A stretch of 63,485 nt of DNA, filler included, from Bigelowiella natans CCMP2755 (lineage: Eukaryota > Protista > Cercozoa), in assembly GCA_000320545.1 (NCBI GenBank). It is 4 parts of 4 records of this genome, joined end to end, with 100 filler letters (N's around TTAATTAATTAA, not from the genome) between each part and the next. Parts side by side here need not be neighbours in the genome. Positions count along the whole stretch, not along the records: positions 1 to 12,634 come from ADNK01003152.1; 3 more parts are not named here. One strand, written 5' to 3'. Every line of letters starts with the position of its first letter. Positions within the stretch are counted from its first letter, which is position 1. Under the pieces are notes generated by a model. It saw nothing but the letters and a program-made list of their open reading frames with translations, searched no databases and had not been told where the DNA came from. The translations under genes were made by a program, and so were the position numbers. Of this stretch, positions 1 through 63,485 are shown piece by piece.

Positions 1-169
1 ACGATAGGAGATATTATGTATGAAGCATTGCAAACATCATCACCCACTTACTCACGCCCCCCCCCCCCCCCTCCCTTCACACTCGCTCTCACTCACTGTT
101 CGCGCTATTCGACTCGCCGGGCGGCTTCCTCCTCCTCCTCCTCCTCCTCCTCCTCCTCGCAATAATAGG

Positions 170-502
170 CGCTGCTGAAAGCGCAGCGTAAGGTTATGGG
201 AGAAGCACGGAGAGAAGATATAGCAGCGAGGAAAAAATTCGAGGCAGAAATGAAAGCAGGCAGAGGCCAAAGCCAACAAGGTGACAATTATCTAATTCAT
301 GGAAATGATGATATTCCCCCCCCCCCCCCCTCCCCTCTCTGTTTCTCTATATTCCTCCTCCCTTGCACTCAAACAGACGCGGCTTGCCAGCGATTTAGAA
401 ATAATGTCATATCTTGTAAATGCTGCACACCCCATGATCTCGGATGGTACATGGTACACTGCAGGTCTTTCACAACAGCAGCAGAAAGACGCCAGGACGT
501 GA
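170..502 (+). CDS. Probable 3' exons of a gene entering from outside the window (unknown product)
   Basis: AG/GT-bounded segments (170-280 ALLKAQRKVMGEARREDIAARKKFEAEMK..., 377-415, 465-502) can be joined in phase to a TGA; no recognisable domain. Confidence 0.35.
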
Positions 503-899
503 TGGCTAAGAGACGAAATTCGGTCGTCACTCTTGGATCATAACCACTTAGCGTTACCGCAGACTTGCCGCTGTCGCTGGTGCTCGTTATTTATTAAGCT
601 CCGCAAGCACTTCGGTTCTCACTGCTTTGCATTTCAACCGCCCAATACGTACATATGCCAATAAGAAGGCTATGCTTTCATCATGCATAGTAATCGAGAC
701 AGCAACAGTCCTGTGCACGCACACATCATCGCGCTTCGGTGCTGCACAGCTGTGCTTTCATGCGTACGTACACACGCGTCGCCGGTAGTGAATTTAATTT
801 GGAGCGCTATCAGCCAATAATGACGTGAGCAGCGAGGAAAAAATTCGAGGCAGAAATGAAAGCAGGCAGAGGCCAAAGCCAACAAGGTGACAATTATCT
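222..899 (+). repeat. Exact 72-bp dispersed duplication (222-293 and 828-899)
   Basis: agcagcgaggaaaaaattcgaggcagaaatgaaagcaggcagaggccaaagccaacaaggtgacaattatct is present twice. Confidence 0.95.
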
Positions 900-1298
900 G
901 CACGTACACATGCAATAGATGCTGCACAAACGTATAATTATATACATTCACAGTGCCGCGGCTTTGCACAGCTGTATACATTGGGATGATAACTGAAAAA
1001 AAACAAATTCATTAAATCCGAATCATGCTAGCATGCCAGTTTTCCCCATCTTTGAGTGCGATCCTCGAGGCCTCCTTTCGCAGTGCTTCCAGCTCTTCAC
1101 TATTGCGACCAGCGTTAGCTCTCGCACGCCCTTTTTCTCCCCCCGACGATCCCCTGTCTCATGGTGTCTTACGTCTCTGTATAAAGCCGACGCGGGGATG
1201 CGTGCCCCCCCCCCGCGCGCACGATCGAATCCAGGCTGCGGAGAGCGCTCGAGGAGAGGCGCCTCCATTTAGACGCATCATATTATCAGTTCTTGGAT

Positions 1299-2720
1299 TC
1301 AATGCCAATCTATCGAGGTTCCCGGACCGAGAGGTTCATCCAGATCCAATGTAACGGTGGCGTTTGCGAATTCCCGTCGCCACCGATACGCGCCCTCCTG
1401 CGTTCGTGGCCCCAAAGGCGGCCCCAGCGGTTTGTCGAGAAGCGAATACCACTCGCTCGGAGCGGCGCATGTATCTGGAGCGTCTGGACAGGGGACGAAG
1501 CCCTGATGCAGTTCGTACCTGTGCGTGCGTGCGTGCGTGTGTGTGTGTGTGTGCGCGCGCGCGCGCGTGTTTCATATCGCACTCAGCGGTGCCTGTTTCG
1601 CATGGGGGTTTGCACTTGCATTTGCATTAGGATAGGGATATGCCCGTGTCAAGTACGCACCAGACTGCTTGCGTGAAGTAGGTTCGTTCGTTCGCTACGA
1701 GGAGAAACGAAGCGAGGTTGAAGGGGAGATACTTGAGAAGCTGAGCGCGCCAGGCTTCGTAGAGCTGAGAACTGGTACCCTCGGGCGTGGTATTATTGTA
1801 CGGGTCGTTCGCGCTAAACGAGGGCCACCTGATGGAAAACGCAACGATCGGATCTGTGAGTACAAGTCCCCTCGATAAACACTAGGACTTGCGCGCAAAG
1901 AGTACTATTTCGATGATGGTTGCGCGCGTCGTCGTCGTCGTCGTTGTTGTTGCTGCTGTTGTTGTACCCATTCGTGAAGCCGGTGTACGGTCCGGCCCAG
2001 AAGGAGAGAAACACGTGCTTGGTAGCGTTTTGCGCCGCCCACTCTACGTTCGCGAGGGTATCAGCGCATTTGTCTTTGAGGAGGAGGCCGGTGGATGGAT
2101 CGACCTGGCATTTTTGGTTGGGTGCTTCGTCGTAAGTGGATGGGGTCAATTACAGGGATTTCGGCTAAAAAAGAAAAACTGAGGGCAGACGGGGGGCAAA
2201 CGGAGACCTGTTCGAAGGCTGCGTAATGCTCGTTTTGCACGGCGCCGACATGGTTTATAATGCGCCGATTGTGCGGGTCGCTAGGACTCTGGTCATACTC
2301 CGACAACCCATTGCCAAGTACAATCCCACCGTTCGTCTGGTCGAAAGACTGTTGTAAAGCTTGGATCATACTCAATTTCGCTTCATAGAGGGCTTGGAGG
2401 CGCGTAGGATTGATGCCAGATATAATCTCATAGCCGGAGTTGTCAGCAAGGACCCCGTCGATCAATCGTGTGCTGTTGGTGCCGCTAAGAGGAACAGACA
2501 CCCACCACGCAGCGGCCTCGCTGTTGGTGAAATCGATGCGGGGATGGCCGTTCTCTACGATAATCTTCCCGCTGTCGTCGCGGAGCCACCATTCTGGATG
2601 AGCCGCAAGTGTGGCGTTGGCTGAATAGCAGTGGATCCCAGCGTGGTCCGTGCTCCAGTAGAATAACACCTTGATCTTCGGGTTAGCCTCTTTCAGTTGC
2701 GCGGCAATTTCGTAAATCGC
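1299..2720 (-). CDS. Glycoside hydrolase, GH168 / PF14885 (GHL15)-like; 4 exons seen, 5' exons not found
   Basis: Exons ~2720-2208, 2104-1968, ~1828-1661 and ~1518-1299 splice in phase: AAQLKEANPKIKVLFYW...HPEWWLRDDSG...IDFTNSEAAAWW...IDGVLAD...GNG...NEHY...FNLASFLLVANERTYF...WYSLLDKPLGPPLGPR...WRREFANATVTLDL...IDWH*. This matches my recollection of the family motif pattern. Confidence 0.75.
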
Positions 2721-2899
2721 CTGACGTGAATCGTTAGACGGAAAATGCCATTAAGTTGTTGCAGCACATTCGCGTGCCTGTCTACAATAGCGACGCGTAC
2801 AACAGCTCGCGAACTTTCTGGCTGTTAGTGTGGGGTGAGCATGACTATCCCCCGGAGCCCCCCCCTCCACCCCGTTGACCACATAGAGGCATCTTATCA

Positions 2900-5780
2900 T
2901 AATAATAATGATTTGTGACTCGATTTATGAAAGAGATGTGTACAGACACATGTTAGTACAATCGTGCGTTTCCACAACCAACCTGTTCGGTCCTTATTCC
3001 TTGGTTATCGCCGGTGCACTTCTCGAGAGAGGCTATTTTGTAGTGAGAGGCGATAAAGCCCGCTTGATCATTCGAAAGCAGGGAGTAGCCGAAGTCTCCC
3101 CACCTAACGACAACAGATTAGTGAGGTGATGCCGAACATCAGCGCTTAGCTTGTTTCTAGTACCAGGAATCCGCAGCCGTATCCCACCCGTGTTCCCACA
3201 CTCCTCCCATCGTAGATACTTCACCCAGATATGCGTCCGCCGGGGAACTTGGCAACATAAGCGCGGCTGCAAGAAGGACGTCGTACAGCATAGCAGGCTA
3301 CAGCAGGGATGTCTACCCGTACTCGATTAGATGTGTACGGGGAAGAGGTGGGGCCAGAGCAGTAACGCACTCCGCAACGTGTAACGCCACTGTTCGTGAT
3401 ATCGGACAGGGAGGCCTGCTTTTGTTCGAAAACGCACGGGATTTAGAGTATCCATACCAATCATTGTCGCGGTTTCTAAATTCAGTGCAATCAGGTAGGT
3501 AACAGTGTGTTCCTTGTCACATCCGTTTCGTGTTGGAGCGAAACGGTCTTTGCTGAAGAACCGGCATGAATGCCGTAAACTATTTACATGTGACAATTTA
3601 TTTGGCATGTCGTAAGCGCGGAATATCCTATTACATCTTCTCAACACATGGCCCAACGAAACGGGTGGATTAACCCTTCTTCTCCGGCGTGATAAAGGAG
3701 ATTAATGAAAGGCTAAAAGTAATAGCGACAAAATGAAATTAATGTCGCATATATTCAATAGCATGAATACAGTCTTTCCAGAGGTTTCTGGCTCTCCAAT
3801 TTGTGTCTGAAAACGCCATCAGCACTGCGAAACCAAGGAAGAAGCAAACCAAACGACGAAGGGTGAAGCTTCTAGCTACAAAACAGAACAAACCCAGGAA
3901 CGGCTGCTTGAGTTCGCACCCACGCCTGAGTGACCGCAGACGCAAGGAGGAAGAAAAGGATACTGCACTTACGGCTGGTTGAAGCAATAGAGAGCAGAAG
4001 ATCAATCCATTTGTAGAAGACGAACGACGAGTTTTTGTTCATTCCAGCTCCTTTTAGACACACACTAATTCTGAAGAAGAAAGGGGACGCCTAAAGGCCA
4101 AACGAACTACAATGTATACGATAAAGCGATCACTGGATAAGCAGCCGATGGTGCCTGCCAAGGATTTACCGGGAAAAAAGGGGGGAGAAAGTTCGGACGG
4201 TGGTAATTACATGGCCAAGGTCATCTCCATGTGCGAGCCTTACGACGTTCCAAAATCGAAGAAGAAAACTAAAAAACTTGCAGTATGGAAAGGCGCGAAA
4301 AAGGTATCCATTACTAAGTCAGAACATGTTTATCGTGTAGCGAATTTGATGTACGGGTGATATGCAAAGGTATACTACGCGTAGACCATTCCAAATCTGA
4401 AAACATCTGCGATTGATTTTGCGAGTCCCCCTTTCAGCCGATCGCTCGCATCAGCCAACCATGTCATTGGATATAGCAAGGCTTTGATTTATGCTGTGTA
4501 CACTCAGTTTGCTCCTGATCCCGAGAAGCATGGTACCTTCTTGTCCACTGACGAAGGATGCTTCGGGCGCTATGAGTATATCAAACAGGGATACGGAGCC
4601 ACAATCTCCTACAAGGACAAGAACTTCGAAAAGGAGAAGAAAGGTGGGAGGAAATTTCAAAGAATAAGGATACGCATTAAAAATTCACCCATACTAGTGG
4701 GGGTGGAGGGAAAGGAGCGTAAGAGAGCAGAGGGATTGTATCTAGGACAGATTTGCTGATTAAGTAAAGAAGGCCGACAATATGCCTGCAGCCACCATAC
4801 GTAGTAAATAGTCATTTATTCTTTTTATCTGTCAAATCACGGGTCTTGACTGATTCTTATGATGACTGTGGATTAGCTACCGCTTGCCTTCGCAATGCAC
4901 CGTTCGGGTCAAAAGGCGCTCCCCGTCGTGATGAATTCCACCAGCACATCGCACAGTTGCAGTGGAAGGAACTTCTTGAAAAGGAAAAGCGTTTCAACAA
5001 AGCCACAATGGTACTTTCTTTGAATTTCCACCTTTGCGGAAAGTGAAAGCGCGCGTGGATATATGATGACGTCGTAGCAGAAATGATAGATAGTTTCTGC
5101 GTTAGACCTATTTATCCACATACATAAACAGTGTGTACATGTATGTGTGTGTAATATATAAATTTTATATATTTCTGCTTAAGGCCGTCAGCATATCTGA
5201 ATTTCATATTGATATATTTCTTCCAACAACAAAAGGACAAAAATCGGGCTAGCGCAGAGGCACCTACGACCGACGCTCCACTCTCTGCTGCAGCGACCAA
5301 GAAGAAAATATACGCCTATGATAGGGCAAAGGGTAACTTGAGCAAGGACTCAGGATCTTCGACTTTCAACAACAACTGGAAAACTACCACGAACCAATGG
5401 ATTCAAAAGAAAGGGTACGGAATCAAAGAGGTCAACAGAGGCCCTATGGTGACGTCCTCGTGCAATTATGGCAATTTTGATCTAAATGCGATCGAAAGGC
5501 CAAAGCATGCGCGTGTATCCGTCACGAAGGAGTTCAACGATATCTCACATTTGAGCTAAAGTAGTCGTTTCCTCATCTTGCAGCACGCGACAAGATAGAG
5601 CAGAAAGAGGATGAAAATATAACCCCAATTGCCACAGAAATACGCCACTCGAAGCATTATGTATGGCCAGCACCAACACAACACACGTCCACCTTTACGT
5701 TCGGAACGCACTTCGAACCCGTCCATCCTTACAGAATACTGCATCATCTCTCGCAGCCGCATCCGTGTTCATGATTAAAG
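2900..5780 (+). pseudogene. Decayed coding sequence of unknown origin (possible TE or captured gene)
   Basis: Microsatellite-free stretch of short Lys-rich ORF fragments (4112-4360, 4484-4759, 4846-5046, 5209-5559) broken by stops and frame changes; no family recognised. Confidence 0.3.
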
Positions 5781-5939
5781 ATGTAATGCCTTAATAAAAG
5801 TAGAGTTGTATGATACGGAATTGCATTGTAAATAGTTGATACTATCTTGCTGCAATGTTGACATACGGCGAGCCATTGTATTCGAAGCGCCGTGTGCTTA
5901 TTTTACGCCTCATAGCAGAATATGTAGCGAGGTCGTGCG

Positions 5940-6395
5940 TCGCGTATGTGAGACGGATGCAATGAAAGGTGGTTAAATATTTTCAATCAATGATCATCCC
6001 GTCATGTAAGACGGATGTAATAAATCAAATATATTGCATTTGTTCAATGGTCATCCGTCATCATGCATGTGTAGCTGTGCAAAACGTAACAGCGGCTATG
6101 GACTATAGGACAGCGCTAATGTTGAATTCGTCATGCGTACGTAAGCATATAGCTGTGCAAAGCAGCGGCGGCGGCTAGCAGCTATGCTGTTTTGCCGCAT
6201 CAGGTAGCAGAGCGTAGCGTGCCGCCGTGTAGAATCCGGAAAATGCTACAGCGCGCTCATTGGATGCACAATGGTGAATGCTATAATGCTATACAAGCTA
6301 CGTACATTGCTAGATTGGGATGCGACCATTGATGATGGATTCAAATTAGTTCATTCATCACACCCGTTTCACATGCCATGGCGCCCTGGCGATGC

Positions 6396-6426
<31 letters not shown>

Positions 6427-6600
6427 TGCGTACATATGCCATTGATGACGATTGGAAAGATTTAACCATATCATGCTACGTACATCCGTCATATAGTCAG
6501 TCTCACATGTATGAGACGGATATATATAATGAATTGCACAGCTACATTAGGATGACCATTGAAACAATTTAAACATTTCATTACATCCGTCTCATATATA
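5940..6600. mobile_element. Foldback/MITE-like non-autonomous repeat with imperfect inverted arms
   Basis: 5946-5967 atgtgagacggatgcaatgaaa vs reverse complement of 6576-6597 atatgagacggatgtaatgaaa; ttcaatggtcatcc...tgtagctgtgcaa (~6043-6082) is inverted at ~6534-6563. The same motifs recur at ~960-1000, ~45000-45055 and ~49280-49670. Confidence 0.55.
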
Positions 6601-6629
6601 ATGAAACGTTTCACATGTATATAAATATA

Positions 6630-6674
<45 letters not shown>

Positions 6675-7015
6675 GCTCGCTAGACATGCGCGTAATATTG
6701 CCTGTACAATCACCAATACATTGCGCCATCGATCGTCAGTGCGTCCACGCCATTCACAAGCCTGCACATGACATATGAGACCTGTTGCTTTACCATTTAT
6801 TTAGTCCGATACATTTGATCGCATTCAACGTGCGGTTATGTGACGACGACCAATATGATGCATGGACGATGCTATTTGAACATGCGAGACGATGCATAAT
6901 GATAGACATATAGTGGCTGAGGTAGCCAGGTAGCCTATCATCATTGACAACCACCGCAAAGCCGTACCTCTCCCATTGCTGCTGGCAAAGCAGTTATTAG
7001 CAGCAACACAATTAT

Positions 7016-8369
7016 CTACTCGTCCTTTTGCTGTTGTTGATGAAGCATCCCATCACGATAATCGGTAATAACTTCGTTCAGTGTTGCCCTTTTCTCACGA
7101 GCGAACTGTGCATACATCCCACACACGCGTGCATGCATAAAAATTTCAGACATGTATGATGATTAAGACTGTATCGCTTTTGGCTGGCACTAGCCTACTC
7201 CCCTCGCTTTTATTACTGTACATTCAACTATTACCTCAACGAGAAGACGGTATTTCGACTCGAGCAGTCCCCGGACGGCTTCTCTGTGCCGAATAATGAG
7301 CACCTACGTGTGCGTTTCAAGCACACGTCAAAATACTATCAAATTCTTCCAAATTCAATATAACAGCATCAGCAGCAGAAACACCGGTAGGAGACGTGGT
7401 AGTGACAGTTGAGGAGGTGCGTGGACGAAGGCATGGCGATGATGACTGTGATGATGCTGCAATGATGATGAGTCATCAGAGCCTCTCTCTACAGCTGCTT
7501 CTACTAGTATAATAAATAACTACTACCACTACTATCGTAATTGCAACTACACACCGTTACAGTGATTCCTCCTAGGATACTGCCTATAATCAACGAAGTT
7601 GCGCTCGCGATGGGAAGAACTACAAAGCCTGCAGAAGGAGGAGTAGTAGTTTTAATACGGCGCCGATTGAGCTAGAGATGACTCCAAGAGTAGTTATTCT
7701 GTGAATTACGATGCACTTCCATCCCCTGCCCCCAAAACTCACCCACGCCAATGCTGATTATCATGCTGATGAGAACGATCCAGCTGCATGCCACGATGGC
7801 AATCTGAGTGGCGGGAGCAAACACAAGCAGGACGCGTGAGGTAATAATATCGACGAAAGGTGGTGCGGTGGTGAGGTGGTGAGGGCGCTTACCGCGGCGA
7901 AAAATGATACACATGAGAATATGAATGCTGCGATTAGACTGAATAGAAGCAGCCCGCATCTGCAACATAAGGACACGAGGGCGTGAGCGACTCCTTCCTA
8001 CAGTTGTTAAGGAAAGGAACAAGCGAGAGAGGAGATTGACTCACCCGATGCCGCAGAGCACGACAATCGCAGTTCCCACGCTGGCAGCCCGGATCCACCA
8101 CGGCTCATCTTTCAATCTCGCCCAGAGAAGATCAACGAAAGCGGGCACCTTCATTTACGGAAGATCGATGCAAGTAAAATACTTGTGTGGCTTTTCACGA
8201 TAAAAGGCATTGCTCTCACCCCTGCCAAAAACCCGAACATCGAGTGTACTTTGTTCCGAGATGGGTCTTCCTTGGATTCGAAGAACTTCGGCTCCAGTGG
8301 GGCGGAGACGTCCTCCTTCTTGCTCGCCCTCTCTGCCTCGACGTGGCTCGGGGGCGAGTGGCCATCCAT
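7016..8369 (-). CDS. Small membrane protein with an ~84-aa uncharged hydrophobic segment (oleosin/promethin-LDAF1-like architecture), 7 exons
   Basis: Seven exons join in phase: MDGHSPP...SRNK|VPAFVDLLWARLKDEPWWIRAASVGTAIVVLCGIG|CGLLLFSLIAAFIFSCVSFFAA|IAIVACSWIVLISMIISIGV|GFVVLPIASATSLIIGSILGGIT|VLIIRHREAVRGLLESKYRLLVE|FAREKRATLNEVITDYRDGMLHQQQQKDE*. The gene model is solid; the function is inferred. Confidence 0.75.
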
Positions 8370-8708
8370 CGTAATCCGGAAGAGTTCGTATGGGTTGTCT
8401 CCGATGAGGATATCGACGCTGTTTTATGGCAACGACAACGATTTCCCGGTACACCACACCGTTTTCGAAGGGGATTTTCATGCCCATCCCGAAAATACGC
8501 ATCCCGAACCAGGAAAGTTGAAACGCCTTGCATCTTCGTCCAGCGACATCGCTTTTCGTCTGGTCGGTCGGTGCGGATGACCTCGAGAAGACATGCCATA
8601 GAAAATGCACGGCGTTTCGATATATACGACAAGAAATTAAGACCTTTTTTTTTCCTCATTTCTTTAGACGGAGATCTACGAGCCGTCGTTGTGAGAAGGG
8701 ACACGAAA

Positions 8709-10101
8709 ATGGCATCGGAAGCGTACAGCGACGTCTACTACGCCGTGCACCAAGCCATGGAGCCGAGCATCAAGGGGCTTTGCATTGTACGTGATCTTGT
8801 TGTGAATTGCTCATCACTCACGCCGCGAAGGAGGGCGACTTGTCTTTGTTCGAACGAATCGATTCGAATTCGGTTGAATGGTAGTATGGCAGGTGGATTA
8901 CGCGAAATCGGGGCGCGCGAGCTGTAAGAAGTGCAGCAAAAAGATTGCGCAGGGTAGGTGGTGTCGTTTGCGTGATGCATCGACGCGGAGCTATTCGCGT
9001 GGCGGTGCCTGCGCAGATGTTCACTTGCCGCCGCCCCCCCCCCTTCCTCTTTTCGCACCCTTTCTAGATAGCGTCAGGATCGGCCGTAAAGTGAAGTCCC
9101 GCTTCCACGACGGATTCGAATTAAACTGGCTTCACCTTCACTGCGCTCTCTATTCTGGGTGTGTGCTCGCGATTCGGATTGAAAAGACGGCAATGGAGAC
9201 GGCACGTGTGCATATATGGTTTTGACGATGATTTTGATGCCTCCTCTTTCTAGGATCGGCTCCATCACACAGCTCAAAGGCTGGCGTTACCTACTACCCG
9301 ACGACGCGCGTAAGATTCGAGGTTATACTGGGGAAGTGCTTTCTCCCATGGTAATGCCGCACACACATCACGATGAGAGTGGGAGATCTGGAGAGGGTGG
9401 CTGCTTTGAGGCAAGGGGAGGAATTGCGATCGAACCACTAAAAAGAACTAATGTTTGGCAGGATGACGCGTTGTACACCAAGGAGACGAACTCGCGGGAG
9501 AAGGTACCATGTAAAGACTACACTTTGCAGAATATTCAAGGGAAGAACCCCGTAAGCTGCGCGGATAAGTGCGCCTATAGTTAACTTTGATTCGTGGTGT
9601 GGAAATCCTTCCTCCTTACCATTATTTGTGTGTAACAATCTGTATTCTCGCCTAACAGCTCGCACTCTCAATCGCAAGCAATGTGAAGAAGCCTCAAATG
9701 GTCGACATCCTAGCGGCCAACGGTTCACCCCTCCCCTCCCTCTCCCTCCCCACTTCTTCGTTTTGGGAAATAGACCAGAAAAGCGAGGGGGTGCGGAGAA
9801 GGGCGGAATGGACATCTTCTTCTTCTTCTTCTTCTTCTTCTTCTTCTTCTTCTCTGCACGCTGATAGATCAGACCGCAAATTGCTTGTGATTGTATTTGC
9901 AGGGGTGAATGAGATTAAGCCTTGGAACAAGAACATCGCTGCTCGTGTTATTGCAGAAGGCATGATCAACGGTATACTCACCAATACAGACAACTACAGA
10001 GAATTCCCGCTCTTAAATCCGATAAAACTCTGAATTATGTTGCTTTCTTAGCTCAAATAATCAACAAACAACCCCTTCTCCCCCCCCCCTCATCTCTCCG
10101 A

Positions 10102-10141
<40 letters not shown>

Positions 10142-10594
10142 AAGCAAACGATGCCTTCCCTCATGTTCGCACCAATCACGCAGGGAGAACTGCAAAGTGC
10201 GAAGTGTGCGGAGGAGGGGACACTCTTCGCTGCGCTGCTGGCATTGCGACATGTAGCGGGTACATTGCTATGCACGATTGTCCAACGTTGTCAAGACGAG
10301 GGGTCGTTTCGCGGGGATGGTGGGCAGAAGAAGCAGAGCAGTTATTCGATTGACCCGATGCTCGAGATGCTTCCTTCGCGTTGTCCCGTCGTTGAATTTT
10401 TGCGAGTCGTCATCATCATGCTGTAGTTACTCAATGTCGGTGGATTGCTTTCAGCTCGTGTATGGTAGTGAGTCGAGAAACTTATGTTTTGTGCTGCTGC
10501 TGTCGTTCAGGACGCTGAACGGCTTTATCACCTGTCCGGCGAGGCTGGCAACGAAAGAACCTGAAACGGTACACACACACACACACACACATAA

Positions 10595-10631
<37 letters not shown>

Positions 10632-10665
10632 TTGAATATCTGGTGCATAACCTCAACAATATATA

Positions 10666-10726
<61 letters not shown>

Positions 10727-10962
10727 GTAAAAATGTGCGTATGTGTGTACGCGCATAATATTTATTTATTTTATGCTTTCGAAAGGTTCCGATGGACGCT
10801 GCCTGGGACTGCAGTAATGAAAAGCAAGGTACTTGTATAACCCCTGTGTTGCTGCTGTTATTTTATCATCGTCATCATCACCGCAGTGTGTGATTGAGGA
10901 GATATGCGTGCTACGAGGGCTGCAGGGATGACAGTGACGATGATCACGATGATGATGATGAC

Positions 10963-10994
<32 letters not shown>

Positions 10995-11050
10995 CGATGA
11001 TGATGATGGCAAGCTGTTTTCTCCGACCTTTGTCCACCAAACAAATGATT

Positions 11051-11086
<36 letters not shown>

Positions 11087-11443
11087 TATATAGTGGCTAT
11101 GCGCGTGGGCGGATGAGAACGGTGCCGTGCCCGCCGCCACTTCTGCTTCGGGGAGCGGAGAAGCAAGCGATGGGGAGGAGGACGATAGCGATGACGACGA
11201 TGAAGATGACGTACGTGAGGTAGGTTGGGGGGGGTGTTTTTATTTTTACACAAACACATGCAAACCCATTCAATAATTGCCAGGTTTCCCTGCCCTTTTT
11301 GCCCTTCCCTTTAGTGGAGGGATGTGGAGGGGGGGGGGGGGGGGCTGCTGTTGGGGAGGAGCGTGGAGGCGTATGGAAAAATGCTTGTAAAGGACCTCAA
11401 GGCAGCGCTGCTGGCGAGAGGAATCAATCCAATACGGGGTACA

Positions 11444-11477
<34 letters not shown>

Positions 11478-11699
11478 TCTATGATAATGATGATGATGAC
11501 TCGACGACGATGATATCACGTAGATCTCGAAAGGAAAAAGGAGGCGGAAGGATCCAACCGCCGCCCAAGAATTGAAAGAGAAAAAGGAGACGAATAAGAA
11601 GAAAAAGAAGAAGAAGGGAGAGGGGAAGAAGGCAAGCAAGAAGTCAACCAAGGTCTTCAGCTCCTCTTCCGCGCGCGCGAGCGCGCATTGTATGCGTGC

Positions 11700-11741
<42 letters not shown>

Positions 11742-12476
11742 GGAAAAATCCAGATCTATGCACTCATAACACCGCTTGATTCGTAATGCGATGGTGCATA
11801 ACCCTCCTCTCTACCGGCAGAAGAAGAAGATGAAAGCAGGGGAGGACATGTACTGCCAGCCCCACCTCCCCATCAAGGGACCAGCCAGCACGCGGGAGAA
11901 AGAAGAGGAGGAGGAGGAGGAGGAGGAGGAGAAAGGCAAGAATGGCGGCGGCAAGGAATCAACCACAACACTCCGAAAAAGTATAACAGCTGAGGGGAAT
12001 GAACACTTGAAGGCTCAATACCCATATTGTTGTTGTTGTTGTTGCTGCTGCTGCTATCTTTGTTTGACTCACCGCTCGTACTAGCAGAGAGTGCCAAAGG
12101 GGACGTGTATTCGAGCGAGCGGTATATTGCCGCTGCCATCCTCACGTGTGGATTTCGCTCCTGTTGTGATGATTAGGCGGCCATTCGTTAAAACGGTTGG
12201 CAGAGGCGTTGTCACCCCCGGAGCCTAGCAGCGCTATTCTGAGCAAAGTGAGTGGCGCGCACGGGGGGGTGGGGGGGGTTGTTTCTATTTCACTGAGATG
12301 AGGAAAGGGAGGAAAGGAGAAGATGAAGAAGAAGAAGAAGATGATGATGACGACGCCGTCTCATTGCTTTTATTCTAATATCATCGTGAAATGAGGAGAG
12401 ACTTGTTATCTGCCCCCTTCAGGATGAATACGCACCGTCAGGATCTATTTACGTAGCAGGCGATGGGGTACTTAGG
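8709..12476 (+). CDS. PARP1-like protein, N-terminal part (zf-PARP, PADR1-type Zn domain, SAP-like motif), truncated by scaffold gap
   Basis: Spliced YYA|VDYAKSGRASCKKCSKKIAQ...VRIGRKVKSRFHDGFELNWLHLHC (zf-PARP); IAEGMING|RTAKCEVCGGGDTLRCAAGIATCSG|TLNGFITC (PADR1-like); YGKMLVKDLKAALLARGI (SAP-like). The last exon GSIYVAGDGV resembles the lead-in to a WGR domain. No catalytic domain is visible before the gap. Confidence 0.75.
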
Positions 12477-12634
12477 CAAGGGGGGGGGGGGGGGGGGGGA
12501 AAAAAAAAATCAGATATTCTGATATACTCTTCACCACCCATACCGGATATGTTTATATATATATGTACATATATAAAACCAAATTAACGGGAGATGAGAG
12601 GAAGAGAGAAGAGACAGAAGAAAGATTATTTTTT

Positions 12635-12734
12635 NNNNNNNNNNNNNNNNNNNNNNNNNNNNNNNNNNNNNNNNNNNNTTAATTAATTAANNNNNNNNNN
12701 NNNNNNNNNNNNNNNNNNNNNNNNNNNNNNNNNN
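12635..12734. other. Scaffold gap with artificial TTAATTAATTAA spacer
   Basis: 100-bp N block with a six-frame stop linker; identical design at 39404 and 56599. Confidence 0.98.
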
Positions 12735-12765
<31 letters not shown>

Positions 12766-12814
12766 AATATATATACATATATATATATACACACACACAC
12801 ACCCCGCCCCCCCC

Positions 12815-12879
<65 letters not shown>

Positions 12880-12976
12880 TAGGTGGGTGGGGGGGCGGGA
12901 GCGCGCGCTCGCGCGCGCGCGTGCGCTCGTCCCCCCCCACACACACACACTGATATATCTTTCTAATATATACTCG

Positions 12977-13042
<66 letters not shown>

Positions 13043-13055
13043 TACGTTGTCGTCA

Positions 13056-13542
13056 GGACGGAACTGCATCCTTTTGCTGCCATTGTAATGAGTTTTGGAA
13101 GGTAATAACAGAAGATCTTGATTTTGTTCTCCTCCTGCTGCTTCTTCTTATTATTATCGCAACAAATGAATAAATACATCAAAATAATCATAATAATAAC
13201 AATACAAAGTGAAGAATAGGGCATGGAGGCACTGCATGCTTACCTCTATTCTTGTTCTTCTACTGTAATAATATCAGCTATTACCTATCCAAAAATATGA
13301 TGGATAACGTCGAGTGGCTCAAGGCACTAGCAGAAGGAAAGAATTGGTTCATTCAGTACATCTATCTTGTACTTGTGTGGACATTTGTTCGCATCATGAT
13401 TACAGGAGTTATTGAGGGTAGTAGAAATGATGATATAGCAGCAGTAGCCCAGGAAGAAGAAGAAGAAGTAGTAGTAGTAGTAGAACGTAGAAAGTGAAGA
13501 AGTAAATAAACTGCTGTTGATTGATGATACAGCATCTTCATT

Positions 13543-13576
<34 letters not shown>

Positions 13577-14502
13577 CGATTATAATCTGTAATATCGTTA
13601 TTGTAGATTTGATCGAGTTCCGTAGAATGCTACCCCCTCAAAGAGCTGCAGACCCCGACTCCTTGTTTGCTTCAGTTAAAGGCATAAATGTACACTATAA
13701 GCGTGAATCGAGTGACTTCGTGACTACGTCATCATCATCATCATCATCATCATCGGTGGTGGATACGGTGCTAGTGCATGGATTCGGGGCAAACACGGGG
13801 AGGTAGTAGTAGTAGTAGTAGTAGTAGTAGTAATAGTAGTAGTAATTGGATGAGATATGATCTATAGTCGCCGTCTATAAATTGTAGATTCATCGATCCG
13901 TGCTTCTCTTCTTCTCACTACCTGCCTCACTACAACTTCTACTACTAATAATAATAATGATAACATCCTAATAAGCTGGGAAAGCGTATTACCATGGGTA
14001 CCATATCGTATTGGTGGAGGTGCTGCCACTGCTCTGGATCTTCCTGGTTTTGGCCTCACGCAAAGGCCTCGTCATCTTGAGGTAGTATTTTATGTGAATT
14101 GATTCTCTCTCCTCCTCCTCCTCCTCCCATGATCGATGATATACTTATTTATTATGATGAACAGGCATACAAATTGAGTAATAGCGGTGATATCATCAAC
14201 GGATTGCTCGATCACTTAGATCAAAGAACTCCTATATCTCCTCAAATACCCAGAAAAACGGTATATTATATGGATCGATCTATTCATAACCATCTTCGTA
14301 ATGTATTAATAGTTTGTAGTATGAGAGGATGATGTTTTGTTGATGATTGATGATAATATACCTATCAGCTTTACGTCGGACATTCAATGGGGGCTCTTGC
14401 TGCCATCAACGCTGCAGTGCAACGTCCAGATCAAGTAGCAGGTATATATGTATTATTATCATGCATGGTGCCTTGTTTGTTGTGCTGCTGCAAGTGCCAT
14501 TA

Positions 14503-14543
<41 letters not shown>

Positions 14544-15342
14544 TCATGAGATGTCTGGGCATCTGATGATGATGATGATGATGATGATCACCACCACCAC
14601 CATAGGTTTGGTGCTTGTTGCTCCGGCTATAACCCCTCTCAAGGACGAAAAGACTCAAGAGAGACTACAAAAAAGACGCTTATCATCATCATCTAAAGGT
14701 GTTGTTATAGAGCATTTAAAACAACAAATGTCTAAGTAGTAATTGATGACTACTACTTTGTTGTGTTGCTGGTACTGTATATCATACTTCATATTATTAT
14801 AATTATTATTGTTAGCGTATGTTCTTCTTCCATGCCTCCCTCTCCTCCTCCTCCTTCTCCTCCTTTCTTCTGTTGTGCCTGATGCATACACATACATGCA
14901 CATGCACTCAGGGGGCAGCAGCGCCACCACCTCCTCTTCTATGGCTAAACGACGTGTTAGTTTTGTATGGAATGTGATGATGACAGCAAATAGAGTATAC
15001 TTCAAAGCAGGTAAACAACAACATTAGATGAATCATGATGATGAGCCCACCACTTACCACCATAACCAATATCGGCTCCATCTTTCTCTCAATAGATAGC
15101 TCATATAGTACCTTCATACTACTCTTATTCTTCTCACTCTCTGATAATCCATCTATATCTAAATTATTATATTATCCATACAAACAGCACTTGCGCTATT
15201 GGCCGACGTATTTGACATTTTCATCAAGCCGTTTTTAGCTTTTACTCTGAGGCGTTTGGTCCGAGATAGGTAGTAGTACGTAAGAACCAACAAACACTGA
15301 CTCTAGTAGTAGTAGTAGTAGTAGTAGTAGTACCAGTATTTA

Positions 15343-15399
<57 letters not shown>

Positions 15400-15810
15400 G
15401 TGTCATTCAGTGTGTTTGTACAGCAGAAATCAAAGTGGTGTATTTTATGAAAGATATGTTGAGTGTAATCAACAGTGCGGCAAGTTGTTGTTACGATGAT
15501 GTTTTACTTGGTTTATTTTGCACACTACATACAGAAAAGAGAGAGAGAGAGAGTACATTGTAGAAGTGGCAGCATTATTGATGGTTGATCATGGAGAACA
15601 TAATAATATATTATGAAGTTCTATGATGATGATGATGATGATGATGTAGGCCATTTTGGATTCGAGGCTTGAGCATGGCCTATCATGACCCCGAAAAGCT
15701 CACAAATGCTACCGTGTTTCAATACCAGTAATAACGATAAGATAGCACCTATCAAATGAGAAGAAGAACAATGGAATGAATAATAGAATGGAGAACAACA
15801 TCATCATCAT

Positions 15811-15855
<45 letters not shown>

Positions 15856-15857
15856 AC

Positions 15858-15891
<34 letters not shown>

Positions 15892-16050
15892 GGCGTCCAG
15901 TGTTAGTTCGTGATTGGGATCTTGGATTGCTTAACTTCGTAAGAGCGAGAGTAGCACCAGAAAGGTACGTACTAGCACATCATCATCATCCTCATCATCC
16001 TCCTCCTCCTCCTCATCATCATCATCATTATCATCATCTTTGCTACTGGG

Positions 16051-16083
<33 letters not shown>

Positions 16084-17168
16084 TTAAGATTTGTCAAGAC
16101 AGTTGTAGATGGCTTAAGAGTCATGGGGAAATCCTTCAAAAGGGAACAAGATCAACAAATCGATGTAAGAATAAGAATAATGGTGTGGTGGTCTAGTAAG
16201 AAACTACACATGATAATGATGATCACAGTAACAGTGATGGTGATGATGATGATAATTCCAACTTAACAAGATTATATTTATTATCATCATCATCATCATC
16301 ATCATCATCACCTTTTTCTTCAGATACTACGTAATGATACGTAGTTAAGTATTTGACGACGATGAGGATGATGTTTGAGTCTTGTTGTATGATAACTTAC
16401 TACTAATAATACTAATAATAATAACGAACCCACGTGTTGTATATGGTTGTTGTGCTTGTTGTTTGTTTCCTTCTACTGATGATTCATTTGTAGAGAGACG
16501 AAAATACAGCATTGGAAAAACTTAAGTATTTGTGTAATGAGAAGAATGTACCTCTCATGCTCATACATGGCAATGAAGGTACTAACTACTATTCAGCATT
16601 TATCACTTCTTGCTTCTTCTTCTTCTTCTTCTTGCATTTATTTCAAACGAATAAATGACCGACTAACGGATAACATCATATGAATAAAAAGTAGTAAGTA
16701 GCTATCAGCTGCTACTAAGCGGTCGATCGACCACCATATTATTCAAATATCATAATTGCGCTACTTTCTCTTATTATTATTATTCTCTCCCCACCATGGT
16801 AATACAACTACTACTACTACTACCACTACTACTACTACCTAATATTAATAGATAGGTTAGTTCCGATGGAAAATAGCAAGCAGATTGCAGAGAGAATTCC
16901 AACCGCAAAGCTTGTCCAATACGAGGTATTTCCTTCATATTATTATTTATGTCGATAATGAGGAAGGGGTTTATGTGTTTTTTTATTGTTGTTTCTGTTG
17001 TTTCACTGATACATTTATTAATGTGTTTTGTTAATGTTTGGTCTCTCTTTGTTGCTGCTTGTACTGAAGAATTGCGGTCATGTTCCCCACGAAGAAGTAC
17101 CTGCACAGTTTCTTGATAGCCTCGAAGCATTCAAGTCAGATATAATAACTCCGATTGACAATAAATAA
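13056..17168 (+). CDS. Alpha/beta hydrolase fold protein (5' end in gap), multi-exon
   Basis: Exons give VLVHGFGANTG, ALDLPGFGLTQRP, nucleophile elbow YVGHSMG (~14371-14391), GLVLVAPA, PLMLIHGNE|DRLVP and NCGHVPHEE: a complete Ser-Asp-His triad. Stop TAA at 17166-17168. Confidence 0.9.
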
Positions 17169-17282
17169 CCAGAAAATATATCATCATATAGACAAGCAAT
17201 ACGTCCGAAGATTGAATAAAGGCGAATGTAATTTAGTCATATGTTTTTCGCTAATGCTCTTTCATGGAAGTAGCATCTACTA

Positions 17283-17348
<66 letters not shown>

Positions 17349-18176
17349 ATCGTAGTCGCAGTCGCTACTAAGTGGATACAATTTGCCACTGTATGTTATG
17401 ACAATAAGCCTCCGCTATAAGTTGCAACTATAAGCTTGTACGAGGTAGCGCACAACTCATCTATCTATATCTTGATATCTGAAGCATGCCCTGTCTTGTT
17501 TTGCATTTACGTATACATGTTAGCATGTCTACGCGTATTGTCGGATCAGATAGACACGCTAGCACTGCTGTCTATTGCTTATATTATGCTGGCGTGGTCC
17601 TACGTGGAACTATTAGAGAACATATGCATAATAACTAGATTAAGTATCGTAACAACTGCCTTCAGCGACTTGACAAGCTAGCAAGTTTGACGCGCGCAGC
17701 GCTTCGACTGGGATTAATGTGTAGACCTGCCCATCGACCCACGCACTGCGAAGAGCAAGCAATAGAGTAGTGCGCTAAGCTGTGAAGCTGTATACACTTT
17801 GCAAGCCTATAAATGAGCTACTCTAGCTAGCTAGTCTAGTAGTGCTATACTACACCTGATGAGGATTTGTTTGATACAAACGGACCATTTCCAGCAGGAA
17901 AGCAAACTTTTGTTAGTTGCAGAGAGTGATTACACTCGTCTGGCACTGGGGCATGCATGCTCTTCATCCAACATTTAGCATGTGATGAATACGTGCACAG
18001 AGTGTACGCTTGACATATGGCGAGAGTCGTTTGCGATGAGTACATCTAGACATGGTATCGTTTACATGTATCATTGTCACCACCATCAATACATCAACTG
18101 AATAATACGACATTATAACATGTTGTGAATTGAAACATAATTTATTTGCTGTGTATTAACCACCAATTTACTTTTT

Positions 18177-19568
18177 TCAGCTTTGATTACGATTTTTGTT
18201 CATTTGTCGGAGAATTTGAATTCCTTTTGCAAAGGCCTCGTTGTCGTGTAGTCGTAGCCAGCGTTCCAATACCACACAATCCATTATCGCCGTCTTACAT
18301 AAATAAATGTTCACACATGTCATAAGCATGCAATGATGATTTCATACCCCCCCCCTTTAACAACAACAACAACAACAACAACAACAACCCACAAACACCA
18401 TCTCCTATTTCTACTACATATAAAATGTGAATCAGAGCAGAGGAGGACAAACAACACACAGTGTCATAATTATTACTACCTGCTCTTCCGATGGTTTTGT
18501 TCGAAAGAGTGTAGGATACAGCATAGCGTTGTGCTGCTGTTGATGCTGTATTTTCTGCTGCTGCTGCTGCTGCATCATCATCATTCGTACACGTAAACTT
18601 TCTCTCTGACGAAGTTCATCTTGATAGTAGCTAAAAGAGGTGATGAAGATTACCAACAAAGTAAAAACAGAGGAGGAGGAGGAGGAGGGGAAGAAGAAGA
18701 AGAGACCAACAAAGAAATGAAGAAAACACTTCTCATAGTGTAGTAGTTGTGATCCAATCGTCGTTATGATGACATATTATCATCATCATCATTATCATTA
18801 TCATGATGATCTAAGAGCACCACCTAGCAGGTTGATCGGTTGGAATTCCACGATGATCCAGCCATAACGTCAATACCGCAGTAGTACTATCATCTTCTCA
18901 GGAGGAATCAAGGAGAAGAAGAAGAATAACAATCGTATACACACACAATATCGCAAACATTCACGCACACACACACACATATATATGTAATGACTAGACT
19001 CTTATTGCATGCTCATGTAGTCGAGAATCACACCTGTGTGGCAAGGATTTGATAGCAGGTCTCTTCCTCCTCCTCTTCCTCCTCCACGTGCTCTCAGTAA
19101 CAGCAGCGTGAGATTAAATATGGGCTGATGATGTATAGTAATAATTACAATTACGCTGCTTGCTGTTGGTGAAAGCAGCTTACAACGCAAAGAAACCCGT
19201 AGGAGAACCTACCTGATGATGATTATGGCCTCTTCTTATCGTTCCACCTTCTCGATGCAGCATTCGTCTCCTCTTCCTCCTCCTCCTCTTACCTTGTTTA
19301 TTGCTGCTACTGGTGGTGGTGGTGGTGGTGGTAGGAGCAGTAGCAGAAGAAGTATCACTACCACTACTACCACTACTACTACCCATAGTAGCAGTCTTCT
19401 TGCCTACTACGTCTACTGCTTGTTTCAAGACCTCAATAGCCTCATCTATTCTCTGTTGTGAAACAAACAAACAATAATTAGCAGCAGAGAAGACAAACAA
19501 CCCAGCAGCATTCAGCTTCGTCAATACAAAGAACAATCAATACTTTGCATGCACAACATCATCATCAT

Positions 19569-19600
<32 letters not shown>

Positions 19601-19611
19601 TGACTGATATA

Positions 19612-19656
<45 letters not shown>

Positions 19657-21233
19657 AGTGTGATAGATTCTTAGGACAAACCCCCATCGTAACTAGTGCA
19701 AGGGACATATTATTCAGTGCCTCGATATGCTGCTGCTGCAGAACGATCCTTCTTCTTCTTCTTCTTCTTCTTCTTCTTCTTCTTCTCCTTCTTAATCTTG
19801 CCAATGGATTACTAGTAGCAGCATGATGTTCACTGCTATTGCCACCTCTACTGCAACTGCTGGTGCTGCTGTTAAGTGTGTTTTCCCTTCTTCTTTTTCT
19901 TCTTCTTTTGGATGCTGCTGCTGCTGCTGCTGCTGCTGAATTCTTATTGTTATTACTACTACTACTACTATTTCTACTATTGATAGCATCGATCCCCTGG
20001 TACAATCACACAAATACACACACCACACAAATATCAACACACATAATAATATATACATGCACGCTGTTGTTTAATTATTCTTGATTATTACGCTATTATT
20101 TCTAAGACGTCATCATCAGCAGCATCACGACTGCTTTTCTTCTTAATATTTATTTGTTGTTGTTGAATCATTCTCTCATTTTGTAGAGCCTACTATGTTC
20201 ATACATCTCTCACTCACAATCATCATTATCGTCATCATCATTATCTTCTTCTTCTACTCCTCCTCTTATTATCCTCAAGAAGGAGGATGATCTTATTAGT
20301 ATTTGTTGTTCTTGTTTTTGCTCTATATTATCACCTGTAGATTCGATTGGTTCTTCTTCTTCCTCTTCTTCTTCTTCTTCTTTTCATTATTATCGTTGTC
20401 GGCATTATTATCATCATCATAAGAGCTACTACTACCATTCTTCTTTGCGGTACTCGCACTACAAGTGCCACCACCCAGATCTCCCTCATCATCATCATCA
20501 TCATCACCACCATCATTATAATCCGCTATTTGAGTGATAATATTCTGGTAAGTTTTAATTGCACTTTGCGATTGATTTGTCCTTAACAAGCACTCCGCAA
20601 ATCTTAACTGCAGCATAATACTTCTGCTGCTAGTAGTAGTAGTAGTAGTAGCAGGTCCTTCTTCTCGGTCTACGGGGGGAAGGATGAGTGGTGATGAGTG
20701 TGATGATGATGATAATGATGATGATTACGATCATGATTTAATCTAGAAACATCTTAATATTGACCATCTGTCTGTCAGCAGCAACACCAACAGCAATATT
20801 CTCCTCGTTCCCCCCCCCTCCCCCTCTTGATGCATAGAGTAGAACATATAATAATACACATGTGTTTGTTGCTGTTCTTTTTGTAGTACCAGAAGTAGAT
20901 ATAAGAAAGCAGTGTCTGCAATGATCAACCCATTCCATAGCCGTCTTTACTTTTCCTCGTACAAGTAGCACGTCGATGTATTCATCCAGACTTCAGAAGA
21001 AGAAGAAGAAGAAGAAGAAGAAGAAACACAAGAAAAGCAAGAAATTGAAAATCTTCAAACGAATATTGAAGAAATAATCTCCATCTACGTTCTGTTGAAC
21101 TACACATATACTTATAGCAATCAAAATGATGCTCAATTACTAATAAAGAGTCGTTGGTAATCGTTGTCTATTATTGGTTTATGGAATTGATTGATTGGTA
21201 GATTGTTAATTCTGGTGGGAGGAGGAAGTAATA

Positions 21234-21277
<44 letters not shown>

Positions 21278-21436
21278 AAATTACATGATTCCATCGCTGC
21301 TGCTACTCTCTCTCTGATGATGCCTAGAAACACCATAATTCTGTGGTGCTACTACAACATCATCATCATCGTGATCTATCATAAGATGATTCAGTAGTAA
21401 GGAATATGCTCTTTCAGCTTTCTCAAAAGAACCTGG

Positions 21437-21486
<50 letters not shown>

Positions 21487-22902
21487 AGGGAAAGAAAGAA
21501 AACTTAGCTTTGATAAAACTGCTGCTGGTGTTGCTGGTGTTTCATTTGTAGTCTTTATGATAGCCAATCCCCCTGAGATTATTCCCGGTACAGTAGCAGC
21601 AGCAGCAGCAGCAGACACATAACCCTCGATCCGTCTATCCATCTATCCACGCACTACTTTCTAGTACTAGTACTAGTACTAGTAGTAGTAGTCGTTGTAC
21701 TGGTGATATCCTAATATATCCTACCTTGGCGGACATAAAGTGATGCTACCGCTCTGAGAGCTTTGAATCGAAGAAATGGCACCAACAAAGAAGAAGAAGA
21801 AGAAGAAGAAGATGGTGGTATGATCACACGATGTTGTTTCTCTCTCCTCCTTTCTTTTCCTCCCATCGTGGCAGGTATAATCTCACCCTTCTCGTTGTCT
21901 TCTTCCTTATCGAGTAGGCTGATTAGTGTTTCTAGTGTTGCTATTGATGATTTGAAGTTCTTCTGCCTTGCATATAAAATGGCACTGTTATAAAGAGCTC
22001 TTAAGCATGCTGGTGGTGGTAGCGATGATGATGCCGATGATGATGATGATGAAGTAGACGATATACTCCGTTTGACGTCATTAGTAGTAGCATTTGTGGA
22101 GCTATTGAGGATCATCATCTTATACTCGTCATTCTTGCTGCTGCCGCCGAGGGAGGGAGAGGAGGAAATCTTACCACCATCAAGGCCTACTAATAACTGC
22201 TGCTGTTGAGAGTCTATTATATCTCCTCCCCCCCCTACTACTACTCCTATCGATATTGCTTGTTGCAAATACTGAAGAGCCTTAAAGTGATGACCTTGAT
22301 TTGCCTAGTGTTGAAGGTATTGTGATAAACTTCAACGACGAAGGATCAATATCGAAAAGAAACATTGATTCAACAACAGGATCAGAAGGTATTGTGATAA
22401 ACTTCAACGACGAAGGATCAATATCGAAAAGAAACATTGATTCAACAACAGGATCAGCAAGGAGGAGGAGGAGTAGGAGAAGAAGAGGGTGCCCCGGTTC
22501 TTCTTCTTCTACTACTACTACTGCTGCTACTACTACTACTACTACTACTACTACTGCCTTAGCGATAGCCATCATGTTGAGAGAATCAGAAGGCCGAAAT
22601 CCTGACAGAATCACTCAATCAATCATCGAATCAAACAATGCTCACTGACGATCATGATGGTGATGATGATGATGATGAAATAGAAATTAGAAACAACAAC
22701 AACACATACGATGATCACAGTAGCGTCATCAAGATCATAAATTGTGGTGTACTGCTTGCTGCTGCGAGCTGATGGTACTCTATCATCATAATCATCATCA
22801 TCATCATCATCCTCACTTATTATCCAACAAGAAACACCTTGCGAAAGCGTATAGGAGAAATAATTGAAAGCACTTGATGAATCACTGTAGTTCTGCTGCC
22901 GC

Positions 22903-22934
<32 letters not shown>

Positions 22935-24154
22935 TGATCATGAAGGATGTAATCAACAACCATTGAACAAACAGTGTGGTATCATAATGATCCTTATCAT
23001 CATGCAACACATTACTGCTTATTACAATATAACTTATTACAACACCAATAATAGTACTACCTAATTGTGTTGTTGTGGTGGTGATAGTGGCTACTACTAT
23101 TAGAGGCTACTCATTGCGAGATTATGGCCAAGATGACGTTGATAATCGATGATGATGATAATGATGGAAGCGGTGAGTGTCATCTTTTTATTGTTATCCT
23201 TGTAATAGTCGTAGTAACAGTTGCTGCAGTAGTAGTATATAATACAGTGGTAGTAAGTGTATGTTCAGACGAAAATAGTTTATACTCTTACTGATATTAC
23301 GATATATCCCAGAAGAAAATTGTAGCTGCTGTCAGATGATGATGATGATGATGATGATGACTTTTGATCACTCGAGGAATGGTGATGATTATGAGGGAGA
23401 GGAAGATGATGATGATGATGGGTTAGCTCCTCTGTTCCACTACCAGCAGCAGCAGCAGCAGCATCACCTACTGATAGGATAGGTAGAAAGATAGCTAAGA
23501 AATACAGACTATTTCTACGATCTACTGTTACAAAGGAACCAGCGACAGAAGATTAAGAAAGAAAGTAATGTTATTTTTAACTAAAATACTAGTATTACAT
23601 ATTCTACGTTCTGCTATTACACATGTATCTGAAGAAAGCATTCGCATTGTAGATGCGCTCCTTTTCTTCCTCCAAACGATGATGATGATGATGATGATGC
23701 TCTTTATGATTGACCTCTGCATGAGTAGTAGTAGTAGTAGTAGTAGTGCTGTTGTGTAGAATCATCATGATTTCGTTCTTCATCATCATTAGCTTCTTAA
23801 GAAGCAAGCGATCATCATCTTGAGTCGTCTTCTCATCATCATCATCATCTTCTTCTTCTTCTTCTCGGTTGTCTTCCTCCTCGTCCTCCTCGTTATCCAT
23901 CTTTTTCTTCTTCCTCCCTTTCTTCTTCTTCTTCTTCTTAGAAGATGAAGGAGCAACGTGTAGCGCCTTTACTTCATACTTGTCCTCACCATTATCACCA
24001 TCATCGTCACTGCGCCTTTTCTTCTTGTTTCTAGATGATTTCCGGGGGGAAAGAGGAGTTCCAAGCACGGGATCTATGTGGTTGTTTTCCCCCTGGTTCT
24101 CCTCCTCCTCATTCTCACCTAGTTTATTGAGTGGAAGAGAGGGGGAAAACAAAC

Positions 24155-24188
<34 letters not shown>

Positions 24189-24250
24189 TGTGGCAAGAAC
24201 ATTATCATTTCTTTCATAGAAGCAATATCGTCCGTATTTCATCATTCACG

Positions 24251-24309
<59 letters not shown>

Positions 24310-25679
24310 TATCTGTGTGGTAATAAGCACCAGGTGATACTCACACAAAATTACAGCAGCGATGTACAATATATAAAGGACATTTGTTGGTAGTGAGTAT
24401 CCGTTGAAAGGAGAAGGAATATACATACCTTTTTTGCACTTTGTATCATCGTTGCTGCTGCATTTCACATTCATATCTTCCATTTCCTCCAAGTTTTTGT
24501 TTCCTTCATCGCTAATAGTTATTTTTCCTCTTGTAGTCGTATTCGTAGCAGCAGCTCCTCTTTTTAACAGTTGGTTCATTTCCGATTCAATGTGCTTCCT
24601 TTCATCATCTCCCAACAGAAATGAGGCGACCGCATGCATTAAGCGTATTCTTGGATCTATAATTTCCTTGCTGCTAACTACTAAGTGTGGAAGTTGTTCC
24701 TTACTATACTCTGCAGATTCAGTACCATAATGGCTAGAATAATTATCTCCCAGCGGTGATGACGCTATTAGCGAGGAGCTCATCATCCTGGCCCTGTGCC
24801 CCCCCCCCACTAATTTGGACTTAAAAGTACAAGCGACGTTAATAGCTTTGGTAACTGTATTGGCCAACTGGTAATAATCTTGCACCCTATCTTTGACTCC
24901 CAGGTAATCCTAGAATCATCAGAGGTATGTCTGCATGTGCGTATTTACGTGTGCTGCATATTTCTATTTGTATATCTACGATATTTACTCATCATTATCA
25001 AGGATTTTTTTATTCACAATTACGCAGCCAGAATCATTTTGCGAAATGCACAAGTGAGCATTATATTGTGGATACTAGTAATACCTTGCGATATACAAGC
25101 AGTACGTATATCAACGTATGCAATGCCTCAGTCAGGCACTTGTAATACCTTCCATTCGAAGATGAAGAAGGAGAAGAATGAAGGGAAAAAGTGAGATTTT
25201 TCGACTACTACTTCTATTACTGCAACGTACGTGGAAAAATGGAGATGGAATTTAACATGCGTGCGATGGAATGTTGATTGAACTTGGCATGCATATATCT
25301 TTCTAGAGTGTATTCATGCACATCTGTATATCGGAACTATGGTTATAGTTTCTAATGTACTACTACTGCTGCTACCACTACTTCTACTTTACTACTTGGC
25401 AACGACCAACCTTGCAATAGCAAGTGCTTGTGCCATGATAATGCTATCATTCGTACTAGTTCGTGACGCATTTTGCCTTCTCATATGTTGATGATGCTGG
25501 CGTAGCTGTTCTTTAAAGTCATCCATAGCTTGCTGAACTGCGATTGAAAGACGATTCGTCTTCTCAAACCCTATCACCGGTGACGATGGTATGGAGGAGA
25601 GACAAATTGCCTTCGCAAGTGCATTTGCACGTAAAACAGCTCGTTGCAGAGGTCCCTCCTCTTCCTCCTCCACCTCCAT
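18177..25679 (-). CDS. Large TPR-like helical-repeat protein with many low-complexity inserts, multi-exon
   Basis: TPR-like exons RALYNSAILYARQKNFKSSIATLETLI, LQLRFAECLLRTNQSQSAIKTYQNII, IEALNNMSLALVTMG|QRIDEAIEVLKQAV, IFNLTLLLLR; last exon TAIMDCVVLERWLRLHD...NQS*. The start codon and the assignment of all exons to a single gene are uncertain. Confidence 0.6.
22313..22456. repeat. Perfect 72-bp tandem duplication inside a probable exon
   Basis: gaaggtattgtgataaacttcaacgacgaaggatcaatatcgaaaagaaacattgattcaacaacaggatca x2; the minus strand reads DPVVESMFLFDIDPSSLKFITIPS x2. Confidence 0.95.
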
Positions 25680-27456
25680 GAGGATGCTCCTGGAACTAAT
25701 TAGGTGATATGGCGGCAATTAGTCTGGGGTAATCTAACCAATGATGTCACCAAAGCCTTGTCGTAGACATAATTCTACCTGGATTTTCTATTTTGTGCAG
25801 TATCTTGAAAACCATGTATGTTGTGGCTGGAGACAATGAAATTGAGTTCGTTTTCGAAAAACATGAGCTACTTGACAAAAGATAGGAGATTTCCTGTGTT
25901 GAGGAGGAGCTTTGATACGGATGGTACGATCATTAAAGAGTGTAATCTCGATAAGGTCGATGTCGTTTTCGGTATAGCGCCCTACGTTTATACGAATACG
26001 ACGCAGGAAACGGATCTGGAAGAATGGAACGCAAGTGCTAGATTCGGTATTGGTAATCAGCTCGGGATTTTTTGCCAATATTCGGATGACAGTTGTGAAA
26101 TAGAAGACAAATCGTTGGCATTTCATGGTTAAGACATCATCGCTAGGTTTCCTATTGAAGTAATCTTACCTGGGCACCTGGGCACAATGTGCGACCACTA
26201 AGGCCTTACTATGACGACCACTACTTCGTTATGTAAGGATTTACAATGGCTCTCATGGAAACCATCAAGTCCAGACTTAAGTACATGTATACTTTAAATA
26301 TGATTGAAAAGCGTTTTAGTCTATTTTCTTCACATCTCATTAATTCAGCTGTTGCGGAACAACAACGTTGATTCAAGTGTAGAAAGAGGTCATCACGGAC
26401 GTGACTACTAGGATTTTCAAAGCCTACAGTTTATCCAAAAAGAAGAGAGAAAAGGAGTTGCAGCAAGTGAGTCAGTTCATCAGGCAGCACCAAAGAGCAT
26501 AGCCCGGAGTCATTGAAGCATGAATTTGCCCTATCAAGGTTGAATTCATGTGCAGAGGGTGCGCGCGTCTCCGACTGTGGCAGCGTAGCAAGTGCGTATC
26601 GTCTAAATACCATGAACTACGTGTCTAGGTGTTCGGCAGAGAATGTTCTCGTTATTTCTTGACTTGCAGGATAGATATATAAGCACGGCACACGTCGCGA
26701 TATGAACAGTCCACACGCCACTGCAGCGACTTTAGCAGCAATCATTGACAAGTTTGTACTCCTAGAATTTGCGAAAAATCATTTAATTGAAAAATGTTCG
26801 GAATGCTAGTATGGTCGAGGTCGGTCGCTCAACGTGCTAGCATGATGTCGACGGCCCGCCGTGACTTTGTCACAAATTGAAGCTGCTCACTTAGTTTTCA
26901 GCTGTGAAGTGTTTTTGAGCGAATTCAAAGCTAAAGTGCGAGCTGCGGTGCAGTGTGCGTCACATAGTTGCTTCATCGATGTCTCGTGCCAAAAGTTAGC
27001 AGACGGTGTACATTCACATGTGCAAAGTACGCCTCTGTGATGAGCACATGTGCTGCACATGTAATCGTGGTCGTGCATGTTCACAATGTCCCTACATGCA
27101 GTGTTATCTGTTAAATAATTTCTGGAGCACGCATGGTAATAATTAATAATGTGTGGCAATGTGGAAAGATGGCGACATTGACGCCGACACAAATTTTCCA
27201 TCCTAGAACAACTTGAAGTTTTCATTGCTGCTTGTCCGCCCATTGAACCCACTCTCATTGTTTTGAGTGGAGGGCTAGCAACTCATCAGTCACATCCATT
27301 TACGTAGCTTTATTCGTTACCGACGAAGCTGGAATATGGTAGTATCATATGGCGTATGAATGATGGGGTGATATCAGCAAGAATATCCTAAATAATCGAA
27401 ATCAACTGAAGTGAAATACATGGTATGAAGGCCCTCAAGGTCTGGCTATATGTGTA

Positions 27457-28201
27457 TTACTTGATCTTTCTCACGCAATGATTTACTGCATCCGTAACAT
27501 ATATAGTTCCGTTCATTGCTGTGATAATAAAAAACAAAAAGATTCTTTTGAGCGATTTTTTAACTTGAAGGATGGATTGGATCCACAGTGAATTACGTAC
27601 AAAATTGAATTACGGTAAATGCGGCGACATAGTTGTGTGTAAGTAGATTGATAGATGGCTACATAATATTAAGCACCAGTGACTCCTGACGGTAGATTGA
27701 ACTTGGAGTACAATCCCATTCCTAAGAACAAGAAGAAGGACAAACGAAGAAACACATATGCAGCATAGTAGAATCAATCAACCTAGCAGTATATCATGGT
27801 CATTTTCCACACTAACAACTACCAATGTACTTGATCCTATCCATATCTAGATGTATTCAGGAGTAGGTTATTGCATAGAAGAAACAGCCATATGTTGGTG
27901 TTGATCATGATTCTGCAAGCATTATACCATCTCCTAGGCCTTTCTCTGTGCCGCATACAGTGGCTACCTGCATCAGCGAGTAGTATTGAAGTCAATTCAT
28001 CGTAATAATCATCAGTAACAGCATCATCCCAATAGCAAAATTATTAGGGTTTCTCTATTATTCTAGTTTTTGTATATTGTGTGTCTAGTATGCGAGTGTG
28101 TATCGTTGAAGGTGTGCGTATTATCAAAGCAAACAACTGTGACAATCATGCCTCAAAAGAAGATCAGACGATATTGATAATAATATTCAAAACAAATAAT
28201 A

Positions 28202-28232
<31 letters not shown>

Positions 28233-28428
28233 TCACTTTGCCATTAGGCATGAGGCAACGAATCCTGTTGTTCCATTTGTCTGCAATGTAGATCTTTCCC
28301 TATCCCATAAAAGGAAGAAGCAATGACTAAAGCAGAGAAACAAGAGGGGAGGGGATACTATTACTGCTATTATTACTGCTTCTACTGCTGCTACTACTAC
28401 TACTACTACTACTACTACTAATACAATA

Positions 28429-28472
<44 letters not shown>

Positions 28473-31129
28473 CGTTTGTTTGCAATACGCACAGTCAAAA
28501 ACGCCTGTGATGGGAAGTAAGGAAGCACGGAAGAGGAGGTGATAAAGGATGATACAAGAATATTAATTGATTAGCGATCCCCCTCCTTCTCAATTGAGAA
28601 CAAGTAAGACAGACAGCCAGCGAGAATGGAGAGGAGGGGTGAAGAATACTGCTTCTAATCATATCAAGGAAAACTGATGATATATCCGCTAATAACAGTA
28701 CAGGTGGTCAATACTGCTACTAGCTCCGTTTCCCCTCTCTGTTATGTCATTACTGCTATTTCATAGAGTATATTTTCCACAAGTAATACAGTCGTAGTAT
28801 ATGGTTTCGTCAGTAGTATCCATAGAAGAGAGTAGTATTGCTACCACCTGCAAACGTTGATAGAAGCGCCAAGCCTGATGTAGTAGTATATGTGTATGTG
28901 CATTGTGCAAGTATCTGCATCATGTGCCTTTGCATGTCTGCATGGAGAAGGTGTACTCTATAGCAATACAGAATAATCGGCCATTTTAAGAACAAGACAG
29001 CAGCTGGGGCTACTACAGTGGTATGATTCTGTCGTTTTGTTAGCAGTAGTAGTAGCTGCAACATATGACTACTTCTTACGTATTACCATCCCTTGCTTTG
29101 TCGATCTCTCCATATCCGGCTAATGTTGATACCTTTGACACTAAAGCAGCAGTAGCAGCAGCAGCAGCACCCACAATAGACATAGGATCACTACTATCAA
29201 CGTAACAACAACAACAAGTACTACTACTACTACTACTAAGATCCAGCAGCAGGTGAGTCGATGATGATGCTACACGCAAATCATGCTCAAAGTTCACTCT
29301 CTAAACATCGAGAAAGCCAATCATGCTCAAAGTTCACTCTATAAACATCGAGAAAGCCAATCGTTTTGATCTTGCGATGATGCCGCTAATTTCCAATTCT
29401 ATTCTACTTCATCTTTACATTTATTATGTTGATACTGCCTACACCAAAATCATGACGATTACTATCACCAATTACTTCCGAGGAATCCAGGGGGGGGGCG
29501 GGATATCTTTCGTATCCTAATTCATGAAATTTATTCTCAATTGCTAGGTAATAAAAAATAATAATCCAACAGCACTATTTTATTCAATGTATCAACAACA
29601 TGCCATCGTCATTATCATCACCATCATCATCATCCTCATCACCAACGGTAATTGATGATGATGGTAGTAGTATTAGTTGTAGTGGTAGTAGTACCTCTCA
29701 TTCCATGTGTCTGCGACATACCTGCAGCAGCACATTCAGTGAGGTTTTACGATATCATAGCAATGGTGGTGGTTAATGATGATGATGATTTCGGATCATT
29801 ATGTTTCTTCTCTCTCTCATTGAGAGTATACAGACAATGAATACATGTAATGATTGAATGAGAGAAAGAGAGAGAGAGAGGGAGAGAGAAAGAGAGGGAG
29901 AGAGAAAGAGAGAGTGATGAAAAGCCATAAATCATTATTGTCACTAGAGTAGTAGGCAGTGGGGTTATGTGGGTTCTTTTATTATTATTCTCATTCTTAT
30001 TATTATTATCATTGTCATTACACGTTCCCATCGTCGTCGACATCAATTCCCTTTGCACCAGCAGTGAGTAGCAGCAGCGTCCATTGAAACACAGCAGCGT
30101 GTAGAGGTAATGACACAGATGACACAATGTGTGAATGATGGGAAGAAGGGGAAACAAGACCACCCCCCCTTGTGCAGCAGAGAACACACGATGTCGCTCG
30201 ATGATGATGAAGGCTATCATGCGCTGTTGCAAAATCCAAGACATCAAGGTGGTAATTGTTACCAGCTCTTAGTTGTGGTAGTAGTAGTAGTAGTAGTAGT
30301 AGTAGCAGTACAGTTGCTAACATGGGAACATACAACACCAATCTGACCACCTGAGGCCTTGCCATGCGAGACTCGCATGCGTATCCGTCTTTAAGATCCT
30401 CCTTCTGAGAGGCCATTATCATCACCATCATGTCATGCCATGTTGTTCACATCTAGGTGTTAGTTGTCCATTTGCTGATGACATCTACTATTGTTATTAA
30501 TGCTTGTAAAATATGAGTAACTATGTCTATCTATCCATGTAACCACGTCGGTGTTGATAGTTAGCACTTCAGTAAGTGTTCCGTAACCACCTGTAAATGA
30601 TAAATAGCAAATAGTAATGTTGATAATGCACACATTGCGACACACACACACACATGTGTGTAAACATATGTGTTAATATATACATATATGTGTATATGTA
30701 TGTGTATATATGTATACATATGTACATATACGCCATGATGGAAGGAGTACGTCATTGTTATTAAATCATGCATTTTATATATGGGTTGGTTTCCATTTCC
30801 CAACGTTTCTCCTCCCTTGCGAGCAAGGAGGTCGGTGTTCAGTAAATCAACAGATTACAATTTCTGCTCTGGTGTACTGTTACCACTACCAGTAGTATTC
30901 TTAGCACATTATTATTATTGTTGTTATTATTATTATTACCAATGACATCTACTTGGAATTGGCGATCATCTATCCGGAGGATATTATCCTCCATCGAATT
31001 GGCTACGTATATCCTTCCTGTTGTTGATCATCAATAATCAATCATCATCATCATCATCATCATCATCATAATGCTAAGGGTAGACTACAAGTACAAATAA
31101 GAAGAGAGCCAGTCCTTGCATAGTAGTAA

Positions 31130-31162
<33 letters not shown>

Positions 31163-31336
31163 AGTAGTATTAGAATTTTTCGAAGCAGTTCAATGGTGTA
31201 CTATAATGTAACATATATACAACCGTATGCGTCAATAGTGATTCCTCCCTGATGTCGTATTCTGTCCGCATAAAAATGAAAATAAATGTGAATTGGTGAA
31301 AACGTTTAAAATAACAATCATTAATCTTAGAAGGAA

Positions 31337-31388
<52 letters not shown>

Positions 31389-32693
31389 TATAGCAATCGT
31401 CGTCGTAGTAGTACATAGGAAAGGCTCTTGATAGCCATTGATCTGGTGGGTCATTGGGTTCCAAAGATCGTGCAATCTCTTCGCTATACACCGTCGTCTT
31501 GATTTACAATAACAAGAAACATAAGCCAAACACACACACACACAGATACAGCCCATTACACAGATGGAGGAACTAAAAGCAGAACAACAATAGCATCAAG
31601 ACGATAACAGTGCATCAGCATCATCTTCATAAAACTGATGATTGTCGCCACAATAGCGTGACTGTTACGCTTATGAACATCCATACATATATGGTTTGCT
31701 AGCATCGGTAGTACTGTAAGAATTGATAGCAGTAATGATGATAGTAGTGATACCACGTTACGATTTGGAGTGATTCTACGAATAGCACTATTGCCAAAAT
31801 CAGATACATAGATAGATCTGTGAGATAAGAAGGTATGATGATATAGGGTTAAGAGATCGTAGGAGGAAAAAAGAAGAAGAAGACGGTGAGTGGCAGTTCC
31901 ACGAAATTTTTCAGAATTTATTGTTAAAAGCCTAAAAGTTATTTACTATTATATACATTTAAAGCTGCTGCGGACAACAACAACAGCAACTACTACTGCT
32001 ACTACTAAATACTAAATACAACCTATCAGGGCTCACAGCTACCGAATACGGATAGTTGAATGCGGCTTCAGTCCCCATCCCATCATGGGCTCTGTATTCA
32101 TACACGTCGGTGATGATAATGATAATGATGATGATGATGATGATGATTATGATGATGATGTGTTCGGAACTATGCAACGGTAACAACAGCTAAATTGAGG
32201 AGGAAACACGTGAATAACTCGACACATATTGAATACATCTCTCTAACAACCTTTTATACTACACACAACTCAGATCTTACCCCCTATAAAATGTTCCAGC
32301 AATTGTTGTCGTTTCTCCGTTTGGTCGAATTTTTCTTATTCTTTGGTTGTACGAATCTGCGAGGTACACAACGCCATCGTGCTTGTCTACTCCTACGCTT
32401 CCTCCTAATTCAATTATTGAAGACCATTCATATATGTCAATCTTTGCGATCATATCATATATATATTTATATATTAAGAACGAGAAGTAAGCAGTCTTGC
32501 AAGCACTGACTCACACTCCCTACAAGTAGCAGCAGCAGCAGCATACATGTGTACCACCACGGTGTTTCATCGGCTACACTACCTGGAGTGTCGAAATGAG
32601 CATTTGCTCCCTTCCCATCTCTGTATCCACTGCAATAAAATGTACGATTACAAGACAACCACAGAAATAGCAGTAGCAGCAGCAGCAGCAGTG

Positions 32694-32729
<36 letters not shown>

Positions 32730-32982
32730 AACCAATAACAATTCAGCACTATTACCAACGTTACTACCCATTCATCAGTGGGTTCCCCGCCAACGTCGTT
32801 ACGTAGTAACCATTAGGATGAGGCTTGATTGGCGCTGGTGCTTCTTCTTCTTCTGTGCTGTAGACATAATGATCATGAGCCGTTGATATTTAACACTCAC
32901 ATATGAATTCTACGAATATTTATCTTATTATCTCTCTTTAGTAAGAAGAGCACTTACGATCGTGGTTTCCATCTTACTTTGG

Positions 32983-33014
<32 letters not shown>

Positions 33015-33696
33015 GCTTATACTATTACTACCACTACTATTATAACTCTTACCACTACCACTACCTTGTGTCTGTGTATACATTCTGTATCCTATATGGC
33101 AATTTTTTCCATATAGGTTCTACCAAAGGTGGCTCTTTTACAGTTGAGCTATTGTTCATTCTTGCAGGTGCTGCTGTATTTTCTGGCACCTATAGACGTG
33201 TGCTTGTAAACCAATGTGATCATTTATGTGATTGGAGGAGTAAATATTACTGCCATCACTGCCTAGTGTTGTAAATGTGGTACTCACCGTATAAATCCCG
33301 TGAAGCTGATTCTCTCCACGACTACGCTCTAACAAGTTATGATGATGGTGCTCAGACGGAAGATATTAGCATCACTTTCTCCAGTATAATAGACGTATAA
33401 TACGGAGTTGGTAGAACTACTGGAGCCATTATTGTTATGTGCACCTTCAGCATGCTGCTCTCGTCGTTTACGATTCATGTTTAACAAAGGAAGCCCCAAG
33501 GAGGAATGTCTTTCTGTAAGGTCTTGTCGCCTCGTTAGGCCGTCTTCCCGCTCTTCCATATTACCTGGATGATGTGGTATCAAGAATTACTACTCCCTTG
33601 AAACTATCTACAGCACTGAATTCTGCTTGCATTCCAGATCAGGATTGAGTCCTGTATTGATGATCATCATCATTTGGCGTTTAGCTTCATCATTCG

Positions 33697-33753
<57 letters not shown>

Positions 33754-34323
33754 CATTACAACATGCTATAAATTATGAATTAGATATGTAATTTTAAAAA
33801 CTATGGAATAAGAATCAGCTCTGAGTACCGCGGGCACCGAATATTTGGAACTGGCTGAACGTTGTTGTCAATGACAACCACAGCGTCAAAAGGATAAATA
33901 TCTGCTTGATGACATCAAATCATAGTTTCATTTATTAGTAACGTGGGACACTCATCATCGATGTAATGGTCATCAAGAGGGTGGGTATACCCTGCAGTAG
34001 AGAGAAGGAACTCTGATAACCCATTGGAGTATAGCAGAAAGTAATGAATGTGGCCAAGATTGGTGACGACGATGGGGCAACATCATCTTCCGAATGTTGA
34101 CGAAGTTCTCAGTTTCACTTTCACTAGTCTGCTAGGAGTCGTTTGCGGACGAAGCTGTGAGATGGGTAAGCACTCCCTCCCACATTTCTGAGCTGACACG
34201 ATGCGGATAGCTGTTGCAATAGCAGGTTCCAGCGGTGTTGTTTGATGGGTTATCGGTGAGCGACTTGAAATATAAGTTGACGCAGTAGTAATTCGCCCTA
34301 CCAATAGGCATGGAATTGATCAT
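27457..34323 (-). CDS. NHL-repeat (beta-propeller) protein, many small exons; 5' end uncertain
   Basis: Repeated NHL motifs: YRDGKGANAHFDTPGSVA (~32620), HDGMGTEAAFNYPYSVAVSPD (~32085), IYVSDFGNSAIRRITPN (~31815), GRIYVANS (~31015), YVADTWNE|RIRKIS, VSTLAG, GKIYIADKWNNRIRCL (~28300), GMGLYSKFNLPSGVT, GTIYVTDAVNHCVRKIK*. Confidence 0.75.
29280..29362. repeat. 40-bp tandem duplication with one mismatch
   Basis: atcatgctcaaagttcactct(c/a)taaacatcgagaaagcca x2. Confidence 0.9.
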
Positions 34324-34443
34324 GATAGCGATGATGATAACAAGGGAAGGGCTTCCAGGTGGTGGCAACCGGGATCCCGGTAGGAAGAAGAGAAGGGAGA
34401 GAGGGAGAAGGGGAGGAGGAGAACCAGGAGCAGCTTTCCTCCC

Positions 34444-36183
34444 ATGCGATCTTCGGAAGCGAGGTGTGTAGAAGGTCTTGATTGACATCGTGCAATCTTA
34501 GTAACGACATTTCATTCGAAAGGAGAATACTGGGTGTCGATAGCTCTGCAAGCGGAGAGGAGATTCGAAAAGCTTATAAGGTTGTACTAACTAATTTATA
34601 TCGAAGATTGGTGGCATAGAGAGTAGGGTTAATCTGGAAAATATATTGTGATGAGCGCAGTGTTGTTGCGTGTGTATATAATTTAACGCGAGTATAAACC
34701 TTCCACCCCTGTCTCCTCGTCGTGATCAGAAGCTAGCACTTAAATTTCATCCGGACAAAAGTCAGTGACAACATTCATCTTTCTCCTTCAACGCATACCG
34801 CAACGATCTCCCATTTATCTCCACATAACACGAATCACAACGGTGGTTTTCCACTTGTTAGTTTCTCTCGTTGTATCAGATGGCAATGAAAGATACAATG
34901 AAATTAAATTCGTTGCATATTCTTCGTTTAGACCCTAATGACCCCGAGGGGGCTAAGAAGAAATTCCAAGATATTTCAGAAGCATATAAAACTCTTTCGG
35001 ATGACCCCTTGGCAAGCTTGAATCTTGAAGAGCTTTTGGAGAAAATTGCAGCTGAGTTCTTCGTAGACGTAATAAAATTATCCGCTCGAACAAAATATCA
35101 AACAGCCACAAAAATCAAATCAAAAGCAATGGTAGTGAAATAGTCAGGTTTAATCTGATTTAAAACTGCTTTCGTCAGCCATCCGAGTATAAAGAAGAGA
35201 TAAAGGCAGGAGTCAACATAGCAGGTGCTGATAGCTGACAAAACCATAAAAAGGACGCCTTTTGTTTCTTAAAGAAATGCTACCATCATTTTCGCTTTAC
35301 GAAGGTTGTTCTGATGAAGTATTCTGATTGGAATTAAGTATTCTTGTTGGGATGATTAGGAACGGCAGTTGCCAGTGTGATAGATGGGGTTGCTGCAGTC
35401 ATATCTAACCTGGGTGCCCTCATCGATCCTGGTGAAGAGGTAATTAAGAATGATGACGGTGATGAGTTTACACTTAACCAGACATGTCTCTGTCCAGCTC
35501 TTCTTTATCAATCGACTACACCATACCTAATATATTTCGCCATTATTTCCTTGAGGAGATCGTTCATCAATAGTCAACCATAACTTAACCCAGGAGGGAA
35601 CTAAGAAAGAGACAGATGCTGGAGGAGCTAGTACTAAAGAAGCAGAATCTGGATATGTAAATGAGATCATTTCCGCAAAGCTTAATGAAAGGACGAAGTC
35701 AACCCCAGCACCGAAGAATGTTCGATCGCCGGCTGCTAATTTAGAGGAAAAGCAGGGAGAAAAACATAAAGTCAAACGCTCTTCCTTTGATTGTTCTCGT
35801 AGAGAAGATATTCTTCTCAGTGACAAAAAAGGTAATCACACTAATCTTGGACGTCAAGCGAGTGACCCGAAGGCCAAGAAACAGAATCTCGGCTTGCAGC
35901 ACGGCAAAAGTTGTCCAGATTCAAGGGAAGAAGATGAGAATAGTGGCATTCTCAACGGAGAGCTAGACGCTATTTTCGCGACAGGTTTACTTTTTGCTTT
36001 TGTTTGGTTAGACATATGTGATGTCCCAATGATGACAATGATAGACTATTGACCATGATTCACAATTTTATTCGAGTTGTTGGTGCTTCTGGTGCTTCTG
36101 GATTTTGCTGTTGACAAGATATGCCATGTTTTTTAGGAATACAAAAATTACAACTAATGCAAGCAGAAATGAAAAAGGATTGA
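34444..36183 (+). CDS. DnaJ (J-domain) protein, class C-like, multi-exon
   Basis: MRSSEAR|RILGVDSSASGEEIRKAYK|KLALKFHPDK|NPNDPEGAKKKFQDISEAYKTLSDDP contains the HPD motif; last exon GIQKLQLMQAEMKKD*. Confidence 0.88.
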
Positions 36184-36399
36184 AAATGAAGCTTTTGTGC
36201 GCCAGGACCTAAACGCTATAACATGAAATTTTAATTGTTCTTTAAAAGGCTGCATTCTACCGAACCGTGAGTAATTACGGCTCATTGACATGCACATGTA
36301 GATGTAGGAATCCATGTAGAGGTTCTTAGTCTAGTCAACACCTCTAGACCTCATTCAAGTCCACTAATCCATCTTTGCCTCCACAACGGACAAAGTTTT

Positions 36400-37460
36400 G
36401 TTAGAATTGTTACATGCAATGTGTAACTCCACCCACGAGAAACTTGCAATTGGCGTGCTTACGATCGTGCACGAAAGACATGGTTTAAACGGTGGTGTCG
36501 ATGGGCTAGAAATTGCTACTCGTGCAATCTGGTGCTGCGATCATGATTTAATCAGCATCATTGCACATGCTAGCATGTTCTCATTGGATGATGTCTGACG
36601 TGCACTTTGTGTCAGCAGTAACAAAATGCGATTCTGGTCGTTTGCAACAGCACTAGAAAAAGCCAGACTAGCAGAGGTGCGTGAATTGCGTTGTGAACTT
36701 TTTTGCCGTGCTAGCGTGCGGCTTGTTTTCTGACCATGTAACTAGTTGATGGTGCTAGCTAGCTAGAGCTAGGGTGGACTAGTCTAGCATTCGCAGTGGT
36801 GGATGCACAGCAAATGATGCCTCATGGTGCACCAACTCCAGAACTCTAACTAGCGAAGGGTAGAACGTCATGGGCGGCTAGCACTAGCCACACAGCAGAG
36901 CATATCGAGCAAGCCGAGAAGCTAGCGAAGTGCTGTCCAGTTTTCCCATGAAGCCAGAAGTGAAAGATCGCTAGCTGGCACCACACGCACGCTAGCACGC
37001 ACTTCCCAGCTGCATTCCAACATTGCCGTCTCGTGACTCCTTTGACCGTGAGCGTGCTGGCTCTGGGTTAGCAGGGCTAGCTGGACCAGTGGAGCAGCCT
37101 GTGAATCATTGTCATTGGTTCTTCGCATCTCGAAAGCGGGAGGAACAATTGACAATGAACAATGAAGCAAGCATTGATGGAAGAACAGAACCACTAGCTA
37201 CGGGTGATTCAATTGGGGATGGGTGTCAATTGTTGGCACAGCAAGAGTGTGTCCATGTTCTAGCTGCTGGTTCATAACCTGACCCCTGTTTTCAATCATC
37301 TCTACTGCAATCAGTAGCGCGTGCCAGTCTAGCAGTGACAGAACATGGCTAGTTCCATTGTTTTTGCCGGGCGGATGACGTGCTAGAAAGAAAATGAGCG
37401 AGTGCTTGTCGCACAGCTGACTTCGAAGCAACAAATTGTGTACAAATCACCAATGTAATC
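36400..37460. mobile_element. Non-coding intergenic relic (probable decayed TE), TA-depleted and CTAG-rich
   Basis: Lies between two genes, has no credible ORF, and shares the composition of the relics at 44.8-45.3 and 50.9-52.1 kb. Confidence 0.4.
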
Positions 37461-37846
37461 TTTTGATGATGCTTGGCCATGTGGTTGTCGTTGAGTAGAA
37501 ATCCTCGAAAATTCATGGAAATCGTGGGAAGTTCTTGTCAATATTGTCGAGCAAAAATTCAACTCGATGCCTCCTTAAGGTTCGGCCATGGAATTATGGT
37601 GGTCACGGTTTACCTCGCTGAATGTTTCGGGTGGGAGGGGATGTGGCGACGAACATAGACGCCACCAGTAGAATCCATGATAAGGAGGATAAAATTCGAT
37701 TACATTTAGAAATGGTGGCGACCCAAACATGATGATGTGAGAGCATCTGACGTACATATTGAATTTGTTCCTTACAGCACGAAATCGTGTTTGACCCCGA
37801 CCCACCCTCATATCCTTTCAGTAAAAACAGTTTTAGTGGACCGTCT

Positions 37847-39011
37847 ATGGGAAGCGTGCTAAGCTCCCCTTCTCAGGACGTCTACGCTACCCTCTCGGAT
37901 TACCTCGAAGAAGAAGAAGAAAAAGGTGATAGTAGTAGACTATGCTTTGGATCGTTCTTTCTCGGAATGTATGTACAACGAGATTTACCAAGAATATAAC
38001 GACTTGAAAGAGCAAGTGATACAATAGAAAAAGCTGTGCTTACCACAATTGATCATTGCCTCATTATCACCGTTATCATGACTATCGACATCATCATCGT
38101 ACAGATTGCCGTGAACCCATGATTGGTGAGTCTTCTTCCACGGAGGTGGACCGATACGTTGAACGAGATGGCAAAAATGGCAGCATTAACAACAACTACT
38201 CAAATGATCAACAGCTTGTGCATCCCTCCAATTTTCGGATATCTATCGAAGAGGAGGTATGATGCAAGCATTGGAAATAATAATAATAATAACAATAATA
38301 ATAATAATAATGATAATAGAAATAGTAGTTCCATGTTTCTATTATGTCTATTGCTACTATGATGATGACAGTAGTCTCCTTATCTGCCACTATTTAGGAG
38401 ACAAGCGAATACCGCATGTGGGATGCTCGTCGGTTTCGCGACATATTTATTCATTTCTACGGCTTTTTGCCTCTGGCAGATCGGTTGTTCTCCTCATCTA
38501 CATCATACATTATATACTTATTTACCAACGGAACAACTCAGCAGCATATTCACACTTTGAAATCATCATCATCATTATCATTATCATCGGATATTATAGG
38601 TCTCGTTGCGCAAGCGTATCACGCACGTGGAGACAAGCATCATATGATCCTTCTCTATGGCAAATCCTGGACCTGAGCGGGTATGATGCCTCGTGTGTAT
38701 GTATATTCGTTCTGAGGAGCAGTAGCAGCATCAACGGAAGTGCTACTTTAAGAACCTGTATCATCATGATACTAAACACATCTGCTAATCTTCTTAAATA
38801 TTTTATTATATACTACATCCTAGGTATAAATATCGATTGGGAGATGACTTGTTGTGTCAATTGCTAGTAGAATCTAAGCGGTTTAAGGTACGGATTTCTT
38901 ATTACAAATGGTATAGGGACGAGATATTATTCTCAATGTTCATGCACAATGAGTGATAATGATGATGATGATGATGGTTGGGCCTAAAATACGGCTGGTG
39001 GCGGTGTTGCA

Positions 39012-39048
<37 letters not shown>

Positions 39049-39183
39049 TGAAACCACCTATGATATCAACAGTTCATCAACCACGCACTTGCTTTCATGC
39101 GGCGTATTGCTTTTTAATATCAGCAATTGCAAGCTTTAAACCTGGAAGGATGTGCAGCCATCAGCGATAGGTCGCTCAAAGTG
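37847..39183 (+). CDS. F-box/LRR (FBXL-like) protein, 3' part lost in gap
   Basis: DIFIHFYGFLPLAD|RSRCASVSRTWRQASYDPSLWQILDLSG (F-box), then YKYRLGDDLLCQLL and LQALNLEGCAAISDRSL (cysteine-containing LRR). Confidence 0.85.
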
Positions 39184-39403
39184 GTAAGAAGAACAAGAGG
39201 AGCTGGCATAGCTGCTGTGCTGCTCGAACATCACCACAATACGACTACTACTACTACTACTACTACAACTTCAACTACTTTTAACACTCCTCCCTCCAAT
39301 TCAGAGAGACGTCATCATCATCCACCATATAATTCTGACAATATTTAGAATATGTATTACATCATCATCTTTATCGAATGTAGATACTACTACTACTACT
39401 ACT

Positions 39404-39503
39404 NNNNNNNNNNNNNNNNNNNNNNNNNNNNNNNNNNNNNNNNNNNNTTAATTAATTAANNNNNNNNNNNNNNNNNNNNNNNNNNNNNNNNNNNNNNNNN
39501 NNN
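39404..39503. other. Scaffold gap with artificial spacer
   Basis: N block with TTAATTAATTAA. Confidence 0.98.
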
Positions 39504-41057
39504 ATGTCACAGCAGCTAGAAGAACAGCAGGACTTTGGCTCGCAGGCCGTGCAAGGGCACGAGCAGAAACAGGAAAGGAAGGGCGATACGGACGCTAAGG
39601 AAGGAGGAGGAACACCTCCACAGGCACCGCCGGGACCAGCACCCGGGATTAAGAAAGCAGATGCAGCAGCAGAGGCACTGGAGAACTTCTACGAGGCGGA
39701 CGACGAGGACGTGGCCGCCGAAAGCAAGAAGGTCGTAATGGCATTACGAGCCTTGCGACCCAGGGCGAGCAACTACGCCAAACTGAAAGTATCGATAGAA
39801 TACAAGTATCAGACACATGATGTTTGGGCAGCTATCATGCAGGACATCATGGATTACGAAGCAGACTTACCTCCAGAGTGGGCAGCTTTGTTTAGGAACG
39901 ACGGGGGTCTGGGCGCCTCGCGGGGGACGACCCAGAGCACCGTCAAGCAGCAGCAGCCGGTACAGCGGAACACCCAGTTCATGTCTGTTAAAACAGCACC
40001 GGTTATGATAACGAAATACAACGGGAAAAGAGGTGAGGCAAGGAGGTGGTGGAAGAACGCTAGGAGTATACTCTGCGACTTTACCCCTAACCCCACCGAA
40101 AACGACAAGCTCAAATGGCTAGCTATAATAAAGCAAGCCATGGACCTTTACGAGACAGGCAGGACCCGGATCAGGCAGCTAGAGAAAATACACACTACAG
40201 TTAGTGGGCTACGAGACGTTGAGGCGATAATGAAGGCTTTTGTAAATGAACAGGATGCTAACTCCCTACCCCAGGCTATTAGAAAATACAGAGCAATGAT
40301 GCAGCATGAGAGAGAACCTGTTAGAGACTTTGCCACGCGCTTCCAGGATATGATCGACGAACTACATGATTTTAATTACAACACAGGTGATGATCAGGCA
40401 AGGTTTGAAGAGTTCAAGTTAAAGATAAAGGAATCCACTTACGTTACGGAGAAAGGCTACACCACGATGGAGGCAGCAGTGCAGGCTATATCCCTACGCG
40501 AGCAGGAGCAGGACCGCAAGTTTACCAGCCCTAAGGTACCTGGCATAGGAAACATTAACGCTATTAAGCCGCAGCGAGACTGGTACAAGGACAGGGAAGG
40601 TAACCGACGTTGCGGATACTGCTCACGTAAAGGGAAACACACCGCTAAAGACTGCAGAGACAGGAAAGAAGGACGACCCAGGATGACGATCAGGCAGCTC
40701 AACGAACACTACGAGAAGTTAAAGAGAAAGAAAGGCAGAGGACAAGGATATAACAACAGCAAATGGCAAGGCAGCAACAACGGGAAGAACAATAAATATA
40801 AGAACAAAAAGCAGAACAGTATCAATGCTATACAGCAGCAGATAAACGGAATATTAGATCACCTTAAGCAGGCGCCGACGAAGACAGCAGTACCAGCAAC
40901 GCAGGACCAAGACAAGCCCATGACCCTAGACGACATAAAGAACTTAGGAGTATGCAACATTAATGACGAAGACGCTAACAGGACTATCAAAGTTGCTATG
41001 ACCAAGGTTAAAGTTAAAGACAGCTACGGAGACTACAAGAAACTACCTGCCCTTTAA
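39504..41057 (+). CDS. gag: Gag (capsid-like region, Zn knuckle) plus first residues of protease
   Basis: QHEREPVRDFATRF (major-homology-like region); CGYCSRKGKHTAKDC knuckle (C-X2-C-X5-H-X4-C). Confidence 0.9.
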   Translation: MSQQLEEQQDFGSQAVQGHEQKQERKGDTDAKEGGGTPPQAPPGPAPGIKKADAAAEALENFYEADDEDVAAESKKVVMALRALRPRASNYAKLKVSIEYKYQTHDVWAAIMQDIMDYEADLPPEWAALFRNDGGLGASRGTTQSTVKQQQPVQRNTQFMSVKTAPVMITKYNGKRGEARRWWKNARSILCDFTPNPTENDKLKWLAIIKQAMDLYETGRTRIRQLEKIHTTVSGLRDVEAIMKAFVNEQDANSLPQAIRKYRAMMQHEREPVRDFATRFQDMIDELHDFNYNTGDDQARFEEFKLKIKESTYVTEKGYTTMEAAVQAISLREQEQDRKFTSPKVPGIGNINAIKPQRDWYKDREGNRRCGYCSRKGKHTAKDCRDRKEGRPRMTIRQLNEHYEKLKRKKGRGQGYNNSKWQGSNNGKNNKYKNKKQNSINAIQQQINGILDHLKQAPTKTAVPATQDQDKPMTLDDIKNLGVCNINDEDANRTIKVAMTKVKVKDSYGDYKKLPAL

Positions 41058-44000
41058 GATAGTGGCAGCATGCCGAAGTCCTTCATAAGCCTAAGCACAG
41101 TAAGAAGGTTAGGACTATTGGATCAAGTGACTAAGAAAGAACGTAAATATGCTCAAGCAGACGGAAGCTCTTCCATGAAGACCGTCGGTGAGCTAATGCT
41201 AAAGCTACAGATACCTGGCAGCGACGCGGAGACCCAAATCAAGACCCGAGTAGCCATGACTTTATCCATGGAACTACTCCTCGGACAGGATGCCCTAGAA
41301 AAATTAGGGGGGATCATATCATTCTACAATCACAAGATATACTTTGCTAAGTTGCCAAAGAAGTCAGGCAGGACCATCAGCCAGAACATGATACGGCTTG
41401 ACGAGTGGACCTCTGAGTCAAGCGTTAATGCGTTAGAGTTTATGGACCTAGCGGACAACAAGCTACCTACACCTACCGAGCTACGGAAGAAGAACCCCGG
41501 CAAGACCATCCGACAGATAACGGAGCTACTGGACAAGACCCCCCCAGCTGATGATTGGGATATCGACAAAGGCAAAAAGTACATTAATAAAATATTAAAC
41601 GAGAAGTACTCTGACATCACCAAGCCGACGACGAAGCCCTCCAGCAAGCTTACCCCAGTAAAGATCGAGCTAAAGAAGGGATACGAAGAGTGCATCATCA
41701 ATGACCCAGAACATAGGCGACCGGAAGCGGACTGGGAAAAGATAGAGTGGCAGATCAATGAATGGGCAAAGGAAGGGAAGATAGAGCCAAGCAACTCACC
41801 ATGGAACGTGAGACATGTGCTAGCTAAGAAACCTACTTACCCTTTCTTCCGCCTGGCGCACAACTTCATCCGCCACAACCGAGTAATAAAGAGGATCCAG
41901 ACACCTACACCAAGGATAGATGACGTTATTGAACACGTCATAGGATACAAATACTACTCTTCCCTAGATAAAAATGAATCATACATGCAGACACCCATCC
42001 ACAAAACCTCCCGCCCCATTACCGCGTTCTCCAGCAGGCACAGGAAGTGGCACTTCGTCGTATTCCCTTACGGCCTAAGCATATCAGGGGATGCGTTCAG
42101 TAGTCAGAACTACAGGGCATACACACATGATGGGATGGCGTCTGTGTTGTGGGTGTTTGTGTTTGTGTATGTGGATGATGACATAATATGTACCAACACA
42201 GTCGTCGCTCAGATCTTCCTCCTGGAAAATATATTTATTAGGTTTGCACACTTCGGTTTTACTATTAGACTGCAGAAGTGTACATTCCTAGCTACAAGAA
42301 TCAAGTGGTGTGGATATTACCTGGAGCAAGGCCGCATCACCCCAAACCCCGAGAAAGTAGCAGCACTACAGCAAGCCCCTAAACCTAAGAATGCAAAGGA
42401 GTTAAAGTCATTCTTGCAGACTGCAGCTTGGATACTACGTAGGTTCTCCCCTACCTACGCTAGGACTGCAGCTGCTTTTACTACTGCTTACCGGAAGGAG
42501 AACTCTGTAGGCCTCAGCTTCGCTAAGGTGTGGGCCAAGGCTGGCCTTGATGCCCACTTCGATAACCTAATAAAGTTATGCAGCAACACCCTATTGAATG
42601 CTAAGCTAGACACTACTAGACCAGCTACCCTATGGACAGACTGGTCTAAGCTAGGTATGGCTGCTGTACTTACCCAAGACCAGCAGATCATACGGGTGTG
42701 GGGCAGGGCCTGCACAGCAGCTGAGGCCAAGTACAGCCCTACAAAAGGAGAGTATAAAGCCATGACTGAGGCGCAGAGGAAACTAAGATACTACCTGCTG
42801 TCGGTGCCCAGCTTCACCTTAATGACTGACCACAAGCCCCTCCTAGGCATCGACCGCAAGCTCGAAGCGCCTAACGATGAGTATGCAGCTATGAGGGCGG
42901 ACACGGAAGAGTTTAGGGACAAGAGGACAGTGGTCTACGCACCAGGAGACAAGCAGCTTGCTGACTATTTCAGCAGGCTGTTCGAAAAGAAAGTCCCTAC
43001 CCAGGTCACCCCTATGGTTAACGCGATTACCTTCGAGGACGGCGACTTCCTGCCTGAGCCAGAGGAGCTCCAGCACCTTCAAGAACACCTGGATAAATAC
43101 AAACACAAGCATGAGGTACTTAGTGATAGGATATATGTATACACTAATAATGTTAGGCGTACCTACGTGCCACGGCGGACCAGGGGAGCCCTTCTCTTTA
43201 CCGCCCATGGACCTGCACACGTAGGAGAAAACCATATCACTGCTCTACTCTACCATTACTACTGGCCCTACAAGCTAAAAGAGATAAGGACATACCTGCG
43301 TGGCTGCAGGTGCTCCAGCTTGAAGGCGGCAGGCGTCGCCACCAAGGAGTCCAGCAAGAGCCGTGCATCTAAGAAAATCAAAGCAAGGAACTTCTTAGAT
43401 ATCGTGCAAATTGATGTTTATAAGTACGATGGCTATCACTACCTTACCTTCGTTGATGTGGCCACTGGAAAGTGCTGGGTTAAAAAGATTATCAAGGTCA
43501 ACGTTGCTAAGAAGAACAAAGGCTTATATAAGCAGAGGCTTACTAACTGCTACCGTACCTGGGAGTCTGAGCTCCAGGCTATCCCTGATGAAGTTAGCAT
43601 AAACAAGATACCAAAGAAGTTACATGTGGATAATGAGACCTCTCTTCTACAGCTACCACACCCTAATATTGATGCCTCACCTGTATACTATGCCCAGTCC
43701 AACTCCAAGGTAGAGCGACTCCACCGCACCTTGGCCAACCTAAGCAGGATAAATAGCACCACACCAGACAAGATACAAGGGTTAGTAAACGACACCTTCA
43801 CGTCTGGGGGAGGTATCAAGGATAAGGAGAGGGAAGAAGGCGACGACAACGACGACGATACCGAGAGCGAAGACGAGAAGGTCCCGTACGATGGCCGAGT
43901 TCTAAAGGAAGGACAGTATGTTAGGGCCAAGGTAAATCTGAGATCGAGAAATAAACAAGACCCCTTCTGGGGTGGCGTTGCAAAGGTTACCGAGAGGAAG

Positions 44001-44477
44001 GGGAGGAAGCAGTACTACATCTATGATGGGAACAGGGTCACCTTGCGCCACATCAGTCACCTAAAGAATTATGATATCGGTGAGAAGCTCCTAGAGGATG
44101 TTAAAGTAAACCCTACTGTGTGGGAGCGAGCAATGCCTTGTTTAGGACCCCGACCTAAGTTCGATGTGGAATATGGAAACAATAAGGTCAGGGTGAACGA
44201 CGATTGGCGCATGAAGATTGTCTATCTAGGCTACCCTGGATTACGAAATATGGAGAGGGTAGCTATGAAAATAAAGGACGGAAAATATCAGCTACTCTAC
44301 CTAGCTGTTCCCGACTTACCCTTTGAGCACTGGTATAAGGTCCTGGGGGACCTTGATGCAGAGGGCTGGTATGGACACGAACCTAAGGACGAAGGTGAGT
44401 TCTGGGTAAGCGACAAAGGAGATAAGGTTAGAGAGGAATCTATTACCTGGTGGTTGGTGAAGTTCCGAAAGCGATGA
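41058..44477 (+). CDS. pol: Pol: aspartic protease, reverse transcriptase, RNase H, integrase, C-terminal extra domain; in frame with gag
   Basis: DSGS (PR active site) and LLLGQDAL; IEPSNSPW, PYGL, YVDD (RT); TDWS, YSPTKGEY, TDHKPL, ADYFSR (RH); HGPAH...CRC, IVQID, HVDN, SNSKVER (IN). Confidence 0.95.
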   Translation, partial: DSGSMPKSFISLSTVRRLGLLDQVTKKERKYAQADGSSSMKTVGELMLKLQIPGSDAETQIKTRVAMTLSMELLLGQDALEKLGGIISFYNHKIYFAKLPKKSGRTISQNMIRLDEWTSESSVNALEFMDLADNKLPTPTELRKKNPGKTIRQITELLDKTPPADDWDIDKGKKYINKILNEKYSDITKPTTKPSSKLTPVKIELKKGYEECIINDPEHRRPEADWEKIEWQINEWAKEGKIEPSNSPWNVRHVLAKKPTYPFFRLAHNFIRHNRVIKRIQTPTPRIDDVIEHVIGYKYYSSLDKNESYMQTPIHKTSRPITAFSSRHRKWHFVVFPYGLSISGDAFSSQNYRAYTHDGMASVLWVFVFVYVDDDIICTNTVVAQIFLLENIFIRFAHFGFTIRLQKCTFLATRIKWCGYYLEQGRITPNPEKVAALQQAPKPKNAKELKSFLQTAAWILRRFSPTYARTAAAFTTAYRKENSVGLSFAKVWAKAGLDAHFDNLIKLCSNTLLNAKLDTTRPATLWTDWSKLGMAAVLTQDQQIIRVWGRACTAAEAKYSPTKGEYKAMTEAQRKLRYYLLSVPSFTLMTDHKPLLGIDRKLEAPNDEYAAMRADTEEFRDKRTVVYAPGDKQLADYFSRLFEKKVPTQVTPMVNAITFEDGDFLPEPEELQHLQEHLDKYKHKHEVLSDRIYVYTNNVRRTYVPRRTRGALLFTAHGPAHVGENHITALLYHYYWPYKLKEIRTYLRGCRCSSLKAAGVATKESSKSRASKKIKARNFLDIVQIDVYKYDGYHYLTFVDVATGKCWVKKIIKVNVAKKNKGLYKQRLTNCYRTWESELQAIPDEVSINKIPKKLHVDNETSLLQLPHPNIDASPVYYAQSNSKVERLHRTLANLSRINSTTPDKIQGLVNDTFTSGGGIKDKEREEGDDNDDDTESEDEKVPYDGRVLKEGQYVRAKVNLRSRNKQDPFWGGVAKVTERKGRKQYYIYDGNRVTLRHISHLKNYDIGEKLLEDVKVNPTVWERAMPCLGPRPKFDVEYGNNKVRVNDDWRMKIVYLGYPGLRNMERVAMKIKDGKYQLLYLAVPDLPFEHWYKVLGDLDAEGWYGHEPKDEGEFWVSDKGDKVREESITWWLVKFRKR

Positions 44478-44519
44478 AGGTCTAAGGGAATAAGGAAGGA
44501 AGGAAGGAGCAACGTGACT

Positions 44520-44528
44520 TGGGGGAGG
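44520..44528 (+). promoter_or_regulatory. Polypurine tract (plus-strand primer)
   Basis: gggggagg abuts the LTR-initial TG; a further purine run lies at ~44484-44509. Confidence 0.75.
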
Positions 44529-44773
44529 TGTAGCGCGTACCACTACGCGGGCACAAGTCACGTGCGACAACAAAGGGGTTGTCGCGGATATAGAATATAG
44601 ATAACGTAGATATTAATACAGCATGGGCACGTGGGTTCCGGCGGGACTCATGGCAGCACACCGGAAGTGTGCTGCCCCACGTGCGGCGGCATTCGCGAAA
44701 GCTTCGCGAATGATTACGCAGTGCACGATTTAATAAAAATATAATCTTTAATAAAAATAAACACAACTCTTCA
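44529..44773 (+). repeat. 3' LTR (~245 bp)
   Basis: Starts TGTAG right after the PPT, contains two AATAAA-rich blocks, and ends CTTCA (imperfect inverted terminus); composition changes abruptly afterwards. The right end is inferred because the 5' LTR is unavailable. Confidence 0.7.
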
Positions 44774-44935
44774 AAAGGAAGCAAACGTGCCTTCCCCCCC
44801 CCCTGCCTACTTGTGCACGTAGCGCCTCGGCCTGTGAACACCTTACGCGCAACATGTCTGTTCAAATTTCATCTGTCCTGTGACTGTGCGTGCGCATGTG
44901 TGCATCGCATCATCGTGCGTTGGTGTGTGACCCAA

Positions 44936-45003
44936 GCGCTGTGGCGCTGTGGCCGCTGCCAGCGCTGTGGCCGCTGCTAGCGCTGTGGCCGATGCTAGCG
45001 CTG
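44936..45003. repeat. 18-bp minisatellite (agcgctgtggccgctgct-like), ~3.5 copies
   Basis: Read directly from the sequence. Confidence 0.85.
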
Positions 45004-45598
45004 CTTTGCATGGCTAGATGGCCAGATAGCTACGTTTAGATGACCATTGAAAAAATTGACATGTTCATTTGAGCATTGCTCCTGTTGCATGCGCATCACT
45101 GATGCTTGTTAATGTTGAACCCGCAGAACCAATGAACATTGAGGAATCAAACCACTGAATGAAAGTCCTCTCATTGGCAAAAAAAGTTTTAGGTTCAATT
45201 CTAACTTGAGAAGCAATCATGGGATGATTGCATCCATGATGTTCGCAATCAATCTAAGGATTTAGAGCATGAAATTGTGTACCGAGAGTTTCAAAAATTC
45301 TGATATTACTGTTAATAATTTCCTGAGAGACGTCAGGATTTGCGTTTAAAATATTCTCATCATTTGTTTGTCCTTCCTGTTCTTTAATTGATGCTTGATG
45401 TTTTTTACACTCAGAACCTATGACACCATCATTGCATCCATCTCATGATTGTGTCTACAATGCAGCTAGCTAGCAGGCAATGCAATCAATCCGTCAACAA
45501 AACATCAAGACTGGCTGCTTCAGCGGCATTTTCAAAGTGTTTCGGACGCTTGGTGTGACCCGAAATCCCACATGCACTGTACTGCCTGTTCCTTTTCT

Positions 45599-47931
45599 TC
45601 ACATTGATGCACATGCTGCTCTTGTAGCAACCTGGTCTGCGGCCAGATCGTTGCACCGTCCGTGGAACGGACACGTTCTGAGCTGGCTGCGACAGAGAGG
45701 CAAGCACCGTGTCTCAATCATCTTCCCTTTTTTTTTCTCTTTCCTCTCCGCTGCCAAGGACAGCAAAGCATTCGAAGTCAACCTCAAGGCCGACAACTGC
45801 ACACCGGAGGAATCCATCCCAGACAAAGTGTCATGAACTCCATCCGCCAACGCATCAACGACGGTGTACAGGGCCATCGTTTTCGCCGCATACGCGCATG
45901 TGTTGTCAAACTTGGCTCTCAGGTTGAGATATCTCTTTCTGGGGTCGATGCCGTCTGCAACACCACCATCAAAATCCCCAACCAAAAGCTCCCTGTCATG
46001 GTCCTCCTCATGGTCCTCATTCTCATCGACGTCGATGTCGACATCGCTGTCATCTTCAGAATCGATGTTGGATTCGACATTGGATTCGACATTGGATTCG
46101 ACATCTGACGTCAATTCTGAATAATTCCTCTCAACAGGCAGGGCAAATGTTCGCTTCCACCTGTCAGCGAGCATCTTGTCGGAATGATTCAATTGGTTTT
46201 CATGGTCCAACACTTTCAGAATGTTCCTGCAGACGATGCGATATGCAGTGTCTTCGTGACAAGAGCACTGCCACCCGGGATCATATCCATCCAAGGCCAC
46301 GTTGCAGACGGTTACTGTTCTCTCGACCGGTTTTTCCCCATCACCAAGGTCTGTGCGATGACGCACCACGTAGCCATCAAACTTTTTTTCGACGTTGTAT
46401 TCGACCTGGTAATTGCCTATCACACCAAACTGGGTCTTCAAACGTTCGACGGCCCAGTTCGAGTTTAGCCTGGCAGCTTCCTTCAAAAACACATTCTTAC
46501 CAAGCCTCAGTTTCTTTTGGAGGATGTTCGTGGCGTTTTCATCTGCCTCCCTTTGTTCCTTGGCTCGCATGGAGCGATTGTGTCTTATGGTTGCAAAAAA
46601 ATATTGCACAAGCGAGAGCGTGCCATCATCTGTGAACAGATTGTAAGAGTCTATGGAGTTGTTCATCGACTCTGCTGCTGAGCTGTCATAGAATCCTAGG
46701 TTTATGTTCTTGTCGCGTTGATACTTGACGAACTCGGCGTCCCGTTGTTCCACGTATTCTTTGACCATGTTGACCTCGGCAGGAAAGTTCTCTTTGAAAG
46801 CATCCCACTTGCGCTTAAACTGAGCTTCAGATGAGGCATACAATATTTTTTTTATCTCTCTGACGGCAGCGGTGCGGTAACGGCGGCCAGCGAGACGTTT
46901 ACTGATATTTTGCCTCTTGTGCCACAAACAGCGCTGGACCTTGGCATCCTCAATTATTTCTGCCACCTTGTCTCCACTCACTCTGTCGTCCATTACGAAG
47001 GTGGGTTTCGGCAACATCCACGACCTTCTCTCGATGCCCATGATCGATTGGATTTGCTTCAATATTTCTTGCATTGATTCTGTGGTGTCACCCACTGCCA
47101 AGGAATAAGCGATCGGCAACACCATCTTCTCTTCACTTATCACAGATGGTATGAAGATGGAGAGATCATAGGCGACCCTCCCAGCCGCCCCGTCAAACAT
47201 GACAACGTCAGCGAGATTCCGAGCTCTTCGTATGTTGTCGCTGAACATCCATGTCACTCGCATCATCGTTCCGTCATCGTTCGTTGAAAATCTGAAAGAG
47301 ACAGACGACACTGTCAGTATCACAAGTCAAATGATCATCATCTTTGTGTCCATTACCTGTACTTCACAACTCCTCGTTTCTGGTATCTGTGCAGCGCTTC
47401 TATCAACGCTTTCCCACCATCGCTATTGTGTGCTATGTGAGCTAGTTCGCGCAGCAGTTCTTGCTCACGGGCTGTTTCCGTGTCAGGCAAAGAGATTAAA
47501 TCTTTGGGATCTGCGCTCTTTATCCGTTTATCCACCACAGCTTTTTTCACCCTTATGATCAAGTTGCGAATCTTCTCAGCTGATGTTCCCACCACCTTGT
47601 CATGCCCGTTTCGAATGATCCAAGCACGAATTTGCCGGTATTTGAGATTAAATTGAAGAAAGTCTGCCAACTTTTGCAACATAGGGTCCGATATTTTTTG
47701 GCCTCTCCTCTGGTCTATAATCCTCTTTCTTGCCTCGCTGCCCGCGTTGCACCGCACCGTGTGCTGGAGAAAGCTTGAGTTCACCCTCTGCACACCCTCC
47801 TCAACTTCTGGGGAACACACCATCACACCACACATGATCAACAACATCACCAAAAACGTAGCTCTGACACTAAGCTAATCGGATGCAGACATGGAAATCT
47901 GATACGGGAATCGAACCCGTGCCTCCGTTTG

Positions 47932-47971
<40 letters not shown>

Positions 47972-48301
47972 TTAATTCTGATTTTGAACTTACATCCGCA
48001 CTTTAGCGATGTCCGATTTCTTTTCTGATTTGTTTTTCTTTCCCTGTTGTCCTTTTTTTTCTTTCCGAAACTGACGCACGTGAAAACGCTAAGTTGATCC
48101 ATTGGAGATCCATTTTGATACACTCTAAAGCCAGTTTTCAACTGCAAGGTCAGTAACCTTCTCTATCAACTCTTTTCTCGAGCAATATATTTTATTTCCG
48201 GCCTTGAATTCGTGCCATTTGTCCCCGTGCTCCCGCGTCCAATCATCATCCATGACATGAGCCATAACATCCTCTTCTGAGTCCTCCTGATCACTCGCCA
48301 T
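45599..48301 (-). pseudogene. MULE/Mutator (FAR1-type) transposase with SWIM finger; two introns, one frameshift
   Basis: RTSLKCGCKFKIRIK (FAR1/WRKY-GCM1-like); VVMFD, PIAYSL, TFVMDD, RCLWHKRQNI, SAAESMN (DDE core with CxxH); WQCSC...VCRN (SWIM). Introns at ~47968-47809 and 47356-47292; frame change near 48140 (DLA / LKTGFRV). Confidence 0.88.
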
Positions 48302-49185
48302 GGTCACAAAGGCGAAATTGATAAGGAATTGAAAGCTCCGTTCCGTGCACTAAAATGTGATTTGGTGGAGGTCTAGAGGAGAGGTGAGAGGCGGGGGAGA
48401 GCGAGATGGGCAAGGGGATGGATGAGGGGCTCGAATGGATATTTGAATTTTTGAATCCGTTTATAAGTGCCCGGTATAAGCGGGTACTCTCGAGCACTCC
48501 CGGTTTTCATCTCCGGGGAAACATTAGGCGGTGCATAAAGGCGGGGACGCATAACATTTCTCTTTTGGAATAGACAACCGCACGCAGGGGCTGTTTCACC
48601 TCAACCAACATCTTGGCATGTCGTGCGCAGAAGAATATCATGAAATGGTGCCGCCATGCTGCTACCTGTGTGCCTTCGCCGACGACGAATGCCAATTTTT
48701 GTGCGGGTTGTTTTCTTGGAACTCACCTGGACGCGACATCAACAGTGCTGCGTTTCGGTTCCTGGGCGTGAAGACATGCCTATGCTTCCAAAAGGGCAAT
48801 AGTGTGTGCTTTTTAGCCACGTGTGGTCGTTGTTGTTCTCTTACTAACGAAGAAGGGTCGAGGGCAAGTTCTACATTGCAGAAATGCATTCGGTGCCCGT
48901 TTTCGCCATGTCTGGGAAATACGGACAAACTGACAAATGAGTGCGTACCGTTTGTGTATGCTAGCTATGAGAACGGTTTTGATTTCCCATGTGATGCTTT
49001 GTTTATGGATTAATTTTAAAATGTTCCGTTGAATCTTAAAAGCAAAAGGGTTCGTTACAAAGTATGCATTTAACTTTGAGTTGAAGAAACACGTTTTCAG
49101 ATCAGATTTTGTAGAGCACCTGATATTTTTCACAAAATACATATGTTGTGCGTACATATTTCTATTGCATAGTAAACAATTGTAA

Positions 49186-49237
<52 letters not shown>

Positions 49238-50048
49238 ATCTATATATGTATATAAATATACGTATTATTGCATACAGTGTACAATATGAGACGTATGTCT
49301 TTAGATGTGATTTGCTATGGATGATGATACGACGTTGGAAGCTTCTATTTTCCTAGATTTGTTATGCCTTGTTGTAGCGTCTCTGAGATTATAGAGATAG
49401 CAAATGTTATGCATGAGACGTATGTAATAAAGGTTACGATATCCCCCTGATGGAGCTTGACCGTAAAAGGAATGTTGTTTGTGTGTGCGTAACTATGAGC
49501 ACAAGGGGCCGTGCGCGTAACTTACCATTTTGATGAACGTCACATGTTGTCACAATGGACGTATAAAGTGTGTGTGTGTGTGTGTGCAAAGCAGCGGCTA
49601 CAGCTAGACAGCGCCCATGCTAGCATGTTGCATCTATTTGTTTCTGCTGTCATGTGAGACGGACATGCAAGAACACAAGGTACAAGCTGCAGCAGAAGCT
49701 AAAGCTAAGAGCAATGGCAATGCAGCAGACGAACAAAAAGCTAAAGACGAACGAACGAAAATTGAAGCTAAGCTTTTATTAGGAGGAGTCGAATTCACTC
49801 ACAAACACGCCATTGAAGCTCTCAAAGTGAGTGCTCAGAATCTCGACATCATTTTAGTCGTTTTTCGCGACGAAGTCCTCGACGTCGTTCCTGTTTCCCC
49901 CAAAGCCACATTCCTCAAAATCCTTCTTAAAATCCCCACTCGTTTGCACATCATGTCGATGCAATTCACTGGCTTTCGATTTGTTTCGTAATCTGAGCTG
50001 CCAGTGTTTGCATGACTGTGTGTGAGCGCGATGGCTGAAATCTCACGT

Positions 50049-51030
50049 CTACACGATTTCCATTTCTTCCCCGAGTTCAGAGATCCCTTCTTTGGCTGGC
50101 TGCACCTGTGCACTTGATGCAAACTTGCCTACAGGTCTAAGCTTGATGTCATCTGGAATTTTGGCATCTCGCTGGCGGTCGTCAATCTCCGGATCTTGAC
50201 AAATCCTCGTCCTCCCATAAATCTTGTCATGAATTCGCACCATCATGTAACACATGAAAAGATAGCTCCAGTGCAGGTGTTCTAGTGAAAATGAAAGGGC
50301 CTCAGCTAGGCCATGCTTTCGGCATTTATTGCAAGAGAATGGGCTTCCTGGTTTATTAGATGCAAAATAATTTCGGTTGCTCCTCTCACTGCCATCAATG
50401 GTCGGCTGATCGACACACAATGATTCCATCAGCACTGGACGGTAAAATTCTAATACTGAGGCACTATTTTGCACTGGATAGTAAATTTCTACTCTTCCCG
50501 AGGCATTAAAACGGCCTAGAGGGTAAAATTCTAATGCCGAGGCATTATTTTGTGCTAGATGCACCAAAGGATCTAGTTCATTATGATGTTGCTGGTAAAA
50601 TGCACAATTCTGTTTGATCACTTGTAATTCAGACTCTGGTATCAGTTTTAATTTACCTTCGTTACCATAAAAAGTTTGTTCGGAGATGCCAATTACAGCA
50701 TTATCCTCATCACTTGTAAATGTGATTTTTGAATCTGTGAATAGTGTACCACTACATGGCGCAATAGCAGCTGTGAAATTAATCCTTTTTTGAAAATCAA
50801 CATTGTTGAGGCTATTCACATAAATTTGGCATGCAGATTCGTATCCGTGCTTTATTAGTAGTTCGCCATTAGCCCTGAAATGCAAATTGAAGTGTTGCTC
50901 GAATTTGTCAGGATCGGAATAAGCGTTGGTGATTCGACGCGAGAAAACGATTGGTCTCGCTTTGCAATCACTTTCTGGGTTATCAAAGCTTTCCGAAGCA
51001 CATTCTTGGGGTGATGGGATGGTGATGCGA
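50049..51030 (-). CDS. Intronless orphan ORF (~330 codons open), probably TE- or virus-derived relic
   Basis: The 278-aa track ORF stays open ~50 codons further upstream without an ATG; internal repeats QNNASALEFYP / QNSASVLEFYRP; no family recognised. Confidence 0.4.
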
Positions 51031-52193
51031 TTTTAGTTACGACGTCCCCAAGCACGAATCAGCCACATGATGATGCAAACATGTTTTAGAGCCACAGAGA
51101 CGTAGAAAACATCGAGTGTCGTTGAATGAGTTGTTCGGATTTCATGAAGCTACTAGTGAGCTGACACAGGGGAACATCAGGATGTTTCGATGTTCTGGTC
51201 CCGACCACCCGAGCGACAAAAAAACATGTTGATGATGCATGTTTGTGGAGAATGCAACTTTGACACGATTCAATCATGTCTCATTAAGTTGTGTTGACAT
51301 GCATCGGGTAGCTAATGACTTGTTTGCATGAAAAAAACAGCGATTGGTAGCAAGTGCGTGCGAATGCGGACAGCTGCTGACATTGCATTGTGGCTCCAAA
51401 ACATGATTGCATCATCATGTGGCTGGATTTGGGGTCGTGTGGGGTGAATTGTGATGCAATTGTTTGTGCTCAAATGAAGATGTGTGACCATGGACATGCG
51501 CATGTGTGACATGTGTGACACATGTCACATGCACTGTGTCCATTGTTGTGTGTTTGTGTGTGTGCGTGTGCAGCGTTTTCTTTTTTCGTGTCACAAGCGC
51601 CTGGGCTAGCTAGCTCTAGAGCTGTGGTGGGGCGGGCGGGCACGTCGCACCACAACTGGAACTGGGAATTTGGTCCGCGCTTGACGCAATCAACTTTTGC
51701 GTCCGCGCAGCACAGTCATGTGCAGGCTAGACTGACCACAACTAGACAAGACTAGTTGACCGTGCCATTCGTGATGTGACAAACTTCTCCAACGTTTTGA
51801 AACATTGCAATGTGTTCAGACTAGTTTGCTGTCTAGCTCCAGAGCTGAGGAACGCTAGCAAATGTGATCGACTGGCACATGCTAGCATGCTGACGACATC
51901 CAAGTGTGGTCAACGCAGATCGCAGATCGCACGCACGCACCCAGTGCACATTTCGCCACTGCAAAAGTGCAGAGCACATGTGTTTTGGAACATCAGAACA
52001 GGCTCCCTGTCCATGGTTGATGAGGTCAATGCTGAAGAGCTAGAGAGCCTTTTCTAGCTTTTGGTCACTCATACAACAATTTCAGAATTGCATGATAAGC
52101 TATTCTTGAAATGCAACAGGTCACTTGTTTACACATGTGCATGAAACTGCAGGCGTTCTTGCGCAGAACTACCTAGCATTTCAGGGCATTTTA

Positions 52194-52723
52194 TTAGCAT
52201 TGATCATTGTTTGTATTTTTCAGAAATGGTTCTTCGTCTTCCTTCCCCTCTTCCTCGTCATCTTTCCAGTCTAAGAACCACTCTGAATGTTTTTCTTTAG
52301 CACCGCTACCGTCGCTTTGCTTCTGCATCACCGCTTGAATGTACCTAATACAACATCGTGTCAACCATTTTACACTCAAATGGTTGTTTCTCACCTCCAC
52401 ACATCATCTCGGCCTATTTTCGATTTGGAGCTTGTCAAGATCACTGCAACTTCGCCAGGACCCCATCCGCAACGTCTGATTATAAATGCAATAGGAAGAA
52501 TATTGATTCATACTGCAATAAAATCCCATGAATACGATTGAGCTTGATTATAAATAAGGAATGCAGTCGGCCCACATGCACTCTACGGTATCTCACTTGA
52601 GAGCATCAATCGTTCGATTCTTCAATGAAGCCTTGGCCTGTCAAAAGAGGTTAAACAAATTGAAAAAGAAGAAACTGGAGGAATCTTATGGATTCGGATG
52701 TAAGAAAATCAGAGAGGGGAGGG

Positions 52724-52780
<57 letters not shown>

Positions 52781-53787
52781 TGTGCATTTATTTATGTGTG
52801 CGCACATTTATGGCGTTCCCAAACATATTTCTCCTCTTGTGAAAAAGTACTTAAAGTTGGATCTACATTCAGTACATAGCTTCAGAAATGAACCTTTCCG
52901 TGACGTACACGAGCATTGTCCATGTCCGCTTTGGTGAGTATCTTTAATTAAAAATATTCAGGCATTCCTTAACATGCGATCCTAAGTAAACCTTGTTCTG
53001 GAGCTTCACGCATTATTGGGGGAAAAAGAAAAAAAGAAAAACACGTCTAACCACAACGTAGCTCAGGTCTTTTGTATTCTTGTTGCTTCGGACCGCCCTC
53101 ATCAACTAAGTATGTTTTTACATCCTAACTTTCACGCTGTTCTATCAAACCTTATTCAGGCTCTCAGCGCAGTCTACCCGAGATTTAGCAATATTGATAG
53201 CATCATGACATGCATGTGTGCATAGAGTTGTGTGGAACTCAAGGACAGACAAATCCAGACACGGGAAACTACGCATCGGCATGGAAAGATGGATGGAAAG
53301 ACGGATGCCGAGAAATGTGTAAGGGGAATGTTGTTCAAGTCTTTTCTCAGAAAATTCAATAGTGGGAACTTCATTCTATTCGTTTTTGCAGACCGTTTCA
53401 TCTTCCCCCACAGGGCCATGGCGGCTATCGATCAGATGAAAGACAACCTACACATTTACCAAGGAATCGTAAGTTCGGACTTGCGGGGTCGTTGTCCAGA
53501 GAGACAGCGACAGCTACTTACCCTCTGAGAGGCGGACAATAATTTATTATCTAAAAGAATTTATCTGATATGTTCTCAAATATGTTATGTACGGCTCGCC
53601 ATTGTTCTACACGACTAAAAGGGCTTTTGCGATGCTTCCTCCTTTAAACGGGTGTGCGAATAAAAAATCAAGAAGTGTTTCGTTCAGAGATACACCTGCA
53701 GGGTGTCTCTTTTCTGAATGTAGGAATCGAGGAGATTGCGCCATTGTTCCTTAATCTGTAAACATATATAAACACATATTTTGCGTG

Positions 53788-53825
<38 letters not shown>

Positions 53826-54482
53826 ATATATCACTGCATAGCCAATCAGTACCCATGATTGAGATGAATGAAATTCGCACTCCCCACCTCTATTTTCTTA
53901 CGTTCTTGAATGTACATACCTCAGCCTTTGCTTCAGCGTATCCGTACCCAGGCACATCGACTAACAGCAGAAAACAGTACTCAGCATATCAGACAATACA
54001 CACACACACACACACACACACACACCAATATTATGTATGTATGTATGTATGTATATATATATATGGGGTTAGAGCTTGAGGGGCCGATGCAGATGCTATT
54101 CCATACCGATGTAGAAGCTGGGCAGCAGTGAAGTCTCTCGGTTCACAATGTAGAAATTGAACGTGCGAGTTCGGCCAGGCATTGACGACCTGAGCACGTA
54201 CGAGTCGTGTATTGGTATTTTCCGCAAATGGCGCGCAGCTAGCACACACGCGACCGCACAAGAACCCCATGCCTTTGTTGTACGCGCATATTGCAGGCCC
54301 AGCGCAGGTGAACGCTCGCTGACGTACATCGGTGCCAAAGTGCGTCGGTTGACCAGCATATTCACTAAGGAGCTCTTGCCCACGTTTGATCTGTTCGGAA
54401 GAGGTAGTATTAGTACACAGGTGTGAGACGGGGAGACGCATGGCCAGAATGCTGACAGCATCACACTACGGCGCTCAAGTCG

Positions 54483-54524
<42 letters not shown>

Positions 54525-55035
54525 TTAGCACGGCCAACACGCACCTTCCAATAAAGACGATCTCAGGGACTGTTGTTTTGGGGAGCGTGCCCATCGTCGT
54601 TGCCTTTTACGCGCAGCAGATGGCGAAGAAGAAGAATACAAGTGAAACGCGGTGCGAGTGGTCGCCAACCATCAGACTCGGGGACGCATACGCATGATGC
54701 AAGATGCAAACAACGCGCGCAGCACCACCGACACACGCTGCGTGCTATATGAGGATATACCTTTCGGATGAGCTTCACCGATCGGACGGCGGAGTTTGCC
54801 AGAAACTCGATAGTTTCGTGGTTGGCCTCCAACCTAAAGGCCGCATCATTTGCATCGTCATCATCAAAGCGTCGGCATAGTGGATCATCAAGGCCACAAG
54901 GGTTTTAATAAACCATACCAAAGGCTCGTCGTTCTGCACAGAGGAAACCTCCATACGGCATGAAATGCATCGACATCTCGCATCAATTCAATGGATAGCT
55001 ACAAATGGGCAAGCGTGGCTATGTTTTGAAACATG

Positions 55036-55073
<38 letters not shown>

Positions 55074-55186
55074 GTTATATGTGTGTGTGCGTGTGTGTGT
55101 TGTATCTGATAGACATGCATGCACACACCCCATTCGACGAATTGCATCAATCACAGCGAAGACGCCTTCGAGGTCCTGGGCCTTTT

Positions 55187-55224
<38 letters not shown>

Positions 55225-55636
55225 TAGACACACAGGTATATAGAATATCTAAATCCGAAGTATCTCCTACGCATGCACAGCAAACTGATATTTGCGGGTA
55301 TTCAAACCCTGGTGTGAGATGTGCCTATCCTCTCGCCTCACCAACTACATAAGCGGGGAGGCCAGCTAACCCGTTATTACCAAGCCCACCCCATGCGTGT
55401 AAATAGTGGCAAAAACAGATGCGAAGTGTAGGAGGCAGCCGTTGTATTCTTAGCGAAATAGGTGATGATGCCAACCACAAACAGCGCCGCCGTCATCATT
55501 ATCATCATCATCATCATCAACATCATCGTCATCATCATCGTCATCGTCATCATCGCTGCTAGTCGTCTTGGGAAAACAACAACCTTGCCAAACCAACGAA
55601 TCATCTGGTTGAACTGCGACAGAGTCGGGTCTCCTG
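52194..55636 (-). CDS. engB: EngB/YihA(YsxC)-family GTPase with N-terminal PPR motif(s); 5' end unresolved
   Basis: PEIVFIG|RSNVGKSSLVNML (G1), PGRTRTFNFY (G2), VDVPGYGYA (G3), FHLIDSRHG, LTKAD (G4), VILTSSKSKIGRDDVW (G5); upstream exons give FNQMIRWFGK|AQDLEGVFAVIDAIRRMG|LEANHET. Confidence 0.85.
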
Positions 55637-56064
55637 TGCACGGCAGATGATGATGATGATGATGATGATGGTGTAGAAGAAAATAGGCGTGTGTGTGTGT
55701 GTGTGTGTGTGTATGTCATGAGTGCGTATATGTGTATGCAATGCGTGCGAGCGAGAGTAGTCTAGCACAGTAGCCAAGCCTTTTTCATGTACATCCAGAA
55801 TGAATGGAAGATAATACATGAAATAATGAAGAAGAGGCATGCAGCAGTACCTGGGCGACGATCTAAAGGCCGCATCATTTGCATCGTCATCATCAAAGCG
55901 TCGGCATAGTGGATCATCAAGGCCACAAGGGTTTTAATAAACCATACCAAAGGCTCGTCGTTCTGCACAGAGGAAACCTCCATACGGCATGAAATGCATC
56001 GACATCTCGCATCAATTCAATGGATAGCTACAAATGGGCAAGCGTGGCTATGTTTTGAAACATG

Positions 56065-56102
<38 letters not shown>

Positions 56103-56215
56103 GTTATATGTGTGTGTGCGTGTGTGTGTTGTATCTGATAGACATGCATGCACACACCCCATTCGACGAATTGCATCAATCACAGCGAAGACGCCTTCGA
56201 GGTCCTGGGCCTTTT

Positions 56216-56253
<38 letters not shown>

Positions 56254-56598
56254 TAGACACACAGGTATATAGAATATCTAAATCCGAAGTATCTCCTACG
56301 CATGCACAGCAAACTGATATTTGCGGGTATTCAAACCCTGGTGTGAGATGTGCCTATCCTCTCGCCTCACCAACTACATAAGCGGGGGAGGCCAGCTAAC
56401 GCGTTATTACCAAGCCCACCCCATGCGTGTAAATAGTGTCAAAAACAGATGCGAAGTGTAGGAGGCAGCCGTTGTATTCTTAGCGAAATAGGTGATGATG
56501 CCAACCACAAACAGCGGCGCCGTCATCATTATCATCATCATCATCATCAACATCATCGTCATCATCATCGTCATCGTCATCATCGCTGCAAGTCGTCT
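54834..56598. repeat. ~1029-bp-period near-identical tandem duplication running into the gap
   Basis: 54834-55568 is repeated at 55863-56598 with only a handful of differences. Confidence 0.95.
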
Positions 56599-56698
56599 NN
56601 NNNNNNNNNNNNNNNNNNNNNNNNNNNNNNNNNNNNNNNNNNTTAATTAATTAANNNNNNNNNNNNNNNNNNNNNNNNNNNNNNNNNNNNNNNNNNNN
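56599..56698. other. Scaffold gap with artificial spacer
   Basis: N block with TTAATTAATTAA. Confidence 0.98.
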
Positions 56699-56854
56699 GA
56701 TGCGTGGATTTAGAGTTTGTAGCGAATAGATGGGGTTGCTGACATTTATTTTGCCGTCGTCAACTCTTCTTGTTGGGGGGGGGGGGAGAGAGGGGAGAGA
56801 GGGAGAGAAATCCATTCTCCAATTAAAGTAGATGAAAGATATATGTGTGTATAC

Positions 56855-56890
<36 letters not shown>

Positions 56891-56949
56891 CACACACTTG
56901 AGATGGAGGGGCATTGCGCTGCTGATCTACGAGTAGCTTCGCCTAAGTG

Positions 56950-56983
<34 letters not shown>

Positions 56984-57804
56984 ACAACATAGTGATAAGA
57001 AGAGCATCAAGACCATCAACTATCATACCAAAAGTACCAATGCTTGTAATTAAGATATCGAAATTGCGAGTCGTTGGGGTTGCTGTGTTTGCTGTTTGCC
57101 AGAGTACTCGTAGACCTTGATGATTCTCGTACTAATATTAATTATAGCCTTCTCCCTTCCCCTCCCCTCCCAACAAATCTTACACTGCTGATATCTCTAT
57201 CTATCCTCCTACCAGTTTATCGTATAGCACTACTAGTACCTTCTCAAGGCGATCATGCAAGTCAAAGAGGGTCTTTACGGCTTCCGGGGAAGGGCGTTTT
57301 GGACGCTTAAAGGCTATCATCGAATCCTGATTATAATGGTAGTAAGCAGGGGCATTAGTAGTTGTTGTTTTGCCATCACAAGGATGGTGATGATGGTGAT
57401 GGTGGTGATGATGATGATAGTGTGTACGATTGATTTACTAATCGAATACATGCGAAATGACCAAGTCGATGGCTATCCCCACAACACCAAAATTGACTTA
57501 TATTACTACAACCCCAAGGCTATATAACAATGTAGCTTTTTCTAACGATGTTTAGCCCTTCTCCAGTAGTAGTAGCAGCAGCAGCAGCAGCAGCAGCTTT
57601 AGTAGTGTGTAATAGTAACTATAAGAGCAAGAGTAGTAATATAATAGCACCGTGCTGAGTTTGTTGTCCTTTTCCGGAGGATCGACTCGCTCAAAGTTCA
57701 GGTTACTTTTGCACTCTTCCATGCTTTCGCATATTTTTTCCTACAACAACAACAACAACAAAACAAAAGATGAGAAGTGATTCAAAGGATTTAAAACAAC
57801 AAAT

Positions 57805-57835
<31 letters not shown>

Positions 57836-58166
57836 TAATAAGAGGCAGCAAGAAATAACGTGGAAATGCCCTATCTCTCTCCCTCATCTCCTTTCTAAAG
57901 CGACAGCAGCAGCAGCAGCAGCAAAACCGGCATGATTGATTTTGTTACTTTCCAAGCTTTCTTTTCAGAGGGATCTTTGAACACCATGGTGAAGGTTTTG
58001 GCCTTGGTGATGATCTCAAACTGGTAACGATAACGAGAGTTCGGGTTGTCCTCCTTCTCCCGCAGGTCAAAGTCGCTTTTGATGTCACTCTGCCAATGCA
58101 CCTGGCGTGTTAAGTTAGATCATCGTCGATTCATATATAGGAATTCAGTGTTTAAATGAACACCTT

Positions 58167-58217
<51 letters not shown>

Positions 58218-58909
58218 AACCCCCTTCTTCTCATCTTTCTTACTTTGCATTATATGTTTTTAATGTCTACGTGTGGCTGATTCAATGGTGCTCGCCCTTC
58301 CTCTCCCCCCTCCCCTTTCCTCCAAGACCATCACCATCATCAAAAACATGCTACTACTAGAACAACTACCTTGTACTTCCCTGACAGTTTTTGGGTATCT
58401 GCATAAAGGAATAAGTTGTTAAACAGGACGAAATGGTACTTTTGCCGGTATCTATTGCCATCAGACAGCTTTGTTGCCTGCCCTTCCTGAGGATTAGGAT
58501 GAGATGTGGGGGGGGGGGTAGCGAAGGAGGAGGAGTAATGTTTATGTTGCTCAATGAACATGATTCGTAATTTTATACAGCAATTGGGCCGAAGAAACGA
58601 GGCACTTAACCCCCCCTCCCTTCCCTGCACCTCTTTCTTCTCCCATCATTCTTCTTTCCTTTTACCTTTTTGAAAATCCTGCTAGGAGATACGAAATGGG
58701 TTCCAGCGATGAACTTCTCCTGAATTGCCCTGACCTTTCTTGCCCCATCCATGCGCTTTACCTGCAGAACGTAAGCACGGCTATTAAAGACATCTACAGG
58801 ATGGCAATACGCTCATATTCATCGTTTCGAGGTACGATAGCTATACAGCCTGCTCATACGCGCACAAATCCGCATAAGCTGCCGACGGATAAAGTCCAAT
58901 ACATATGCA

Positions 58910-58947
<38 letters not shown>

Positions 58948-60582
58948 TAATTGTTCTTTTTCTTCTTCTTCTTCTCTCACACCGCTTCATTGATGTGGTT
59001 AGCACTGTCTTTCACAAGTTCCAACGCCTCGCACAAAACGGGGTACTCAGGATGTGTTTCTTCCGTCCTATTCACCAGCTCCTATCACCATATCAGGATC
59101 GTTCATACACAACAATAACAGCAAATAACAACACGAAAGAGAGATGACGACATAGAGACTATTTCCTTGTTTGTTGGCCACGTACGTAGTCGGGGAAACA
59201 ACAACAACAACAACAACAACAACCTGGAGGAGAAGGCGATAACGTGGCACACGTTGAATAGGTAATATCAACAGCCCAGCTAGTAGCACTAAGTGTACGA
59301 AGAATAATAAGAAGAAGAAGAAAAGTACTCTGTGACATAAAAAACAACGATCAGCGTGCCGATATCGCTATTGTTTGATAGGAGATGAGACCCCTCTTCT
59401 TGCAACTGTTTGCCTCGAAAGAGTCGCTCCTATCCCCATTCCTCTACACGCATACACACTGCTTCAGTGCTGCTGCTACCTGTGCGCTCCTTCTGCTCCT
59501 TGAAGCCCTTAAATGCACTGTACTTTCTTCCACCAGTCTTCTGAATCTTCTCCAATAATGCCGTCGCGCGGTCATGATTCCCCACCTAGGCAGCGTATTC
59601 GAGGAGGGGGGGTGGGGGGGGGGGGGGGGAGAAGCACAAAGGAAAAGATGAAGGACCCGTGGAGGGAAGGAGAGAGGCGACGAACAACGCAAAAAAAGCG
59701 TCTAGACTACTACAGAGACGAAGGAAGTGGAGGGGGAGATGGATATGAAAATAGTAGAGAAGAAGAAGAGGAAGAAGATGAAGGAAACTACTTACATAAT
59801 CGGTGTACATCTTGAAATACGGCGCAAAATCCTTGAAAATAGCCCCTACCCCCTTTCCTTCAGCTGTTTAATTAAACAACAGCAGCAGCATCGTTTGTGT
59901 CATAAATACGGAATAGTTATGAATCATGCAAGTAGAGATATCATCATCATCATCATCATCATCATTATTATCATCATGGCTATTATCCGCATCATGATCC
60001 AAGGTCGATGAAACACGCTTAGAAATAACAATGAGTCGTAACAACATTGAAAAGTCAAAGAAGACCCTTAAAATATCAATAAAATACGAAACCGAGGCAA
60101 AGTGCGTGCCATGGGGCAATCAAACCTGCTTCTTCCTTTTCCTTTTTCAGATTCCCTAGGAAGTTCTTGTTGATGCCAAAGATCTGCTCAATGCTACCGA
60201 ACAGCGTTCTCATTTCCTTAAGCTCCAAGGGCGGTGCTTTCTTCTTCTCCTTAGCTTCAGCGCATAACCCCCTCAACGGTTTGACATAAACCTCTATCAG
60301 GCTATTCAGCTGGTCTACGTATCTAATGGTGTATTATCATTATAGATAGCGTGTTATTGATATCGATGCAGGAGAGTTCAGAAGGAACGAAAATCGTTTC
60401 ACTAAAAGCCCCTCCCATTTCTCTATGTGAGGGACGCATGTACGCGAGTCACTGTCCTGTCACGACTGGTTAGATGCTTAGCTCAATCACTATTATATTT
60501 TACGTTTGCTCCGTGCTGATGATTTCCTCTCGCACCTTCATAGCGATACGTAGCTGCAACAAGTCGAAGGAGTATACGCACG

Positions 60583-60631
<49 letters not shown>

Positions 60632-60854
60632 CACACACAACACAGGAACACAGAAACACAAAAACACACGACTTGAGGAACCGAGCAAAATCGATGGATG
60701 CACACATATCTATGTAACAATGATATCCATAAATCTCTGATTCAAGGAAGGCTGCGGGAGGTTGGATACCGAATAAAAGAGTTTTAGTGCATCATTTCAG
60801 TAGGTCTTTTGTTACCTGCTTGGCCCTTTTTTCCGCAGCAGCATCGGTGCTCAT
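56699..60854 (-). CDS. RhoGEF (DH-PH, FGD-like) protein; 3' end probably in gap
   Basis: MSTDAAAEKRAKQ|LRIAMKVREEIISTEQT|YVDQLNSLIEVYVKPL...LFGSIEQI...FAPYFKMYTD...LLILPIQRVPRYRLLLQ|ELV...THPEY...ANHINEA (DH); KYHFVLFNNLFLYA...FEIITKAKTFTMVFKDPSEKKAW (PH). Confidence 0.92.
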
Positions 60855-61983
60855 GTTTGCCCAGTTTCTTCTTTTCTTCACGCCGTGTTTCAACCAGATC
60901 AACGGATTCGACCGACCACTCTGTTATAGGGAAAGATGGATTAGGTATTGTAAAACTACGTAAAGATATTGCTAAGAGATTTTAATAATAACAATAGTAT
61001 GCCGAACATTCTTCTCTATGCCACTTAAAACATAATAGCCTGCCTTCCCTCACCAAACAAGTATCTCAACACTGGTCCATAACCATTATCTCGCATAGCT
61101 TTTGTGAATATATAGAAGATCACATAAACCTTGGAGGAATAATGAGTTCCTCCAATAATATGTCACATCACTTGACCGATGTGACATAATAAGGGTAATT
61201 TGAAAGATCATCGACAAGAACACCCCACCCAAGGAAATGCACTCGTCTAAGCTTTCCCAGAGCACCCAATCATTCTCATTGCGCATTTATAAAGAAAGAT
61301 AAAGGTCAGTTGTTTTAGCAAAGGGACCAGTACCTGAAAAGGGAATTAACCGGAATCAACCGAGCAGGGGGAGGAGGTTCCTTTTACGTGTAAATATATT
61401 CAGACTTTGTGTTAAAGAAATATTACGGATATTAGTTTAGAATTAAACCCTATTTATCTAAAAAGTAATAAAATTATTGAAAAGTGTGAAGAAATCCAAG
61501 AGATCGCCCAATCAAGATAAGATATCTCTCATATCCCGAGTGATTTCAGATAATTGGGCCAGGACGCTTTTATCGGAAACAGCACCGATAATGATTATTT
61601 ATGAGTCGCATATATATTTCCACTTGGTTTTACGTCAATTAGGCTAATCAGATTCGGACATCAGAGAAGATAAATCTAACAATTCGATAATTTGACTTGA
61701 AGTGTGACCAAAACGGTCAAAATGACAGCAAAACGGAGGGGATTTTTGACATTTTGATTCCCAAATTTGTTTGAGCAGCACAACTCGGATGAGCACCCAG
61801 CAAAAAATGATCGGAATAATTCATTAATTAATGTTATAGCGACAATAGAAAATACTTGTCGTTGGTATAAATTGATGGTCATTTGTGTGAAAAGGGGTTA
61901 TGAGTACGATTTGTCTGTCTTAAACCGACAAGCACCCGGAAAGAATAGGCTCCTGACGGAATCAGGGGAGGGGGCAAGTTACG

Positions 61984-62715
61984 ATGGCAGCCAAGTCTAT
62001 CACCGCCGCTGACTTGGTCCCGCAGTTGAGGAACATCGCGAAGGAGGTTTGACTAGATAATGACTTTGTGCACATGTTCCTGGCCGCGTGTTTTCTTTCT
62101 TTGTTTTTCCCTATCTTGCCCCCCAATCCACACGTATTGACCGTTATTTTCCCTTTAGAACATACGAAAGCGGAGGGTTTTGGAAGAGAGGCAGATCGAT
62201 CTGACGGTATTTGTACCTAGTCTTCTTTCCTCTATGTTTAGTTGCATTACCTCCATGACTCCTCTGTGGCTGCTGCTGCTGCTGCTGCTCCGTATGAATT
62301 CATCACATCAGATCGAGAAAGAGCTTGGAAAACTACTCGAGAAGAAAATTGACGAATGCGCGTCAGATATACATCATCAGACAAAGGTTCTCCCTAAGCC
62401 CTTTATCAGCTTTCTTTATACTTTAAATACTTGTTAATGCACATGGCTGCCTTAAGCCGGTAATTAGACATCAATCTCCTTGTTTTTGCAGCTAGCTGTC
62501 TTCATGTAATATTTTGATGAAGTATCTGCTCTGTATTCATAATCCGCAAGATTGTCAACTCCCTCGGCCAAAAGTTTGAATCAATGCAGATTGAACTAGA
62601 GCGTCTTGCGAGATTGGTACTTCTCCAAAGACCACGACAACAACGACGATGATGATGATGATGATGATGATGACGATAAGACTTATAGTTTAATCCTCTT
62701 TAGACAACTATCCTA
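61984..62715 (+). CDS. Small (~90-aa) coiled-coil protein, 4-5 exons
   Basis: Phase-0 exons MAAKSITAADLVPQLRNIAKE|NIRKRRVLEERQIDLT|IEKELGKLLEKKIDECASDIHHQTK|IVNSLGQKFESMQIELERLARL; ends at either 62652 or ~62715. Confidence 0.65.
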
Positions 62716-63234
62716 TAAACACATCGTTGGGTAGACATTTTGTCCTCAAACTAGAACTTGACACGATTAGCGCACCATGCTTTCAGCACTATGACAAATA
62801 GCGAGATGTCGCTTGTCGCATTTATCGTCATCTAATATGCATCGATAACATGAAAAAGGCAGAGGATGGAGAGCAGGCATTTCATATACTCACACCTGAG
62901 ATTTCCCAATTACAACGCCATGTGAGAGAGATATCCGAAAGGATGAAGATGAAGCATCGTGAGGCATCATCGTCACACGAACAGCAAAAGGAGCTAGCAA
63001 GTGGATACGAGTGGTAATTTCGAAAGAAGTGTACACCGCTATATATATATAAAATTGTCACTTTATCAAGCGACTTTGAGAGGAAAAGTGGTGTTTTCAT
63101 CCTTACATTGAGTAAACAAGTCCTTTCTTGCTAATATATTTTCAGTGACCATAGAGAATCGCAAGAGGTCTTTAACAATCACGAGAGCAAGACAATATCG
63201 TCAGATCTGCGACGAAGACAAACGATGACGATAG

Positions 63235-63330
<96 letters not shown>

Positions 63331-63485
63331 GGAGAGAGAGTGAGAGAGAAAGATAGCATCATAGGAGGGAAATCATAAATAAAACACAAAGAGAAAGTAC
63401 AAAACGCTGTGGCGAGGAAAGGAAAAGGGGGGATGTCCATCGAAGAAGGATATAGAGAGACATATATAATCGCTAGGTAGATATG

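Follow-up and report, generated by a model that had tools for sequence, protein, structure and literature searches.

Copies of a LINE family in Bigelowiella natans differ at TA versus TG/CA, a probable footprint of strand-symmetric TpA hypermutation

The window, by which we mean the whole stretch of DNA analysed, spans 63,485 nucleotides of Bigelowiella natans CCMP2755 (assembly GCA_000320545.1) and joins parts of four records, positions 1–12,634 coming from ADNK01003152.1. It is eukaryotic, microsatellite-rich sequence: a 12.6-kb portion gave 41 tandem-repeat rows, among them (TA)n, (CA)n, (TGA)n, poly-C, and poly-G, with microsatellites or homopolymer runs at 57–75, 316–335, 11329–11344, 12480–12499, and many other positions. 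The cluster of repeats described below is flanked by two host ORFs, one at 2061–2669 on the minus strand with a GHL15 glycosyl-hydrolase-like domain (1.7e-11), the other at 8878–9225 on the plus strand with the start of a PARP-type zinc finger (4e-8, below the cut-off). The genome contains at least 25 LHC matches, and a genome search for phycobilisome returned no match. All eight polyubiquitin junctions carry a one-codon insertion, which we take to be a mark of Cercozoa and Foraminifera; seven read RGG-S-MQIF (Ser), one has Phe, and none lacks the insertion (loci G000:C574:31302-31564, C3384:4812-5305, C694, C1358, and C2661, with several junctions 231 nt apart). The insertion places the genome in Rhizaria, and in combination with the LHC genes it indicates a photosynthetic cercozoan, hence a chlorarachniophyte.

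Between positions 5946 and 6605 lie at least five 5′-truncated 3′ ends of one non-LTR retrotransposon (LINE) family, in both orientations and with one nested in another. The first, on the minus strand at 5946–6003, is a terminus of ∼55 nt (nhmmer match 6001–5950) in which CA replaces TA near the element 3′ end (GATGCAAT) and TG replaces TA at the tail junction; its type, listed as TGAGACGGATGCAATGA, makes up 25 of 100 genomic copies in a pattern count over the first 100 of 922 matches. It adjoins a second minus-strand terminus of ∼120 nt at 6004–6128 (nhmmer match 6128–6009), which belongs to a sublineage with TAAGACGG...TAATAA; the repeat search aligned 5946–5966 and 6004–6024 as direct copies with 86% identity. 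Among the matches listed, TAAGACGGATGTAATAA is present in 6 of 100 genomic copies and TAAGACGG in 17–20 of 100. A diverged 3′-terminal fragment on the plus strand, ending in ...CATCCGTCA, follows at 6444–6491 (nhmmer match 6444–6490).

The nested pair occupies the right-hand side of the cluster. Sequence reading and the repeat search place an older antisense terminus at 6510–6533 on the minus strand (GAGACGGAT plus a TA-rich expansion), which is split by an insertion at 6534–6593 and continues beyond 6605. The insertion, 60 nt long and on the plus strand, is a young copy of the LINE 3′ end in sense orientation (nhmmer match 6530–6593), with the common 17-mer state TGAGACGGATGTAATGA on the opposite strand, and is bounded by a 12-bp target-site duplication (ATATATAATGAA) whose left copy (6522–6533) and right copy (6594–6605) are 100% identical. 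Inverted arms of 26 nt at 5945–5970 and 6573–6598 are 88% complementary in the repeat search. A (CA)16 microsatellite at 6395–6426 between the fragments and a (TA)n microsatellite at 6618–6674 adjoining the cluster are given for context only, LINE 3′ ends often adjoining (TA)n. With up to three mismatches allowed, the core 14-mer of the repeat occurs seven times in the window against 1.15 expected, a number reached by 1 of 200 shuffles.

An earlier sequence-only reading had proposed that these copies differ specifically at TA versus TG/CA, and sequence reading, repeat search, and genome-wide counts all bear this out. As it described, 5946–5967 and the reverse complement of 6576–6597 are separated by two mismatches, at both of which the 6576 copy has TA, whereas the 5946 copy has one TG and one CA. 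The 6004 copy does add two more such differences, but TA is there a minority sublineage state (TAAGACGG 17–20%, TAATAA 8–9%). The TA cited near position 6521 has to be withdrawn as a substitution state: the copy at 6513 reads GACGGATA..., a (TA)n-like expansion after GACGGAT (GAT-ATATA-TAAT) with no clean substitution, and the difference is an indel.

What is repeated here is the 3′ terminus of a dispersed APE-type non-LTR retrotransposon (LINE). At up to one mismatch the 91.4-Mb genome has 1,937 matches to the core 14-mer, compared with 30 for a reversed control. Across 60 extended genomic copies one end is constant: one strand reads GAGACGGATG..., and the complementary strand runs through ...CATCCGTCTC into AT-rich or (TA)n sequence. 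The opposite (5′) ends vary, such that copies of 95 nt to ∼4.9 kb have the 3′ end ...CATCCGTCTC in common. Target-site duplications of 10–16 bp are found in the flanks of three sampled loci (L002, L005, and L012), next to the 12-bp example in the window. Variable truncation, target-site duplications, and endonuclease and reverse transcriptase (RT) ORFs together rule out a MITE or terminal-inverted-repeat element. A stem-loop at the 3′ end (−6.5 kcal/mol, z −0.95) is no better than those of shuffled sequences.

The coding region has an APE-type endonuclease upstream of the RT (PF14529, 1.1e-14, 54.7 bits against a cut-off of 27.4, at L062:164-1750:-). The RT itself matches PF00078 (RVT_1) with E 4.1e-6 and 27.1 bits, just below the cut-off of 29.6; hypermutation of the copies lowers the score. 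One copy (C3248) has a single ORF of 1173 aa, and the ORF ends ∼25 nt before the LINE 3′ end. The RT and C-terminal frames differ in two further copies and overlap there by ∼200–370 nt (L053:2142-2337 and L033:2209-2578; reference positions about 3768–4282), owing either to a frameshift common to both copies or to the scarcity of stops in this DNA. Several sublineages with a common conserved 3′ module of ∼110 nt were distinguished by nhmmer. An RT-region 29-mer matches only seven genomic places, and most copies are therefore short. Our sample of genome DNA comprised 66 loci (∼250 kb) and 53 copies of the family, 7 of them long and many picked through a TA-containing 14-mer or BLAST similarity.

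We quantified the dinucleotide states at individual sites of the 3′ end, using for the first site the first 100 of 922 genomic matches, which are listed in contig order and hence unbiased at degenerate sites. The TA of TGAGACGGATG-TA-ATGA appears as TA in 59 copies, CA in 25, and TG in 16, and never as CG, a state that the sequence-only reading had also found lacking. The six non-TA A:T sites of the same 17-mer show 14 variant bases per 600, and its five ordinary G:C sites, CpG included, show 10 per 500. Per site, variability at the TA is thus about nine-fold that of the other A:T sites (41 per 200 vs 14 per 600). The only other frequent variants of the 17-mer are two TG/TA toggles, TAAGACGG (17–20%) and TAATAA (8–9%), and since the 6004 copy has both, it is a member of a recurrent sublineage.

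A second example, GGCTACAGC versus GGCCACAGC, had been offered from the window and holds genome-wide: the TA of GCAGCGGC-TA-CA-GCGC is TA in 488 matches, CA in 46, TG in 37, and CG in 3, against CA>TA 11, CA>TG 1, and CG>TG 10 of 488 at the neighbouring CA and CG. Some TA-loss variant matches of GCAGCGGCTACAGCGC, here called block A, lie 18–24 nt apart (G000:C1794:28668-28707 and C1497:5441-5474) and resemble coding sequence made of GCN repeats; a few of the block-A variants counted are therefore false positives. In the 53-copy alignment, polymorphic dinucleotide columns fall into {CA,TG} (46), {CA,TA,TG} (28), and {CA,CG,TG} (11), against a single {AC,GT} control column. Certain TA/TG/CA states, such as that of a site 205 nt from the 3′ end, mark whole sublineages, and part of the TA loss was therefore inherited from source elements. 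We also considered whether 22 isolated CA↔TG double changes could be one-step tandem mutations; at one well-sampled 3′ site CA>TG occurred once and CA>TA 11 times, and separate resolutions of TA, either ancestral or newly arisen, fit better.

Away from the 3′ end, TA is almost eliminated. The full element has 15 TA where 324 are expected, the LINE body has an observed/expected ratio of 0.05, the RT region one of 0.02–0.1, and in the endonuclease region four copies contain no TA at all in ∼1.5 kb. CA and TG are correspondingly high in LINE bodies (1.6–2.1). LINE DNA as a whole gives ratios of 0.27 for TA (0–0.1 in the interior), 1.77 for CA, and 1.63 for TG, compared with 0.88, 1.27, and 1.26 in non-LINE DNA; host ORFs have TA at 0.5–0.75.

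Within the 250 kb sampled the depletion is restricted to LINE DNA: TA-poor islands belong to this LINE or adjoin a diverged LINE 3′ end, except for three. These three are CA/TG-rich with TA ratios of 0.09–0.18 (L019:1651-2250, L024:1651-2700, and L050:1801-2700), match neither LINE DNA nor proteins, and are probably other hypermutated elements. Non-LINE repeats in the sampled DNA amount to two pairs. An integrase-like ORF of the LTR-retrotransposon type (L051:2033-2803) has a TA ratio of 1.01, so not every transposon-like sequence is affected. CpG ratios are 0.6–0.75 in LINE DNA against 0.92 elsewhere, which hints at a modest loss of CpG in transposons beside the TA effect.

Because DNA free of TA cannot hold TAA or TAG, the TA-free bodies (L053, L062, L033, and L063) stay open over long distances in several frames of either strand, and the resulting spurious ORFs reach 322 aa in antisense. 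For the same reason, the lack of in-frame stops is ruled out as proof that copies are active. Such ORFs may be called as genes, inflate gene counts, and mimic intact elements.

The direction of change is given by the coding sequence. Translation of the reference copy yields no Tyr in either the endonuclease (521 aa) or the RT (370 aa), while His, Cys, and Trp are inflated. At a minimum of 28 columns, none of which is Tyr-fixed, copies disagree over a codon that may be Tyr (TAY), His (CAY), or Cys (TGY); one such codon is Tyr in 16 copies, Cys in 9, and His in 3, another Tyr in 18, His in 16, and Cys in 7. By class, 17 codon columns are Cys/His and 8 are Cys/His/Tyr. Cys and His at one position make sense only as the two decay products of a Tyr codon. 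Along the endonuclease region, 74 dinucleotide sites have both CA and TG among four copies and about three are still TA; this is close to the 7/8 expectation and implies roughly 85–100 ancestral TA sites that were resolved separately in each copy.

These data support TA as the ancestral state in the LINE. The core proposal of the sequence-only reading, an ancestral TA that disappears from each strand independently and with no involvement of CpG, agrees with the Tyr/His/Cys codons, the 74 CA/TG sites, the nearly equal outcomes on the two strands given below, and de novo changes reported in a recent preprint; of the sites it had cited in support, however, three have TA as a minority or indel state. 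It had also suggested a family consensus as the check on polarity. That check misleads in this family, because at erased sites the majority state is the derived TG or CA. A majority consensus of such a family will be wrong at every erased TA.

Losses on the two strands are balanced and independent of one another. TG:CA counts in four long copies are 74:74, 62:69, 71:76, and 68:74, with runs-test z values of −0.6 to 1.7, so that events were site-independent and strand-symmetric rather than a clustered burst on a single strand. Distant pairs of copies are discordant for CA versus TG at a rate of ∼0.5; in pairs that are 1.8–4% apart elsewhere the discordance is 0.26–0.37, which places much of the TA loss on terminal branches. 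From these comparisons we estimate that TA loss ran at the order of 100 times ordinary substitution. Between sublineages, pN/pS with TA-derived sites masked is ∼0.2, which implies that the source elements still worked while Tyr was being lost at random from their copies.

The erasure fades towards the ends of copies. Candidate TA sites are kept at 41–48% in the last 150 nt, 10–14% at 150–600 nt, and 2–8% beyond 1.2 kb, a gradient that comes from few copies and is confounded with copy identity; the 41–48% in the last ∼150 nt applies even to long copies with erased interiors. Among sites more than 300 nt from the 3′ end, and again in few copies, 27% survive where the copy's own 5′ end is less than 250 nt away, compared with 4% beyond 1 kb.

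We consider it probable that a strand-symmetric TpA hypermutation, directed at the LINE and other foreign DNA, left the TA versus TG/CA differences as its footprint. In the proposed mechanism, T:A pairs of 5′-TA-3′ would be converted to C:G by A>G change on either strand, read as TpA>TpG or TpA>CpA. A site would become immune after one base change, since it is no longer TA, which would explain why CG is almost never seen. The process would target the LINE and other foreign DNA and leave host genes alone, erasing nearly every TA inside long copies, all Tyr codons included, while largely sparing the last ∼150 nt and short copies. It probably acts in place on genomic DNA, as the 2026 preprint saw de novo in integrated viral DNA of B. 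natans, and the chemistry may be adenine deamination, for example by the ADAT2-like candidate of the 2026 preprint.

Tentatively, the LINE copies may also archive how the editor is aimed, namely at a domain centred on long foreign inserts (through chromatin or small RNA, for example) rather than at a motif or at repeats. On this suggestion erasure would be complete inside copies longer than ∼1 kb, fading ∼250 nt from their own 5′ end and ∼150 nt from the 3′ end, and copies shorter than ∼700 nt would be mostly spared. The family would then persist because its short truncated copies, and the 3′ end on which propagation depends in cis, escape the targeting threshold.

The strongest competitor, although we regard it as unlikely, is that hypermutation was coupled to retrotransposition, by editing of the LINE RNA or first-strand cDNA or by RT infidelity opposite T/U in TA, so that copies were born mutated. 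It would account for LINE-like DNA being the only TA-free DNA in the 250 kb sampled, the integrase-like ORF having normal TA, and for the large share of loss on terminal branches; the spared 3′ ∼150 nt is where reverse transcription is primed, and errors in first- and second-strand synthesis together would mix CA and TG without strand runs. Against it, the preprint's signature arises de novo in a single-copy integrated NCLDV region and in a virophage region during vegetative growth, without reverse transcription, and RNA editing before truncation would not yield the difference in retention (27% vs 4%) by distance from a copy's own 5′ end.

Much less probable is that active LINE lineages were selected against UpA in their RNA, the loss of TA being adaptive and involving no hypermutation. 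UpA suppression is well documented in cytoplasmic RNAs and RNA viruses (PMC3829696); source lineages were under purifying selection (pN/pS ∼0.2), and some TA/TG/CA states mark whole sublineages. Taken together with random Tyr loss, however, the pN/pS value argues against selection for UpA avoidance: Tyr codons went to His or Cys at random, both at the same codon and one of them beside an RT motif, and close pairs are discordant at 26–37% of sites. A stretch of 1.5 kb with no TA at all also goes well past every degree of UpA suppression that has been reported, and host ORFs stand at 0.5–0.75.

We give very little weight to ordinary transitions in short AT-rich repeats that fell on TA by chance. 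Transitions are the commonest substitutions and the alignments in the window are only ∼22 nt long, but the roughly nine-fold variability at TA, the {CA,TG} count of 46 versus 1 for {AC,GT}, and the LINE-body TA ratio of 0.05 are not what chance would produce. Least credible of all is classical CpG methylation decay with CG ancestral at the TG/CA sites and TA as a secondary product: CA>TG double changes via CpG are reportedly the commonest adjacent variant in humans, and CpG in the LINE is mildly low (0.6–0.75), but CG accompanies TA less often than any other state (0 of 100 copies, 3 of 86 block-A variants, and 11 vs 28 columns), the 3′-end CpGs are stable (C>T 4 of 100, G>A 1 of 100, and CG>TG 10 of 488), and the Tyr codons prove TA ancestry.

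TpA hypermutation is already known in this species from the 2026 preprint; the LINE target, the erasure of Tyr, and the sparing of ends and short copies are additions to it. The family adds a resident retrotransposon of ∼2,000 copies to the integrated viruses already known as targets, and its hundreds of insertions of differing length and age offer material for deriving targeting rules. Change of Tyr codons to His or Cys codons supplies evidence of polarity that is independent of experiment. The process that the sequence-only reading had inferred from alignments of ∼22 nt was experimentally shown only in 2026.

The closest known system is that described in the mutation-accumulation study of B. 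natans, in which the per-generation mutation rate of two integrated viral regions was ∼6e-7 per site (Mettrop et al., bioRxiv 10.64898/2026.01.13.699255). The viral inserts gained 231 de novo mutations, 230 of which were A>G or T>C, all at TpA; the rate in resident DNA was ∼1000 times background, and the hypermutation was seen in some lines only (bioRxiv 10.64898/2026.01.13.699255). The same work found 324 TpA-poor coding sequences enriched for endonuclease-RT, RT, and DDE domains, and proposed adenine deamination by an ADAT2-like protein (bioRxiv 10.64898/2026.01.13.699255). Shared with the LINE are the species, the foreign nature of the DNA, A>G/T>C change only at TpA and on either strand, and depletion of TpA with enrichment of CpA and TpG. 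The preprint deals with two viral insertions and with dinucleotide statistics across the genome; specific to the present analysis are this LINE family, the replacement of Tyr by His or Cys, the run-free 1:1 resolution, and the spared 3′ ∼150 nt, 5′ edges, and short copies. The LINE footprint is also a historical one.

Fungal RIP resembles the LINE pattern as a near-saturating, context-specific transition hypermutation of transposon copies that spares host genes and is weaker at element ends and in short copies. The chemistry runs the other way: RIP converts CpA to TpA (C>T) and enriches TA, whereas in the B. natans LINE TpA becomes CpA or TpG and TA vanishes. RIP is thus rejected as the process itself, TA being erased and not enriched, and CA together with TG at one site lying beyond what RIP can produce. 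The hypermutated NCLDV insert is single-copy (bioRxiv 10.64898/2026.01.13.699255), so the process, unlike RIP, is not repeat-dependent.

Decay of CpG in vertebrate Alu and L1 elements through deamination of 5-methylcytosine offers a formal parallel, in that a self-complementary dinucleotide turns into TG or CA depending on the strand, independently at each site, and a majority consensus misleads at decayed sites. The unstable dinucleotide there is CG; in the B. natans LINE it is TA, the change is A:T>G:C, and CpGs are stable.

ADAR and APOBEC footprints on animal retroelements are likewise deaminase-type hypermutation of mobile or viral nucleic acids, and ADAR prefers a U immediately 5′ of the A that it edits. 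ADAR-type editing of sense-strand RNA, fixed by reverse transcription, is excluded as the source of the LINE pattern by a TG:CA ratio of ∼1:1 on the sense strand and a runs-test z of ∼0. ADARs are metazoan enzymes. The footprints of ADAR and APOBEC are strand-specific and clustered, in contrast to the strand-symmetric, unclustered outcomes in the LINE, whose host is a rhizarian alga.
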